The notes under the pieces were generated by a model that saw only the letters and a list, made by a program, of their open reading frames with translations, was not told the DNA's origin and did not search any database. A program made the translations under genes and the position numbers. Shown in pieces: positions 1 through 43,562 of a stretch of DNA of 43,562 nt; position 1 is the stretch's first letter; every line of letters starts with the position of its first letter. Origin of the DNA: a virus (lineage: Duplodnaviria > Caudoviricetes); IMG/VR virus record IMGVR_UViG_3300030207_001021, positions 1-43,562 of that record; one strand, given 5' to 3'.

Positions 1-1638
1 CATTATTAAAGAAGCTTTAGTTATATCTATATCACTACCTAAGTTACGATTTTTAAATACTTTAGCCACACCAGGATGTAAAGATGGTACTAAGTTATTA
101 ACATTGTTGGCTGTCCAACGAAATTCTTTACCTTTTTCAAACCTATATGGTCTATCATTAAATTTAGATATGTCTACTTTTTTATCTAATTGTATTTTTC
201 CTAAAGCACTATCTAATTTTTTTGCTAATCTAGGATTACCTAAATCTAAAGTTACATATCTAAAATCATCTTTACCACTTAAAAAATTATCATCATCTCT
301 TAACACAATACCCATAACTGGTTTTTTAAACTTTTGTGCTAAATCTGAATTTTCTGTTGCGTCATTAATAGTTAATAATCTTTTTTTACCATCATCTCCT
401 TCAACCTCAAACATTAATTCAATACTATTAACTGTAAAATTATCTTGAGCATTCCAAAAACCAAAATCATTTTTTTGAAACTCTCCTGGCATTACCTGAG
501 TTAATTGCCCTTTGTATCCTGAACCAGCCCCCTGTTCATTATATATAGAATAAGGAGCGACATTATGTTGATACTGCATAAGTTGATAAAAATCTATTTC
601 TCCATTTTCATTTACAGGTAAAAGTTCTTTTGCTATATCCATCTCCGAGCCCATAAACATTTTTCTACTATATGCAATATGATTTTTGTTATTACCAAAG
701 TGCTCATTTATGTTAAATGGTTGTATCCATGCTATACCTTCTAAATCTTTAATTGCAGTATTATTTTGTGGGTCAGTATAGAATTGGTTAAAATCTCCTT
801 GAAAATTACCATTCATTGAGCCAAATATATTATTTAAATTTCTAGAATAACTTGTAACTTTTGAAGTTTCATCTGCTAGAGATACTTTAGCTTTTTCTAT
901 TTCTGGCGCACCTATTTTATTTTCAACGTATAATAATAAGTCTTGATAATAAGATTGAGCATCTCTACCATCTTCGCCAAAATTAGTTTTAGTATCTTTC
1001 AAATAATTTTCTAAATATTTTTCATAGTTACCTGGGTGATGTAAATAAGCAGAAACTATATCTCCCCCTGACTCTAACTCTTTTCTAATTGCTTCAGGAC
1101 TAGGTTCATCTATTTTAGCATAAGGTCCTGAATATTCAAATTTATTTAATGAACCGTTTTGCCATTTCTTGTAGTTTTGAACATCTATATCCGATATTAA
1201 AGAAGCGTCTTTATCTGCTTGGTCTAAATAAGCAAATAAAGCTTTATGGTTAGCTTTTATAATTAAAGCCTCATCACTATTTAGTACAGAGTCCCTATAT
1301 TCATTTATAAACTCTCTACCACCAGCCCTCATAAAAGCATATACATCATCTCCATATTTATTTAATTCTGCCTGAAGCTTTGCTCTAGCCTCTTCTTCTA
1401 CAGCTATCATATCTTCTTTATCTTGCGGTCTATATAAAGTAGTTAAGGCTTCAGCTTGTTTATATATATTAGATATTCTATTTTCAGCTGCTACTTTATT
1501 TTGTTCTTCTAAAACTCTGTTTTCTGTTTGAACTTGCATTTGTTTTAAAGCCATTTCTTGTTCAGCCTTAGCTCTTTGCCTTCCTTGTTGAGCTGCAGTG
1601 CCCCAGTTACCTATTATATTTAAAAAATTTTGTGACAT
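1..1638 (-). CDS. Large virion/ejected (cargo) protein, partial; runs off the left edge
   Basis: Not in the ORF track. ATG at 1638 lies just after the stop of 1644..5225. Translates MSQNFLNIIGNWGTAAQQGRQRAKAEQEMALKQMQ...; I read roughly the first 230 codons without a stop and assume it stays open to base 1. Helical N-terminus and position after the muzzle match crAss-like cargo genes. Confidence 0.7.
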   Translation of the reverse strand, partial: MSQNFLNIIGNWGTAAQQGRQRAKAEQEMALKQMQVQTENRVLEEQNKVAAENRISNIYKQAEALTTLYRPQDKEDMIAVEEEARAKLQAELNKYGDDVYAFMRAGGREFINEYRDSVLNSDEALIIKANHKALFAYLDQADKDASLISDIDVQNYKKWQNGSLNKFEYSGPYAKIDEPSPEAIRKELESGGDIVSAYLHHPGNYEKYLENYLKDTKTNFGEDGRDAQSYYQDLLLYVENKIGAPEIEKAKVSLADETSKVTSYSRNLNNIFGSMNGNFQGDFNQFYTDPQNNTAIKDLEGIAWIQPFNINEHFGNNKNHIAYSRKMFMGSEMDIAKELLPVNENGEIDFYQLMQYQHNVAPYSIYNEQGAGSGYKGQLTQVMPGEFQKNDFGFWNAQDNFTVNSIELMFEVEGDDGKKRLLTINDATENSDLAQKFKKPVMGIVLRDDDNFLSGKDDFRYVTLDLGNPRLAKKLDSALGKIQLDKKVDISKFNDRPYRFEKGKEFRWTANNVNNLVPSLHPGVAKVFKNRNLGSDIDITKASLIM

Positions 1639-1643
1639 AATTA

Positions 1644-4600
1644 TTAGTTATCTTCCTGATTTGTGTTTGTTATTTGTATATCTCCTGGAGTGTCAGTTTT
1701 TAAATTCTGAGCATCTTCTTTAAGAAATAAGTTTTTAGTCAAGTCATCAAAAACATTAGGCTTAGCTTGATTATAAGCCAAGTCCCCTAACGCTTGTCCT
1801 ATTAAGGTAGAGCCCATTGCTCCTGCTATATTAGCTTTTCTTAAAGATTCTTCGTACTCCATTTTTCTAGTAAGTTCTCCACTTCTATTAGTTAATTTTT
1901 CTTGTGTGGTTAAAGCATTACCTAATTGTTGTAAGTTTTGTCTTTTAACAGTTTGGTCCATAGCATTAAGCTTCATAAGACCATTTACCCTATTAGCGTT
2001 TAACATACCCATATTAGCTAAAAACGTTCCTCTACTACCACCAGAAGCTCTTAAAACATTTTTAGTGCCCACTGAATAAGCTTCAGCTAAATCATTTTTA
2101 GCAGCAGCCATTTCTTCTGCAGAAAGACCAGTTTCAGATAAATGCTTTACTCTATCTATATAACTTTTAAAAGATTGACTTATTTCAGGAGCATCACCTA
2201 TAGGTAAAGTTTTCATAGCTAAACCTAATCCAGCTGCCCCTCCAGCTACTTTTAACATAGTAATAGCATTGTCAGCTTCTTTTATAAGTTTATCATCTTG
2301 TTCTTCGTTAAGATTTTTGTTGTGTGTATCTTTTGCATCATTAGATGTTTGTATGCCATCCTCTCTATCTCTAGTTACCTTACGAGCATCTGCATACAAA
2401 GATTCATATTGTGAACCCTCAACCTTTTGGTCAATACCAGAAAAATCTTCTGGAAAGCCATTTGCTTTTCTATGTTTTAAATACTCATCTTCATTTCCAA
2501 ATGCAGTTATAACTCTTTTATCTTTATCTTTTGGGTCTACAGTATTCCAATAAACAGTTCCATCTGCACCCACAGCATAAAAACCTTCTGACTTTTCACC
2601 TGGAGTAACAGTAACAGTAGGACTCCAACCATCTGGAGCTTCATTAAGATTTTCATATAACTGAGTACCTGTTATGTTACCTTCGGCTCCAGACACCACA
2701 TTCATTACTCCGTCTGCAAATCTATTATCATTTTGCACACCAAATAAAAAAGCGTCAAATATATCTCTATCTTCTTGTGTTACCGCATCAGATGATTGAA
2801 ACATTTCATAAGCTCTACCTGGAACAAAAACATACGCTCCGTTTTTCTTTTCAAAATAACCAAAATCTTGGTCTCCAAAATTAGACTCTACTACTAACTT
2901 GTCACCTTCAGCCCTAATTCCTTTTACTTTTATTGCGCCATCTCGCCCAGTTATTTCTTGTCCATCTTTTAATATTCTAGCTAATCCTTCTTCTGTGCTA
3001 GATATAGATATTCTACCAATCAGTTCTTCTTTTCCTGATAATGGATTACTCCATTCATTTACCGTTTCCTCATTAACAGAAACAGCACCACCTTTAAAAG
3101 CATCTGATGCTCCAAAGTTATTTATAAGTTTATTATATCTTTTATCAGAGTTTTCTCTAGATTGGTCTGCAGGTCTTTCAAAGTGCTTCATAAAATGATA
3201 TGTAGCATCTTGTTCTGTATCAAAATCTTTACCTAGATAGCTTACTAGACCTGGGTCTTTTTCTACATCTAAAGTATAATCTATCTGACCTTTCCAATTT
3301 GTTTCCCAATCATCTCCTACAGATTTTTTCATTCTATCAAATCTACCTTCTCCCTCTTCAGCTTCTTCTGAATTGTGGTGTTGAAACAAACCACCTGAAG
3401 TTCCATTATCTCCAATAGCACCAATATTAAAACTAGATTCACCCGCTATATTAGCAAGCATACCCATAGCGTGAGTATGAGATAATCCTTTTTCCTTAGT
3501 TAAGTAATTATAAATCTCTTGTGGGTCTGCTGTGTTTTGTTTTCCCTTAGGAGCCTCATCTTTTGGTTTTTGACTTTGTTGATATTCAGCATATTTTTGT
3601 TCTGCATTTTTAGACTCTGTACTATAGTAATTATTAAAAAATTCTTCAGCATTTTCTTTTTTATAATCTACAGTATTTAAATTGTTTTTTCTTATAAATT
3701 TATCTACATAAAAATTTCTATTACCTTCGTATATACTTGGGTAAGGATTTTCTTGAATTCCAGGCTGTTTTCCTATACTCTTACCTGTAATACCGCCTGG
3801 AACAAATTTATTAAAAAACTTTCCTTCATGAACAAAATAATCATATATACCATCTTCTTTTAATTGTTCTATATAAGATTTAGGAACAAAGTTTTCACTA
3901 TAATTTAATAAGCTTTCTCTAGGATTTGGTGTTTGTAACGATGAATAAAACATTTTATGATTGTAATTTCCATCTTGCATCATGTTTAATAAATTGGAAT
4001 CTTTTATTAAAGCACTTGGTTCTTCTCCTGTTATATTTATAGCATAATCATTTCCCTTAGTAGTGCTTACTAAGTAATCTATAATTGCTCTTTTTTTACC
4101 TAATTCTTCTGTGTTAGAATTACTTAATTCTTTTAATGACTTTATAGTGCCCATGTCATCAGCATCAAAAGAAAGTCTTTCTTGCATAAATTTTACATAC
4201 AAGTTTCTGTTTCTATCATCATCACGAGTAACTTTTTCTCCTTTTAATTCTGGTAATTCATTATTTCCCTCTAACCAATTATTAAATAATTTTGTGTTTT
4301 CAAATATTTGTTTGTCTAATTCTTTTTTTTCATTATCACTTAATTCGTGAACATGTGTAGCAAAACGCTGAAGTTCTTTGTTTGCTTTTAGAACTTTTTT
4401 TCCCTCTACAGCTTTTGTATCTAAAAAGTCATTTACAGACTTTCCTTCTCCTCTAGGTGGAGGTTTGTCTTTAGGGTCATTTTTAATAACTGGAGGTGGA
4501 TTGCCTACAGTTATACCTTTGTATATATTATCTAAATTAGGCAACGTATCAGTTTGAAAAGCACTATCAGGGCTTATATCATATACAGAACCCAATTCAC

Positions 4601-5225
4601 TATGTGGTATTTTAGTGTTTTCTATTTGTTTTAATATGCTTTTATATTCTTCACTATTAGTGTACTCGTTAGCTTTGTAACTATTGTTTCTATTACCATA
4701 AACAAAAGCTCCACCTTTTGCCCAATTTACATCTACATGTACACCATTTTCGTAAAACTTATAACTTCTTTCTTTTTTATCTTCGTTAAATATACTAGGG
4801 TGAAAAAAGTCTATATGAAAATGAGCATTGCTTCCACTACCGCCTCTACCTCTTTCATCTAATATTCTAGCATTATGTTTTTCTAACCATTTTTTTCCTT
4901 CTTCCGTTAGTGTTAATTTTCTATTATTGTCTTTGTTAAAGTTGTCACCCATTTGACTTTTGGGTAGGTGTTTATAATCAGAAAAAAAGAAATCAATTAC
5001 CTCTCTATATTTTTCATCGTGAACATTTATATCAATAGCACTTGCATAAGCATGAGAAGATTTAACATTATGAATGTCGTGCCCCTCATCTCTAAATACA
5101 CTATTAAAATAAAAATTAGAATTTTGTCCCATTTGACCAATTAAGTCAAACAGACCAACCATAGCATGTTCTGATAAATGCATTTTGCTATGTTCGTGTT
5201 CGCTGTGTTTTCCTTTTACACCCAT
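1644..5225 (-). CDS. Virion cargo protein with N-terminal M15/Hedgehog-type Zn peptidase and central phage tail lysozyme domain
   Basis: SSHAYASAIDI...HFHI fits the SxHxxxxAxD...HxH motif. IYNYL..GLS..AMGMLANIAGESSFN..A.GDNGTSGGLFQ...HFERP fits Phage_lysozyme2. Gly/Ala-rich helical C-terminus. Confidence 0.75.
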   Translation of the reverse strand: MGVKGKHSEHEHSKMHLSEHAMVGLFDLIGQMGQNSNFYFNSVFRDEGHDIHNVKSSHAYASAIDINVHDEKYREVIDFFFSDYKHLPKSQMGDNFNKDNNRKLTLTEEGKKWLEKHNARILDERGRGGSGSNAHFHIDFFHPSIFNEDKKERSYKFYENGVHVDVNWAKGGAFVYGNRNNSYKANEYTNSEEYKSILKQIENTKIPHSELGSVYDISPDSAFQTDTLPNLDNIYKGITVGNPPPVIKNDPKDKPPPRGEGKSVNDFLDTKAVEGKKVLKANKELQRFATHVHELSDNEKKELDKQIFENTKLFNNWLEGNNELPELKGEKVTRDDDRNRNLYVKFMQERLSFDADDMGTIKSLKELSNSNTEELGKKRAIIDYLVSTTKGNDYAINITGEEPSALIKDSNLLNMMQDGNYNHKMFYSSLQTPNPRESLLNYSENFVPKSYIEQLKEDGIYDYFVHEGKFFNKFVPGGITGKSIGKQPGIQENPYPSIYEGNRNFYVDKFIRKNNLNTVDYKKENAEEFFNNYYSTESKNAEQKYAEYQQSQKPKDEAPKGKQNTADPQEIYNYLTKEKGLSHTHAMGMLANIAGESSFNIGAIGDNGTSGGLFQHHNSEEAEEGEGRFDRMKKSVGDDWETNWKGQIDYTLDVEKDPGLVSYLGKDFDTEQDATYHFMKHFERPADQSRENSDKRYNKLINNFGASDAFKGGAVSVNEETVNEWSNPLSGKEELIGRISISSTEEGLARILKDGQEITGRDGAIKVKGIRAEGDKLVVESNFGDQDFGYFEKKNGAYVFVPGRAYEMFQSSDAVTQEDRDIFDAFLFGVQNDNRFADGVMNVVSGAEGNITGTQLYENLNEAPDGWSPTVTVTPGEKSEGFYAVGADGTVYWNTVDPKDKDKRVITAFGNEDEYLKHRKANGFPEDFSGIDQKVEGSQYESLYADARKVTRDREDGIQTSNDAKDTHNKNLNEEQDDKLIKEADNAITMLKVAGGAAGLGLAMKTLPIGDAPEISQSFKSYIDRVKHLSETGLSAEEMAAAKNDLAEAYSVGTKNVLRASGGSRGTFLANMGMLNANRVNGLMKLNAMDQTVKRQNLQQLGNALTTQEKLTNRSGELTRKMEYEESLRKANIAGAMGSTLIGQALGDLAYNQAKPNVFDDLTKNLFLKEDAQNLKTDTPGDIQITNTNQEDN

Positions 5226-5226
5226 A

Positions 5227-7194
5227 TTACATTTTACCTATTCTATTTAACATTGATTTTATATAAGGACTTGACATATCCATATCACCTAACATGCCCC
5301 CTCTACCAAACTTCACACCACCACCAGCTTGATTTATTTTAGATAAGATGTCTTTAAACATTTTAGTAGATTTTTTGTTAATTACAGCTTCTCCTCCTTC
5401 TAATTCTACTACCTCTCCTCCTACATCAAACTTAACACCTCCATTTTTGTGACTAGGTCCTTTTACCATTCCACCTGATTTATATGAATACTTTAACATT
5501 TCAGGTCTTCTACTTTCTGTAGTTCCCCCCTCTAAATATCTTTTATATGTATCAGATAAATAAGGACTAAGGTTAGAAGGTATTTTACCACCTCCAGCAA
5601 ATCTTCTGTTTGTCATCATAGGATTTACATTAGGATTCATAAATTGTAATAGTGGGTTAAAGTAAGCTTTTTCAGAATCAGGAACAAAAGAAACATTTTT
5701 ATTTCTACCACCATGGAGTTCTCTTGCTCTTGCGCTACTTTCTAAATCTTCTATATCTTGTGATATTTCACTAAACACTTGCTCTCCAACAACACCTGGT
5801 AATTTTTCTTGTTGTTTTTGTTTTGCAAATTGTCTTCTAGCATCTTGCATAAGTTTTTTTCTACCAAATAATTTAGCAAATCCACCTACGGCAGCTAAAG
5901 GATTACCTGTTAATAAACCTGCTCCTATCTGACCAACATCTTGTATTTTACCTAATTTATCTGCCGCAGTTTCTTCAGGCACGCCTCCAGGGTTTTGATT
6001 ACCAGCTCCTTGTAAAGCATTACCTAAAAATGACATAATTGCCTGTCCACCTAAACCTCCACCTCCTGAGCCACCTGGACCTCCACTAAACATATTAGAT
6101 ATATTACCAGCCATGTCAGATGTTCCATCAAATAAACTTTTAAAACCACCTCCTTTTATAAAGTCTCCAATAGATTGACCTTCAGGAAGATTTGTTTTTA
6201 AAAATTTTCTCATTTGATTTAACTGTGGTCCAGTAAACTGTGAAATATCTACACCAAAAGATTGAGCCATTTCATCTATGTCGGTAATACCTTTAGATGT
6301 TTTTCCAAATAATTTTTGTAATAATGGTCCTGGTCCTTTTTGAAATCCACTTTCAGTTTTACCTTCTTGGGGTATTCCTAGTTTTTTTATAAAATCTATT
6401 ACCTTTCTTCTATTTTTTGCTCTTATAGGAGCTTTATCTGCAAAGCCAAAATCAAATCTGTCTCCATCTTGTTTATCTGCAGGGGCATCTAAAACAGAAG
6501 CGTCTTGATTCATTAGTTGTGATAAAATAGTTGTTAGTTGATTTTTAGGTAAATTATTAAAAAGTTGATTTAAATCCATATTGTTTAAATCTACATTACC
6601 TAAATTTTTTAATAAATCTTGAATTGGATTTTCTGTAGCAACAAAATTTTCACCTTCAGGCGAATCTATATTTTCCGTATCATCAGGAACAAAACTTTCT
6701 TCTTCTTCTGGTGGTGGAGTTTGACCAGGTATTACTAATTGATTACCTGTAAATATTCTATTTTTATCTTCTATATAAGGATTAGCTTCCATCAACGCAT
6801 CTACAGTAGTATCAAATTGTTGAGCTAATGCTGATAATGTGTCCCCTCTTTTTATTGTATATGTTTCTCCTTCTGGCTCATCTAGATTAACATCATCGTC
6901 TTTAGGGCCTTCTTCTTTCTTAGGGTCAGGGTCTCCCTCTAATTCTTTTAATATGTCATCTAAACCAGGAATCATACTAATCATAGTTTTAAAATCAGTA
7001 TCATCATATGTAAATGGCTGGTTTGCACTTGATATTTGTGGCCCCATAATTTCACCAAAGTTTTCTCTAACTAGAGAAAGCACATCTTTTGGGTCCATTT
7101 TAGCTAAATCATCAAATGACATATTTAGTTTTTCTGCTAACCCTAGAGGGCTGCTGTCCATAGCTGATGCTAGTTTTTTTATTAGTTCGTTCAT
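5227..7194 (-). CDS. LysM-containing virion cargo protein
   Basis: LysM motif YTIKRGDTLSALAQQFDTTVDALMEANPYIEDKNRIFTGNQLVIP. C-terminal GGMVKGPSHKNGG...ELEGGEAVINKKS motif typical of Bacteroidota phage ejection/tape-measure proteins. Confidence 0.75.
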   Translation of the reverse strand: MNELIKKLASAMDSSPLGLAEKLNMSFDDLAKMDPKDVLSLVRENFGEIMGPQISSANQPFTYDDTDFKTMISMIPGLDDILKELEGDPDPKKEEGPKDDDVNLDEPEGETYTIKRGDTLSALAQQFDTTVDALMEANPYIEDKNRIFTGNQLVIPGQTPPPEEEESFVPDDTENIDSPEGENFVATENPIQDLLKNLGNVDLNNMDLNQLFNNLPKNQLTTILSQLMNQDASVLDAPADKQDGDRFDFGFADKAPIRAKNRRKVIDFIKKLGIPQEGKTESGFQKGPGPLLQKLFGKTSKGITDIDEMAQSFGVDISQFTGPQLNQMRKFLKTNLPEGQSIGDFIKGGGFKSLFDGTSDMAGNISNMFSGGPGGSGGGGLGGQAIMSFLGNALQGAGNQNPGGVPEETAADKLGKIQDVGQIGAGLLTGNPLAAVGGFAKLFGRKKLMQDARRQFAKQKQQEKLPGVVGEQVFSEISQDIEDLESSARARELHGGRNKNVSFVPDSEKAYFNPLLQFMNPNVNPMMTNRRFAGGGKIPSNLSPYLSDTYKRYLEGGTTESRRPEMLKYSYKSGGMVKGPSHKNGGVKFDVGGEVVELEGGEAVINKKSTKMFKDILSKINQAGGGVKFGRGGMLGDMDMSSPYIKSMLNRIGKM

Positions 7195-7205
7195 TTTATT
7201 TTTTT

Positions 7206-10200
7206 TTATATCCTAGAAGGCCTGTAAAAAGGCACTACAGAAAATATGTTAAATTTCTCGTTTTTAATATTTACCTCTGCTCCACTTGGGTGAGTGTTAT
7301 CTTGTGACCAACCCATAGTTAATCTTGCTGTAGCATAATTACCCCTTACTTTACCCTGTGGTCCATTCGGACCATCTAGCTCTCTCATTGGTACAAAATG
7401 AAATCCATCTTTTACTGTATACCAAGTTCTTATTTGTCCATCTGCTATGTTATCAGTGTTTGCATACTCCTCACTACCATCATCAAATTGTGTTATAGTG
7501 TCTATATTTGCACCACCTTTAAATGCAAATTTACGAAAATAATTATATCTATATCCTGCCTCTGTATCTGAATTCATAGACAGCTGTATTTTATCATATA
7601 TTTTACTTTGAATTGGTATGTCATTAAAAGCAAATTCTACTTCAAAAGGTTCTTTAAATTCTTCTTGTTCATCTACAAATTGCCATATATAATAATCAAT
7701 TCCAGAAAAAGTTAAATATTTATTTTGAGTACCGTCTTGTCCGTTTGCTAAAAACACTCTATCGTTAGTTGCGTTAGCTGAAGATTCACTTATCTCTGAC
7801 CTTATATCATGCACTGAATACATTCTTGCCTTATGGTTAAAATATAATCCAGGTGTTTTTGAAAGGAATGTAGTAAAAGCATCTAAATTTTCATTGTAAA
7901 CTATAGTTTTTGGTGGTTCTCCTGCAGCTTGCATAGTCAATAATATTTCTGCATTTTCTGGGTCGTATCCTATAGATATACCACCAGGCTTCATTGCTAA
8001 GTCAATTACATTTTGTTGTGCTGGAGAAAGCTCATCATATACACCAAAACCTATAGTAACTGCAGCTCCAGCTGCACTTTGTTGATATTGAGTTGTATAC
8101 CATGAAGATAAATAATCGTTATAATTTGCAGTAGGTGATAAGTCAGCAGTTAATATAGTTAAAGGATTGTCGTTTATGGTTTTGTTTTTATACTCATTAA
8201 AATATGATTGCATTAAAGCTGTTTCGCCAAGAGACATAGCTCCAAACCCACCTTTCTTTCCTCTACCTAATTTAATAAACTTACTATGATTATCGTCATA
8301 ATAATAAGCTGCTTGGTCTGATACTGCTAGTCCATGAAAATGTTGACTTCCAAAATTGCTTATATAATCATGTCTTTCTATAACATTTCCTGTTCCTGTA
8401 ACAGCTTGTATAGAAGCCCCATCTTGCGTGGGTATTAAAACTCTAGGATTTACACTTAATAAACAAGTACCTGAATTTTGTAAAGCAAACAACTTATCAT
8501 TTAAATCAAACATTTGTGTAATAGGACCTTTGTTATAATCTAAGTCTCTAAATTGATTTGGTGGAAAAATAGCAAAACTATCGGATATCTCACCTGTATT
8601 TTTAACTTCTGAAAAAGCTACAGTAGAGGGCCAATGCTCTGCTCCTTTCCAATCTAATGGTTTAGGAACTAAAGATAAAGCATTATTTTCTGAATCATAA
8701 TCTTTATTATAGTTTGTATCATCAGCTCTATATCTAGGTATATTATTATTGTGCGTTCCATAATAAAAACCATGCCTAAGTTCTAAATTGTATTCACATT
8801 CTATTGGTATATGACTGCCATAAAATACACACTTTTCTTCTGTAATTGTAGGGTTCCATGATTTTTTATACGAATGATATCCTATGTAAGTATCTCCTCC
8901 AAAAACTGCACTACCATTAAGACCTACTTTTTGAAAAGACTGACCTGTATTTGCTTGATATATAGGGGTAAAGTGACCTGTCAACTGAAAATTATTTCTA
9001 GAAAAATCTCCTAAAGTGTCTCCACCATATAATGTATCATAACTATGAAGTTTATGTATAGAAGCTACGGTAACTTCTGGAGCCCAATGACCAGCTCCTG
9101 CTTGATTTACTCCTGTTACTTGCGGAATAGCACCTCCATCTACTGCACCAACATTAGTGCTCCATCCCATTTTTCTATCAAAGCTTTCTACTTGATTTCC
9201 ATTATCTAAATTTTGCCTTACAAGAGGCATCATACCAGAACGTGCGTTGTCTATAGAAACCACTATAGTTTTATTATTATAAGCATATGGGGCAGATTCT
9301 TGCACAGAAGAAACCCCATACAATCCATTTGGATACATATCCCAAGTGTTATCAAAAAATTTTTGTTGTGCATTAAATAAGCCATCACTTACGCCCCATA
9401 AATTTACATGAAAATGTGCATTTCTATAATTAAAATTAGAACCTAAATCTACATTAGAAACCTCTTCGTTAGGAACTACAACTTTTTGAAAAGTAATATC
9501 AGTTGCAATAAATTGATTTATATTAGTTTGCGGCAATGCATCTTTAGGTCTATTATCACTTGTCGCTGGGTCGTCTAACCTTCCTAAATTTTTAAATGGT
9601 ACATATGCAGCAGGTTGTGAAACTTCTCCATTATATGGTATGGAACTGCTTGGGTAACCCAAACCATTTAAAAGTCCTAAATCTTGACTACTCATCATTC
9701 CATATTGAGGATAACAAGAAACTCTTTTAGGGTAATATTTTGTTTGATAACCTAATGTTACGTCTGCCATCATATAATTGTTAGGAGATTGCCAAAAATT
9801 ATTTTCTTCTACCAAAGAATTTATACTAGCAAAAGGACTACCTTCTCCTTCACACATATCTCTTGTAGGAGTATGGTTATCGTTTGGAGCTCCAACCTGA
9901 TTAGGAAATAATACATTCCACCCACCAATATCTGCATCTAAATCACCGTCTGCAAAATTTATACTTTCACCTCCTTGCAATCTTTCTCTATGTATAAGAG
10001 AAGCAAAAACATTTACTGAATGCCCCGTCATAACAAACTCATTCCAACTAGGTCCTAAAACTTGGTCGTATGGCCCAGGATTTCTAGAACCATCAGCTAA
10101 ATCTGCAGTTAAAATCATCCCCTTGTCTTTAATGCCACCTAATGAAACATTTTGTTTTTGGCAAAATTGTGACTCTACTATTTTTATTCTATTATTACCT

Positions 10201-13200
10201 CCAGTTATACCAAAATCTGTATCTACTAAAACATCAGGAGAGTCAATAGTATACACATTGCATTTACCATCATCAAATCTAGCTTTATTGTTTTGACCCA
10301 CTTCTGTCCACAAAGGAAACGTAGTGTTTCCATATCTATTTAAAAGACCATGGTCTCCCACTTCAGCATGGTCAGAATATTTTATAGCCCTTCTTAATAT
10401 ACCTGAAGTAAGTATAGTTCTATTTTGCATGTCTCTTGGCACCCTAACTATAGCATATCCTGCTATTTTAGATACTGTTTTTTTAGTTAACTTTACTTCA
10501 AAGTATGGATGTAGTATACATCCCTTTAATCTACCGTCTTGATTGTCATAAGGCTTACTACTAAAATTATGCTCAAAGCCTTGGTCTTTTGGGTCTCTTG
10601 CTGTTTGAAAAAAATATGGCCACTCATGATTAAATCCTTGTATTTGTCCATTTGCCCCATAATAAGGCACAAGATGTTCAGTGCTATGCTCAGGCATTCT
10701 TATATCTCCTATTCTTTTTACAAACATAGGTGAGCCATTTTTATCATAAAAAACTATACCAAACCTATATATCTCACCTCTTCTATAACCAACATAATTA
10801 GAGTTATACACAGGGTTAGCGTATGTATCATAAAAATTATTGATTCCTGCAGAAACAGAATAATATTGACCTTGTGCAAAATATTGAGTAACCGCTTGCG
10901 TTTCTATTAATTTAGCATTGTTATCTATTTCTAAAGGTTTTGCTAGAACGTTAGGGTGTACCTGTGGTGTTTGGTTATTTAAAACTCTAAACGTTACTCT
11001 TACACCTTCGTATTCTCCTGCACTTTCAGAATCTTCAGGTAAAGGTGTATTAAAATATTTACTTTCTGCTCCAAATATACCCCTTCTTACATTGTTTCCA
11101 GGCTGCATTCCTTTTACAGTTCCTGTATAAAGAGCAGTAAGTGGGTCTGGGGTGTCGCCTACCATTTTTTGTACATACCTGTAATAGTCACCTACATCTA
11201 TTCCATCTTTTATATTTCCCTGTTTAGTGTAAGCTCCATCAGCATTATTGGCTGGGTTGCATAAAATATTTTGTTCGTCAGTAAATTTTATACCACCCAT
11301 AGAATACAACATGTCGTGATATAAATCTGGGTTTCTTACAGAATCGTGTGGTTGATTACTACTGTTGTATGAACGTACTGTAAAGTCTGTATCTATGTCA
11401 CCAAAACTAGTTCTTAAATTACCACAAAACAATCTATTATCTTTAGTTTGCATTGCTTGACAAATGTCCCAAGAAATTTGATTGTTATTATATTCAGGTG
11501 TAGTTATTTCTTCTATAGGTGCCTCCGCTCCTGTGTGTATCCAAAATAAATCATTTGCTTCATTATTAGTTTTTGGTATTTCATATTCTGAAAATACTAC
11601 AGAGGGGCCCGCAGGAGAGCCGTCCATATATGGAGTGTATATCATTTGTATATGAGAGTACCTATTATCTAAACCTACTAATACGCCTTCTATAGATTTA
11701 TTTGTAGTTCCCTCTACACCACTCTCTCTTCCTTGTTGAGCAGGAGATACTATATTTTTATTTGTAACAGGAACAGAAGCAGGGTTGCTAGGTGGTGATA
11801 TTCTTGACACTCTACCGTCAACAGTTTTATATCTATAAGAATATGCATAGGCTATAGAGTCTAAAGAACCACCTTCTCTAAAACCAGTTACATGCACTGG
11901 TGCAAATACAGAAGGACTAAATAAATTAAAGTATTCTGTCATTCCTGCATATGGAGTATATATAATAGGGTTTAATCCTACATTAAGAGTTTTTAATGGA
12001 AACGTCCCATCAGTAAAATATATTCTTCTTAACTCTTCGCTTTCTTCAGAACCTTCTACTTTTAATTTTTTTCTATTAGTAAATTGTAAATCTGCTATTA
12101 AATAAACAGAATATAAAGAAGATTGTAAATCTTCAAATGTTATAAAGTCTCCTGATATAGCATCTATTCCATTTGTGTTTAAGCTACCATTAGGTGATTG
12201 TTTTACTTTTACAACTACATCTTCTTTTATTACTAAATTTTCTAAAGCATTAGGGTCCTCTCCAGTTTGTACTAATTGTTGAGCTGTTAAAAATTGAACA
12301 ATACCTTGTAAAGGCCATTTTCCTAAAATAACTAGATAATCAGAAAAACTAAAAGTTCCTAAAATTTGTATAGAACCCTGAGAGGGTTGAAAATCATAGC
12401 CATATTCCTCTGCTAAAGAAGCGGCTTCTTGTTCTAACTCTCCTAAGTTTGTTAATTCTGTATCTACATTTAAAATTGTATTAGTAACAGCTATTTCTCC
12501 TACACCGCTATAATATTCAGAAATTTGCGCAGTAATAAAATTAACAAGCGCTTGAACTAATTGTGCTCCTCCAGGCCATCCTTGTGGAGTTTCAAATTCT
12601 GTGTTTACAAAGTTTTGTAATTGACCTGAAAAAAATACTACATCTGCTGCCCCTTCTGCTACTACTGTTATATTAGTAATATAATTTTCATTAGATGGGT
12701 CTGTATTAAAAAAAGTCCAGTTACAGTTATCACCCTCTACTCCTATATCTGTAACATTATGAACAACTGTTGCTACATAAGAATTGTCCATATTAGTTAT
12801 TGCATCAGCCACAACAGTATCTACATCAAATGCAACTCCAGAATATTGTGCTAACTCATAATCTTCTGATATGTTTAAATTATTAATTTCTATAGTAGTA
12901 CCAGTATTTTCTGTTAAAGTTATAGTTAGCGTAAGTGGATTATCTTCACTTGTGGGGTTGTATTCTGTAAAATTACCTTGAATTTGAATATCAGCAAATG
13001 GTTGAAATATAGGATACATAGGGTTAGGCGCACCACTTTCTAAAGTTGGACTTATATTAAAACCTTGCACTTCAAGAATATAACCTATGCTGCCTGTTTG
13101 GTAAGTAGATTGAAAATTAACATCTGCATCTTGAATGGCTGTCATCTCAACCCATTCATTTGTATAAGATAAAGCTGGAGCACCTGAAACATTACTAGCC

Positions 13201-13382
13201 TCAGAAACAAAATCTAAAGCTAACTTGTCACTAGGAAAAGGTTGTATGCTTACATTATCACCCTCATGACTAGTTATTCTTGCATTCTTTGCAAACCTGT
13301 AAGATTCTTTAGGCTGTAAAGCTTCTTCAGAATCTGCCTTCATGCCTTTAAAAAAAGTATTTGGTTTTCCTGGTTTAGCCAT
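7206..13382 (-). CDS. Tail muzzle / stabilization protein (P22 gp10-like, crAss-type)
   Basis: 2058 aa. NTFFKGM..D...SYRFAKNARI N-terminus, IYFTDG..PLK.LN, KDNRLFCGN, GYRRGEIYRFGIVFYDK.G, FGGDTYI motifs; lies downstream of the ring genes. Confidence 0.8.
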   Translation of the reverse strand: MAKPGKPNTFFKGMKADSEEALQPKESYRFAKNARITSHEGDNVSIQPFPSDKLALDFVSEASNVSGAPALSYTNEWVEMTAIQDADVNFQSTYQTGSIGYILEVQGFNISPTLESGAPNPMYPIFQPFADIQIQGNFTEYNPTSEDNPLTLTITLTENTGTTIEINNLNISEDYELAQYSGVAFDVDTVVADAITNMDNSYVATVVHNVTDIGVEGDNCNWTFFNTDPSNENYITNITVVAEGAADVVFFSGQLQNFVNTEFETPQGWPGGAQLVQALVNFITAQISEYYSGVGEIAVTNTILNVDTELTNLGELEQEAASLAEEYGYDFQPSQGSIQILGTFSFSDYLVILGKWPLQGIVQFLTAQQLVQTGEDPNALENLVIKEDVVVKVKQSPNGSLNTNGIDAISGDFITFEDLQSSLYSVYLIADLQFTNRKKLKVEGSEESEELRRIYFTDGTFPLKTLNVGLNPIIYTPYAGMTEYFNLFSPSVFAPVHVTGFREGGSLDSIAYAYSYRYKTVDGRVSRISPPSNPASVPVTNKNIVSPAQQGRESGVEGTTNKSIEGVLVGLDNRYSHIQMIYTPYMDGSPAGPSVVFSEYEIPKTNNEANDLFWIHTGAEAPIEEITTPEYNNNQISWDICQAMQTKDNRLFCGNLRTSFGDIDTDFTVRSYNSSNQPHDSVRNPDLYHDMLYSMGGIKFTDEQNILCNPANNADGAYTKQGNIKDGIDVGDYYRYVQKMVGDTPDPLTALYTGTVKGMQPGNNVRRGIFGAESKYFNTPLPEDSESAGEYEGVRVTFRVLNNQTPQVHPNVLAKPLEIDNNAKLIETQAVTQYFAQGQYYSVSAGINNFYDTYANPVYNSNYVGYRRGEIYRFGIVFYDKNGSPMFVKRIGDIRMPEHSTEHLVPYYGANGQIQGFNHEWPYFFQTARDPKDQGFEHNFSSKPYDNQDGRLKGCILHPYFEVKLTKKTVSKIAGYAIVRVPRDMQNRTILTSGILRRAIKYSDHAEVGDHGLLNRYGNTTFPLWTEVGQNNKARFDDGKCNVYTIDSPDVLVDTDFGITGGNNRIKIVESQFCQKQNVSLGGIKDKGMILTADLADGSRNPGPYDQVLGPSWNEFVMTGHSVNVFASLIHRERLQGGESINFADGDLDADIGGWNVLFPNQVGAPNDNHTPTRDMCEGEGSPFASINSLVEENNFWQSPNNYMMADVTLGYQTKYYPKRVSCYPQYGMMSSQDLGLLNGLGYPSSSIPYNGEVSQPAAYVPFKNLGRLDDPATSDNRPKDALPQTNINQFIATDITFQKVVVPNEEVSNVDLGSNFNYRNAHFHVNLWGVSDGLFNAQQKFFDNTWDMYPNGLYGVSSVQESAPYAYNNKTIVVSIDNARSGMMPLVRQNLDNGNQVESFDRKMGWSTNVGAVDGGAIPQVTGVNQAGAGHWAPEVTVASIHKLHSYDTLYGGDTLGDFSRNNFQLTGHFTPIYQANTGQSFQKVGLNGSAVFGGDTYIGYHSYKKSWNPTITEEKCVFYGSHIPIECEYNLELRHGFYYGTHNNNIPRYRADDTNYNKDYDSENNALSLVPKPLDWKGAEHWPSTVAFSEVKNTGEISDSFAIFPPNQFRDLDYNKGPITQMFDLNDKLFALQNSGTCLLSVNPRVLIPTQDGASIQAVTGTGNVIERHDYISNFGSQHFHGLAVSDQAAYYYDDNHSKFIKLGRGKKGGFGAMSLGETALMQSYFNEYKNKTINDNPLTILTADLSPTANYNDYLSSWYTTQYQQSAAGAAVTIGFGVYDELSPAQQNVIDLAMKPGGISIGYDPENAEILLTMQAAGEPPKTIVYNENLDAFTTFLSKTPGLYFNHKARMYSVHDIRSEISESSANATNDRVFLANGQDGTQNKYLTFSGIDYYIWQFVDEQEEFKEPFEVEFAFNDIPIQSKIYDKIQLSMNSDTEAGYRYNYFRKFAFKGGANIDTITQFDDGSEEYANTDNIADGQIRTWYTVKDGFHFVPMRELDGPNGPQGKVRGNYATARLTMGWSQDNTHPSGAEVNIKNEKFNIFSVVPFYRPSRI

Positions 13383-14038
13383 TATACATTAAGTAATCCA
13401 TTAGTTGTTCTTATAGGAATCAATGTGTTCCATATTTGCGCTGCTTTTTTCATTTCTATAGGAGATGGCATATTGTCATTACCTCTTGCTTGTGCACATA
13501 ATCTAGACCAATTTCTTTCTAAGTCTATATATATAGCTCTAGGCAACTTACCATTCCAATAATCTCTTGCTTTGTATTTATACATTATATATGCCGACAC
13601 CGCATCTTCATGACTATCTGCTATTGTAGGAAACCCTTCGCTATCTGTGTCTACAGCATAATAAGCTATATCTACAGTGCTTATATCACTAGTAGATAAA
13701 TTAATTGTACTTTCAGTAAGATAAAATGTATTTTGTTTATCTATGTTTTCAGGAAATGTAGCAGAGCTTTGAGATAAATAGTCGGTGTTTGCACTACCTC
13801 CTTTTTTCATATCTATCAAACTTAAATAATCATCAGGCAAAGTAGCTTGTTTGTTTTCTACATCTAATGTAGCAGTTTTTTTTACAAATGTTTTGTAGCT
13901 ACCTATTTTTTTTTCGGCTTCAAAAGCCCATTCTACAAAATTGTAAAAGTTTCTAGCCGCATCAGGAACTTCCATATTCCTTATAACATTAGCTACAACT
14001 CTTTTAACACTAACACGTTTTCCAGCTTGACTATTCAT
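13382..14038 (-). CDS. Tail ring / tubular protein
   Basis: VSVKRV, EWAFEA..KIG, ATLPDD, YYA..TD.EGFP.I.D motifs; directly upstream of the muzzle gene. Confidence 0.7.
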   Translation of the reverse strand: MNSQAGKRVSVKRVVANVIRNMEVPDAARNFYNFVEWAFEAEKKIGSYKTFVKKTATLDVENKQATLPDDYLSLIDMKKGGSANTDYLSQSSATFPENIDKQNTFYLTESTINLSTSDISTVDIAYYAVDTDSEGFPTIADSHEDAVSAYIMYKYKARDYWNGKLPRAIYIDLERNWSRLCAQARGNDNMPSPIEMKKAAQIWNTLIPIRTTNGLLNV

Positions 14039-14039
14039 A

Positions 14040-14465
14040 TTAATATTCGTTTACTTCTTTTATTACTTTTTTAAACCTAGATAAAGGTAATACCTTACAT
14101 TGTTTAAACCTAGAAGGTCTTAACCATACAAGTTTATTGTAATAGTCATTTAATATAGGAACTTTGTATTTAACTAACTCTCCAGTTCTTTCGCTTTCTA
14201 CTATGTCAAGCCTTATATGAAATGCTCTTTTATTTTTGCATTTCTTTACATAAACAGTTCCAAACCTATTAGGCAGCCTAGCTTTATCTCTATTCTTAGC
14301 TACATCCTCTATCAAAGTGTCAAAAAAACTACTGACAATAGCTCTATACTCTGTATAAGATAATTGTCTATCTTTTGTAGTCCCTTTGATTTTTATGTCC
14401 CTCCTTATGTTTTCAAACACGTCTTTTAACAAAACGTATTTATCTTTGTATTTTCTTATCTCCAT
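14040..14465 (-). CDS. IHF/HU-like protein of the crAss tail module
   Basis: Likely start MEIRKYKD at 14465, which avoids overlap with the upstream gene. Basic; RLPNRFGTVYVKK resembles the IHF/HU beta arm; located among ring genes as in crAss-like phages. Confidence 0.6.
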   Translation of the reverse strand: MEIRKYKDKYVLLKDVFENIRRDIKIKGTTKDRQLSYTEYRAIVSSFFDTLIEDVAKNRDKARLPNRFGTVYVKKCKNKRAFHIRLDIVESERTGELVKYKVPILNDYYNKLVWLRPSRFKQCKVLPLSRFKKVIKEVNEY

Positions 14466-14466
14466 A

Positions 14467-15180
14467 TTACCTTGTTCTTGCTCTTCTAGACCTAGCATTA
14501 GCTGAAGGCTTTGCTGTAGTCTTTTGTGCTATGTTTGAAGCTAACGCACCTCTAATATTATCATCTAGTGAATTGTTAGTTACATCTTTTCCTACTGTTA
14601 ACATAACATTAAACTCTTTTGATAATACTGTTTCTACCAATGTAGCTACTAACTCATCAGGTATAGGATATCCCATTTTACCATCTTCAGGTTTAGAAGC
14701 TATATATTTAATAGTAATAATAGCATTAGCATCTTCATACTCAGTTATACCTTCGTTAAAGAAGAAATTAATTCTACTTTGGCTTCCGTCTATAACTCCA
14801 TATATTTGATTGTCTACTGGTGAAAATCTAGATTGTAAATGAAACTGAGCGTCTTCTTCTGTAAACACAGGTACAATGGTAGCATCACTTAAATTAGCAC
14901 CACCTGATATTCCTTCTAACATTACACTTATCAAAGCTCTGTTATTAGGAAAACCTATCATTTCTGGTAAATCTATATATCCATCTGTAATAGCATCTCT
15001 TTTGTAAGAATATAATTTTTCTGACAAATACCTACCAGAGTCAGTATATTTAGATAATAACTGAGCTCTATGATAATGTATCATGGCTTTTATTTGCCTA
15101 AGAGATATATTAGAATCAGTACTGTGAACACCACCTTCAACTATGTTTTTTATATTAAATGCTATTTCGTTTAATGTCAT
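14467..15180 (-). CDS. Tail ring/adaptor protein
   Basis: MTLNEIAFNI...SLRQIK..I.YHRAQL N-terminus and YPIP.EL motif; position in tail module. Confidence 0.65.
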   Translation of the reverse strand: MTLNEIAFNIKNIVEGGVHSTDSNISLRQIKAMIHYHRAQLLSKYTDSGRYLSEKLYSYKRDAITDGYIDLPEMIGFPNNRALISVMLEGISGGANLSDATIVPVFTEEDAQFHLQSRFSPVDNQIYGVIDGSQSRINFFFNEGITEYEDANAIITIKYIASKPEDGKMGYPIPDELVATLVETVLSKEFNVMLTVGKDVTNNSLDDNIRGALASNIAQKTTAKPSANARSRRARTR

Positions 15181-15194
15181 ATTTTATATTTTAC

Positions 15195-15242
15195 TGCTAT
15201 AGATAAGGGGCAGGGCTAACACTAACCCCTTATCACAAAGCA
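15195..15242 (-). other. Intergenic stem-loop (mRNA processing or stabilising)
   Basis: GATAAGGGG (15201-15209) / CCCCTTATC (15225-15233), extendable by CTGCT/AGCAG; no U-tail. Confidence 0.5.
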
Positions 15243-15251
15243 GGGAGCAAA

Positions 15252-15989
15252 TTATTTTTTAAGCTGATTTATTTCTGCATCCCCTACAGGATACCTTTCA
15301 TCAGCTATTGTTCCAAGTATTTTTCTTGCAGCAATTTGGCAAACCTCTTCTCTAGAGTGTTGCGGTAATCTAACTATATTAGTATTCTCATTGTCATTAT
15401 TATCTGCAACATAGTCAAAATGAAATTTATAATCTACAATTATATTAGAAGTTTCACTTTCACCTTCCACTTCTTGTTCCAAATTAGGCAATATATAATA
15501 TATATGACCAATTTTTACAGCCCTATAACTACCTTGCTCAGGTTTGTTAAATGGGTCATCTAATACAGATTGTGCATCATCTAAACTAATAACTTTACAA
15601 TTATCATAAGAAGATGTATATGTATCTAGTACTATTTCTCCTTCCTCATCATAAACAGCGTTTAACTGTTCTATCTTTATACCTAATAAATAACCAAAAC
15701 TTACATCTATGTTATTTTCAAAATTAGATACATCAATACCAACATTACTCCAATGACTAGAATTGTTAGCGGCTTCAAAACTAACCTCTTTAGTTTTAAC
15801 ATAATCACCTAAGTCATCTCTTATCTCTTGTGTTGCACCAAATATATTTACCTTCTCTCTAACAAACTCATTAGTAGCCATAGAAATAAAATCTCTTATT
15901 TCAGAGTTTGACATCCATGGAGAGTTACCTCTATCAAGAATGGTTCTTACTCTATTTATAGCATCGTTAATGTTTGTAATGTTTGCCAT
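15252..15989 (-). CDS. Tail ring/adaptor protein
   Basis: LDR..SPW....EI..FI..A..EFV, DDPFNKP and LPQH..EEVCQIA motifs of crAss-like ring proteins. Confidence 0.65.
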   Translation of the reverse strand: MANITNINDAINRVRTILDRGNSPWMSNSEIRDFISMATNEFVREKVNIFGATQEIRDDLGDYVKTKEVSFEAANNSSHWSNVGIDVSNFENNIDVSFGYLLGIKIEQLNAVYDEEGEIVLDTYTSSYDNCKVISLDDAQSVLDDPFNKPEQGSYRAVKIGHIYYILPNLEQEVEGESETSNIIVDYKFHFDYVADNNDNENTNIVRLPQHSREEVCQIAARKILGTIADERYPVGDAEINQLKK

Positions 15990-15995
15990 TTATTA

Positions 15996-16709
15996 CTACT
16001 TTTTCTTACTTGTTTTTTTTGTTGTAGCTTCCTCCTTTTGCTCAACTAAATCCATTTCTACTTTACCATTACCTCTCATTTGAGATTTTAATAAAGCAAA
16101 GATGTCTTTATTATCTTTCAACCACTTTATAACTTGGTCTTCAGAAATACCTACAACTTGAGAACCATATTTAAATGTGTCTTTTTCCCATCTAATTATT
16201 CCGTTCTCTTGAGCTTCCATAACAAACAATCTATAGTGTCTGTCATCATCAAACCATAATGCCATAAAGTTTTCTGGCTGCTCAGCTGCTATCTTTAAAA
16301 CATGTGCTTTTAAGATATCATCTCTAGAATCTAAGTTTAATCCTAGTAATCTAGATAAATCTCTTACTTCTTTCATATTTAACTTTGCAGCTTCCATTAC
16401 AGCATTTGCAGAAGTCATAATAGCACTAGCTTCTTGCTCTTGTCTTATAATTGCATCATCTCTTAACCAAGAACCATTTAAAATTAAAGGATGATTAATT
16501 AAAAAATCATCAACTAATTTGTGGTGTTCTAAATTAATATCCAACCTTATTACAGGTGAAGTATTAGGGAAACCTCTATGTGCAACACCATTTATATCTG
16601 TATAAGTGTGTTGCTTTCCAGTTTTGTCTTTATAGTTTCCAAAGAAGACATAACTCATTTTTGTAGGGCTTTTACTTCTGTAAAATACCATGTGTTCAGT
16701 TTTGCTCAT
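15996..16709 (-). CDS. Conserved crAss-like structural-module protein
   Basis: 237 aa with C-terminal A...GII......FKYG...G......I.WL pattern; downstream of capsid genes. Confidence 0.55.
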   Translation of the reverse strand: MSKTEHMVFYRSKSPTKMSYVFFGNYKDKTGKQHTYTDINGVAHRGFPNTSPVIRLDINLEHHKLVDDFLINHPLILNGSWLRDDAIIRQEQEASAIMTSANAVMEAAKLNMKEVRDLSRLLGLNLDSRDDILKAHVLKIAAEQPENFMALWFDDDRHYRLFVMEAQENGIIRWEKDTFKYGSQVVGISEDQVIKWLKDNKDIFALLKSQMRGNGKVEMDLVEQKEEATTKKTSKKK

Positions 16710-16712
16710 AAT

Positions 16713-16865
16713 TTATTTTTTTAGTTTTTGTCCATTCTTGTGTGTCCATTTCAAGCCTGGCCTGCCTTTTTTAATTAATAAACCACTACCCTCTTTACGA
16801 GTGGACACGGAGTGTTTTTCTACTTTCCCTGTATCGGGATTAATTTTTAATATATACCTGCTCAT
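16713..16865 (-). CDS. Small basic protein (50 aa), not in ORF track
   Basis: MSRYILKINPDTGKVEKHSVSTRKEGSGLLIKKGRPGLKWTHKNGQKLKK*; fills the gap and stops 3 nt before the next ATG. Confidence 0.55.
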   Translation of the reverse strand: MSRYILKINPDTGKVEKHSVSTRKEGSGLLIKKGRPGLKWTHKNGQKLKK

Positions 16866-16880
16866 AATAATAATAATAAC

Positions 16881-16902
16881 TACCCCCTCCGAAGAGGGGA
16901 TA
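16881..16902 (-). terminator. cUUCGg hairpin, probable terminator/attenuator after capsid-associated genes
   Basis: Minus strand reads TCCCCTC-TTCG-GAGGGGG followed by TAGTTATTATT. Confidence 0.6.
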
Positions 16903-16917
16903 GATATATAAATTAAT

Positions 16918-17448
16918 CTACGTTGTTAATAACGCAGCACCTGTTGAATCAGCATCGTCAGTTATAATTATTCCTGAAATAAACCATACGTTTTGAGCGA
17001 TTAACATACATCTTAAGTATGAACCAGCATCTCCACCCGCATTAGCTAAATTACCATCTAATACAATTCTATTGTCATTAGAGGCAGGAACAACAACTCT
17101 ACCATTAGCACCTGAACTAGTATCACTAGCTTGCGCTGCAACTAAAGTTAAACTTCCAATGAAATCATCTCCAGAATCTTCAGCATCAAAACAAACTATA
17201 GTGTAAGCATTATCATTTGAAGTTTTTACATAAAAATCATAATACACACCTACAGGAGATTTTGTTGTATCTGGTAAAGTAATTGTCATAGCACTTGTAG
17301 AGTCTAAAACAAATGTTTTACCTGAATCCATATCTTCTAAAGATTTTGTTGCTGCAGTTAAAGTTTCAACTTCGCTTATTTGGCCGTTGACAAACCTTAG
17401 CACGTCATCTGAATCAGCTGAACGTACTACTTTAAATACATCTTTCAT
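16918..17448 (-). CDS. Putative capsid decoration/head fibre protein
   Basis: L...DSGKTFVL......ITLP.....G..Y.F and GS......IA...W motifs of beta-rich phage virion proteins; follows the MCP. Confidence 0.55.
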   Translation of the reverse strand: MKDVFKVVRSADSDDVLRFVNGQISEVETLTAATKSLEDMDSGKTFVLDSTSAMTITLPDTTKSPVGVYYDFYVKTSNDNAYTIVCFDAEDSGDDFIGSLTLVAAQASDTSSGANGRVVVPASNDNRIVLDGNLANAGGDAGSYLRCMLIAQNVWFISGIIITDDADSTGAALLTT

Positions 17449-17469
17449 TTTTTATTTATTTTAAAAGTT

Positions 17470-17523
17470 AAACACTTAATTATTTCTTAAACGAAAGGGG
17501 AGTTAAGTGTTTCTCCCCAATCG
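17470..17523 (-). promoter_or_regulatory. H-type pseudoknot in the leader of gene 16918..17448
   Basis: mRNA reads GGGGAG-AAACACUUAA-CUCCCC; the 10-nt loop is perfectly complementary to downstream UUAAGUGUUU (17479-17470). Confidence 0.55.
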
Positions 17524-17537
17524 TTAATTTTTATCTA

Positions 17538-17945
17538 TTAAGATAATGCAGCAGCAACAGCGATTGCACCACAAGAAGTAATACTACCATGTATATATCT
17601 TGCAACACTACCCGTTGTAGCATCATCTACAATGTCATCAGCAATTGTTACCATACTAACTCTACTAGTTTTAACAGCAGAAGTAATAGCTTTCATAACC
17701 TCAAATTGACTATTTGCAGCAACATTTAAAATAACACTGTCACTATTAACCACATTACCATCTTGCGCATCGCTTTGGTTTCTAATTACTGGTTCAAAGT
17801 GTAATTTTAAAGTAGAATCACCTGTTGTTTCCATAGCTATTAATCTATCTGCATCAATACAAAGGTCTTCAGTTGTTGCATCAACATCTGCTACAGCAGA
17901 GCCAGTACCTGAGTCACCTGACCTGAAATATAAATATTTTTTCAT
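17538..17945 (-). CDS. Putative auxiliary capsid protein (member of a 5-paralog family)
   Basis: Immediately downstream of the MCP; motif pattern shared with four genes at 26685-28919. Confidence 0.55.
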   Translation of the reverse strand: MKKYLYFRSGDSGTGSAVADVDATTEDLCIDADRLIAMETTGDSTLKLHFEPVIRNQSDAQDGNVVNSDSVILNVAANSQFEVMKAITSAVKTSRVSMVTIADDIVDDATTGSVARYIHGSITSCGAIAVAAALS

Positions 17946-17967
17946 TTTTATAATTTTTAAAAGTTAA

Positions 17968-18007
17968 GATGGGAGAGGGGATAAAACAGATTACCCCCTG
18001 TGCCATC
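17968..18007 (-). other. Stem-loop after the MCP stop codon
   Basis: Minus strand GATGG..AGGGGGTAA / TTATCCCCT..CCATC; no U-tail, so probably stabilises MCP mRNA. Confidence 0.5.
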
Positions 18008-18015
18008 AATTAAAT

Positions 18016-19452
18016 TTATGAATTAGATAATATACCACAAGATAATGGGTTTCTTAAGATAATACCAGATTCAGAAAGAATTTGACATTCAAAGAAATCA
18101 TCACCATTAGCAGCCATCATCGAATTGTAATCGTAAGGGTTAACCATACCAGGTACATATTTTTTAACAAAACTTCTGTTAAAACCTTCAGCACCTTTAG
18201 CAATTAACTCAACATTAGAAACACCATTCTGCATTCCCATGTCTACAAATACCATCTTACCTGATTCGTTAGAAGAATCAAAAGTAGAAGAAATAGAATT
18301 ATGTAAGTTAGGGTCATCAAATACTGGACAGTATGCAAGAATCATTTTGTTTCCTAATACGTTGTACTCGCTAAAGTTAGCACCTAGTGCAACATCACCA
18401 CCGCCTTTACCAGCAAATACAGGTGTTCCAGAACCTAAAGTAACTAATAAGTCTTTCATAGCTCTGTGGAAGTCAATTCTTCCTTGTGTTCCTGTAAATA
18501 CAGTAAATACATTACCTTCTGCGTTAAGAGCATTTTTAGATAAAGTTCCGATAAAGTTAACAATATCTTCTTCTGTTAATGCACCAGCTGTATAAGTAGC
18601 TTGGTTAGAAGAATCAATTTGTGCTAATAGACCGTCACCCATCATTGGTAATCCTGCAGTAAATGCACTGTTAGCTCCAGCAATACCAGAGTCTCCAGGG
18701 AAGTCAGCTGCGTTAGCTGCTGTTCCAATAGATTTTTTACCGTACCATCTTTGACATTCTAGTTCATACATAAACTGGTCAGTCATTTGTTGCTCTTTAG
18801 TAAAGTACCATAATCTGTGTCCGTTAGATTCAATCCAAGTAACGTCAGTTAAATCAGTTCCCATAATTTTAGTTTTCTTACGAGATAAAGTTAACCAGTT
18901 CTTGTATGTATCTGGGTAAGCATAGTTTTGTCCTACCTCAGACGCTAATGAACCTTGATTAAATGCATTACCAATAACACCAATTACATCACCTACTGCT
19001 AAAGAAACAGATAAAGCGTCAATAGCTCTTACGGTAATAGTATTAGTAGCATCAGAAGATGTTACTGTAGGAACATTTGTTACTATTGCAGTAGTTCCAT
19101 CAGAAAATCTTACTACATCATTAACATTTAAATTATCACCGTGTATTCCACTAGATGGGTCATGGTCAATAACAAATGTTTCTAATGCACCTGCAGCTGC
19201 AGATAATGTTTCAGCTGAATCACAGATAGCTGGCTTTCTGTATCGGCCCATCATTTTCCATTCAAATGAATAATCGCCAATAATTTTTTCTGCAGCATTT
19301 CTACCTGCAGCTTCTAACAAATATGTTAAAGAGAATCGTGGATATTGTTGGATAAGTTTTTTACCTATCTCTGGGTATTTTAGTAAGTTGGTCACTAACG
19401 CCGATTCATCAGTTGTGTCCTTTCCATACGTACCCGAATAAACTTTTGCCAT
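18016..19452 (-). CDS. Major capsid protein (crAss-like)
   Basis: 478 aa; FEWKMMG, MGDGLLAQI, VFTG.QG...F, P.FDDP and SE.GI.LRNP..CG motifs; order portal-scaffold-MCP. Confidence 0.9.
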   Translation of the reverse strand: MAKVYSGTYGKDTTDESALVTNLLKYPEIGKKLIQQYPRFSLTYLLEAAGRNAAEKIIGDYSFEWKMMGRYRKPAICDSAETLSAAAGALETFVIDHDPSSGIHGDNLNVNDVVRFSDGTTAIVTNVPTVTSSDATNTITVRAIDALSVSLAVGDVIGVIGNAFNQGSLASEVGQNYAYPDTYKNWLTLSRKKTKIMGTDLTDVTWIESNGHRLWYFTKEQQMTDQFMYELECQRWYGKKSIGTAANAADFPGDSGIAGANSAFTAGLPMMGDGLLAQIDSSNQATYTAGALTEEDIVNFIGTLSKNALNAEGNVFTVFTGTQGRIDFHRAMKDLLVTLGSGTPVFAGKGGGDVALGANFSEYNVLGNKMILAYCPVFDDPNLHNSISSTFDSSNESGKMVFVDMGMQNGVSNVELIAKGAEGFNRSFVKKYVPGMVNPYDYNSMMAANGDDFFECQILSESGIILRNPLSCGILSNS

Positions 19453-19524
19453 TTTTTTAAAGTTTTAATTGTTATACAAAAAATTAATTTTGCAACAAAT
19501 AAAATAGCTTCGCCTTTTTATTCA

Positions 19525-20490
19525 TTACTTCAGGAACTCGACAGGGTCAAAACCAGATTTTGGTTTAACATCCGTATGTCGACTTCGTCTCCCTAGGTTT
19601 GGATTCGTAATCTTATTGATTACAGAGGCTTTGCCTGATTCCATTCCTTGACCACGTAACATCTTAAAAATTTTGTCCTTGTATTTCCACAAAAAGGCAG
19701 CATCGGCGACATTGGCAACGTTGCTATAAACCTCTTCGGCAAAACCTCCAGACGTTATGTAGTTATAAAGTTCTTTCTTATCACTTGTTTTCACTTTTCC
19801 TCCAAAAAAATCTTCTTTTTCCTTAATGTACTTTTGTAAAGATTTTCTTGTTTGTAATGTTAATTGCTCTTCCTCTTGCTTTTGAGCCATTTGAGTTTTT
19901 GCAATTTTATCTCTTTCATTAGAAATATAATTTTGTAAATTTTTTCTAATCATTACTGCTTCTCTTTTCAATAGACCTGAATCTACTAATCTATCAACAG
20001 TATCATCTACTTCTGCTTTTTCTAAACCTGATGCTTCTAAATCTGCTTTTACTAAATTTTTATCTGACATCTTTAAAAAACTTTCCATGTTTTGTATAGC
20101 GTCATTAACAGGAACAGATTTTTTAACTGCATTTTTTACTGCATTTCTAAATTCTTGTTCGTTTTTAGCATTTACACCAAGCTCTTTACCTAAAGCTTCC
20201 CAATCATATACAACCTCTTTTACATCTTCTTTTGCTTCTACTTTAGGTTGAGGGTCCCAGTCTTCTTCTTTTGGTTGTTCCTCTACTTTGTTTTCTACAC
20301 TACCCCATTCAAATTCATCACCATCTGATTCTTCAGTAGCTTGTTCTTTAGACTCTACTACCTCCTCTTTAGTTTCTGACTCTGCACTTTCTTCTGAAAA
20401 TGCTTTTGGGTCAAATGTGTTAGTTTGTTCAACAGCTTCCTGTTCAACTTTTTCTATTAGGTCTTCACCTGATTTTTGTTCTGTGCTCAT
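19525..20490 (-). CDS. Scaffolding-like protein
   Basis: Highly acidic N-terminus and coiled coil; located between portal and MCP. Confidence 0.65.
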   Translation of the reverse strand: MSTEQKSGEDLIEKVEQEAVEQTNTFDPKAFSEESAESETKEEVVESKEQATEESDGDEFEWGSVENKVEEQPKEEDWDPQPKVEAKEDVKEVVYDWEALGKELGVNAKNEQEFRNAVKNAVKKSVPVNDAIQNMESFLKMSDKNLVKADLEASGLEKAEVDDTVDRLVDSGLLKREAVMIRKNLQNYISNERDKIAKTQMAQKQEEEQLTLQTRKSLQKYIKEKEDFFGGKVKTSDKKELYNYITSGGFAEEVYSNVANVADAAFLWKYKDKIFKMLRGQGMESGKASVINKITNPNLGRRSRHTDVKPKSGFDPVEFLK

Positions 20491-20518
20491 AATATTAGTT
20501 TTTGCTCTTTGCTTTGTA

Positions 20519-20526
20519 CAAAGATA
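20519..20526 (-). promoter_or_regulatory. Bacteroidota -7 promoter box upstream of scaffold/MCP
   Basis: TATCTTTG (TAnnTTTG) in the 41-nt gap between portal and scaffold. Confidence 0.6.
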
Positions 20527-20531
20527 GTTAA

Positions 20532-22868
20532 TTATTTTTTATCAATTTTGGCTCTTTCTTGTATTCTTTTTTGCATAGCCTCATTTTCTTTTAATTTTCT
20601 TTCTTTATCATTTTCTTCTCTTTGTTGCCTCATTTTCTTATCCTCTTGTTCGCCTTTTTTATCTTGCATAATCTGTCCATATTCAGCTTGTACAGAATCT
20701 TTTTGCAAAGATGTTTTTAGCTTATCTGCATTCATATCAGCTTCTACATCAGCTTGTATATTAGCAACATCTACTCTTGATTTAGAATTTTCTTTAGCTA
20801 CATTAATTTTAGCTTCTGCATCTATGTTTTTTAAGTTAATCTCATGCTGTCTTTGTGCTTCAGCTTGTTCAGCTTGTGCTTGCATAAGTTGTTGTTGTTG
20901 CTGTTGTGCAGCTTGTGTTTGTTGTTGCATTTCTTTTAGAGCATTTTCTAAAACGTGTTCAGCTTCAGTAAGACTATCTGCTTTTAAAACTTTAATAACA
21001 TCTAATAGTTGTATGTTACCACTTTGTAATGCAGATTGCGATAATTGTGTAATAGCTTGTTTTATAGCATCATCTTTAGCTCCTTCATTTACATATATAC
21101 CATAGTCATTAAGAGCAATATCAGGAAATACACTTAAAGTTTTAAATGCACCGTCACCTAATATAAATCCTGCTTTTTTACCATCAGCCCAACAAACCTT
21201 CATTAAGTTACATACTCTTTCTACTACACGTTTTTTAACTTCTGTGTGTTGGAAAAACCAGTTTTCTGTAACTAAATTAGATTGTATAACAGTTCTTTGT
21301 ACATTACCTACAGCTTCGTATTGTGACACAGCACCCTCTCTTTGCGGTGTTATACCACATACTTGACCTGCCGTTTGTTCTAACATTAACTTAAGATTAA
21401 TAAGTTGTTGTACAGAATTAGATAATGTAAAGTCTATTTGTTGGAATTGATTAAATCTTGCTGTATCAGCACCTTCATCTCTAGAGTTTATAGGAATAAT
21501 ACCGTCATTTTTTATATGATATAATACAGTTTGCATGTCCATACCTATATTAGAAGGCATTTGTGAAACATCATATACTACTGCCTTACCACCTGCCCTA
21601 GATAGCGTTAACTCTATATGGTACATAACTACGTTATATAACATTTGTATATGTTTAAGAACATCTACTAAACTAGTAACTCTACCAGCAGACATATTGT
21701 GTGTACAACCTACATAAGATAAAGGTGTTTTACCTGCATCATCTACAGACCTTACTTGATTAGGTCTTCTTCTGCAGTTTACTACAATTCTACCACCTAT
21801 TTTTGTTCCTTCCCAAATATCGTCAACAAATTTTGTTTCTATTTCTTCTCCTTTTCTAGGTTTGTAGTTATCACCTACTGATTTTCTAAATGGATTATTA
21901 GGGTCATATTTATTTGGAGATACTTTAAATTTTAATTGTCTTATAGACTTCCATTCTCCATGTATAAGTCTAATTCTTACACCTGTTGCAGAATCATAGT
22001 TTATCCATTCTATACTTGTATTATAATGAGCAAGTTCAGTACCAGAAGATATATGCCTCATGTTTTCTAACTCCATTACATCTTCTTTAGTTAGTTCTTG
22101 CCCATACTCGTCTAGTATTTCATTAACACTTAGCCATCTTTGTTCTACCACCCATTGTGATTCATCTAGGTAATCACTTTCTATTGAAGAATCAAAAGCT
22201 ATATTTCTAGGGTCTACTCTTCTTACATATGGGTCTCCATTTCTAACTGATATTTTATAAAATACTTTACCTAATACTAATAAATCTCTAAAACCATTTT
22301 TAAATAAGTCTTTCCATCTATATCTTTCTTTTAAATATTCAATACCATCTTCAGCTACCACTTCTATAGCTTCTTTATAAGTATATCTCATGTAAGCTTC
22401 TATATCATCTGGTATTTCAAAGTCTACATTGTCTTGTGTTATGTCCATTCCCATAACGTCATTTATTTCTTTTTTGACGTCAGCTAATAATTCTTCCATA
22501 ATAAGAGATACTTTCATATCTTCTTTTCTTTGTACAGCATCTCTGTTTATAGAACTAATTTTAGTTTCTAGTGGTCTTCTTAATTCTTCACTAGTTAATA
22601 AATCAATTTTAGGAGCAATAATATTGTAGTTTGTCATACGCGCAGGAAAAGGCGTACCATATTGGTCAGTAATATGCTCGTAATCTTTTGGGTCAAAATG
22701 CCCATGATAGGCTTGATAATTACGAATATCTTTATATCTATCGTTTATATATAGATTGTTATTGTATTGTGCGACATAAGGAGCCATAGCATCCAAATTT
22801 TGCTCACACCATTCTTTTGTTTTTTCTTTGTCGCTAAGCAATTGCCTAGGAAAATTAGTATACGGCAT
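20532..22868 (-). CDS. Portal protein
   Basis: 778 aa; P.Q.L...EK..EW, NYNII.PKIDLL..EE..RP, WEGTKIG, G.T.QREG motifs and Q-rich coiled-coil barrel. Confidence 0.9.
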   Translation of the reverse strand: MPYTNFPRQLLSDKEKTKEWCEQNLDAMAPYVAQYNNNLYINDRYKDIRNYQAYHGHFDPKDYEHITDQYGTPFPARMTNYNIIAPKIDLLTSEELRRPLETKISSINRDAVQRKEDMKVSLIMEELLADVKKEINDVMGMDITQDNVDFEIPDDIEAYMRYTYKEAIEVVAEDGIEYLKERYRWKDLFKNGFRDLLVLGKVFYKISVRNGDPYVRRVDPRNIAFDSSIESDYLDESQWVVEQRWLSVNEILDEYGQELTKEDVMELENMRHISSGTELAHYNTSIEWINYDSATGVRIRLIHGEWKSIRQLKFKVSPNKYDPNNPFRKSVGDNYKPRKGEEIETKFVDDIWEGTKIGGRIVVNCRRRPNQVRSVDDAGKTPLSYVGCTHNMSAGRVTSLVDVLKHIQMLYNVVMYHIELTLSRAGGKAVVYDVSQMPSNIGMDMQTVLYHIKNDGIIPINSRDEGADTARFNQFQQIDFTLSNSVQQLINLKLMLEQTAGQVCGITPQREGAVSQYEAVGNVQRTVIQSNLVTENWFFQHTEVKKRVVERVCNLMKVCWADGKKAGFILGDGAFKTLSVFPDIALNDYGIYVNEGAKDDAIKQAITQLSQSALQSGNIQLLDVIKVLKADSLTEAEHVLENALKEMQQQTQAAQQQQQQLMQAQAEQAEAQRQHEINLKNIDAEAKINVAKENSKSRVDVANIQADVEADMNADKLKTSLQKDSVQAEYGQIMQDKKGEQEDKKMRQQREENDKERKLKENEAMQKRIQERAKIDKK

Positions 22869-22871
22869 ATT

Positions 22872-24692
22872 CTAATCTTTAAATGGGACTATTCTACCAC
22901 CTTCCCTTTTGTAGTAGACAAATCCAAGTTTTTTATCTTTTTGTTCCTTTTCTCTAGCCTGAATACGGAATATATCTATATTGTGTATTAAACACAACCC
23001 AAAGGCAATAGCCCTATCCGTGTTTCTTGTTCCGTAATCAGCAAGCTCGTTTAACAAGTCAATGAACCATATATCGTCAACATTAGTTTTAATATAATCG
23101 TCCATGTACTGCTCCATAACGGCCTTTGTTTGTTTGTTCATTTGTAAACCATATCTATTTCTAGTTAAGGTTCCAGGCGCGTGTGCAGTTTTTGGTTTTT
23201 CTTTCATATACTTAAGAGCATTTTTTCTCTTAAAATAATCTATAATACCAATTCTTGTATACTCTATGAGCATTTTTGCATTGTAATATACGGCTAATTT
23301 TAGACATCCGTCCCAAAATTCTTCAGCAGTTTTTGGTCTTTCTGTATAATCAGCTACAACATAATCACTAGGCATCTCTGTTGATACAAATCTTCTATAT
23401 ATAATAGCACTTCCCATAGAAGCTGTAGATTCTGCAGTATCTTGGTCATATGAATCTATACCACCTATATCTAAACCATCATATTCTTCTACTGGGTGGT
23501 CAAGTATTTTATATGGACCATTTGGGTCTGCTATCCATTCTACATCTTCAGTAAACCCATCTTCTTCGTCAAACACCCATTCTAATCTACCTCTTTGTAT
23601 TTGATTGTCTAACTTAGTATGACTCATTATTCTACCTCTTTGAGCATTTATTAAAGACAAATCAAACCTACTACCTTTAGTTTTTAAGAAAGCTTCTTCT
23701 ACAGTTAACGGGTAGTTTTGTATATGTAAGTTGTAAGCTTTACTATTATCTCTACCTTCTAATTTTTTTCTTTCTTCTACTAGCTCTTTTCTAGCTCCTT
23801 TCTCATCACTTTCGCCAGTTTTAGTATCAAAAAACCCATAATAACAAACAGAAGCTGGTATAAACATAGGAATTAAATTAAATGAATCTGCATTGTAATA
23901 CATCTCCATAAAATCTTTAGATGATGTTTCTATATCACCCCCAGTACCACCAATAACAGGTACACCAAACTGTACATTACCATCCATAAAACAAGCTTTA
24001 GATGACATGTAGGCATTAAGAAGTTCTTTGAACTCACCTGCCTCTTCAAATATCATTACACTTAAACGCTCACCCTTAAATACTTCAGGGTTAGACATTG
24101 TCCTACAATGTATAGCAGATTGATAACCTTCTATAGTCCACTTACCATCTTTTGTTTTTTGTTTATATCCACTTTTTACAACATCAGAAGTATCTTTTAA
24201 AACAGAATGTTTAAAGTTGTTATGCTGTGCATTTAAACCTTTTTTTACTTTATCAAAGAACGAATCTGCAGTAACTTGTAGTCCTGCAGCTATTCCTACC
24301 TCATTATAAGGGTAGAATGTATATTCATGAGCACATAGTGCAGAATTCATATAACTAAAACCTTTATCTCTGGCTTTTATTACAATCATTCCTTTTTGTT
24401 CGTCTTTACATTGCTCAAACATATCAAAGTACATTTTATCTAAATCTCTGTACCATGGAGCAATCAAAGTCTTTCTATTTCCCATGTCCTCGCCACTATT
24501 ACCTAAAATTCTATAAAAATTTAAATAGTAATAATGTTTTCCTGATATTTTGTCCATTCCTTTTGGTTTGTAACCATGCATACATCTGTGTATCTGTTCT
24601 TCCCAATATTCTTGGTAAGACACAGACTCTGGGTCCAAATCAGGTATCCCCTTATAAACAACAGGGGCGTATTTTTTTATATTTTTAGACAT
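22872..24692 (-). CDS. terL: Terminase large subunit
   Basis: Walker A-like KARDKGFSY, Walker B IFEEAG, GGTGG, YP.T.EEAF, RNase H-like GIDSYD and C-terminal N.DR motifs. Confidence 0.93.
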   Translation of the reverse strand: MSKNIKKYAPVVYKGIPDLDPESVSYQEYWEEQIHRCMHGYKPKGMDKISGKHYYYLNFYRILGNSGEDMGNRKTLIAPWYRDLDKMYFDMFEQCKDEQKGMIVIKARDKGFSYMNSALCAHEYTFYPYNEVGIAAGLQVTADSFFDKVKKGLNAQHNNFKHSVLKDTSDVVKSGYKQKTKDGKWTIEGYQSAIHCRTMSNPEVFKGERLSVMIFEEAGEFKELLNAYMSSKACFMDGNVQFGVPVIGGTGGDIETSSKDFMEMYYNADSFNLIPMFIPASVCYYGFFDTKTGESDEKGARKELVEERKKLEGRDNSKAYNLHIQNYPLTVEEAFLKTKGSRFDLSLINAQRGRIMSHTKLDNQIQRGRLEWVFDEEDGFTEDVEWIADPNGPYKILDHPVEEYDGLDIGGIDSYDQDTAESTASMGSAIIYRRFVSTEMPSDYVVADYTERPKTAEEFWDGCLKLAVYYNAKMLIEYTRIGIIDYFKRKNALKYMKEKPKTAHAPGTLTRNRYGLQMNKQTKAVMEQYMDDYIKTNVDDIWFIDLLNELADYGTRNTDRAIAFGLCLIHNIDIFRIQAREKEQKDKKLGFVYYKREGGRIVPFKD

Positions 24693-24871
24693 TAGTCTTT
24701 TTGTCCTCGCTTTGCTATTACTTTATTATAATTTTGCAAACCACTTAGTTTGCCTCCTACTTTAAAAGCAGTTTTTAATCTTTCTTGATATGCTTTTAAT
24801 TTTTCTTCTTCTATAAAAGAATTACCATCTCTTACAAACTTTAAACCATTAACCTTAAATGTTTCTTTCAT
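24692..24871 (-). CDS. Small basic protein (59 aa), not in ORF track
   Basis: MKETFKVNGLKFVRDGNSFIEEEKLKAYQERLKTAF...KRGQKD*; ATGA overlap with the upstream stop and TAATG overlap with the terL start. Confidence 0.6.
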   Translation of the reverse strand: MKETFKVNGLKFVRDGNSFIEEEKLKAYQERLKTAFKVGGKLSGLQNYNKVIAKRGQKD

Positions 24872-25395
24872 ATTTTAGATTTTATGTTCATTTGCTGTTC
24901 TAGATAACTCATCTTTGCAGCCCCTTTTATTTTTTTTCTTTCTCCTCTTCTTTCTATAGCATCCAATAACTTTTGTCTAGTATTTAAGACTTTTTCTATG
25001 CCTATCATTATTTTTTGCATGCTTTCTGCATTATCTTCTGTTATTGTAACAGTACGCATAAGTCTTGTATACTCATCTATTTTTTCGTTAAATGCTATTA
25101 ATTGTGCATCTAACGGGTCAAATTGTAACTCTCTATACTTTAAAATAGCATTTGCTATTGATTGAGACTTACTACCTTTCCACTCAAACTTGTCAAACAC
25201 AGCTTTACTAACTGATTTTACTCTTTCTCTTTCTACAAAATGTCTATATGGGGAATCGTAGTCACAAACTAACGCTACCCACAACACTCCTTTTAAACCA
25301 TGTTCTTCTACTACCTGTCTAAACTCTTCTATTGCATACAAACTATCGTCTGTTTCTATTGCTTGCCCCCGCTTGTCAATATTTAATAAATACAT
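24868..25395 (-). CDS. Putative terminase small subunit
   Basis: Likely start MYLLNIDK at 25395. Helical, with D.DSPY motif and coiled coil; just upstream of terL. Function inferred from position. Confidence 0.5.
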   Translation of the reverse strand: MYLLNIDKRGQAIETDDSLYAIEEFRQVVEEHGLKGVLWVALVCDYDSPYRHFVERERVKSVSKAVFDKFEWKGSKSQSIANAILKYRELQFDPLDAQLIAFNEKIDEYTRLMRTVTITEDNAESMQKIMIGIEKVLNTRQKLLDAIERRGERKKIKGAAKMSYLEQQMNIKSKI

Positions 25396-25399
25396 ACTA

Positions 25400-25864
25400 T
25401 TATGTTGTAGCATTTAATGCCATCATCACCTCCATCTCTATACTTCCAGAAGAAGAATCAGCTGTTATAGTATCTATTTCTACCATAGTACCTACGTTTG
25501 CATTGTCATCTGTAGCAAACATTAAAGGATTTTCATTAGTAGTATTTGAAATAGGAACTATAAAACTTGAACCAGCATCAACTCTTACGGCATAAACAGA
25601 AGCAGTTCCGTCTTTAAAAGCTAAAGTAACATAGTCTGTTTCATCTAGGTTTGTTATTCTTAAATAAGCAACACTAGACCTGTCTACTGTACCAACTCCT
25701 ACAGCATCATTTGCAAATGTTAATAAAACAGACTCAGTTTCATTTACAGTAACTACAGTTTTTAAAACTTGTGTTATATTTTCTACTGATTTAATTCTTT
25801 GTGAATCGTATCTTTGACCTTCTATTGATAAGGTTTCTAATATTGTTGTTGTTAATGTAGGCAT
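25400..25864 (-). CDS. Beta-rich putative virion protein (paralog of 25873..26355)
   Basis: Shared TL....E....EG and V.Y.RITNL motifs. Confidence 0.55.
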   Translation of the reverse strand: MPTLTTTILETLSIEGQRYDSQRIKSVENITQVLKTVVTVNETESVLLTFANDAVGVGTVDRSSVAYLRITNLDETDYVTLAFKDGTASVYAVRVDAGSSFIVPISNTTNENPLMFATDDNANVGTMVEIDTITADSSSGSIEMEVMMALNATT

Positions 25865-25872
25865 ATTTTATA

Positions 25873-26355
25873 TTATTTAGCGTCAGTACTTGCAACCATA
25901 ACCTCTACTTTACCTATACCCCTATGACAATAAGCTTTAACCTCATCTATATCTACTAATGATGCCCCTAATTCAGAGGTGCTTATAGCGTCAGTAGTAT
26001 CAGCAAGAGCTACTACAGTATGAGAATATAAATAATAAGATTCATTTGGTTGTATTTCGTAAGCATAAGACAAATTTCCAGAAGAAGTACCTGCTGTTTC
26101 TGTTAAAATATTTAAAGCTATTGGCTCTAGCCCTAAATTAGTTATTCTTACATATTTAACACTTCCATCATCAAATATAGAACCGCTTATAGTGTCTGCA
26201 TGTGTAGTATATAAACTTGTTAAAGTTCCTTGTTTAAAAGAAAATACTCTTGAAAAAACATCTGTAATATTATTAAAACTTATTGTTCTAGTAGTACCTT
26301 GTTGTCTACCCTCTAAAACAATATCTTCTGTGTGAGTGACTTTTAGTGTTGCCAT
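25873..26355 (-). CDS. Beta-rich putative virion protein (paralog of 25400..25864)
   Basis: MATLKVTHTEDIVLEG...VKYVRITNLG...VEVMVAS. Confidence 0.55.
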   Translation of the reverse strand: MATLKVTHTEDIVLEGRQQGTTRTISFNNITDVFSRVFSFKQGTLTSLYTTHADTISGSIFDDGSVKYVRITNLGLEPIALNILTETAGTSSGNLSYAYEIQPNESYYLYSHTVVALADTTDAISTSELGASLVDIDEVKAYCHRGIGKVEVMVASTDAK

Positions 26356-26654
26356 TATTTATTTTTTTTTATTTTAAATTTTAATTTCCAAACCCCATGC
26401 TCTACATAAGTATACCTATCTACTTCATACTGACCTGTATCATAGTTAAGATAAGTGTCTACTCCGTTATAAACTCCCCCTCCTACATAAGATATCTCTT
26501 TATTAGTTATTATATACCCTAGGTTAACTAAGTCCATAACTATTTTTTGTTCTTTTTCAACCAAAACATCAAACTCTTTAAAAAACGTGTTATGGTATAG
26601 TTTTCCTTTTAAGGTTTTGTATATAGACCCTATAGGAGTTTTACGCTCTAACAT
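26355..26654 (-). CDS. Hypothetical protein
   Basis: 99-aa ORF; stop overlaps the next ATG; TATCTTTG box 4 nt upstream. Confidence 0.55.
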   Translation of the reverse strand: MLERKTPIGSIYKTLKGKLYHNTFFKEFDVLVEKEQKIVMDLVNLGYIITNKEISYVGGGVYNGVDTYLNYDTGQYEVDRYTYVEHGVWKLKFKIKKNK

Positions 26655-26658
26655 TGTT

Positions 26659-26666
26659 CAAAGATA
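26659..26666 (-). promoter_or_regulatory. Bacteroidota -7 box, probable leaderless promoter
   Basis: TATCTTTG-AACA-ATG. Confidence 0.55.
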
Positions 26667-26684
26667 TGAAATTTTAATAACATG

Positions 26685-27335
26685 CTAATTTCTATTTATA
26701 GGCACAGTGCTTATTACTTTGTCTACCCCAAATACATATTTACTTTCTACTAAAGCCATGTGCTTGTCAAATTCTATATCTTTACCATTAGAATGCTTAA
26801 ATGCTTTGTTTATAGCTCTCATAGCAAAAGTATGATATCCAGGGGCTATATTAATCCTAACTTCATCTATTAGCCTACCTCCTCTGTTAAAAAAAATTGA
26901 TAATGTATCGTCATCATAACCCACCATTCCTACACAATTTCTAATTGGATACGAGTAATATTGTTTTTCTGTTATATCTTTTGGGTTTCTATTTACATAT
27001 ACACTACTTATAGATGGGTCTTTAAAATCTTCTAGCACTTGGGCAGAAACAGAAGATTCTAGTGTAATTCTTGTAGAACTTACAGCAGATGTTATGGTTC
27101 CTATTTTAACTTTTTCACGTTTTGATTTTAGTCTACCTAAAGAGTCTTTAGATTTTCTTGCATAATAAACACTATCTCCTATTTTTAAATTATATGTTGT
27201 CCAGTCTTTGTAAGTAGGTTCTTTTACATTTATTGTGCTATTTATTTGCGTGTCTGTAGTAGAAACTATAGAAACATTTGATATAGTTATTATATCTTTA
27301 TAATAACAAAATATTGCGTTATCGTAATTTTCCAT
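26685..27335 (-). CDS. Putative virion protein; C-terminal half is a divergent member of the 5-paralog family
   Basis: YSYPIRNCVGMVGYDDDTLSIFFN...EVRINIAPG....AMRAI. Confidence 0.5.
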   Translation of the reverse strand: MENYDNAIFCYYKDIITISNVSIVSTTDTQINSTINVKEPTYKDWTTYNLKIGDSVYYARKSKDSLGRLKSKREKVKIGTITSAVSSTRITLESSVSAQVLEDFKDPSISSVYVNRNPKDITEKQYYSYPIRNCVGMVGYDDDTLSIFFNRGGRLIDEVRINIAPGYHTFAMRAINKAFKHSNGKDIEFDKHMALVESKYVFGVDKVISTVPINRN

Positions 27336-27336
27336 A

Positions 27337-27639
27337 TTATTTTACAACTATTTTAGTAAAAGTGCCAACAGCAGTTATATCTTCTGATGGATATAAACTA
27401 TCTGTATCAGAAAAAGTAATTATTCTTTCTATTGAACCGTGAAACGTTTCTATTATAGCCCTAACAACTTCTTCACCTTTTTTACTTGTAATAGTTAAAG
27501 GTATTTTATACGACAGCGGGGCTTTCTCAAAATACAAATCTAAAACAGTAGCTGAAGAATACTTTGCTCCTATAAACTGTTTTATTGGTAATAATAAATA
27601 ATCTGTATTGCTATTTATAAATAATGCATACTTTTCCAT
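27337..27639 (-). CDS. Putative virion protein (5-paralog family)
   Basis: Start is probably MEKYALF at 27639: the longer ORF-track start crosses a terminator, and the paralogs begin M-x-K-Y/F. Confidence 0.55.
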   Translation of the reverse strand: MEKYALFINSNTDYLLLPIKQFIGAKYSSATVLDLYFEKAPLSYKIPLTITSKKGEEVVRAIIETFHGSIERIITFSDTDSLYPSEDITAVGTFTKIVVK

Positions 27640-27643
27640 GGTA

Positions 27644-27651
27644 CAAATATA
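27644..27651 (-). promoter_or_regulatory. Bacteroidota -7 box, probable leaderless promoter
   Basis: TATATTTG-TACC-ATG. Confidence 0.55.
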
Positions 27652-27653
27652 AT

Positions 27654-27682
27654 AAAAAAAAAGGAGGCCATAGAAGACCTCC
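27654..27682 (-). terminator. Rho-independent terminator
   Basis: GGAGGTC-TTCTAT-GGCCTCC followed by T9. Confidence 0.8.
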
Positions 27683-27714
27683 CAAGTCATGAAAACACTT
27701 AATTAAGAAAAGAA
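27654..27714 (-). ncRNA. Candidate ~60-nt small RNA
   Basis: TATATTTG box at 27725-27718, then ~30 nt of U-rich sequence and the terminator; no complete ORF inside. Confidence 0.4.
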
Positions 27715-27825
27715 ACTCAAATATACAAAATATTTTTTACAAGTTTATATCGTCGGGCGCCTCGTCTATAATGTGGTTCTTAAACCAAACGCGCAAGCGT
27801 TTAAAAAATTTTTGTAATACACTCA

Positions 27826-28575
27826 TTATGTTAAGTTTCTTGTTATTGTTACACGAGCTCCGTGTATTTCATCACTACTTCCGTCTGATGTTACCCTTAT
27901 TATCATATAGTTATCATCGTTAGTTACTAATGGAGTTGCTAAAGTAACTGTACTCTCTATAGCTGTAGCACCCGTTCCTATATCAGCAATAGTTTTACTT
28001 AACACACTTGCTGAATACACATAAAAATTTTGACCAGTATCGCTACCATATACAGAAACTTGTGTTGCTTTAAAGCCACTTGGTATAGCCACAGAGGCAT
28101 ACATATCATTTGCCCCATTAGTAAATAAAAACAACTCATTACTACCTATACTAGCATCATTTGTCATTAAAGGAAACGCATTGTCAGCAGCTACAAAATC
28201 TCTAGGAAGTATTTTTATAAGAGAATTGTGACCATTATGCCCTATGGAATAATCAAAGCTTGATGATGATGTGTTAGCTACAGCAGTTATATTAGAATCT
28301 AAATATATACTATTTGCGTCATCAGCTACTACAATCATAGCATTTTCCGATGTTAACAATGCATCATATATTGAACTTAAAACTTCTTTATGTTTATTAG
28401 CTCCTATAGTTAAATTAATTATAGCTGCATTTGTTCCAGGTCTATCAGTTCCTACTATGCCTTTAAAAAATAATCTTAAATTAGTATCACTTGTGGGAAA
28501 GCCACCTAAAAAAGCGCTTTCTAAATACATTGCAGTATTGTTACTAGAATCAAGACCAAAAAATAAATAATTCAT
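27826..28575 (-). CDS. Putative virion protein: paralog-family N-terminal domain plus beta-rich C-terminal domain
   Basis: FLGGFPTSDTNLRLFFK...INLTIGANKHKEV..SI...MIVVADD; C-terminal IKILPRDF...IPSGFKAT.V.VYG...IHGARVTI. Confidence 0.55.
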   Translation of the reverse strand: MNYLFFGLDSSNNTAMYLESAFLGGFPTSDTNLRLFFKGIVGTDRPGTNAAIINLTIGANKHKEVLSSIYDALLTSENAMIVVADDANSIYLDSNITAVANTSSSSFDYSIGHNGHNSLIKILPRDFVAADNAFPLMTNDASIGSNELFLFTNGANDMYASVAIPSGFKATQVSVYGSDTGQNFYVYSASVLSKTIADIGTGATAIESTVTLATPLVTNDDNYMIIRVTSDGSSDEIHGARVTITRNLT

Positions 28576-28919
28576 CCTTCGTCTATATTAATTTGTAAAA
28601 CCGAACTTATATTATTATCTACCTTATCTCCAGTAACAGCATCAAAGACAGTTACAATAGACTCTTCCCCAGTGTTTACCTCTCTAACTATAGACTCCAT
28701 AATCGTCTTGCCTGTTCCACTAGATACATATAATACAACATTATTAGAATTAACATTAAACTCTTCTGGAAAATCTATTAAATGTTTGAAGTAAAATATA
28801 ACAAAATTGGTTGTGCTTGTTATTGAATGAACTCTATCTACAGGAAGTATTAACGAATTGTCATTATCGTCATCAGCTGTAAGCGTAGAACTTTTTCTAA
28901 AATAGAAACTTTTATTCAT
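28572..28919 (-). CDS. Putative virion protein (5-paralog family); first gene of the minus-strand arm
   Basis: MNKSFYFR...SLILPVDR...IFYFK...VVLYVSSG; ATGA overlap with the next gene. Confidence 0.55.
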   Translation of the reverse strand: MNKSFYFRKSSTLTADDDNDNSLILPVDRVHSITSTTNFVIFYFKHLIDFPEEFNVNSNNVVLYVSSGTGKTIMESIVREVNTGEESIVTVFDAVTGDKVDNNISSVLQINIDEG

Positions 28920-28923
28920 ACAG

Positions 28924-28931
28924 CAAAGCTA
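28924..28931 (-). promoter_or_regulatory. Bacteroidota -7 box, probable leaderless promoter
   Basis: TAGCTTTG-CTGT-ATG. Confidence 0.55.
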
Positions 28932-29688
28932 CAAAAAAAAATTTTTTATTTTTTCAAGTGAATGAACGTTATTACGTACATACCCCTACGGGTAGCTGTT
29001 TTATAAACACCCCCCTTGTAGTTTGTAACCCAAATATCCTACAGATATTTTGTGCTACCAGCCGCTCGCTTGCTTCTGTAACCGCAAGCTCTCCCTTACA
29101 ACTGTGTCTGCACAAAATTATTGTGTTCGCTACGCTCACAATCTTTGATGGACACAGGTTGTAGTACTATTGTTATAAATATTTGTGTACGTACAAGTGT
29201 GTGATACACTATTTCACTACGTTATTGTGGTATCTGTATTTTGGTTGTGTTATATTGTATTGTTACGAGTGTAACTATTTAGATGATTTGTGTGGTATGT
29301 CTGTACTACTTACCACTTACCCACCAAAGTTACAAAAAATATTTGACATTGTCAAGTGGTATTGTTATGTTATTTTCAACAGGTATACTATTTGTATGTT
29401 TCGTGTTGTATCACTATCATGTGTATTTTTTTTGTTTTGTTCTATTGTTATATTATGGGATTCTAACAGTAGCCCTGCGAACAACTGTTGCACGAAAGCC
29501 ATCGTGGATAAGGAAAACGGCATTTATTATTTTAGAGAGGACTTCGGTCCTCTTTTTTTTGTTGTTACATATTGTATAACTATAATAGAGTGTTTCGCTG
29601 GGTTGCCAGTATTTAAGCTACAATGCTTGTCTGTTATAGTTATACTTTTTTTTGTTTTGCTATATTGTTTAACTAAAATTATATTACA
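28932..29688. other. Divergent non-coding control region (candidate origin or genome-end region)
   Basis: Coding strand switches here; only implausible Cys/Tyr/Phe-rich ORFs; contains hairpins and repeated motifs. Confidence 0.55.
29536..29560 (+). terminator. Rho-independent terminator
   Basis: AGAGGAC-TTCG-GTCCTCT followed by a T-run. Confidence 0.8.
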
Positions 29689-29997
29689 ATGGATTTATTA
29701 CAGATTATTACAGGTTTACTTTGCGTTGGTACTATTGTTTACTTAGTTTATCAAATCAAAGAATTATATCACGCGTTTCAAGATTCTGATGACTTCAAAG
29801 ATTTTCTTGCAAACAATGAATATCATAAAGAAAGATTACTTAAAAAATGTCACGAACTTACTGATAGAAATAGTAAACTAATAAAAGAAAATCAAAAACT
29901 TAAAGATGAAAATCGTAAACTTAAAGAAAAATTAACAGAAGCTTACGACCAATTAACAGACGCTTACGAACAATTTATGACAGACGGACATGCGTAA
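29689..29997 (+). CDS. Membrane-anchored coiled-coil protein
   Basis: N-terminal hydrophobic helix followed by heptad repeats (LIKENQKLKDENRKLKEKL). Confidence 0.7.
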   Translation: MDLLQIITGLLCVGTIVYLVYQIKELYHAFQDSDDFKDFLANNEYHKERLLKKCHELTDRNSKLIKENQKLKDENRKLKEKLTEAYDQLTDAYEQFMTDGHA

Positions 29998-30003
29998 TAT
30001 ACT

Positions 30004-30030
30004 AAAGGGTACATATAGTGTGCCCTTTTT
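30004..30030 (+). terminator. Rho-independent terminator
   Basis: AAAGGGTACA-TATAG-TGTGCCCTTT followed by T's. Confidence 0.75.
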
Positions 30031-30258
30031 CTTTGTTCACTATCATGCATATACGCAGTACTATTATTGTTTTTTTGTTTTGGCTTGTTGTGACTTTGGT
30101 TGTCGGGGGTAGTGCTATACTTACATTCTCACGGTTTTGGTGTTCGTACTTTGATACAGACCCAGCATATGTGCAGAGCCCCCAATCAAATCATCAAAAG
30201 GTAAACGATATATCACCTCAGTATTAGAAAGTATATATCTAAATTAAATTATATTATC

Positions 30259-30819
30259 GTGGAAACACTAAAAAATCTTACTAAATCTTTATCTAATGTT
30301 ACAGATGAATTATCAATCAATTACTTAGATAAATCACCAGGTGTCAAAAAGGGCACATTGTTATCTGTTCAACCTTCTTTCAAATATGTAATGAAAGGTG
30401 GCGAAGCAGCTAAACCATTTACGGCAGAGGATATTACACTTATTCAAAGACGTAAAATCAACAATGAATGGCAAGACGTTGAGTTAGATTGCTTCGCAAT
30501 CAACATCAAAGCAGAAAAACAGAATGACAACAGACTTACATATTACACAATGTTATTTAGAAACATGACTTCTCAAGACTTTGTGAACGAAATCAACGAG
30601 TCTGCATCTTCAGGTACTGCATTAGTCAAAGCTAAACCATTGTATTCTATCATTATAAATAACAAAATGACTATCTCAAATTTCTTTCAAGAGTTATCAA
30701 AAGGCAAATCAATTACATTTGCACAATACAAAAGAGATAACGGACAAATTAATTTTGTAGACGCTAATTATTATAATGATAAAATTGCTCCTAAAACATC
30801 TGAAGAATTACCTGCGTAA
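30259..30819 (+). CDS. Hypothetical early protein (GTG start)
   Basis: 186-aa ORF with an AT-rich leader and normal protein composition. Confidence 0.7.
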   Translation: METLKNLTKSLSNVTDELSINYLDKSPGVKKGTLLSVQPSFKYVMKGGEAAKPFTAEDITLIQRRKINNEWQDVELDCFAINIKAEKQNDNRLTYYTMLFRNMTSQDFVNEINESASSGTALVKAKPLYSIIINNKMTISNFFQELSKGKSITFAQYKRDNGQINFVDANYYNDKIAPKTSEELPA

Positions 30820-30908
30820 TGAATCGAGATGATATTTATGGGGCTGTATTTATTAGTATTGTACTTGCGTTCTACGCAGGACTAGTAATTACTTTATTTA
30901 CTATTTAG
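30819..30908 (+). CDS. 29-aa single-pass membrane peptide
   Basis: TAATG overlap; MNRDDIYGAVFISIVLAFYAGLVITLFTI*; directly followed by a terminator. Confidence 0.55.
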   Translation: MNRDDIYGAVFISIVLAFYAGLVITLFTI

Positions 30909-30914
30909 TTTAAC

Positions 30915-30959
30915 AATAAGGGGAACTTCTATTAATTTAGTTGTTCCCTTTATTTTTTT
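30915..30959 (+). terminator. Rho-independent terminator
   Basis: AATAAGGGGAAC...GTTCCCTTTATT followed by a T-run. Confidence 0.7.
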
Positions 30960-31115
30960 ATATGGTGTTCACTTCGTTCACGTTTGTTTCACGGGGTGCT
31001 ACCCTCGCGGGGCGTTCACTATCATCATGCGCGGTAGCGATTACTCTCAAAATGCACGGTAGTTTCTTTTTTTGTTTTGCTTTTTGGTTTCGTTTTGTTT
31101 AACTAAATTTATGCT

Positions 31116-31313
31116 ATGAAAGAAATATACGCTATAATACAATCTACTGACAACAATAGTCACAGTAAAGAACAATTAGTTGACAACACGCTTTATGAAA
31201 ACTTTAGTGAAGCGTTAGAACAACTTGAACTAATATATGATACAGTTGATATGGAAGAGAATGATGACTATATACAAATATCATACCACATAGCTACATA
31301 TAATTTAGTTTAA
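31116..31313 (+). CDS. Small acidic hypothetical protein
   Basis: 65 aa, D/E-rich; leader resembles that of 29689. Confidence 0.65.
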   Translation: MKEIYAIIQSTDNNSHSKEQLVDNTLYENFSEALEQLELIYDTVDMEENDDYIQISYHIATYNLV

Positions 31314-31315
31314 CA

Positions 31316-31720
31316 ACAGGGTGGACTTTACCGTAAGGTGGTCAAGGCATGATTGAAGCCTATCATACACCCTGTAACTTACACAGGGTCGCCTTAGCCG
31401 TAAGGTCTGGCAAAAAATGTTATTGTTTCAGATTTTCATTCAATAGCATTAACTGTAAACAGGCCCTGTAACTTATAAAGAAAGCATTACCTCTTAGCGA
31501 TAAATAGTATCACCTCAAAGATTCTTGCGAGTCCGTTAAAATTGATTTTTCATTGATACTACGCCGTAATAGAGGTATGCCTTCTTTTACCTTATAAGAT
31601 AAGACTATTAGGCTACAGATTAAAATGTTGTTTACCGTGAATTGCTTAGACTATTCATTAAAATCGGAACTGACCAGAACAACACAAATATCTGTAGCCA
31701 ATGTCTTATTATTTTTTTTT
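31316..31720 (+). ncRNA. Array of four tandem structured RNA elements ending in a U-tract
   Basis: Closing stems: 31316-23/31368-75, 31383-90/31462-69, 31477-94/31571-87, 31599-620/31690-709. Internal hairpins, G-U pairs favouring the + strand, no ORF. Confidence 0.7.
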
Positions 31721-31746
31721 ACTAATTACTAATTAATACTTATAAC

Positions 31747-32085
31747 ATGAAAAAATTACTTAATTCTATTAATTTATTGGTAGCTGATTATCTTTCAGGT
31801 AAAGATAAAGTTATCATACCTAAATCAGAACTTACTTTGTTTGTTAAACAATGTGAAGATGATTTAAATGCTTTAAAATATGAAATTCAACACATATCCG
31901 TAGACGGTAGTTCTATTAGTGGCATGATACAAGACGCAGTTGCAGACGCTATAGATTTTCGAAGTGATGACTTTGAACAGTATATAGAGGGCTGTGGTTC
32001 TTGTGATGAAATGGTCTTAGATTTAAAATCAAGATTAGATAAGTTTAAAACTAAAAACAATTTACATGAAAATACTAGTAAATAA
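31747..32085 (+). CDS. Hypothetical protein
   Basis: 112-aa ORF with ATG AAA AAA TTA start. Confidence 0.65.
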   Translation: MKKLLNSINLLVADYLSGKDKVIIPKSELTLFVKQCEDDLNALKYEIQHISVDGSSISGMIQDAVADAIDFRSDDFEQYIEGCGSCDEMVLDLKSRLDKFKTKNNLHENTSK

Positions 32086-32305
32086 TCAAGAAGTTGACAT
32101 AGCTACATTGTCTTTGGAAGAAGTACATAACTGGGACTTTCCAGAATTTTCTGATGCGTTTGTTTCATCAGGTAAGTTTAAAAATGGTAAACCACTGAAC
32201 GGCAGTGACTTACAAGAATTAGAAAAAACTTATCCTGACCTTATAAATCAATTAGCAATAGAAAATTATTGGAATGGATACTCTGATAAATACCATAAAA
32301 ATTAA
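32066..32305 (+). CDS. Hypothetical phage protein
   Basis: 79 aa; D(F/Y)P.F.DA.......G..L...L pattern seen in small phage proteins. Confidence 0.65.
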   Translation: MKILVNNQEVDIATLSLEEVHNWDFPEFSDAFVSSGKFKNGKPLNGSDLQELEKTYPDLINQLAIENYWNGYSDKYHKN

Positions 32306-32307
32306 AT

Positions 32308-32382
32308 ATGAATAAATACGTAGAAAATGGATACATAATAGTAATAATATTTGTTACACTTGTTATGATATCTGGATGTTAA
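32308..32382 (+). CDS. 24-aa hydrophobic micropeptide ending in a lipobox-like ISGC
   Basis: MNKYVENGYIIVIIFVTLVMISGC*; starts 2 nt after the previous stop. Confidence 0.45.
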   Translation: MNKYVENGYIIVIIFVTLVMISGC

Positions 32383-32397
32383 AATAAATATAAAATT

Positions 32398-32574
32398 ATG
32401 AAAAAATTAATTATGACTCAAAAGGGTTTATCTTCTTCTGTTGTAGAATTAAGTACAAAAGAATTAAAATATATTATAGGACTTATTGAAACTGATTTAG
32501 AATATCCGTATGATACTAAAACATTTTTGGTTTTCAATCTTTTATATAAGAAGTTATTAAAATTAAATAAATAA
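32398..32574 (+). CDS. Small hypothetical protein (58 aa)
   Basis: MKKLIMTQKGLSSSVVELSTKELKYIIGLIETDLEY...; A-rich leader. Confidence 0.55.
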   Translation: MKKLIMTQKGLSSSVVELSTKELKYIIGLIETDLEYPYDTKTFLVFNLLYKKLLKLNK

Positions 32575-32578
32575 AATT

Positions 32579-32686
32579 ATGGAAAAATTAAAGAAAGATA
32601 TAAAAAATCAATTAGAAGAATTTAATTTAGGAGGTATTGATGTGTGGGAATTAATTAAAAGAATAGAATTAATAATAAACAAATAA
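32579..32686 (+). CDS. Small hypothetical protein (35 aa)
   Basis: MEKLKKDIKNQLEEFNLGGIDVWELIKRIELIINK*; tightly packed between neighbours. Confidence 0.5.
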   Translation: MEKLKKDIKNQLEEFNLGGIDVWELIKRIELIINK

Positions 32687-32689
32687 AAC

Positions 32690-33226
32690 ATGGAAAAATT
32701 AAAAACAGGAATAATGTCTTATGCATTAAAAGAAATATTAAACCATCCAAGTCAGTTACTTGAAGATAATATTAATCAAAAAGATGTCCAAGAAGCTATT
32801 TATCAATTAGAAGATATGTTTAATGGCAAAGCTTTCCTTAAAAGCAAATCTAAAAATAATAAATATGTAGACAATAATGTACATATTCGTCTTAGAGACA
32901 TAGTAGATTTAATTAAGATGAAGCTAAGGTTAGCAGAGTTTTTTGATTATAATTCTGAACCAATAGTGATTTTGCATAGTAAATCAGGACAAAAAATTAA
33001 CACAAAAGTGTCAATTAATTACCCTTCACCATATGAAGACAATAGTCTTGATAAACAAAGAACTTATGCTTGTTCATATCTTGTTATCTCTTTGATTAAA
33101 ATGTTACTTCCGTATGTTAGTAAAGCAGATTTTGTTGATACTAAAGAATATTTTGAAATGGAAATAAAACGTAGAAATCAATTGGAATTGAAAAAAGAAG
33201 AATTGATAAACGAAGCTGAAGTATGA
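32690..33226 (+). CDS. Hypothetical protein
   Basis: 178-aa ORF directly upstream of the amidotransferase. Confidence 0.65.
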   Translation: MEKLKTGIMSYALKEILNHPSQLLEDNINQKDVQEAIYQLEDMFNGKAFLKSKSKNNKYVDNNVHIRLRDIVDLIKMKLRLAEFFDYNSEPIVILHSKSGQKINTKVSINYPSPYEDNSLDKQRTYACSYLVISLIKMLLPYVSKADFVDTKEYFEMEIKRRNQLELKKEELINEAEV

Positions 33227-33306
33227 TATTAGATGAGTTTGGACCAGGGGGCGTACCTTATGACGCAATTAATGATTATTATTTAACACTTAAAAACGAA
33301 AAAAAA

Positions 33307-34221
33307 ATGTGTGGATTAGTTGGATTTAGTGGTAAAGCTGATACAAGTATATTTAAGGCTTTACATTTACTAGCAGATAACGACGACAGAGGTGGACACT
33401 CTACAGGGTTATATGCAAACAATAAAATATACAAGACAACAGATGAGTCTTTAAACATTCTGCCTATGCTTGATACTAATGTAACAGGCAGTGTTCTAAT
33501 TGGACACACAAGATTCGCCACACATGGTGAACATACTGTAGAAAATGCACATCCTTTTCAATACAAAAACATTATAGGTGCACACAATGGTGTACTAAAC
33601 AATTACAAAGAAGTAGGTGAAAAGTTTGGCATTAAACCAACTACAGTAGACTCTCAAATGATATTTAAATTATTAGCACAAGAAAAAAATGATAAACATC
33701 TAGGCCTTTTTGGAGGTGCAAAGAATGTTATATACACAAAAGGTGATAATAGATTATATGTATATCGTAGAGATAATCCATTGTATGGTGTAGAAACAGA
33801 AGATGGATACTACTTTAGTTCTTTGGAAGAAGGTCTAAAGAATATAGCAGGCAAGAACATAGTAAAAGAAGTTCCTCAGAACAAACTTTACATACTTGAA
33901 AATGGTAAGCTAATCAAAACTATTAAGATTAAGCACAAGCCAGTTCCTGCTAAATCTACTGTTAACACAGATTGGAGAAGCTATGGTAGTTATTCTAATA
34001 AAGATTGGGGTTATTTGGGTGAAATAGATAAAGATGATTATTCTTTTAATGACTACAAACATAATGAATATCAGGAGTTTGAAAAAATGCAAGATTATGC
34101 ATCATTTATTTATGAACTATACAGCGAAGCTCACAAAAGAGGTTTTACAGAAGAAGAATCTGAAAAGCTTCTTGATTTGTATAACCAATTAAACCAATTC
34201 TCTTATGACTACTATTACTAA
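33307..34221 (+). CDS. Class II (Ntn) glutamine amidotransferase
   Basis: MCGLVG start, RG.HSTG, IGHTRFATHG, NAHPF, HNGVL.N and VDS motifs. An in-frame upstream ATG exists at 33223. Confidence 0.9.
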   Translation: MCGLVGFSGKADTSIFKALHLLADNDDRGGHSTGLYANNKIYKTTDESLNILPMLDTNVTGSVLIGHTRFATHGEHTVENAHPFQYKNIIGAHNGVLNNYKEVGEKFGIKPTTVDSQMIFKLLAQEKNDKHLGLFGGAKNVIYTKGDNRLYVYRRDNPLYGVETEDGYYFSSLEEGLKNIAGKNIVKEVPQNKLYILENGKLIKTIKIKHKPVPAKSTVNTDWRSYGSYSNKDWGYLGEIDKDDYSFNDYKHNEYQEFEKMQDYASFIYELYSEAHKRGFTEEESEKLLDLYNQLNQFSYDYYY

Positions 34222-35530
34222 AGTTTGTGAAGAAAGCGGAGGAAGATTTGATGTTAATGAAATGTATCAATTGCATGATGGTAATTATGTACATCCAGAC
34301 TATATAGATGATTATGTTAATATTGACGGAGGTGATATATATATCCATGAGGACGACGCTACAGTATGTGAGTGTAATGGGTTATGGTATCCTAGAGAAA
34401 ATCTTGCAGATTATTATATACAATGGGACCATTGGTCTGAAGTATATAGGTTTGAAGACAACATGTGTTATGGTTGGGTAAGCTCATCTAATGAAGGTTG
34501 GTTTCATAACGAATGTGACTATGCTTATTCAGAAAATAGAGATGAATACTATATGTCTTCTGATATTGCAAGAGATTGTGATATGGATTATTGTGAAAGC
34601 TCAGACGATTGGTTACATGTAGATGACATGCCAAATGGAGAAGAATGGGAAAATCAATTTAGAGTTCCCAGTCTTAAAGAATCTAATACTTTTGACTTGA
34701 CACATGGAATGAAGTATACATTCGGTGTAGAAATAGAAACATGTGACAGTAGTTTAGATTGGTCTGACTTGTCATTAGCTGCAGTTCACGATGGTAGTAT
34801 CAACGGCATGGAGTTTGTCACAGGTGTTCTTCAGGGCGATAAGGGTTTGGATATGTTATCACAGATTTGTACAGAACTAAATGATAATCATTGTTATGTA
34901 GATAAATCTTGTGGACTGCATGTTCATATTGGTGGAGCTACTTTTAACAGGAAGTTTTCTATCCTAGCCATTATGCTAGGCCAAATGCTTCAAGATGAAA
35001 TATATACAATGCTACCACCATCGAGGCTAACAGGTTCCTATTGTTACAAAATCAAAGACAAATACAAAGACATAAAATATGTAAGTAAAAAACTATATCC
35101 TAGAACATACTCTAGGCAACTTAAGTTACTAGCAGAATATGTCAATGTGGATAGTTCAGAATTTGATTCAGCAAACAATAAGAATACGCCACATCCTTAT
35201 GGTAGATATCATAGTTCAAGATATACATGGTTAAATCTTAACAATTGTAGTTACAAATATTCACCTGATACTGTAGAGTTTAGGTGTCATAGTGGTACTA
35301 CAAGTTATATTAAAATGTATAATTGGATTTTGATATGTATGTGCTTTGTTAGGTATATAGAAAACCATCCAAGAGACATTGTGGAATCTTTTAAACATTA
35401 TGTTAGCAAATATCCTGAGCCTTGTATACTATTGCGTGATATAGTATCTACAGGGATTCAAGATACTGATAAAGCTATAGAGCTTTTAGGGTACATAGAT
35501 AAAAGAAAAGATAAGTTTACACAAAGTTAA
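34205..35530 (+). CDS. Putative amidoligase (COOH-NH2 ligase, glutamine-synthetase/GCS fold) with acidic Cys/aromatic N-terminal repeats
   Basis: FGVEIE, DGSI..MEFVT, SCGLHVHIG, RY..LN and TVEFR..SGT motifs. Confidence 0.85.
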   Translation: MTTITKVCEESGGRFDVNEMYQLHDGNYVHPDYIDDYVNIDGGDIYIHEDDATVCECNGLWYPRENLADYYIQWDHWSEVYRFEDNMCYGWVSSSNEGWFHNECDYAYSENRDEYYMSSDIARDCDMDYCESSDDWLHVDDMPNGEEWENQFRVPSLKESNTFDLTHGMKYTFGVEIETCDSSLDWSDLSLAAVHDGSINGMEFVTGVLQGDKGLDMLSQICTELNDNHCYVDKSCGLHVHIGGATFNRKFSILAIMLGQMLQDEIYTMLPPSRLTGSYCYKIKDKYKDIKYVSKKLYPRTYSRQLKLLAEYVNVDSSEFDSANNKNTPHPYGRYHSSRYTWLNLNNCSYKYSPDTVEFRCHSGTTSYIKMYNWILICMCFVRYIENHPRDIVESFKHYVSKYPEPCILLRDIVSTGIQDTDKAIELLGYIDKRKDKFTQS

Positions 35531-35545
35531 TCGCTACTCATTAAC

Positions 35546-35749
35546 AGAAAGGTGTGTGGTAATAGTTATTAATTATTCTCCGTAACTATGCCCGTGATTG
35601 AACCATGCACCTTTCTTAATATTAAGAGGTTTACCAATAATTACCAGGACAATGACATGTAGTTATTAGGATAATACAAAACTTTAGTTAATAAAGTTTC
35701 TTCTAGACGCTGTTAATCCTGGTCCCTCTTAATGTTAATAACTTTTTTT
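35546..35749 (+). ncRNA. Two tandem structured RNA elements ending in a U-tract
   Basis: AGAAAGGTGTGTGGT (35546-60) / ACCATGCACCTTTCT (35602-16); TAATATTAAGAGG (35617-29) / CCTCTTAATGTTA (35725-37), with inner ACCAGGA/TCCTGGT. Confidence 0.65.
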
Positions 35750-35778
35750 GACTATTAACAATTATTAAATTAAATTTG
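35747..35778 (+). promoter_or_regulatory. Bacteroidota housekeeping promoter for the replication genes
   Basis: TTTG (35747-50) - 20 nt - TAAATTTG (35771-78); canonical -33/-7 spacing. Confidence 0.65.
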
Positions 35779-35787
35779 AAAAAAATT

Positions 35788-36054
35788 ATGAAAAAATTAA
35801 CACAAAGAAGAATAAAAGAAATACTAACTGATTTTTGTAGTAAATGGTTTTATAATCCTGTATTTGATGAGGGGTTTATGGAAACAACCTTTGGTTGTGA
35901 AGATGAATGGGAAGATGATAATTCTAATAGAATGAAAAAAAGTTTAATAGAAAATTATCTTCTTTGGTATGGTTATGATTATGTTTTACAAGATGATGAT
36001 ACCGCACCATTGCAAGAAGAATTAATAAATAAATACTTAAGTACTTATGGATAA
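35788..36054 (+). CDS. Small acidic hypothetical protein
   Basis: ATG at 35788 (MKKLTQRR) preferred over the TTG, which lies inside the promoter box. Confidence 0.6.
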   Translation: MKKLTQRRIKEILTDFCSKWFYNPVFDEGFMETTFGCEDEWEDDNSNRMKKSLIENYLLWYGYDYVLQDDDTAPLQEELINKYLSTYG

Positions 36055-36367
36055 ACTACAAAAACAATTATGGTTCGATACTTTTTGGAAAGAGTATCCT
36101 AAAAAGGTAGGTAAAAAACAATGCAAGACATACTGGTCTAAACTAAAGATGTCAGCAGAGTTGTTCACTATCATCATGGACAGTTTGGTTAGTCAGAACG
36201 TCCTGCGTGCAAAATATGCACAGAACAATACGTGGTACCCTAATCCGCCTGACCCTATACGTTGGCTTAAATACGAACGTTGGGAGGATGAGCTGCCGCC
36301 TATTGACATCAAAGAAGTTAAACAGGTTTATACTAAACCACAATACAAAGACTACGATGAAAGATAA
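36047..36367 (+). CDS. Replication initiator C-terminal-like domain (possible helicase partner)
   Basis: FDTFWKEYPKKVGK..C...W.KL and P.P..WL...RWEDE motifs of phage replisome organisers; near dnaB. Confidence 0.7.
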   Translation: MDKLQKQLWFDTFWKEYPKKVGKKQCKTYWSKLKMSAELFTIIMDSLVSQNVLRAKYAQNNTWYPNPPDPIRWLKYERWEDELPPIDIKEVKQVYTKPQYKDYDER

Positions 36368-36533
36368 ATTAGATTTAGATATCGTTAAAGATGGTATTGA
36401 TTATTTTATGGACTTTAGAATAGAAGAATTAAAGTCTGATGACCAATATTATCTTGAACATATTATAAAATACATTGAATATTTAGAATTTAAAATAGAT
36501 ATTAAAAATCAAGCATTAAATAAATATGAATGA
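36357..36533 (+). CDS. Small hypothetical protein (58 aa)
   Basis: Probable start MKDKLDLDIVKDG at 36357; the longer ORF-track version overlaps the previous gene heavily. Confidence 0.55.
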   Translation: MKDKLDLDIVKDGIDYFMDFRIEELKSDDQYYLEHIIKYIEYLEFKIDIKNQALNKYE

Positions 36534-37824
36534 TATAGAATATTTTGAAAAAGTTTTATTGGGTAAACTTATAAACAACCCTAACCATTACTATGAAAAT
36601 CATACTTTATTAGACGAATCATTATTCACTAATATTGAACATAAAAAATTATACAATGCTATAGATGCTCAGTATCAAGCTAATAATAAAGTAGATTTAA
36701 CAGAGTTTTACTTATCCTTTTCAGATAAATCATCAGCTATAACACTTGCCAATGAGTGTTTAAACAATTCTTATGATTTGTATCAACCACAATCTTTAAT
36801 TCTTATACTAAATCAAACAAGTAAAAAGAAACAACTTAAAAAATTGTGTGAAAATACATTAAATAGAATCAATAATGATGATGATTTATTTGAAATGGTT
36901 CAAGCTATAGAATTAGAAACACAAAAAATTGGTAACATTGATGATTCTAAAATTATTTCTATAAAAGAACAAATGCCCAACATGTTAAAAACTTTAGAAA
37001 AAAACATGCAATCAAATGGGTTAACAGGTATTCCTAGTGGATTCTTATCTATTGATAACTTTACTAGTGGTTGGCAAAAACAAGATTTAGTTATTGTTGG
37101 AGGTGCTTCATCAATGGGTAAGACTAGTTTTGCTTTAAACTTAGCTATAAATGCTGTAAAACTAGGACATCCTACTGTAGTATTTTCATACGAAATGTCT
37201 GTAAATCAGATGCTTATGAGATTAATTAGTGGTGACACTGATATAAACAATAAACATTTATTAAAAGGTAAACTATACGACAATGAGTTAACTAAAATAC
37301 ACAGTAGTGTTTCTAAGTTAGAAAATTTAGATATGTATATTGATGAATGTAAGAACACGTCTCTTAAATATCTTTTAAATAGAATAAGACAATATGTTAT
37401 AGCAAAAAAAATACAAATGGTTGTTGTAGATTATATGCAACTTATTTCTTACAACATACACGGTAGAAGTAGAGAACAAGAAGTTTCTCACGTTGCTAGA
37501 GCATTAAAGAACATAGCTAAAGAACTAGATATTACTGTTATAGCTTTATCACAGTTGTCTAGAAATGTAAGTAAAAGAGAAACAGGTAGGCCTACACTAG
37601 CAGATTTAAGAGAATCAGGCGAAATAGAACAGGCTGCAGATGTTGTAACTTTTGTATACAGACCAGAGTATTATGGTATTAAAGTAGATGACATGGGTAA
37701 AAGTGTAGAAGGTATGGCAGAAATTATTTTTGCTAAAGGTAGGAATATAGGTATTGGTAGTAGATATCTAAAGTTTATAGATTACTTAACAAAGTTTGAA
37801 GAATTACCAACATTACACCGTTAA
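36526..37824 (+). CDS. dnaB: Replicative DNA helicase (DnaB family)
   Basis: Walker A GASSMGKT, FSYEM, VVDYMQL, ALSQLSR, P.LADLRESGEIEQAAD and AKGRN motifs. Confidence 0.95.
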   Translation: MNDIEYFEKVLLGKLINNPNHYYENHTLLDESLFTNIEHKKLYNAIDAQYQANNKVDLTEFYLSFSDKSSAITLANECLNNSYDLYQPQSLILILNQTSKKKQLKKLCENTLNRINNDDDLFEMVQAIELETQKIGNIDDSKIISIKEQMPNMLKTLEKNMQSNGLTGIPSGFLSIDNFTSGWQKQDLVIVGGASSMGKTSFALNLAINAVKLGHPTVVFSYEMSVNQMLMRLISGDTDINNKHLLKGKLYDNELTKIHSSVSKLENLDMYIDECKNTSLKYLLNRIRQYVIAKKIQMVVVDYMQLISYNIHGRSREQEVSHVARALKNIAKELDITVIALSQLSRNVSKRETGRPTLADLRESGEIEQAADVVTFVYRPEYYGIKVDDMGKSVEGMAEIIFAKGRNIGIGSRYLKFIDYLTKFEELPTLHR

Positions 37825-37856
37825 TAACTATTTTCTTTTTTGTTGTTTTATTTTTG

Positions 37857-37883
37857 TATATTTGTATTTATTAAGTACATTTG
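37857..37883 (+). promoter_or_regulatory. Tandem Bacteroidota -7 boxes
   Basis: TATATTTG (37857-64) and TACATTTG (37876-83) in the gap before the HU-like gene. Confidence 0.5.
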
Positions 37884-37889
37884 TACATT

Positions 37890-38114
37890 ATGATTAGGTT
37901 TGACGACAACGTAAAAAAAGTTTCTAAAAAATTAAAAGTTAGTAAAGCACTTGTTAAAAAAGTTCTTAACAAAACATTTGAGCAAATAGAAACTAACCTT
38001 AATGAAAATAAAAACTTTATGTTCAAAGGTTATGCGAAGTTTGTCAAATCTAATAATAAAAAAAAACCGATAAGTAAAACCGAATTGTTTAATTTAAAAA
38101 CGAAAGACAAATGA
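37890..38114 (+). CDS. HU/IHF-like DNA-binding protein
   Basis: Basic; VSKKLKVSKALVKKVL...I...L......FKGYAKF resembles the HU helical head; ATG at 37890. Confidence 0.65.
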   Translation: MIRFDDNVKKVSKKLKVSKALVKKVLNKTFEQIETNLNENKNFMFKGYAKFVKSNNKKKPISKTELFNLKTKDK

Positions 38115-38794
38115 AACCGAACATTATTATTGTGGGACCCTCGGGGTCAGGTAAGTCGAGCTCTATGAGAAATCTTGACCCTAAGTCCACTGCTGTGATT
38201 AACACAGAAAGAAAACAACTACCATTCAAAAACGCTAATGACTTTATGAACGTACCTGTCAAAAGCGTATCTGAATTTCACTCAGCTTTAGACAAAGCTA
38301 TGGAGAGTGATAAAATTAAAACTATTGTTATTGAATCTTTTACATCTCTTATAGAAATCATATATAGAGAAGCCGAAATAAGATACAAAGGCTTTGATAT
38401 ATGGGGTTATTATAACAAAGAGATAGGTAGAATACTAGACAAGTCTAAAAACTCTGATAAGTACGTTATATTCACTGCTATTGATGGTGTGTATGACGGA
38501 GACAATGGAGTAGAAGAAAGGTTTGTTGCCATTGATGGTAACAGATGGAAGAAAAGAGTAGAAAAAGAATTTGTTATATGTCTATTTACAGATACAAAAG
38601 CAACAGATGAAGGAGTTCAGTATAGGTTTAGAACAAATACAACAGGTAGAGATTCTGCAAAGAGTCCTATGGGTATGTTTTTAGACTTGCATATTGACAA
38701 TGACTTAAAACAAGTTATTAATGCATGTAGAACTTATTACTCTGAACCACAAACTGCTATTATAAATAGTACGTTTGCTAAAGAAAGTGTTTAA
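38111..38794 (+). CDS. AAA_24 / Sak4-like P-loop ATPase (single-strand annealing)
   Basis: GPSGSGKS, INTE.K.LPF, IVIES and AKSPMGMF...I.NDL motifs; followed by an SSB-like gene. Confidence 0.8.
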   Translation: MKPNIIIVGPSGSGKSSSMRNLDPKSTAVINTERKQLPFKNANDFMNVPVKSVSEFHSALDKAMESDKIKTIVIESFTSLIEIIYREAEIRYKGFDIWGYYNKEIGRILDKSKNSDKYVIFTAIDGVYDGDNGVEERFVAIDGNRWKKRVEKEFVICLFTDTKATDEGVQYRFRTNTTGRDSAKSPMGMFLDLHIDNDLKQVINACRTYYSEPQTAIINSTFAKESV

Positions 38795-38810
38795 TTAAAA
38801 TCGAATAAAA

Positions 38811-39359
38811 ATGTTTCCAAAATTGAATGAAACTAAAATAGAAAATGCTTCTACATCCAAGTCAGATTACTTGGGTGCAGGAGCTCATACAGTTGAAATT
38901 AGAAAGTTTAAAACAAGTGATGAAGTACCAGGTTATCAGGGCACACCATATACAGAATTTATGGTAGGTAATGATGCAGGTATAGCATTCTTGAAATTTA
39001 GTGGAGTTGATTCACACACTAGTGATGCTGCTGCAAAAGTAAGAACAGAAATATTTAAATCTTTTCTTATTTCTGCTGGAGCAACTACATTTCAAGACCC
39101 ACACATGGCTTGCAATAGTATTATAAACAAGAAAATTGAAGTCTGTTTGGCGAAAAGGGAATATTGGACTACAGACAAAGACACCAATACTCCACAAATA
39201 AAATCAAGAGTTGAATATAAATTTGCTAATCCATTTGGTAAAAAGATTACCTTTAAGGATAGCTATAATAAACCAATGTCTGCAGAAGATAGAGCTAGAT
39301 ACGAAGAAGCTTTAAAACTTTCGCAAGGAGGTTCTGCTGACATTCAAACACCATTTTAA
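38811..39359 (+). CDS. Single-stranded DNA-binding protein (putative)
   Basis: YL.AG.H.V.I OB-fold-like start, C-terminal PF tail, position after Sak4. Confidence 0.6.
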   Translation: MFPKLNETKIENASTSKSDYLGAGAHTVEIRKFKTSDEVPGYQGTPYTEFMVGNDAGIAFLKFSGVDSHTSDAAAKVRTEIFKSFLISAGATTFQDPHMACNSIINKKIEVCLAKREYWTTDKDTNTPQIKSRVEYKFANPFGKKITFKDSYNKPMSAEDRARYEEALKLSQGGSADIQTPF

Positions 39360-39361
39360 TT

Positions 39362-39529
39362 ATGAAAGTAGTAAATTACTTTAAAAGCAAAAGACAATTA
39401 GATAAATTTGAATTAAAGTTTAGAATGTTGAGCTTTATATTTTTTGAAATAAAATTTGACATATCAAGAAGATGTGGCAAGTTAGTATTGTTTAATGTAG
39501 GTATAGCTACAAACAACTGTGACTGTTAA
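39362..39529 (+). CDS. Small hypothetical protein (55 aa), not in ORF track
   Basis: MKVVNYFKSKRQLDKFELKFRML...NNCDC*; TAATG overlap with the next gene. Confidence 0.55.
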   Translation: MKVVNYFKSKRQLDKFELKFRMLSFIFFEIKFDISRRCGKLVLFNVGIATNNCDC

Positions 39530-39933
39530 TGATATATAAGCATAGAGCTTTTATAAAAAACGGTAAAGTCACTTTTCAAGACAGAGAAAGGTTTGACAAT
39601 CACTTACTTAATTACGAGGGCAAGACTGTAGTTGTTACAGTTAGGGAGCAAAAGGAAAGACGGAGTCTTAACCTTAACTCGTATTATTGGGCGGTGATTG
39701 TCAAACTACTGTCTGAAGAAACAGGTTATAATAAAGATGAAATGCACGAAGTTTTGAAGTCTATGTTCTTAAGAACTAAATACCAAATAAAAGGTATATG
39801 GATACACGGTACTAAATCTACCACAAAACTTACTAATGCGGAGATGCAAGCGTACATTGAAGAATGTAAATCGTTTGCGTCTACCACGTTAGGTCTTTAT
39901 ATTCCTGACCCTAATGAAGTTGAATATGAATAG
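39529..39933 (+). CDS. NinB/Orf-like recombination protein
   Basis: RSL.LN.YYW, E.HE.LK..FL, ST.KL...EM..YIE and G..IPDP motifs. Confidence 0.75.
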   Translation: MIYKHRAFIKNGKVTFQDRERFDNHLLNYEGKTVVVTVREQKERRSLNLNSYYWAVIVKLLSEETGYNKDEMHEVLKSMFLRTKYQIKGIWIHGTKSTTKLTNAEMQAYIEECKSFASTTLGLYIPDPNEVEYE

Positions 39934-40318
39934 TTTTTTTATACTTGGTAATGTTCCTTCCAGTAAAAATGGAAAGAGATGGACAGGTAAGTATCTCATA
40001 CACAGTAAAACAACTATGAGATATATAAAAGAAACTAAAGAAGATTACTTAAGAATAAGAAAAGAATTCTTAAAGGAGTTAAAAAAACATAATGCTCCGT
40101 ATACAATTTCATTTAAATTTATTAGAAACAGTAAACGAAAGTTTGACTACGTTAATCCTTTACAAACTGTACAAGACCTTATGGTTAAGTATCATTGGAT
40201 AGAGGATGATAATGCAGACTTTTTATTACCTGTTCTAGAACCATATGAATACAATAAAGTTAAACCAGGTGTATTAATCACCATAAAATCGAATACAAAT
40301 GACAAAGAGAAGAAATAA
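39926..40318 (+). CDS. RusA-like Holliday junction resolvase
   Basis: GNVPSSKN, D..N....QDLM....IEDDN motifs; start may be 39914 or 39926. Confidence 0.7.
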   Translation: MNSFFILGNVPSSKNGKRWTGKYLIHSKTTMRYIKETKEDYLRIRKEFLKELKKHNAPYTISFKFIRNSKRKFDYVNPLQTVQDLMVKYHWIEDDNADFLLPVLEPYEYNKVKPGVLITIKSNTNDKEKK

Positions 40319-40523
40319 TACTCATTATACTAGACTATTAGACTACCTTAAAGAGTTTAAACATATAACTAGTCTAGACGCAATTAGAGATTTAGGTAAC
40401 ACTAGATTATCAGCAACCATATATGAATTAAGAAAAGATGGATACAATATAATTAGTGAAGACTTAACAGTAAAAAACAGATGGGGTAACAACACCATCA
40501 TAGCATTATATAAATTGATATGA
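40299..40523 (+). CDS. Winged helix-turn-helix protein
   Basis: LL.YL.....ITSLDA...LG.TRLSA.IYELR..GY.I pattern. Confidence 0.75.
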   Translation: MTKRRNNTHYTRLLDYLKEFKHITSLDAIRDLGNTRLSATIYELRKDGYNIISEDLTVKNRWGNNTIIALYKLI

Positions 40524-41338
40524 AAAGACCAAAGATAAAATTAATTACAGACCTAGAGTTAACAGACAATACATACTATGAAGATTATATGTACTTATCT
40601 AATTCTATGTTGAAATCATTTATAGATAAATGTCCTAAACATTATGCTTATAAAATGGAAAACCCAACCAACCCAACACAAGCAATGAAATTTGGAACAG
40701 CATTTCATATGTTAGCATTGGAAGGTTTAGATAAGTTTACAACAAACTATGTTAAAGAACCAGACGTAGACAAAAGAACTACTTTAGGTAAAACAACATT
40801 AGCAAAGTTTAATGAATCGTTAAAGGGTAGGGAGCCTATTACTACAAAGAATTATGAAACTATGATGGGTATGTATGAAGAGTTAGTACATCACAAAAAT
40901 ATAGATTTATTAAGAGGATGTAATGAAATAGAAAAAATATATACATGGAAAAATGAAGATGTAGACATGTTGTGTAAAGGTAAACTTGATGCAGTTAATA
41001 CATCAAAGAAGTATATAGTTGATTTAAAAACAACTAGAAATGCTCATCCAGAAAATTATATAGATATTATGCTTAATTCGTGTTACCATATGCAAGCGGC
41101 TTATTATCTTGATGCTTTGGGGTACGATGATTATTATATTATCGCTATTGAGAAAGATAAGCCGCATTGTATATGTACATTTAAATTAAGTAAAGAAACT
41201 ATTAATGATGGTAGAGAGCTTTATATGAATGCACTAAAGTATTACAAAAGTATAATGATATCAGGAACAGATATGGGCTTAAGAGATTTGTCTATGTCAG
41301 AGATTGATTATAATTCAGGAGAGATATGCGAAATATAA
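40520..41338 (+). CDS. PD-(D/E)XK exonuclease (RecE/ExoVIII-like, DUF3799 type)
   Basis: LS.S.LK, AM.FGTAFH, CKGKLD, IVDLKTT, YHMQAAYY and IAIEK..P motifs. Confidence 0.85.
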   Translation: MKRPKIKLITDLELTDNTYYEDYMYLSNSMLKSFIDKCPKHYAYKMENPTNPTQAMKFGTAFHMLALEGLDKFTTNYVKEPDVDKRTTLGKTTLAKFNESLKGREPITTKNYETMMGMYEELVHHKNIDLLRGCNEIEKIYTWKNEDVDMLCKGKLDAVNTSKKYIVDLKTTRNAHPENYIDIMLNSCYHMQAAYYLDALGYDDYYIIAIEKDKPHCICTFKLSKETINDGRELYMNALKYYKSIMISGTDMGLRDLSMSEIDYNSGEICEI

Positions 41339-41428
41339 ACCCAGTAGATTTAGTTGCTGTATTAATATTTTTAACATTAGCAACTATCAATGTATTATTA
41401 ATTAAAATTTTAAGCGACTGTATATAAT

Positions 41429-41779
41429 ATGGAATTAGTTTTTGTTTACGGAACATTAAGAAAGGGGCATGGTAATCATGTCCTTTTAAAAAACTCTGAA
41501 TTTGTAGACGCAGGTCTTACTAAAAAAAAGTATGCCATGTATGCAAATGGAATACCTTTTGTCAGTGATGATGAAGAGGTGTCAAGTATATTTGGAGAGT
41601 TATATAAGGTATCAAGTCATACACTTCGTATGATAGATTTATTAGAAGGTCACCCTGGTTGGTATGAAAGAAAAAAAATAACTGTGATTGGTGGTAAGAA
41701 AAGATATAAAGCGTGGTTATATTTTAACAATGCTAAAGAGGGACATCTAGTAGAATCTGGTGACTACGAAAGAAGGTGA
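41429..41779 (+). CDS. Gamma-glutamylcyclotransferase (AIG2/YtfP-like)
   Basis: VFVYGTLRKG..NH, GELY.V, D.LEGHP..Y.R and AW.Y motifs. Confidence 0.9.
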   Translation: MELVFVYGTLRKGHGNHVLLKNSEFVDAGLTKKKYAMYANGIPFVSDDEEVSSIFGELYKVSSHTLRMIDLLEGHPGWYERKKITVIGGKKRYKAWLYFNNAKEGHLVESGDYERR

Positions 41780-42021
41780 AAAAACACACTAAAGTTTACA
41801 TGAAATACTTTAACTATGGGATAGATGATTTCATAGGATGCACGGTATGTAATGCTAGAGCTGTTGATATTCATCACATTGAAAGACGTGGTATCGGAGG
41901 CTCCAAGAACAAAGACTACATAGAAAACTTAGCTGCTCTTTGTAGAAGCTGTCATGATAAGGCAGAAAGAAACAAAGAGTTTAATCAAAAAGTAAAAGAA
42001 AAACATTTAAAATTATTATGA
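41776..42021 (+). CDS. Small HNH endonuclease
   Basis: CTVC....DIHHI...G......IENL.ALCRSCH motif. Confidence 0.85.
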   Translation: MKKHTKVYMKYFNYGIDDFIGCTVCNARAVDIHHIERRGIGGSKNKDYIENLAALCRSCHDKAERNKEFNQKVKEKHLKLL

Positions 42022-42470
42022 TGTATAAAGTAAAAACAGACAACGAAAGTGTCAAGAAACTTATAGACCTTGCTTGTAAAATAGGTAATGTCAATAAAAC
42101 AGAATTATTAAGCACTTCTAGAAAAGGTAAAGTTAGAGAAGTAAGAGCTTGTGTAGGTGTTGTATTAAGAATAGCATTTGGAATAACACAAGTAGAAACT
42201 GGAGAGATATTAGGTAGAGACCATTCAACTATACAGTTCTATGAAAGAGAGCATAATAGAATGATGACTTTAAATTATTATAGAGATATATATAATGAAT
42301 TAAGTATCTTTGCAAAAGATTTAGGTCATGAGCCTCAAGTACAGGGGGTAAAAAGTAATGCTATTATACTTGCATTAAAACAAGAAGTAGCATCTTTAAA
42401 ATTTAAGAATAAGGAATTGTCTAAGCAATTAAAACAATTTCAAAAGTTGAAAGAGCTGATATCTCTATAA
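42018..42470 (+). CDS. DnaA domain-IV-like HTH protein with coiled-coil tail
   Basis: L.S.SR...V...R and G.ILGRDHSTI motifs. Confidence 0.7.
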   Translation: MMYKVKTDNESVKKLIDLACKIGNVNKTELLSTSRKGKVREVRACVGVVLRIAFGITQVETGEILGRDHSTIQFYEREHNRMMTLNYYRDIYNELSIFAKDLGHEPQVQGVKSNAIILALKQEVASLKFKNKELSKQLKQFQKLKELISL

Positions 42471-42494
42471 ACTATTCTTTGTTTATTCATGATG

Positions 42495-42524
42495 AAAGGG
42501 GGGGCGTAATGCCTCCCTTTTTTT
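42495..42524 (+). terminator. Terminator between convergent arms
   Basis: AAAG-GGGGGGC-GTAAT-GCCTCCC followed by T7. Confidence 0.75.
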
Positions 42525-43562
42525 TATTCTATTGGAACGTTGTAATAAAATTCTGCTTGTAGGCCGTTGTTCTTACTCCATACAAAACCATGTGCTCTTT
42601 TTACATTTCCTACATATCCTTTGTCGTCATGCCATTGGTCAGTAGCACACATACTTCCAAGATTACGAACTGTAATACCACTTAGCTCAGTTGTTGCGCC
42701 TATCTTATTGTGGTGCACTCCATGTAAATGTCCTCTATGTAATTCTACATAATCTACATCACTCCACATTTCTTTAAATCTTTGTGGCAATATTTGTACA
42801 GCTTTGTCTGCTTTCATCTTATGTCCATGGTCAAAGGCAATAAGGTTTTTACCGTATTTAAAGCCTTTCATTAGCGGTCTAGTGTTATCTACTAGAACGT
42901 TATCATTATTCTCGTAGTATAGCTCTAATGCGTCTCCTAGGTACATTATACATTCTTCATCGTGATTACCAGGCATAATTACCACATGAACAGAACATAT
43001 CTCTGCTAATTCATTTATAGCCATTATCATCAATCTTCTAGCCTTCTTATACATTTCTATATGATGGTCACTATTAAATTGAGGTGTCCCTTTAGTTGTT
43101 CTTGGTATTGGTTTATCGCCATCAGTGTTTAACAAATCATTTCCCACTACAAATAATATTTTGTCTATTGTAAAAGATGAAGCTCTAATTAATAAATGCT
43201 CTATTGCTTTCATTAATCTTTCTTCTGCAATATCCATACTATACTCATCTCCTATTATACCTATCTTTCCTAAATGCAAATCATACGCGCCTATCTCCAA
43301 TAAATGCGGCGTAGTGTCCTGCCCTTTGATAATTTTTTTATGCTTTGGTGTATACTTTGTAAGGTATGATAAATCTTCCATCAAAGATTCTCTTGTGCTT
43401 TTCAAACTCTTAAATGGGTCTATTCGCTTTAGCTTCGCTTTACAGCGATACATGGTAGTAGTAACGGGTTTTCTGTCATTGTCAAACCCTGTCTGTTCGT
43501 AAGTACCAATATCGTACCAATCCACTTCCCATTCACTATCATCAACATCAAATGCTTTCAAC
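42524..43562 (-). CDS. Calcineurin-like metallophosphoesterase, N-terminus outside the window
   Basis: DLHLG, GND...D, PGNHD, HGH and GHLH motifs; the ORF-track start is an internal TTG. Confidence 0.85.
   Translation of the reverse strand, partial: LKAFDVDDSEWEVDWYDIGTYEQTGFDNDRKPVTTTMYRCKAKLKRIDPFKSLKSTRESLMEDLSYLTKYTPKHKKIIKGQDTTPHLLEIGAYDLHLGKIGIIGDEYSMDIAEERLMKAIEHLLIRASSFTIDKILFVVGNDLLNTDGDKPIPRTTKGTPQFNSDHHIEMYKKARRLMIMAINELAEICSVHVVIMPGNHDEECIMYLGDALELYYENNDNVLVDNTRPLMKGFKYGKNLIAFDHGHKMKADKAVQILPQRFKEMWSDVDYVELHRGHLHGVHHNKIGATTELSGITVRNLGSMCATDQWHDDKGYVGNVKRAHGFVWSKNNGLQAEFYYNVPIE

Follow-up and report, generated by a model that had tools for sequence, protein, structure and literature searches.

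Introduction

The known cases of RNA-based counter-defence in phages are single mimics, either of a CRISPR guide or of an antitoxin. Several described systems resemble the locus that we report. The pseudo-ToxI of PhiTE mimics a host RNA and, like our locus, comes from a non-coding phage region that recombination and expansion alter; it is, however, a series of like repeats beside a known host antitoxin, whereas the folds found here are mostly unrelated (PMC3475682). Racrs (PMC10651486), vsgRNAs (10.64898/2026.06.01.729453) and rAcrIIA1 (10.64898/2026.06.03.729762) are likewise structured phage RNAs of 60–110 nt set among small accessory ORFs. As described in those accounts, most of their length can be aligned with the host's repeat or tracrRNA, whereas at our locus the shared stretch is at most an 11-mer, seen in 2 of 16 variants of one unit (U4). 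The PeSL cassettes of T4-type phages also combine conserved structured elements with a variable region and recombinational shuffling, but a PeSL is a promoter plus a terminator between ORFs, whereas here one promoter-like motif precedes several folds, free of ORFs, which themselves make up the cargo (PMC2839356). The cyanophage manA and wcaG motifs show that structured RNAs occur in marine phages; they are Rfam families in likely 5′ UTRs, and neither matched our array (PMC2864571). Finally, T4 RNAC and RNAD are small RNAs, of unknown role, that a phage makes from non-coding DNA; they lie in a tRNA region, whereas our locus has no tRNAs and holds at least six swapped cassette types (PMC3014915).

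The window – the whole 43,562-nt stretch analysed, IMG/VR record IMGVR_UViG_3300030207_001021 – is a 43.6-kb phage fragment with an estimated completeness of 68%. It carries crAss-type genes (portal, terminase, capsid, muzzle) and encodes a DnaB/Sak4/NinB/RusA/exonuclease module. Among cultured phages the best matches to its capsid are Flavobacterium phages (24%), and the best six matches to its DnaB in a plasmid collection are all from Bacteroidota; from these two comparisons we infer a Bacteroidota host. An amidotransferase-profile search of GTDB genomes returned three distant loci only, with no host clue, and several relatives of the phage come from marine-labelled contigs.

Results

Four folded units in one array

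An initial annotation of the window had claimed four self-contained folds, three linkers and a closing T9 tract, and all were recovered in place on the + strand. Unit 1 (31316..31375), designated type A, is a three-way junction with closing helix ACAGGGU/ACCCUGU, a GAC..CC-GUAA-GG..GUC arm and a variable third arm. The linker AACTTAC (31376..31382) separates it from its type A paralogue, unit 2 (31383..31469), and a second linker, AACTTAT (31470..31476), leads to unit 3 (31477..31587), a bulged rod of type B with a conserved head and, in three relatives, an extra arm. After linker TACCTTATAAG (31588..31598; ACCTTA begins at 31589) comes unit 4 (31599..31709), whose 18-bp closing stem covaries and has two single bulges in its 5′ strand; the head on this stem is freely replaced, and the total length is 62–115 nt across relatives. 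The T9 tract lies at 31712..31720. Units 1 and 2 show the compensatory change ascribed to them, GAC/GTC versus GCC/GGC flanking CC-GTAA-GG.

Folding of 31300–31740 gives −118.3 kcal/mol, with z −6.34 on the + strand and −5.16 on the − strand, and 0 of 100 shuffles are equally stable; no pairing between units is predicted. Unit z-scores (+/−) are −3.2/−2.1, −4.1/−1.6, −3.9/−4.2 and −6.1/−5.9 for U1 to U4, and U4 is the strongest 120-nt tile across 28000–33500 (z −7.4). Folding energy upholds the claimed + strand preference for U1 and U2 but, taken alone, not for U3 and U4; the + strand case for the window's U4 comes from changes among homologues, which give G-U pairs, and not from energy. The longest ATG frame inside the four units has 28 codons, and ARAGORN made no tRNA or tmRNA call, as expected from the earlier statement that the units are not tRNAs. 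The surroundings are not otherwise densely coding, as had been supposed: further gaps lie at 28920–29690 and 30820–31115.

A slot filled by different cassettes

Pattern and protein scans yielded six IMG/VR loci with U4 and 19 metagenome hits. Fourteen of the 19 were kept as clade members, and five (L052, L061, L063, L065, L068) were dropped as chance, having neither the U4 3′ strand nor the anchor genes. Counting the window this makes 21 loci with 16 distinct U4 sequences; several of the loci are duplicates, and L056 has the same array as the window. Where the slot is present its order runs from a conserved 186-aa gene without family (in the window 30259..30819, +), the upstream anchor, through a promoter-like motif, TCACTATCA...GCGCGGTAG (31016..31037, +), which heads the array unit, and a leader ORF (65 aa, without family, 31116..31313, +), to between one and four closed-stem cassettes. 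The leader ORF varies from 35 to 85 aa among loci and other short ORFs substitute for it in relatives; the two ORFs upstream of the array had no named family in the ESM Atlas, and no known anti-defence genes were identified adjoining the slot. The gene downstream is not fixed, different ORFs coming after U4, and a glutamine amidotransferase-like gene (33223..34221, +) is the downstream anchor of the variable region.

In the 21 loci (some duplicates), six cassette types are combined in eight arrangements: AABU4 in the window and L005, ABU4 in L004 and L057, AU4 in L006, ACU4 in L007, C-U4-ORF-U5 in L054, D-U4-ORF-U5 in L051, EU4U5 in L015 and L067, and U4U5 in L014 and others. The place of unit 3 is taken in other loci by the unrelated cassettes C (339 nt), D (298 nt) or E (145 nt); U5 measures 75–119 nt, and the ORFs that separate it from U4 in L051 and L054 are about 360–380 nt. 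Because different genes follow the slot and an ORF is tolerated between U4 and U5, the cassettes look like independent products rather than the leader of one gene. The units behave independently across homologues, and a constant closing scaffold with variable heads, as anticipated, is what the homologues display.

Six more distant relatives that share the anchor genes (L016, L018–L022) lack U4; the cassette of L018 has the core of E, and L022 has a different closed fold. This E/F core is almost invariant (cassettes at L015:6398-6542, L067:347-492, L018:6624-6760), though the anchor proteins of those phages are only about 36–42% like the window's. Cassette C (L007:485-823, L054:1651-1989) is of ribozyme size, with several GNRA/UUCG-type loops and no Rfam match. 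Beyond the clade, blastn against 50,697 phage records gave only chance pieces outside the array core, and models R2 and R3, run over 614 kb, found no host or distant-phage homologues; R2 also found none in five records.

The two copies of cassette C are identical at 337 of 339 positions (L007 versus L054) and yet stand beside unrelated leader ORFs; cassettes therefore move between lineages. Two copies of cassette E (L015 versus L067) agree at 143 of 146 positions and again have differing leader ORFs. L007 and L057 are 96% identical through the leader and unit A, after which one has C and the other B, with different U4 heads, and the cassette losses in L004 and L006 map to linkers. None of five near-complete relatives encodes a tyrosine integrase (PF00589), and we therefore infer that cassettes are exchanged by homologous recombination at shared flanks.

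Evidence for RNA structure

Across the 16 distinct sequences the 18-pair stem of U4 – its 5′ strand, like the type A core, preset by the search patterns, and the structures drawn from the same sequences – is paired in 283 of 288 cells (98.3%). There are 12 double-sided changes over three pairs, and 13 of 13 single-sided changes give G-U on the + strand (0 of 500 shuffles, in a test that ignores relatedness among sequences). The five unpaired cells all fall at one position, where a register shift repairs them. The head, by comparison, is swapped wholesale between loci, and in 3 of 16 a 62-nt form carries a small hairpin instead. Among eight distinct type A sequences, GAC/GTC and GCC/GGC occur four times each, and one closing pair varies as U-A, U-G and C-G. 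Type B is weaker, with four sequences, one covarying pair, one broken pair and no + strand bias, and cassette D folds no better than its shuffles (z +0.1). The + strand folds better in 8/8 sequences of A, 14/16 of U4, 9/9 of U5 and 2/2 of C, but in only 1/4 of B. The array cassettes are likely to be RNA-type structures of the + strand.

U5, which is not in the window (L014:6992-7068 and eight other loci), is a covarying three-way junction, with 202 of 202 cells paired and four pairs showing double changes. It has an invariant UAAG/CUAAG internal loop, which we take to resemble the 11-nt tetraloop receptor, and a variable insert that usually bears a palindromic UGCA loop.

Linkers, transcript ends and the promoter-like motif

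AACTTA stands 3′ of every A unit and ACCTTA 3′ of every B unit. All three A(A/C)CTTA linkers that had been claimed are present in the window, but they are not kept between other cassette types: the E-U4 and U4-U5 junctions instead read TTTATATAA, TAAACTTTTTA or TACAATATTCAG. The linker hexamer is in any case common in the window (45 copies on the + strand). The T9 tract is missing from most relatives, and a terminator scan of the window placed none of its six calls in the array, leaving T9 uncalled. Since linker sequence is not conserved and T9 is missing from most relatives, the linkers may be just AU-rich spacers and crossover points. As AU-rich single strands they would permit cutting by RNase E/Y. 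A further hairpin absent from the window, U6 (CCAYA-RGUAAG-URUGG; L014:7086-7110, L007:1429-1452, L012:313-337), lies shortly 5′ of terminator-like hairpins and is possibly an antitermination or promoter signal.

The motif TCACTATCA...GCRCGGTA has five copies in the window, all on the + strand, at 29411, 30037, 31016, 36165 and 43533 (0.54 expected; 0 of 100 shuffles). Downstream of most of the five, a T-rich tract and GTTTAAC precede a start codon. Relatives hold seven variants of the motif, placed, where present, 190–311 nt upstream of the first cassette. We read it as a putative early promoter, which a virion RNA polymerase might use. Directly 5′ of the copy that heads the array, a hairpin and T-run (30918–30959), missed by the terminator scan, likely ends the preceding transcript.

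Comparison with known RNA and DNA families

Infernal comparison with Rfam, which had been proposed as a check, gave no match at gathering score for the window or nine related loci (cmscan, Rfam 15), sub-threshold matches being of the chance kind only (E 0.27–6.2). No near full-length CRISPR repeat match (the Racr criterion) was found: the longest word shared with nine type II-C repeats is 11 nt, which agrees with the earlier assertion that the units are not CRISPR repeats, types other than II-C being covered through Rfam. The 11-mer belongs to the head of the window's U4 and is common to Bacteroidota type II-C repeats; against a background of 784 tiles, 14 share at least an 11-mer with such repeats. 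The units lack the full repeat stem of vsgRNA/rAcrIIA1-type architecture, and no repeat-plus-tracr layout was seen in them. Tandem near-identical repeats of the type III antitoxin kind are likewise absent, only U1 and U2 being paralogous. In a separate set of viral contigs (L092–L147), about 45 of 56 matches to the type II-C repeat motif are single copies and not arrays; some of these may be solitary-repeat, Racr-like units.

Two further motifs were sought in 41 units. The ends of attC sites conform to RYYYAAC...GTTRRRY and the hammerhead core to CUGANGA...GAAA; neither occurs in any of the 41, nor was there an Rfam match to the hammerhead. Membership of the PeSLs was rejected, given one promoter-like motif 5′ of the leader ORF and 0 of 6 terminator calls in the array. 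Cassette C, with 9 GGA words in 339 nt, might be read as CsrB-like, but this was set aside; CsrA is rare in Bacteroidota.

We found no description of these RNAs in the literature searched. Part of the supplements to a survey of viral csRNAs (Fremin 2023, PMC10690425) gave no matches, and the survey's 8,495 unnamed candidates may include U4 or U5. With this large catalogue of phage RNAs compared in part, the cassette RNA families, at least six candidate types, appear to be undescribed.

Likeness to ribosomal RNA

Comparisons were made with rRNA from named records. The best match of units 1–2 is to the Bacteroidota 16S helix 45 region, with 22 of 29 positions aligned over the 5′ 29 nt of unit 2; the L007 type A unit gives 27/35 against the same region (0 of 60 shuffles). 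Model R1, built from phage sequences only, was applied to rRNA loci totalling 83 kb; its top four rows (three operons) were Bacteroidota helix 45, the best at E 0.023 and 17 bits, as against 18 bits for the best non-self match over 362 kb of phage loci. U2-type units score 13–15 against Bacteroidota helix 45, 7 against that of E. coli and at most 11–12 against background (824 tiles), the helix 45 target having been chosen after the matches were known. In type A the 5′ half is aligned and the hairpin register kept, but the loop is GUAA where helix 45 has GGAA, and the 5′ end is locked in the closing helix without an anti-Shine-Dalgarno. The significance of this likeness is marginal.

For U4 heads the p values are 0.007 (window versus helix 23), 0.10 (L007 versus helix 24) and 0.34 (L057 versus the 530 loop). 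Combined over 12 segments, with representatives picked after the matches had been seen, p is 0.078 versus 0.58–0.99 for four controls. The best matches are enriched in invariant 16S columns over shuffles (2 and 3 of 150), and the controls are not (antisense 45 and 11 of 150; non-Bacteroidota 36/150). Two genome-wide tests failed to confirm rRNA mimicry as a general rule: when rRNA profiles were slid along 195 kb of phage loci, the cassette matches to helices 45/23/24/18 fell outside the top 45, and for k-mer sharing with Bacteroidota 16S (k=9), reached in 8 of 500 shuffles, antisense controls did equally well (5 and 19 of 500). Of 65 pairwise rRNA tests, five gave p<0.03 and none survived correction. 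Also rejected were U5 as a copy of 23S domain I (alike in sequence only, with different pairing), U3 as a mimic of 16S helix 21 (no signal versus rRNA) and U4 as a copy of the pre-rRNA stalk (no likeness by eye, six operons).

Discussion

The array in the window is one version of a variable slot whose closed-stem cassettes are gained, lost and exchanged among related phages. That modularity, brought out by the homologues, could not be seen in the initial annotation. As to what the cassettes do, we see an even chance that they are polycistronic small RNAs, likely early, that work in trans by decoying RNA-binding proteins of the host. They would be co-transcribed, probably as one early RNA; host RNases would free the units at the AU-rich spacers; the freed RNAs would then engage host RNA-binding proteins; and exchange at shared flanks would proceed by way of the phage's Sak4/NinB/RusA/exonuclease genes. 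Decoy would be the best role for the cassettes on present analysis, and pseudo-ToxI (PMC3475682) and the vsgRNAs (10.64898/2026.06.01.729453) are precedents for phage RNA mimics. The best lead to a target may be the proteins that recognise the 30S platform and the 16S 3′ end, namely initiation or maturation factors and rRNA-cutting defence nucleases. A more specific proposal – that the slot holds rRNA look-alikes traded as accessory genes, in which units 1–2 copy helix 45, and U4 heads the 690, 790 and 530 loops, to soak up readers of the 30S platform – we regard as doubtful. Of the small-RNA model put forward in the initial annotation, + strand structure and the lack of an Rfam family stand; the junctions of other cassettes speak against A(A/C)CTTA as a cut signal, and the antisense and antitoxin roles gained no support.

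It is also conceivable, if unlikely, that the cassettes work in cis on the mRNA, as RNase III sites, stabilisers, terminators or antiterminators; they would then tune early genes and, PeSL-like, also serve as recombination anchors. The stem of U4, at roughly 20 bp, with a head that shrinks to a small hairpin in 3/16, would suit such a role, as would the GC-rich stem and T-run that end U5 and the recurrence of GUAA hairpins (U6) 5′ of terminator-like sites. However, cassettes of up to 339 nt without a promoter of their own adjoin different genes, inner sequence is kept between distant phages (the E/F core), and several stacked non-coding folds exceed what a cut site needs. That the array stays uncut, as a single RNA of several domains whose interchangeable arms make a scaffold or sponge, seems rather improbable: spacers of only 7–13 nt, a single promoter-like motif and no conserved cut motif are consistent with it, but ORFs of the length given above split U4 from U5 in L051 and L054, and the fold contains no unit-to-unit pairing.

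Mimicry of CRISPR guides or type III antitoxins we hold to be quite improbable. Phage sgRNA mimics are known and the 11-mer in the window's U4 head is suggestive, but it occurs in only 2 of 16 U4 variants, and 14 of 784 background tiles share a word at least as long; the units show neither tandem repeats nor a repeat-plus-tracr architecture, and the antitoxin-mimic role once proposed finds no support. The idea that the variable loops guide antisense pairing to mRNAs of host or phage, raised at the same time, draws on the combination of constant scaffold and variable heads; those heads are structured, however, and have no match of at least 13 nt elsewhere in the window on either strand (eight 12-mers), so that it, too, is unsupported and highly improbable. 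Very little probability attaches, lastly, to DNA elements such as attC-like sites, MITEs or hairpin signals in single-stranded DNA. Such elements would fit the inverted repeats at the termini, the gain and loss of cassettes at short direct repeats and the two extrahelical bases of U4; against this stand the G-U-only changes on one strand, the GNRA/UUCG loops, the absence of attC ends and of tyrosine integrase noted above, and termini that are unrelated between types.

This phage lineage seems to reserve a slot in which unrelated structured RNAs of 60–340 nt are swapped like accessory proteins. With at least six candidate RNA types and natural comparisons of presence and absence, the slot would offer a direct route to the host proteins, RNA-binding or RNA-cutting, that matter in Bacteroidota infection. 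The rRNA likeness, if true, would be a kind of phage mimicry not found in the literature searched.

Three further features of these phages deserve mention. A near-complete relative encodes a 3,753-aa protein without Pfam match (L157:7420-18681, −) that contains a DMDGD motif, presumably as expected of a virion RNA polymerase; it is a candidate for that enzyme and is missing from the window fragment. A conserved non-coding gap lies between the amidoligase and replication-initiator genes (35531–35775 in the window), and in L016, L019, L020 and L021 it holds a G-rich closed fold (about 10295–10385, −), possibly an origin or a further RNA. Genes for the glutamine amidotransferase, an amidoligase and a gamma-glutamyl cyclotransferase (33223–35530 and 41429–41779 of the window) likely form a peptide- or amide-modifying module.
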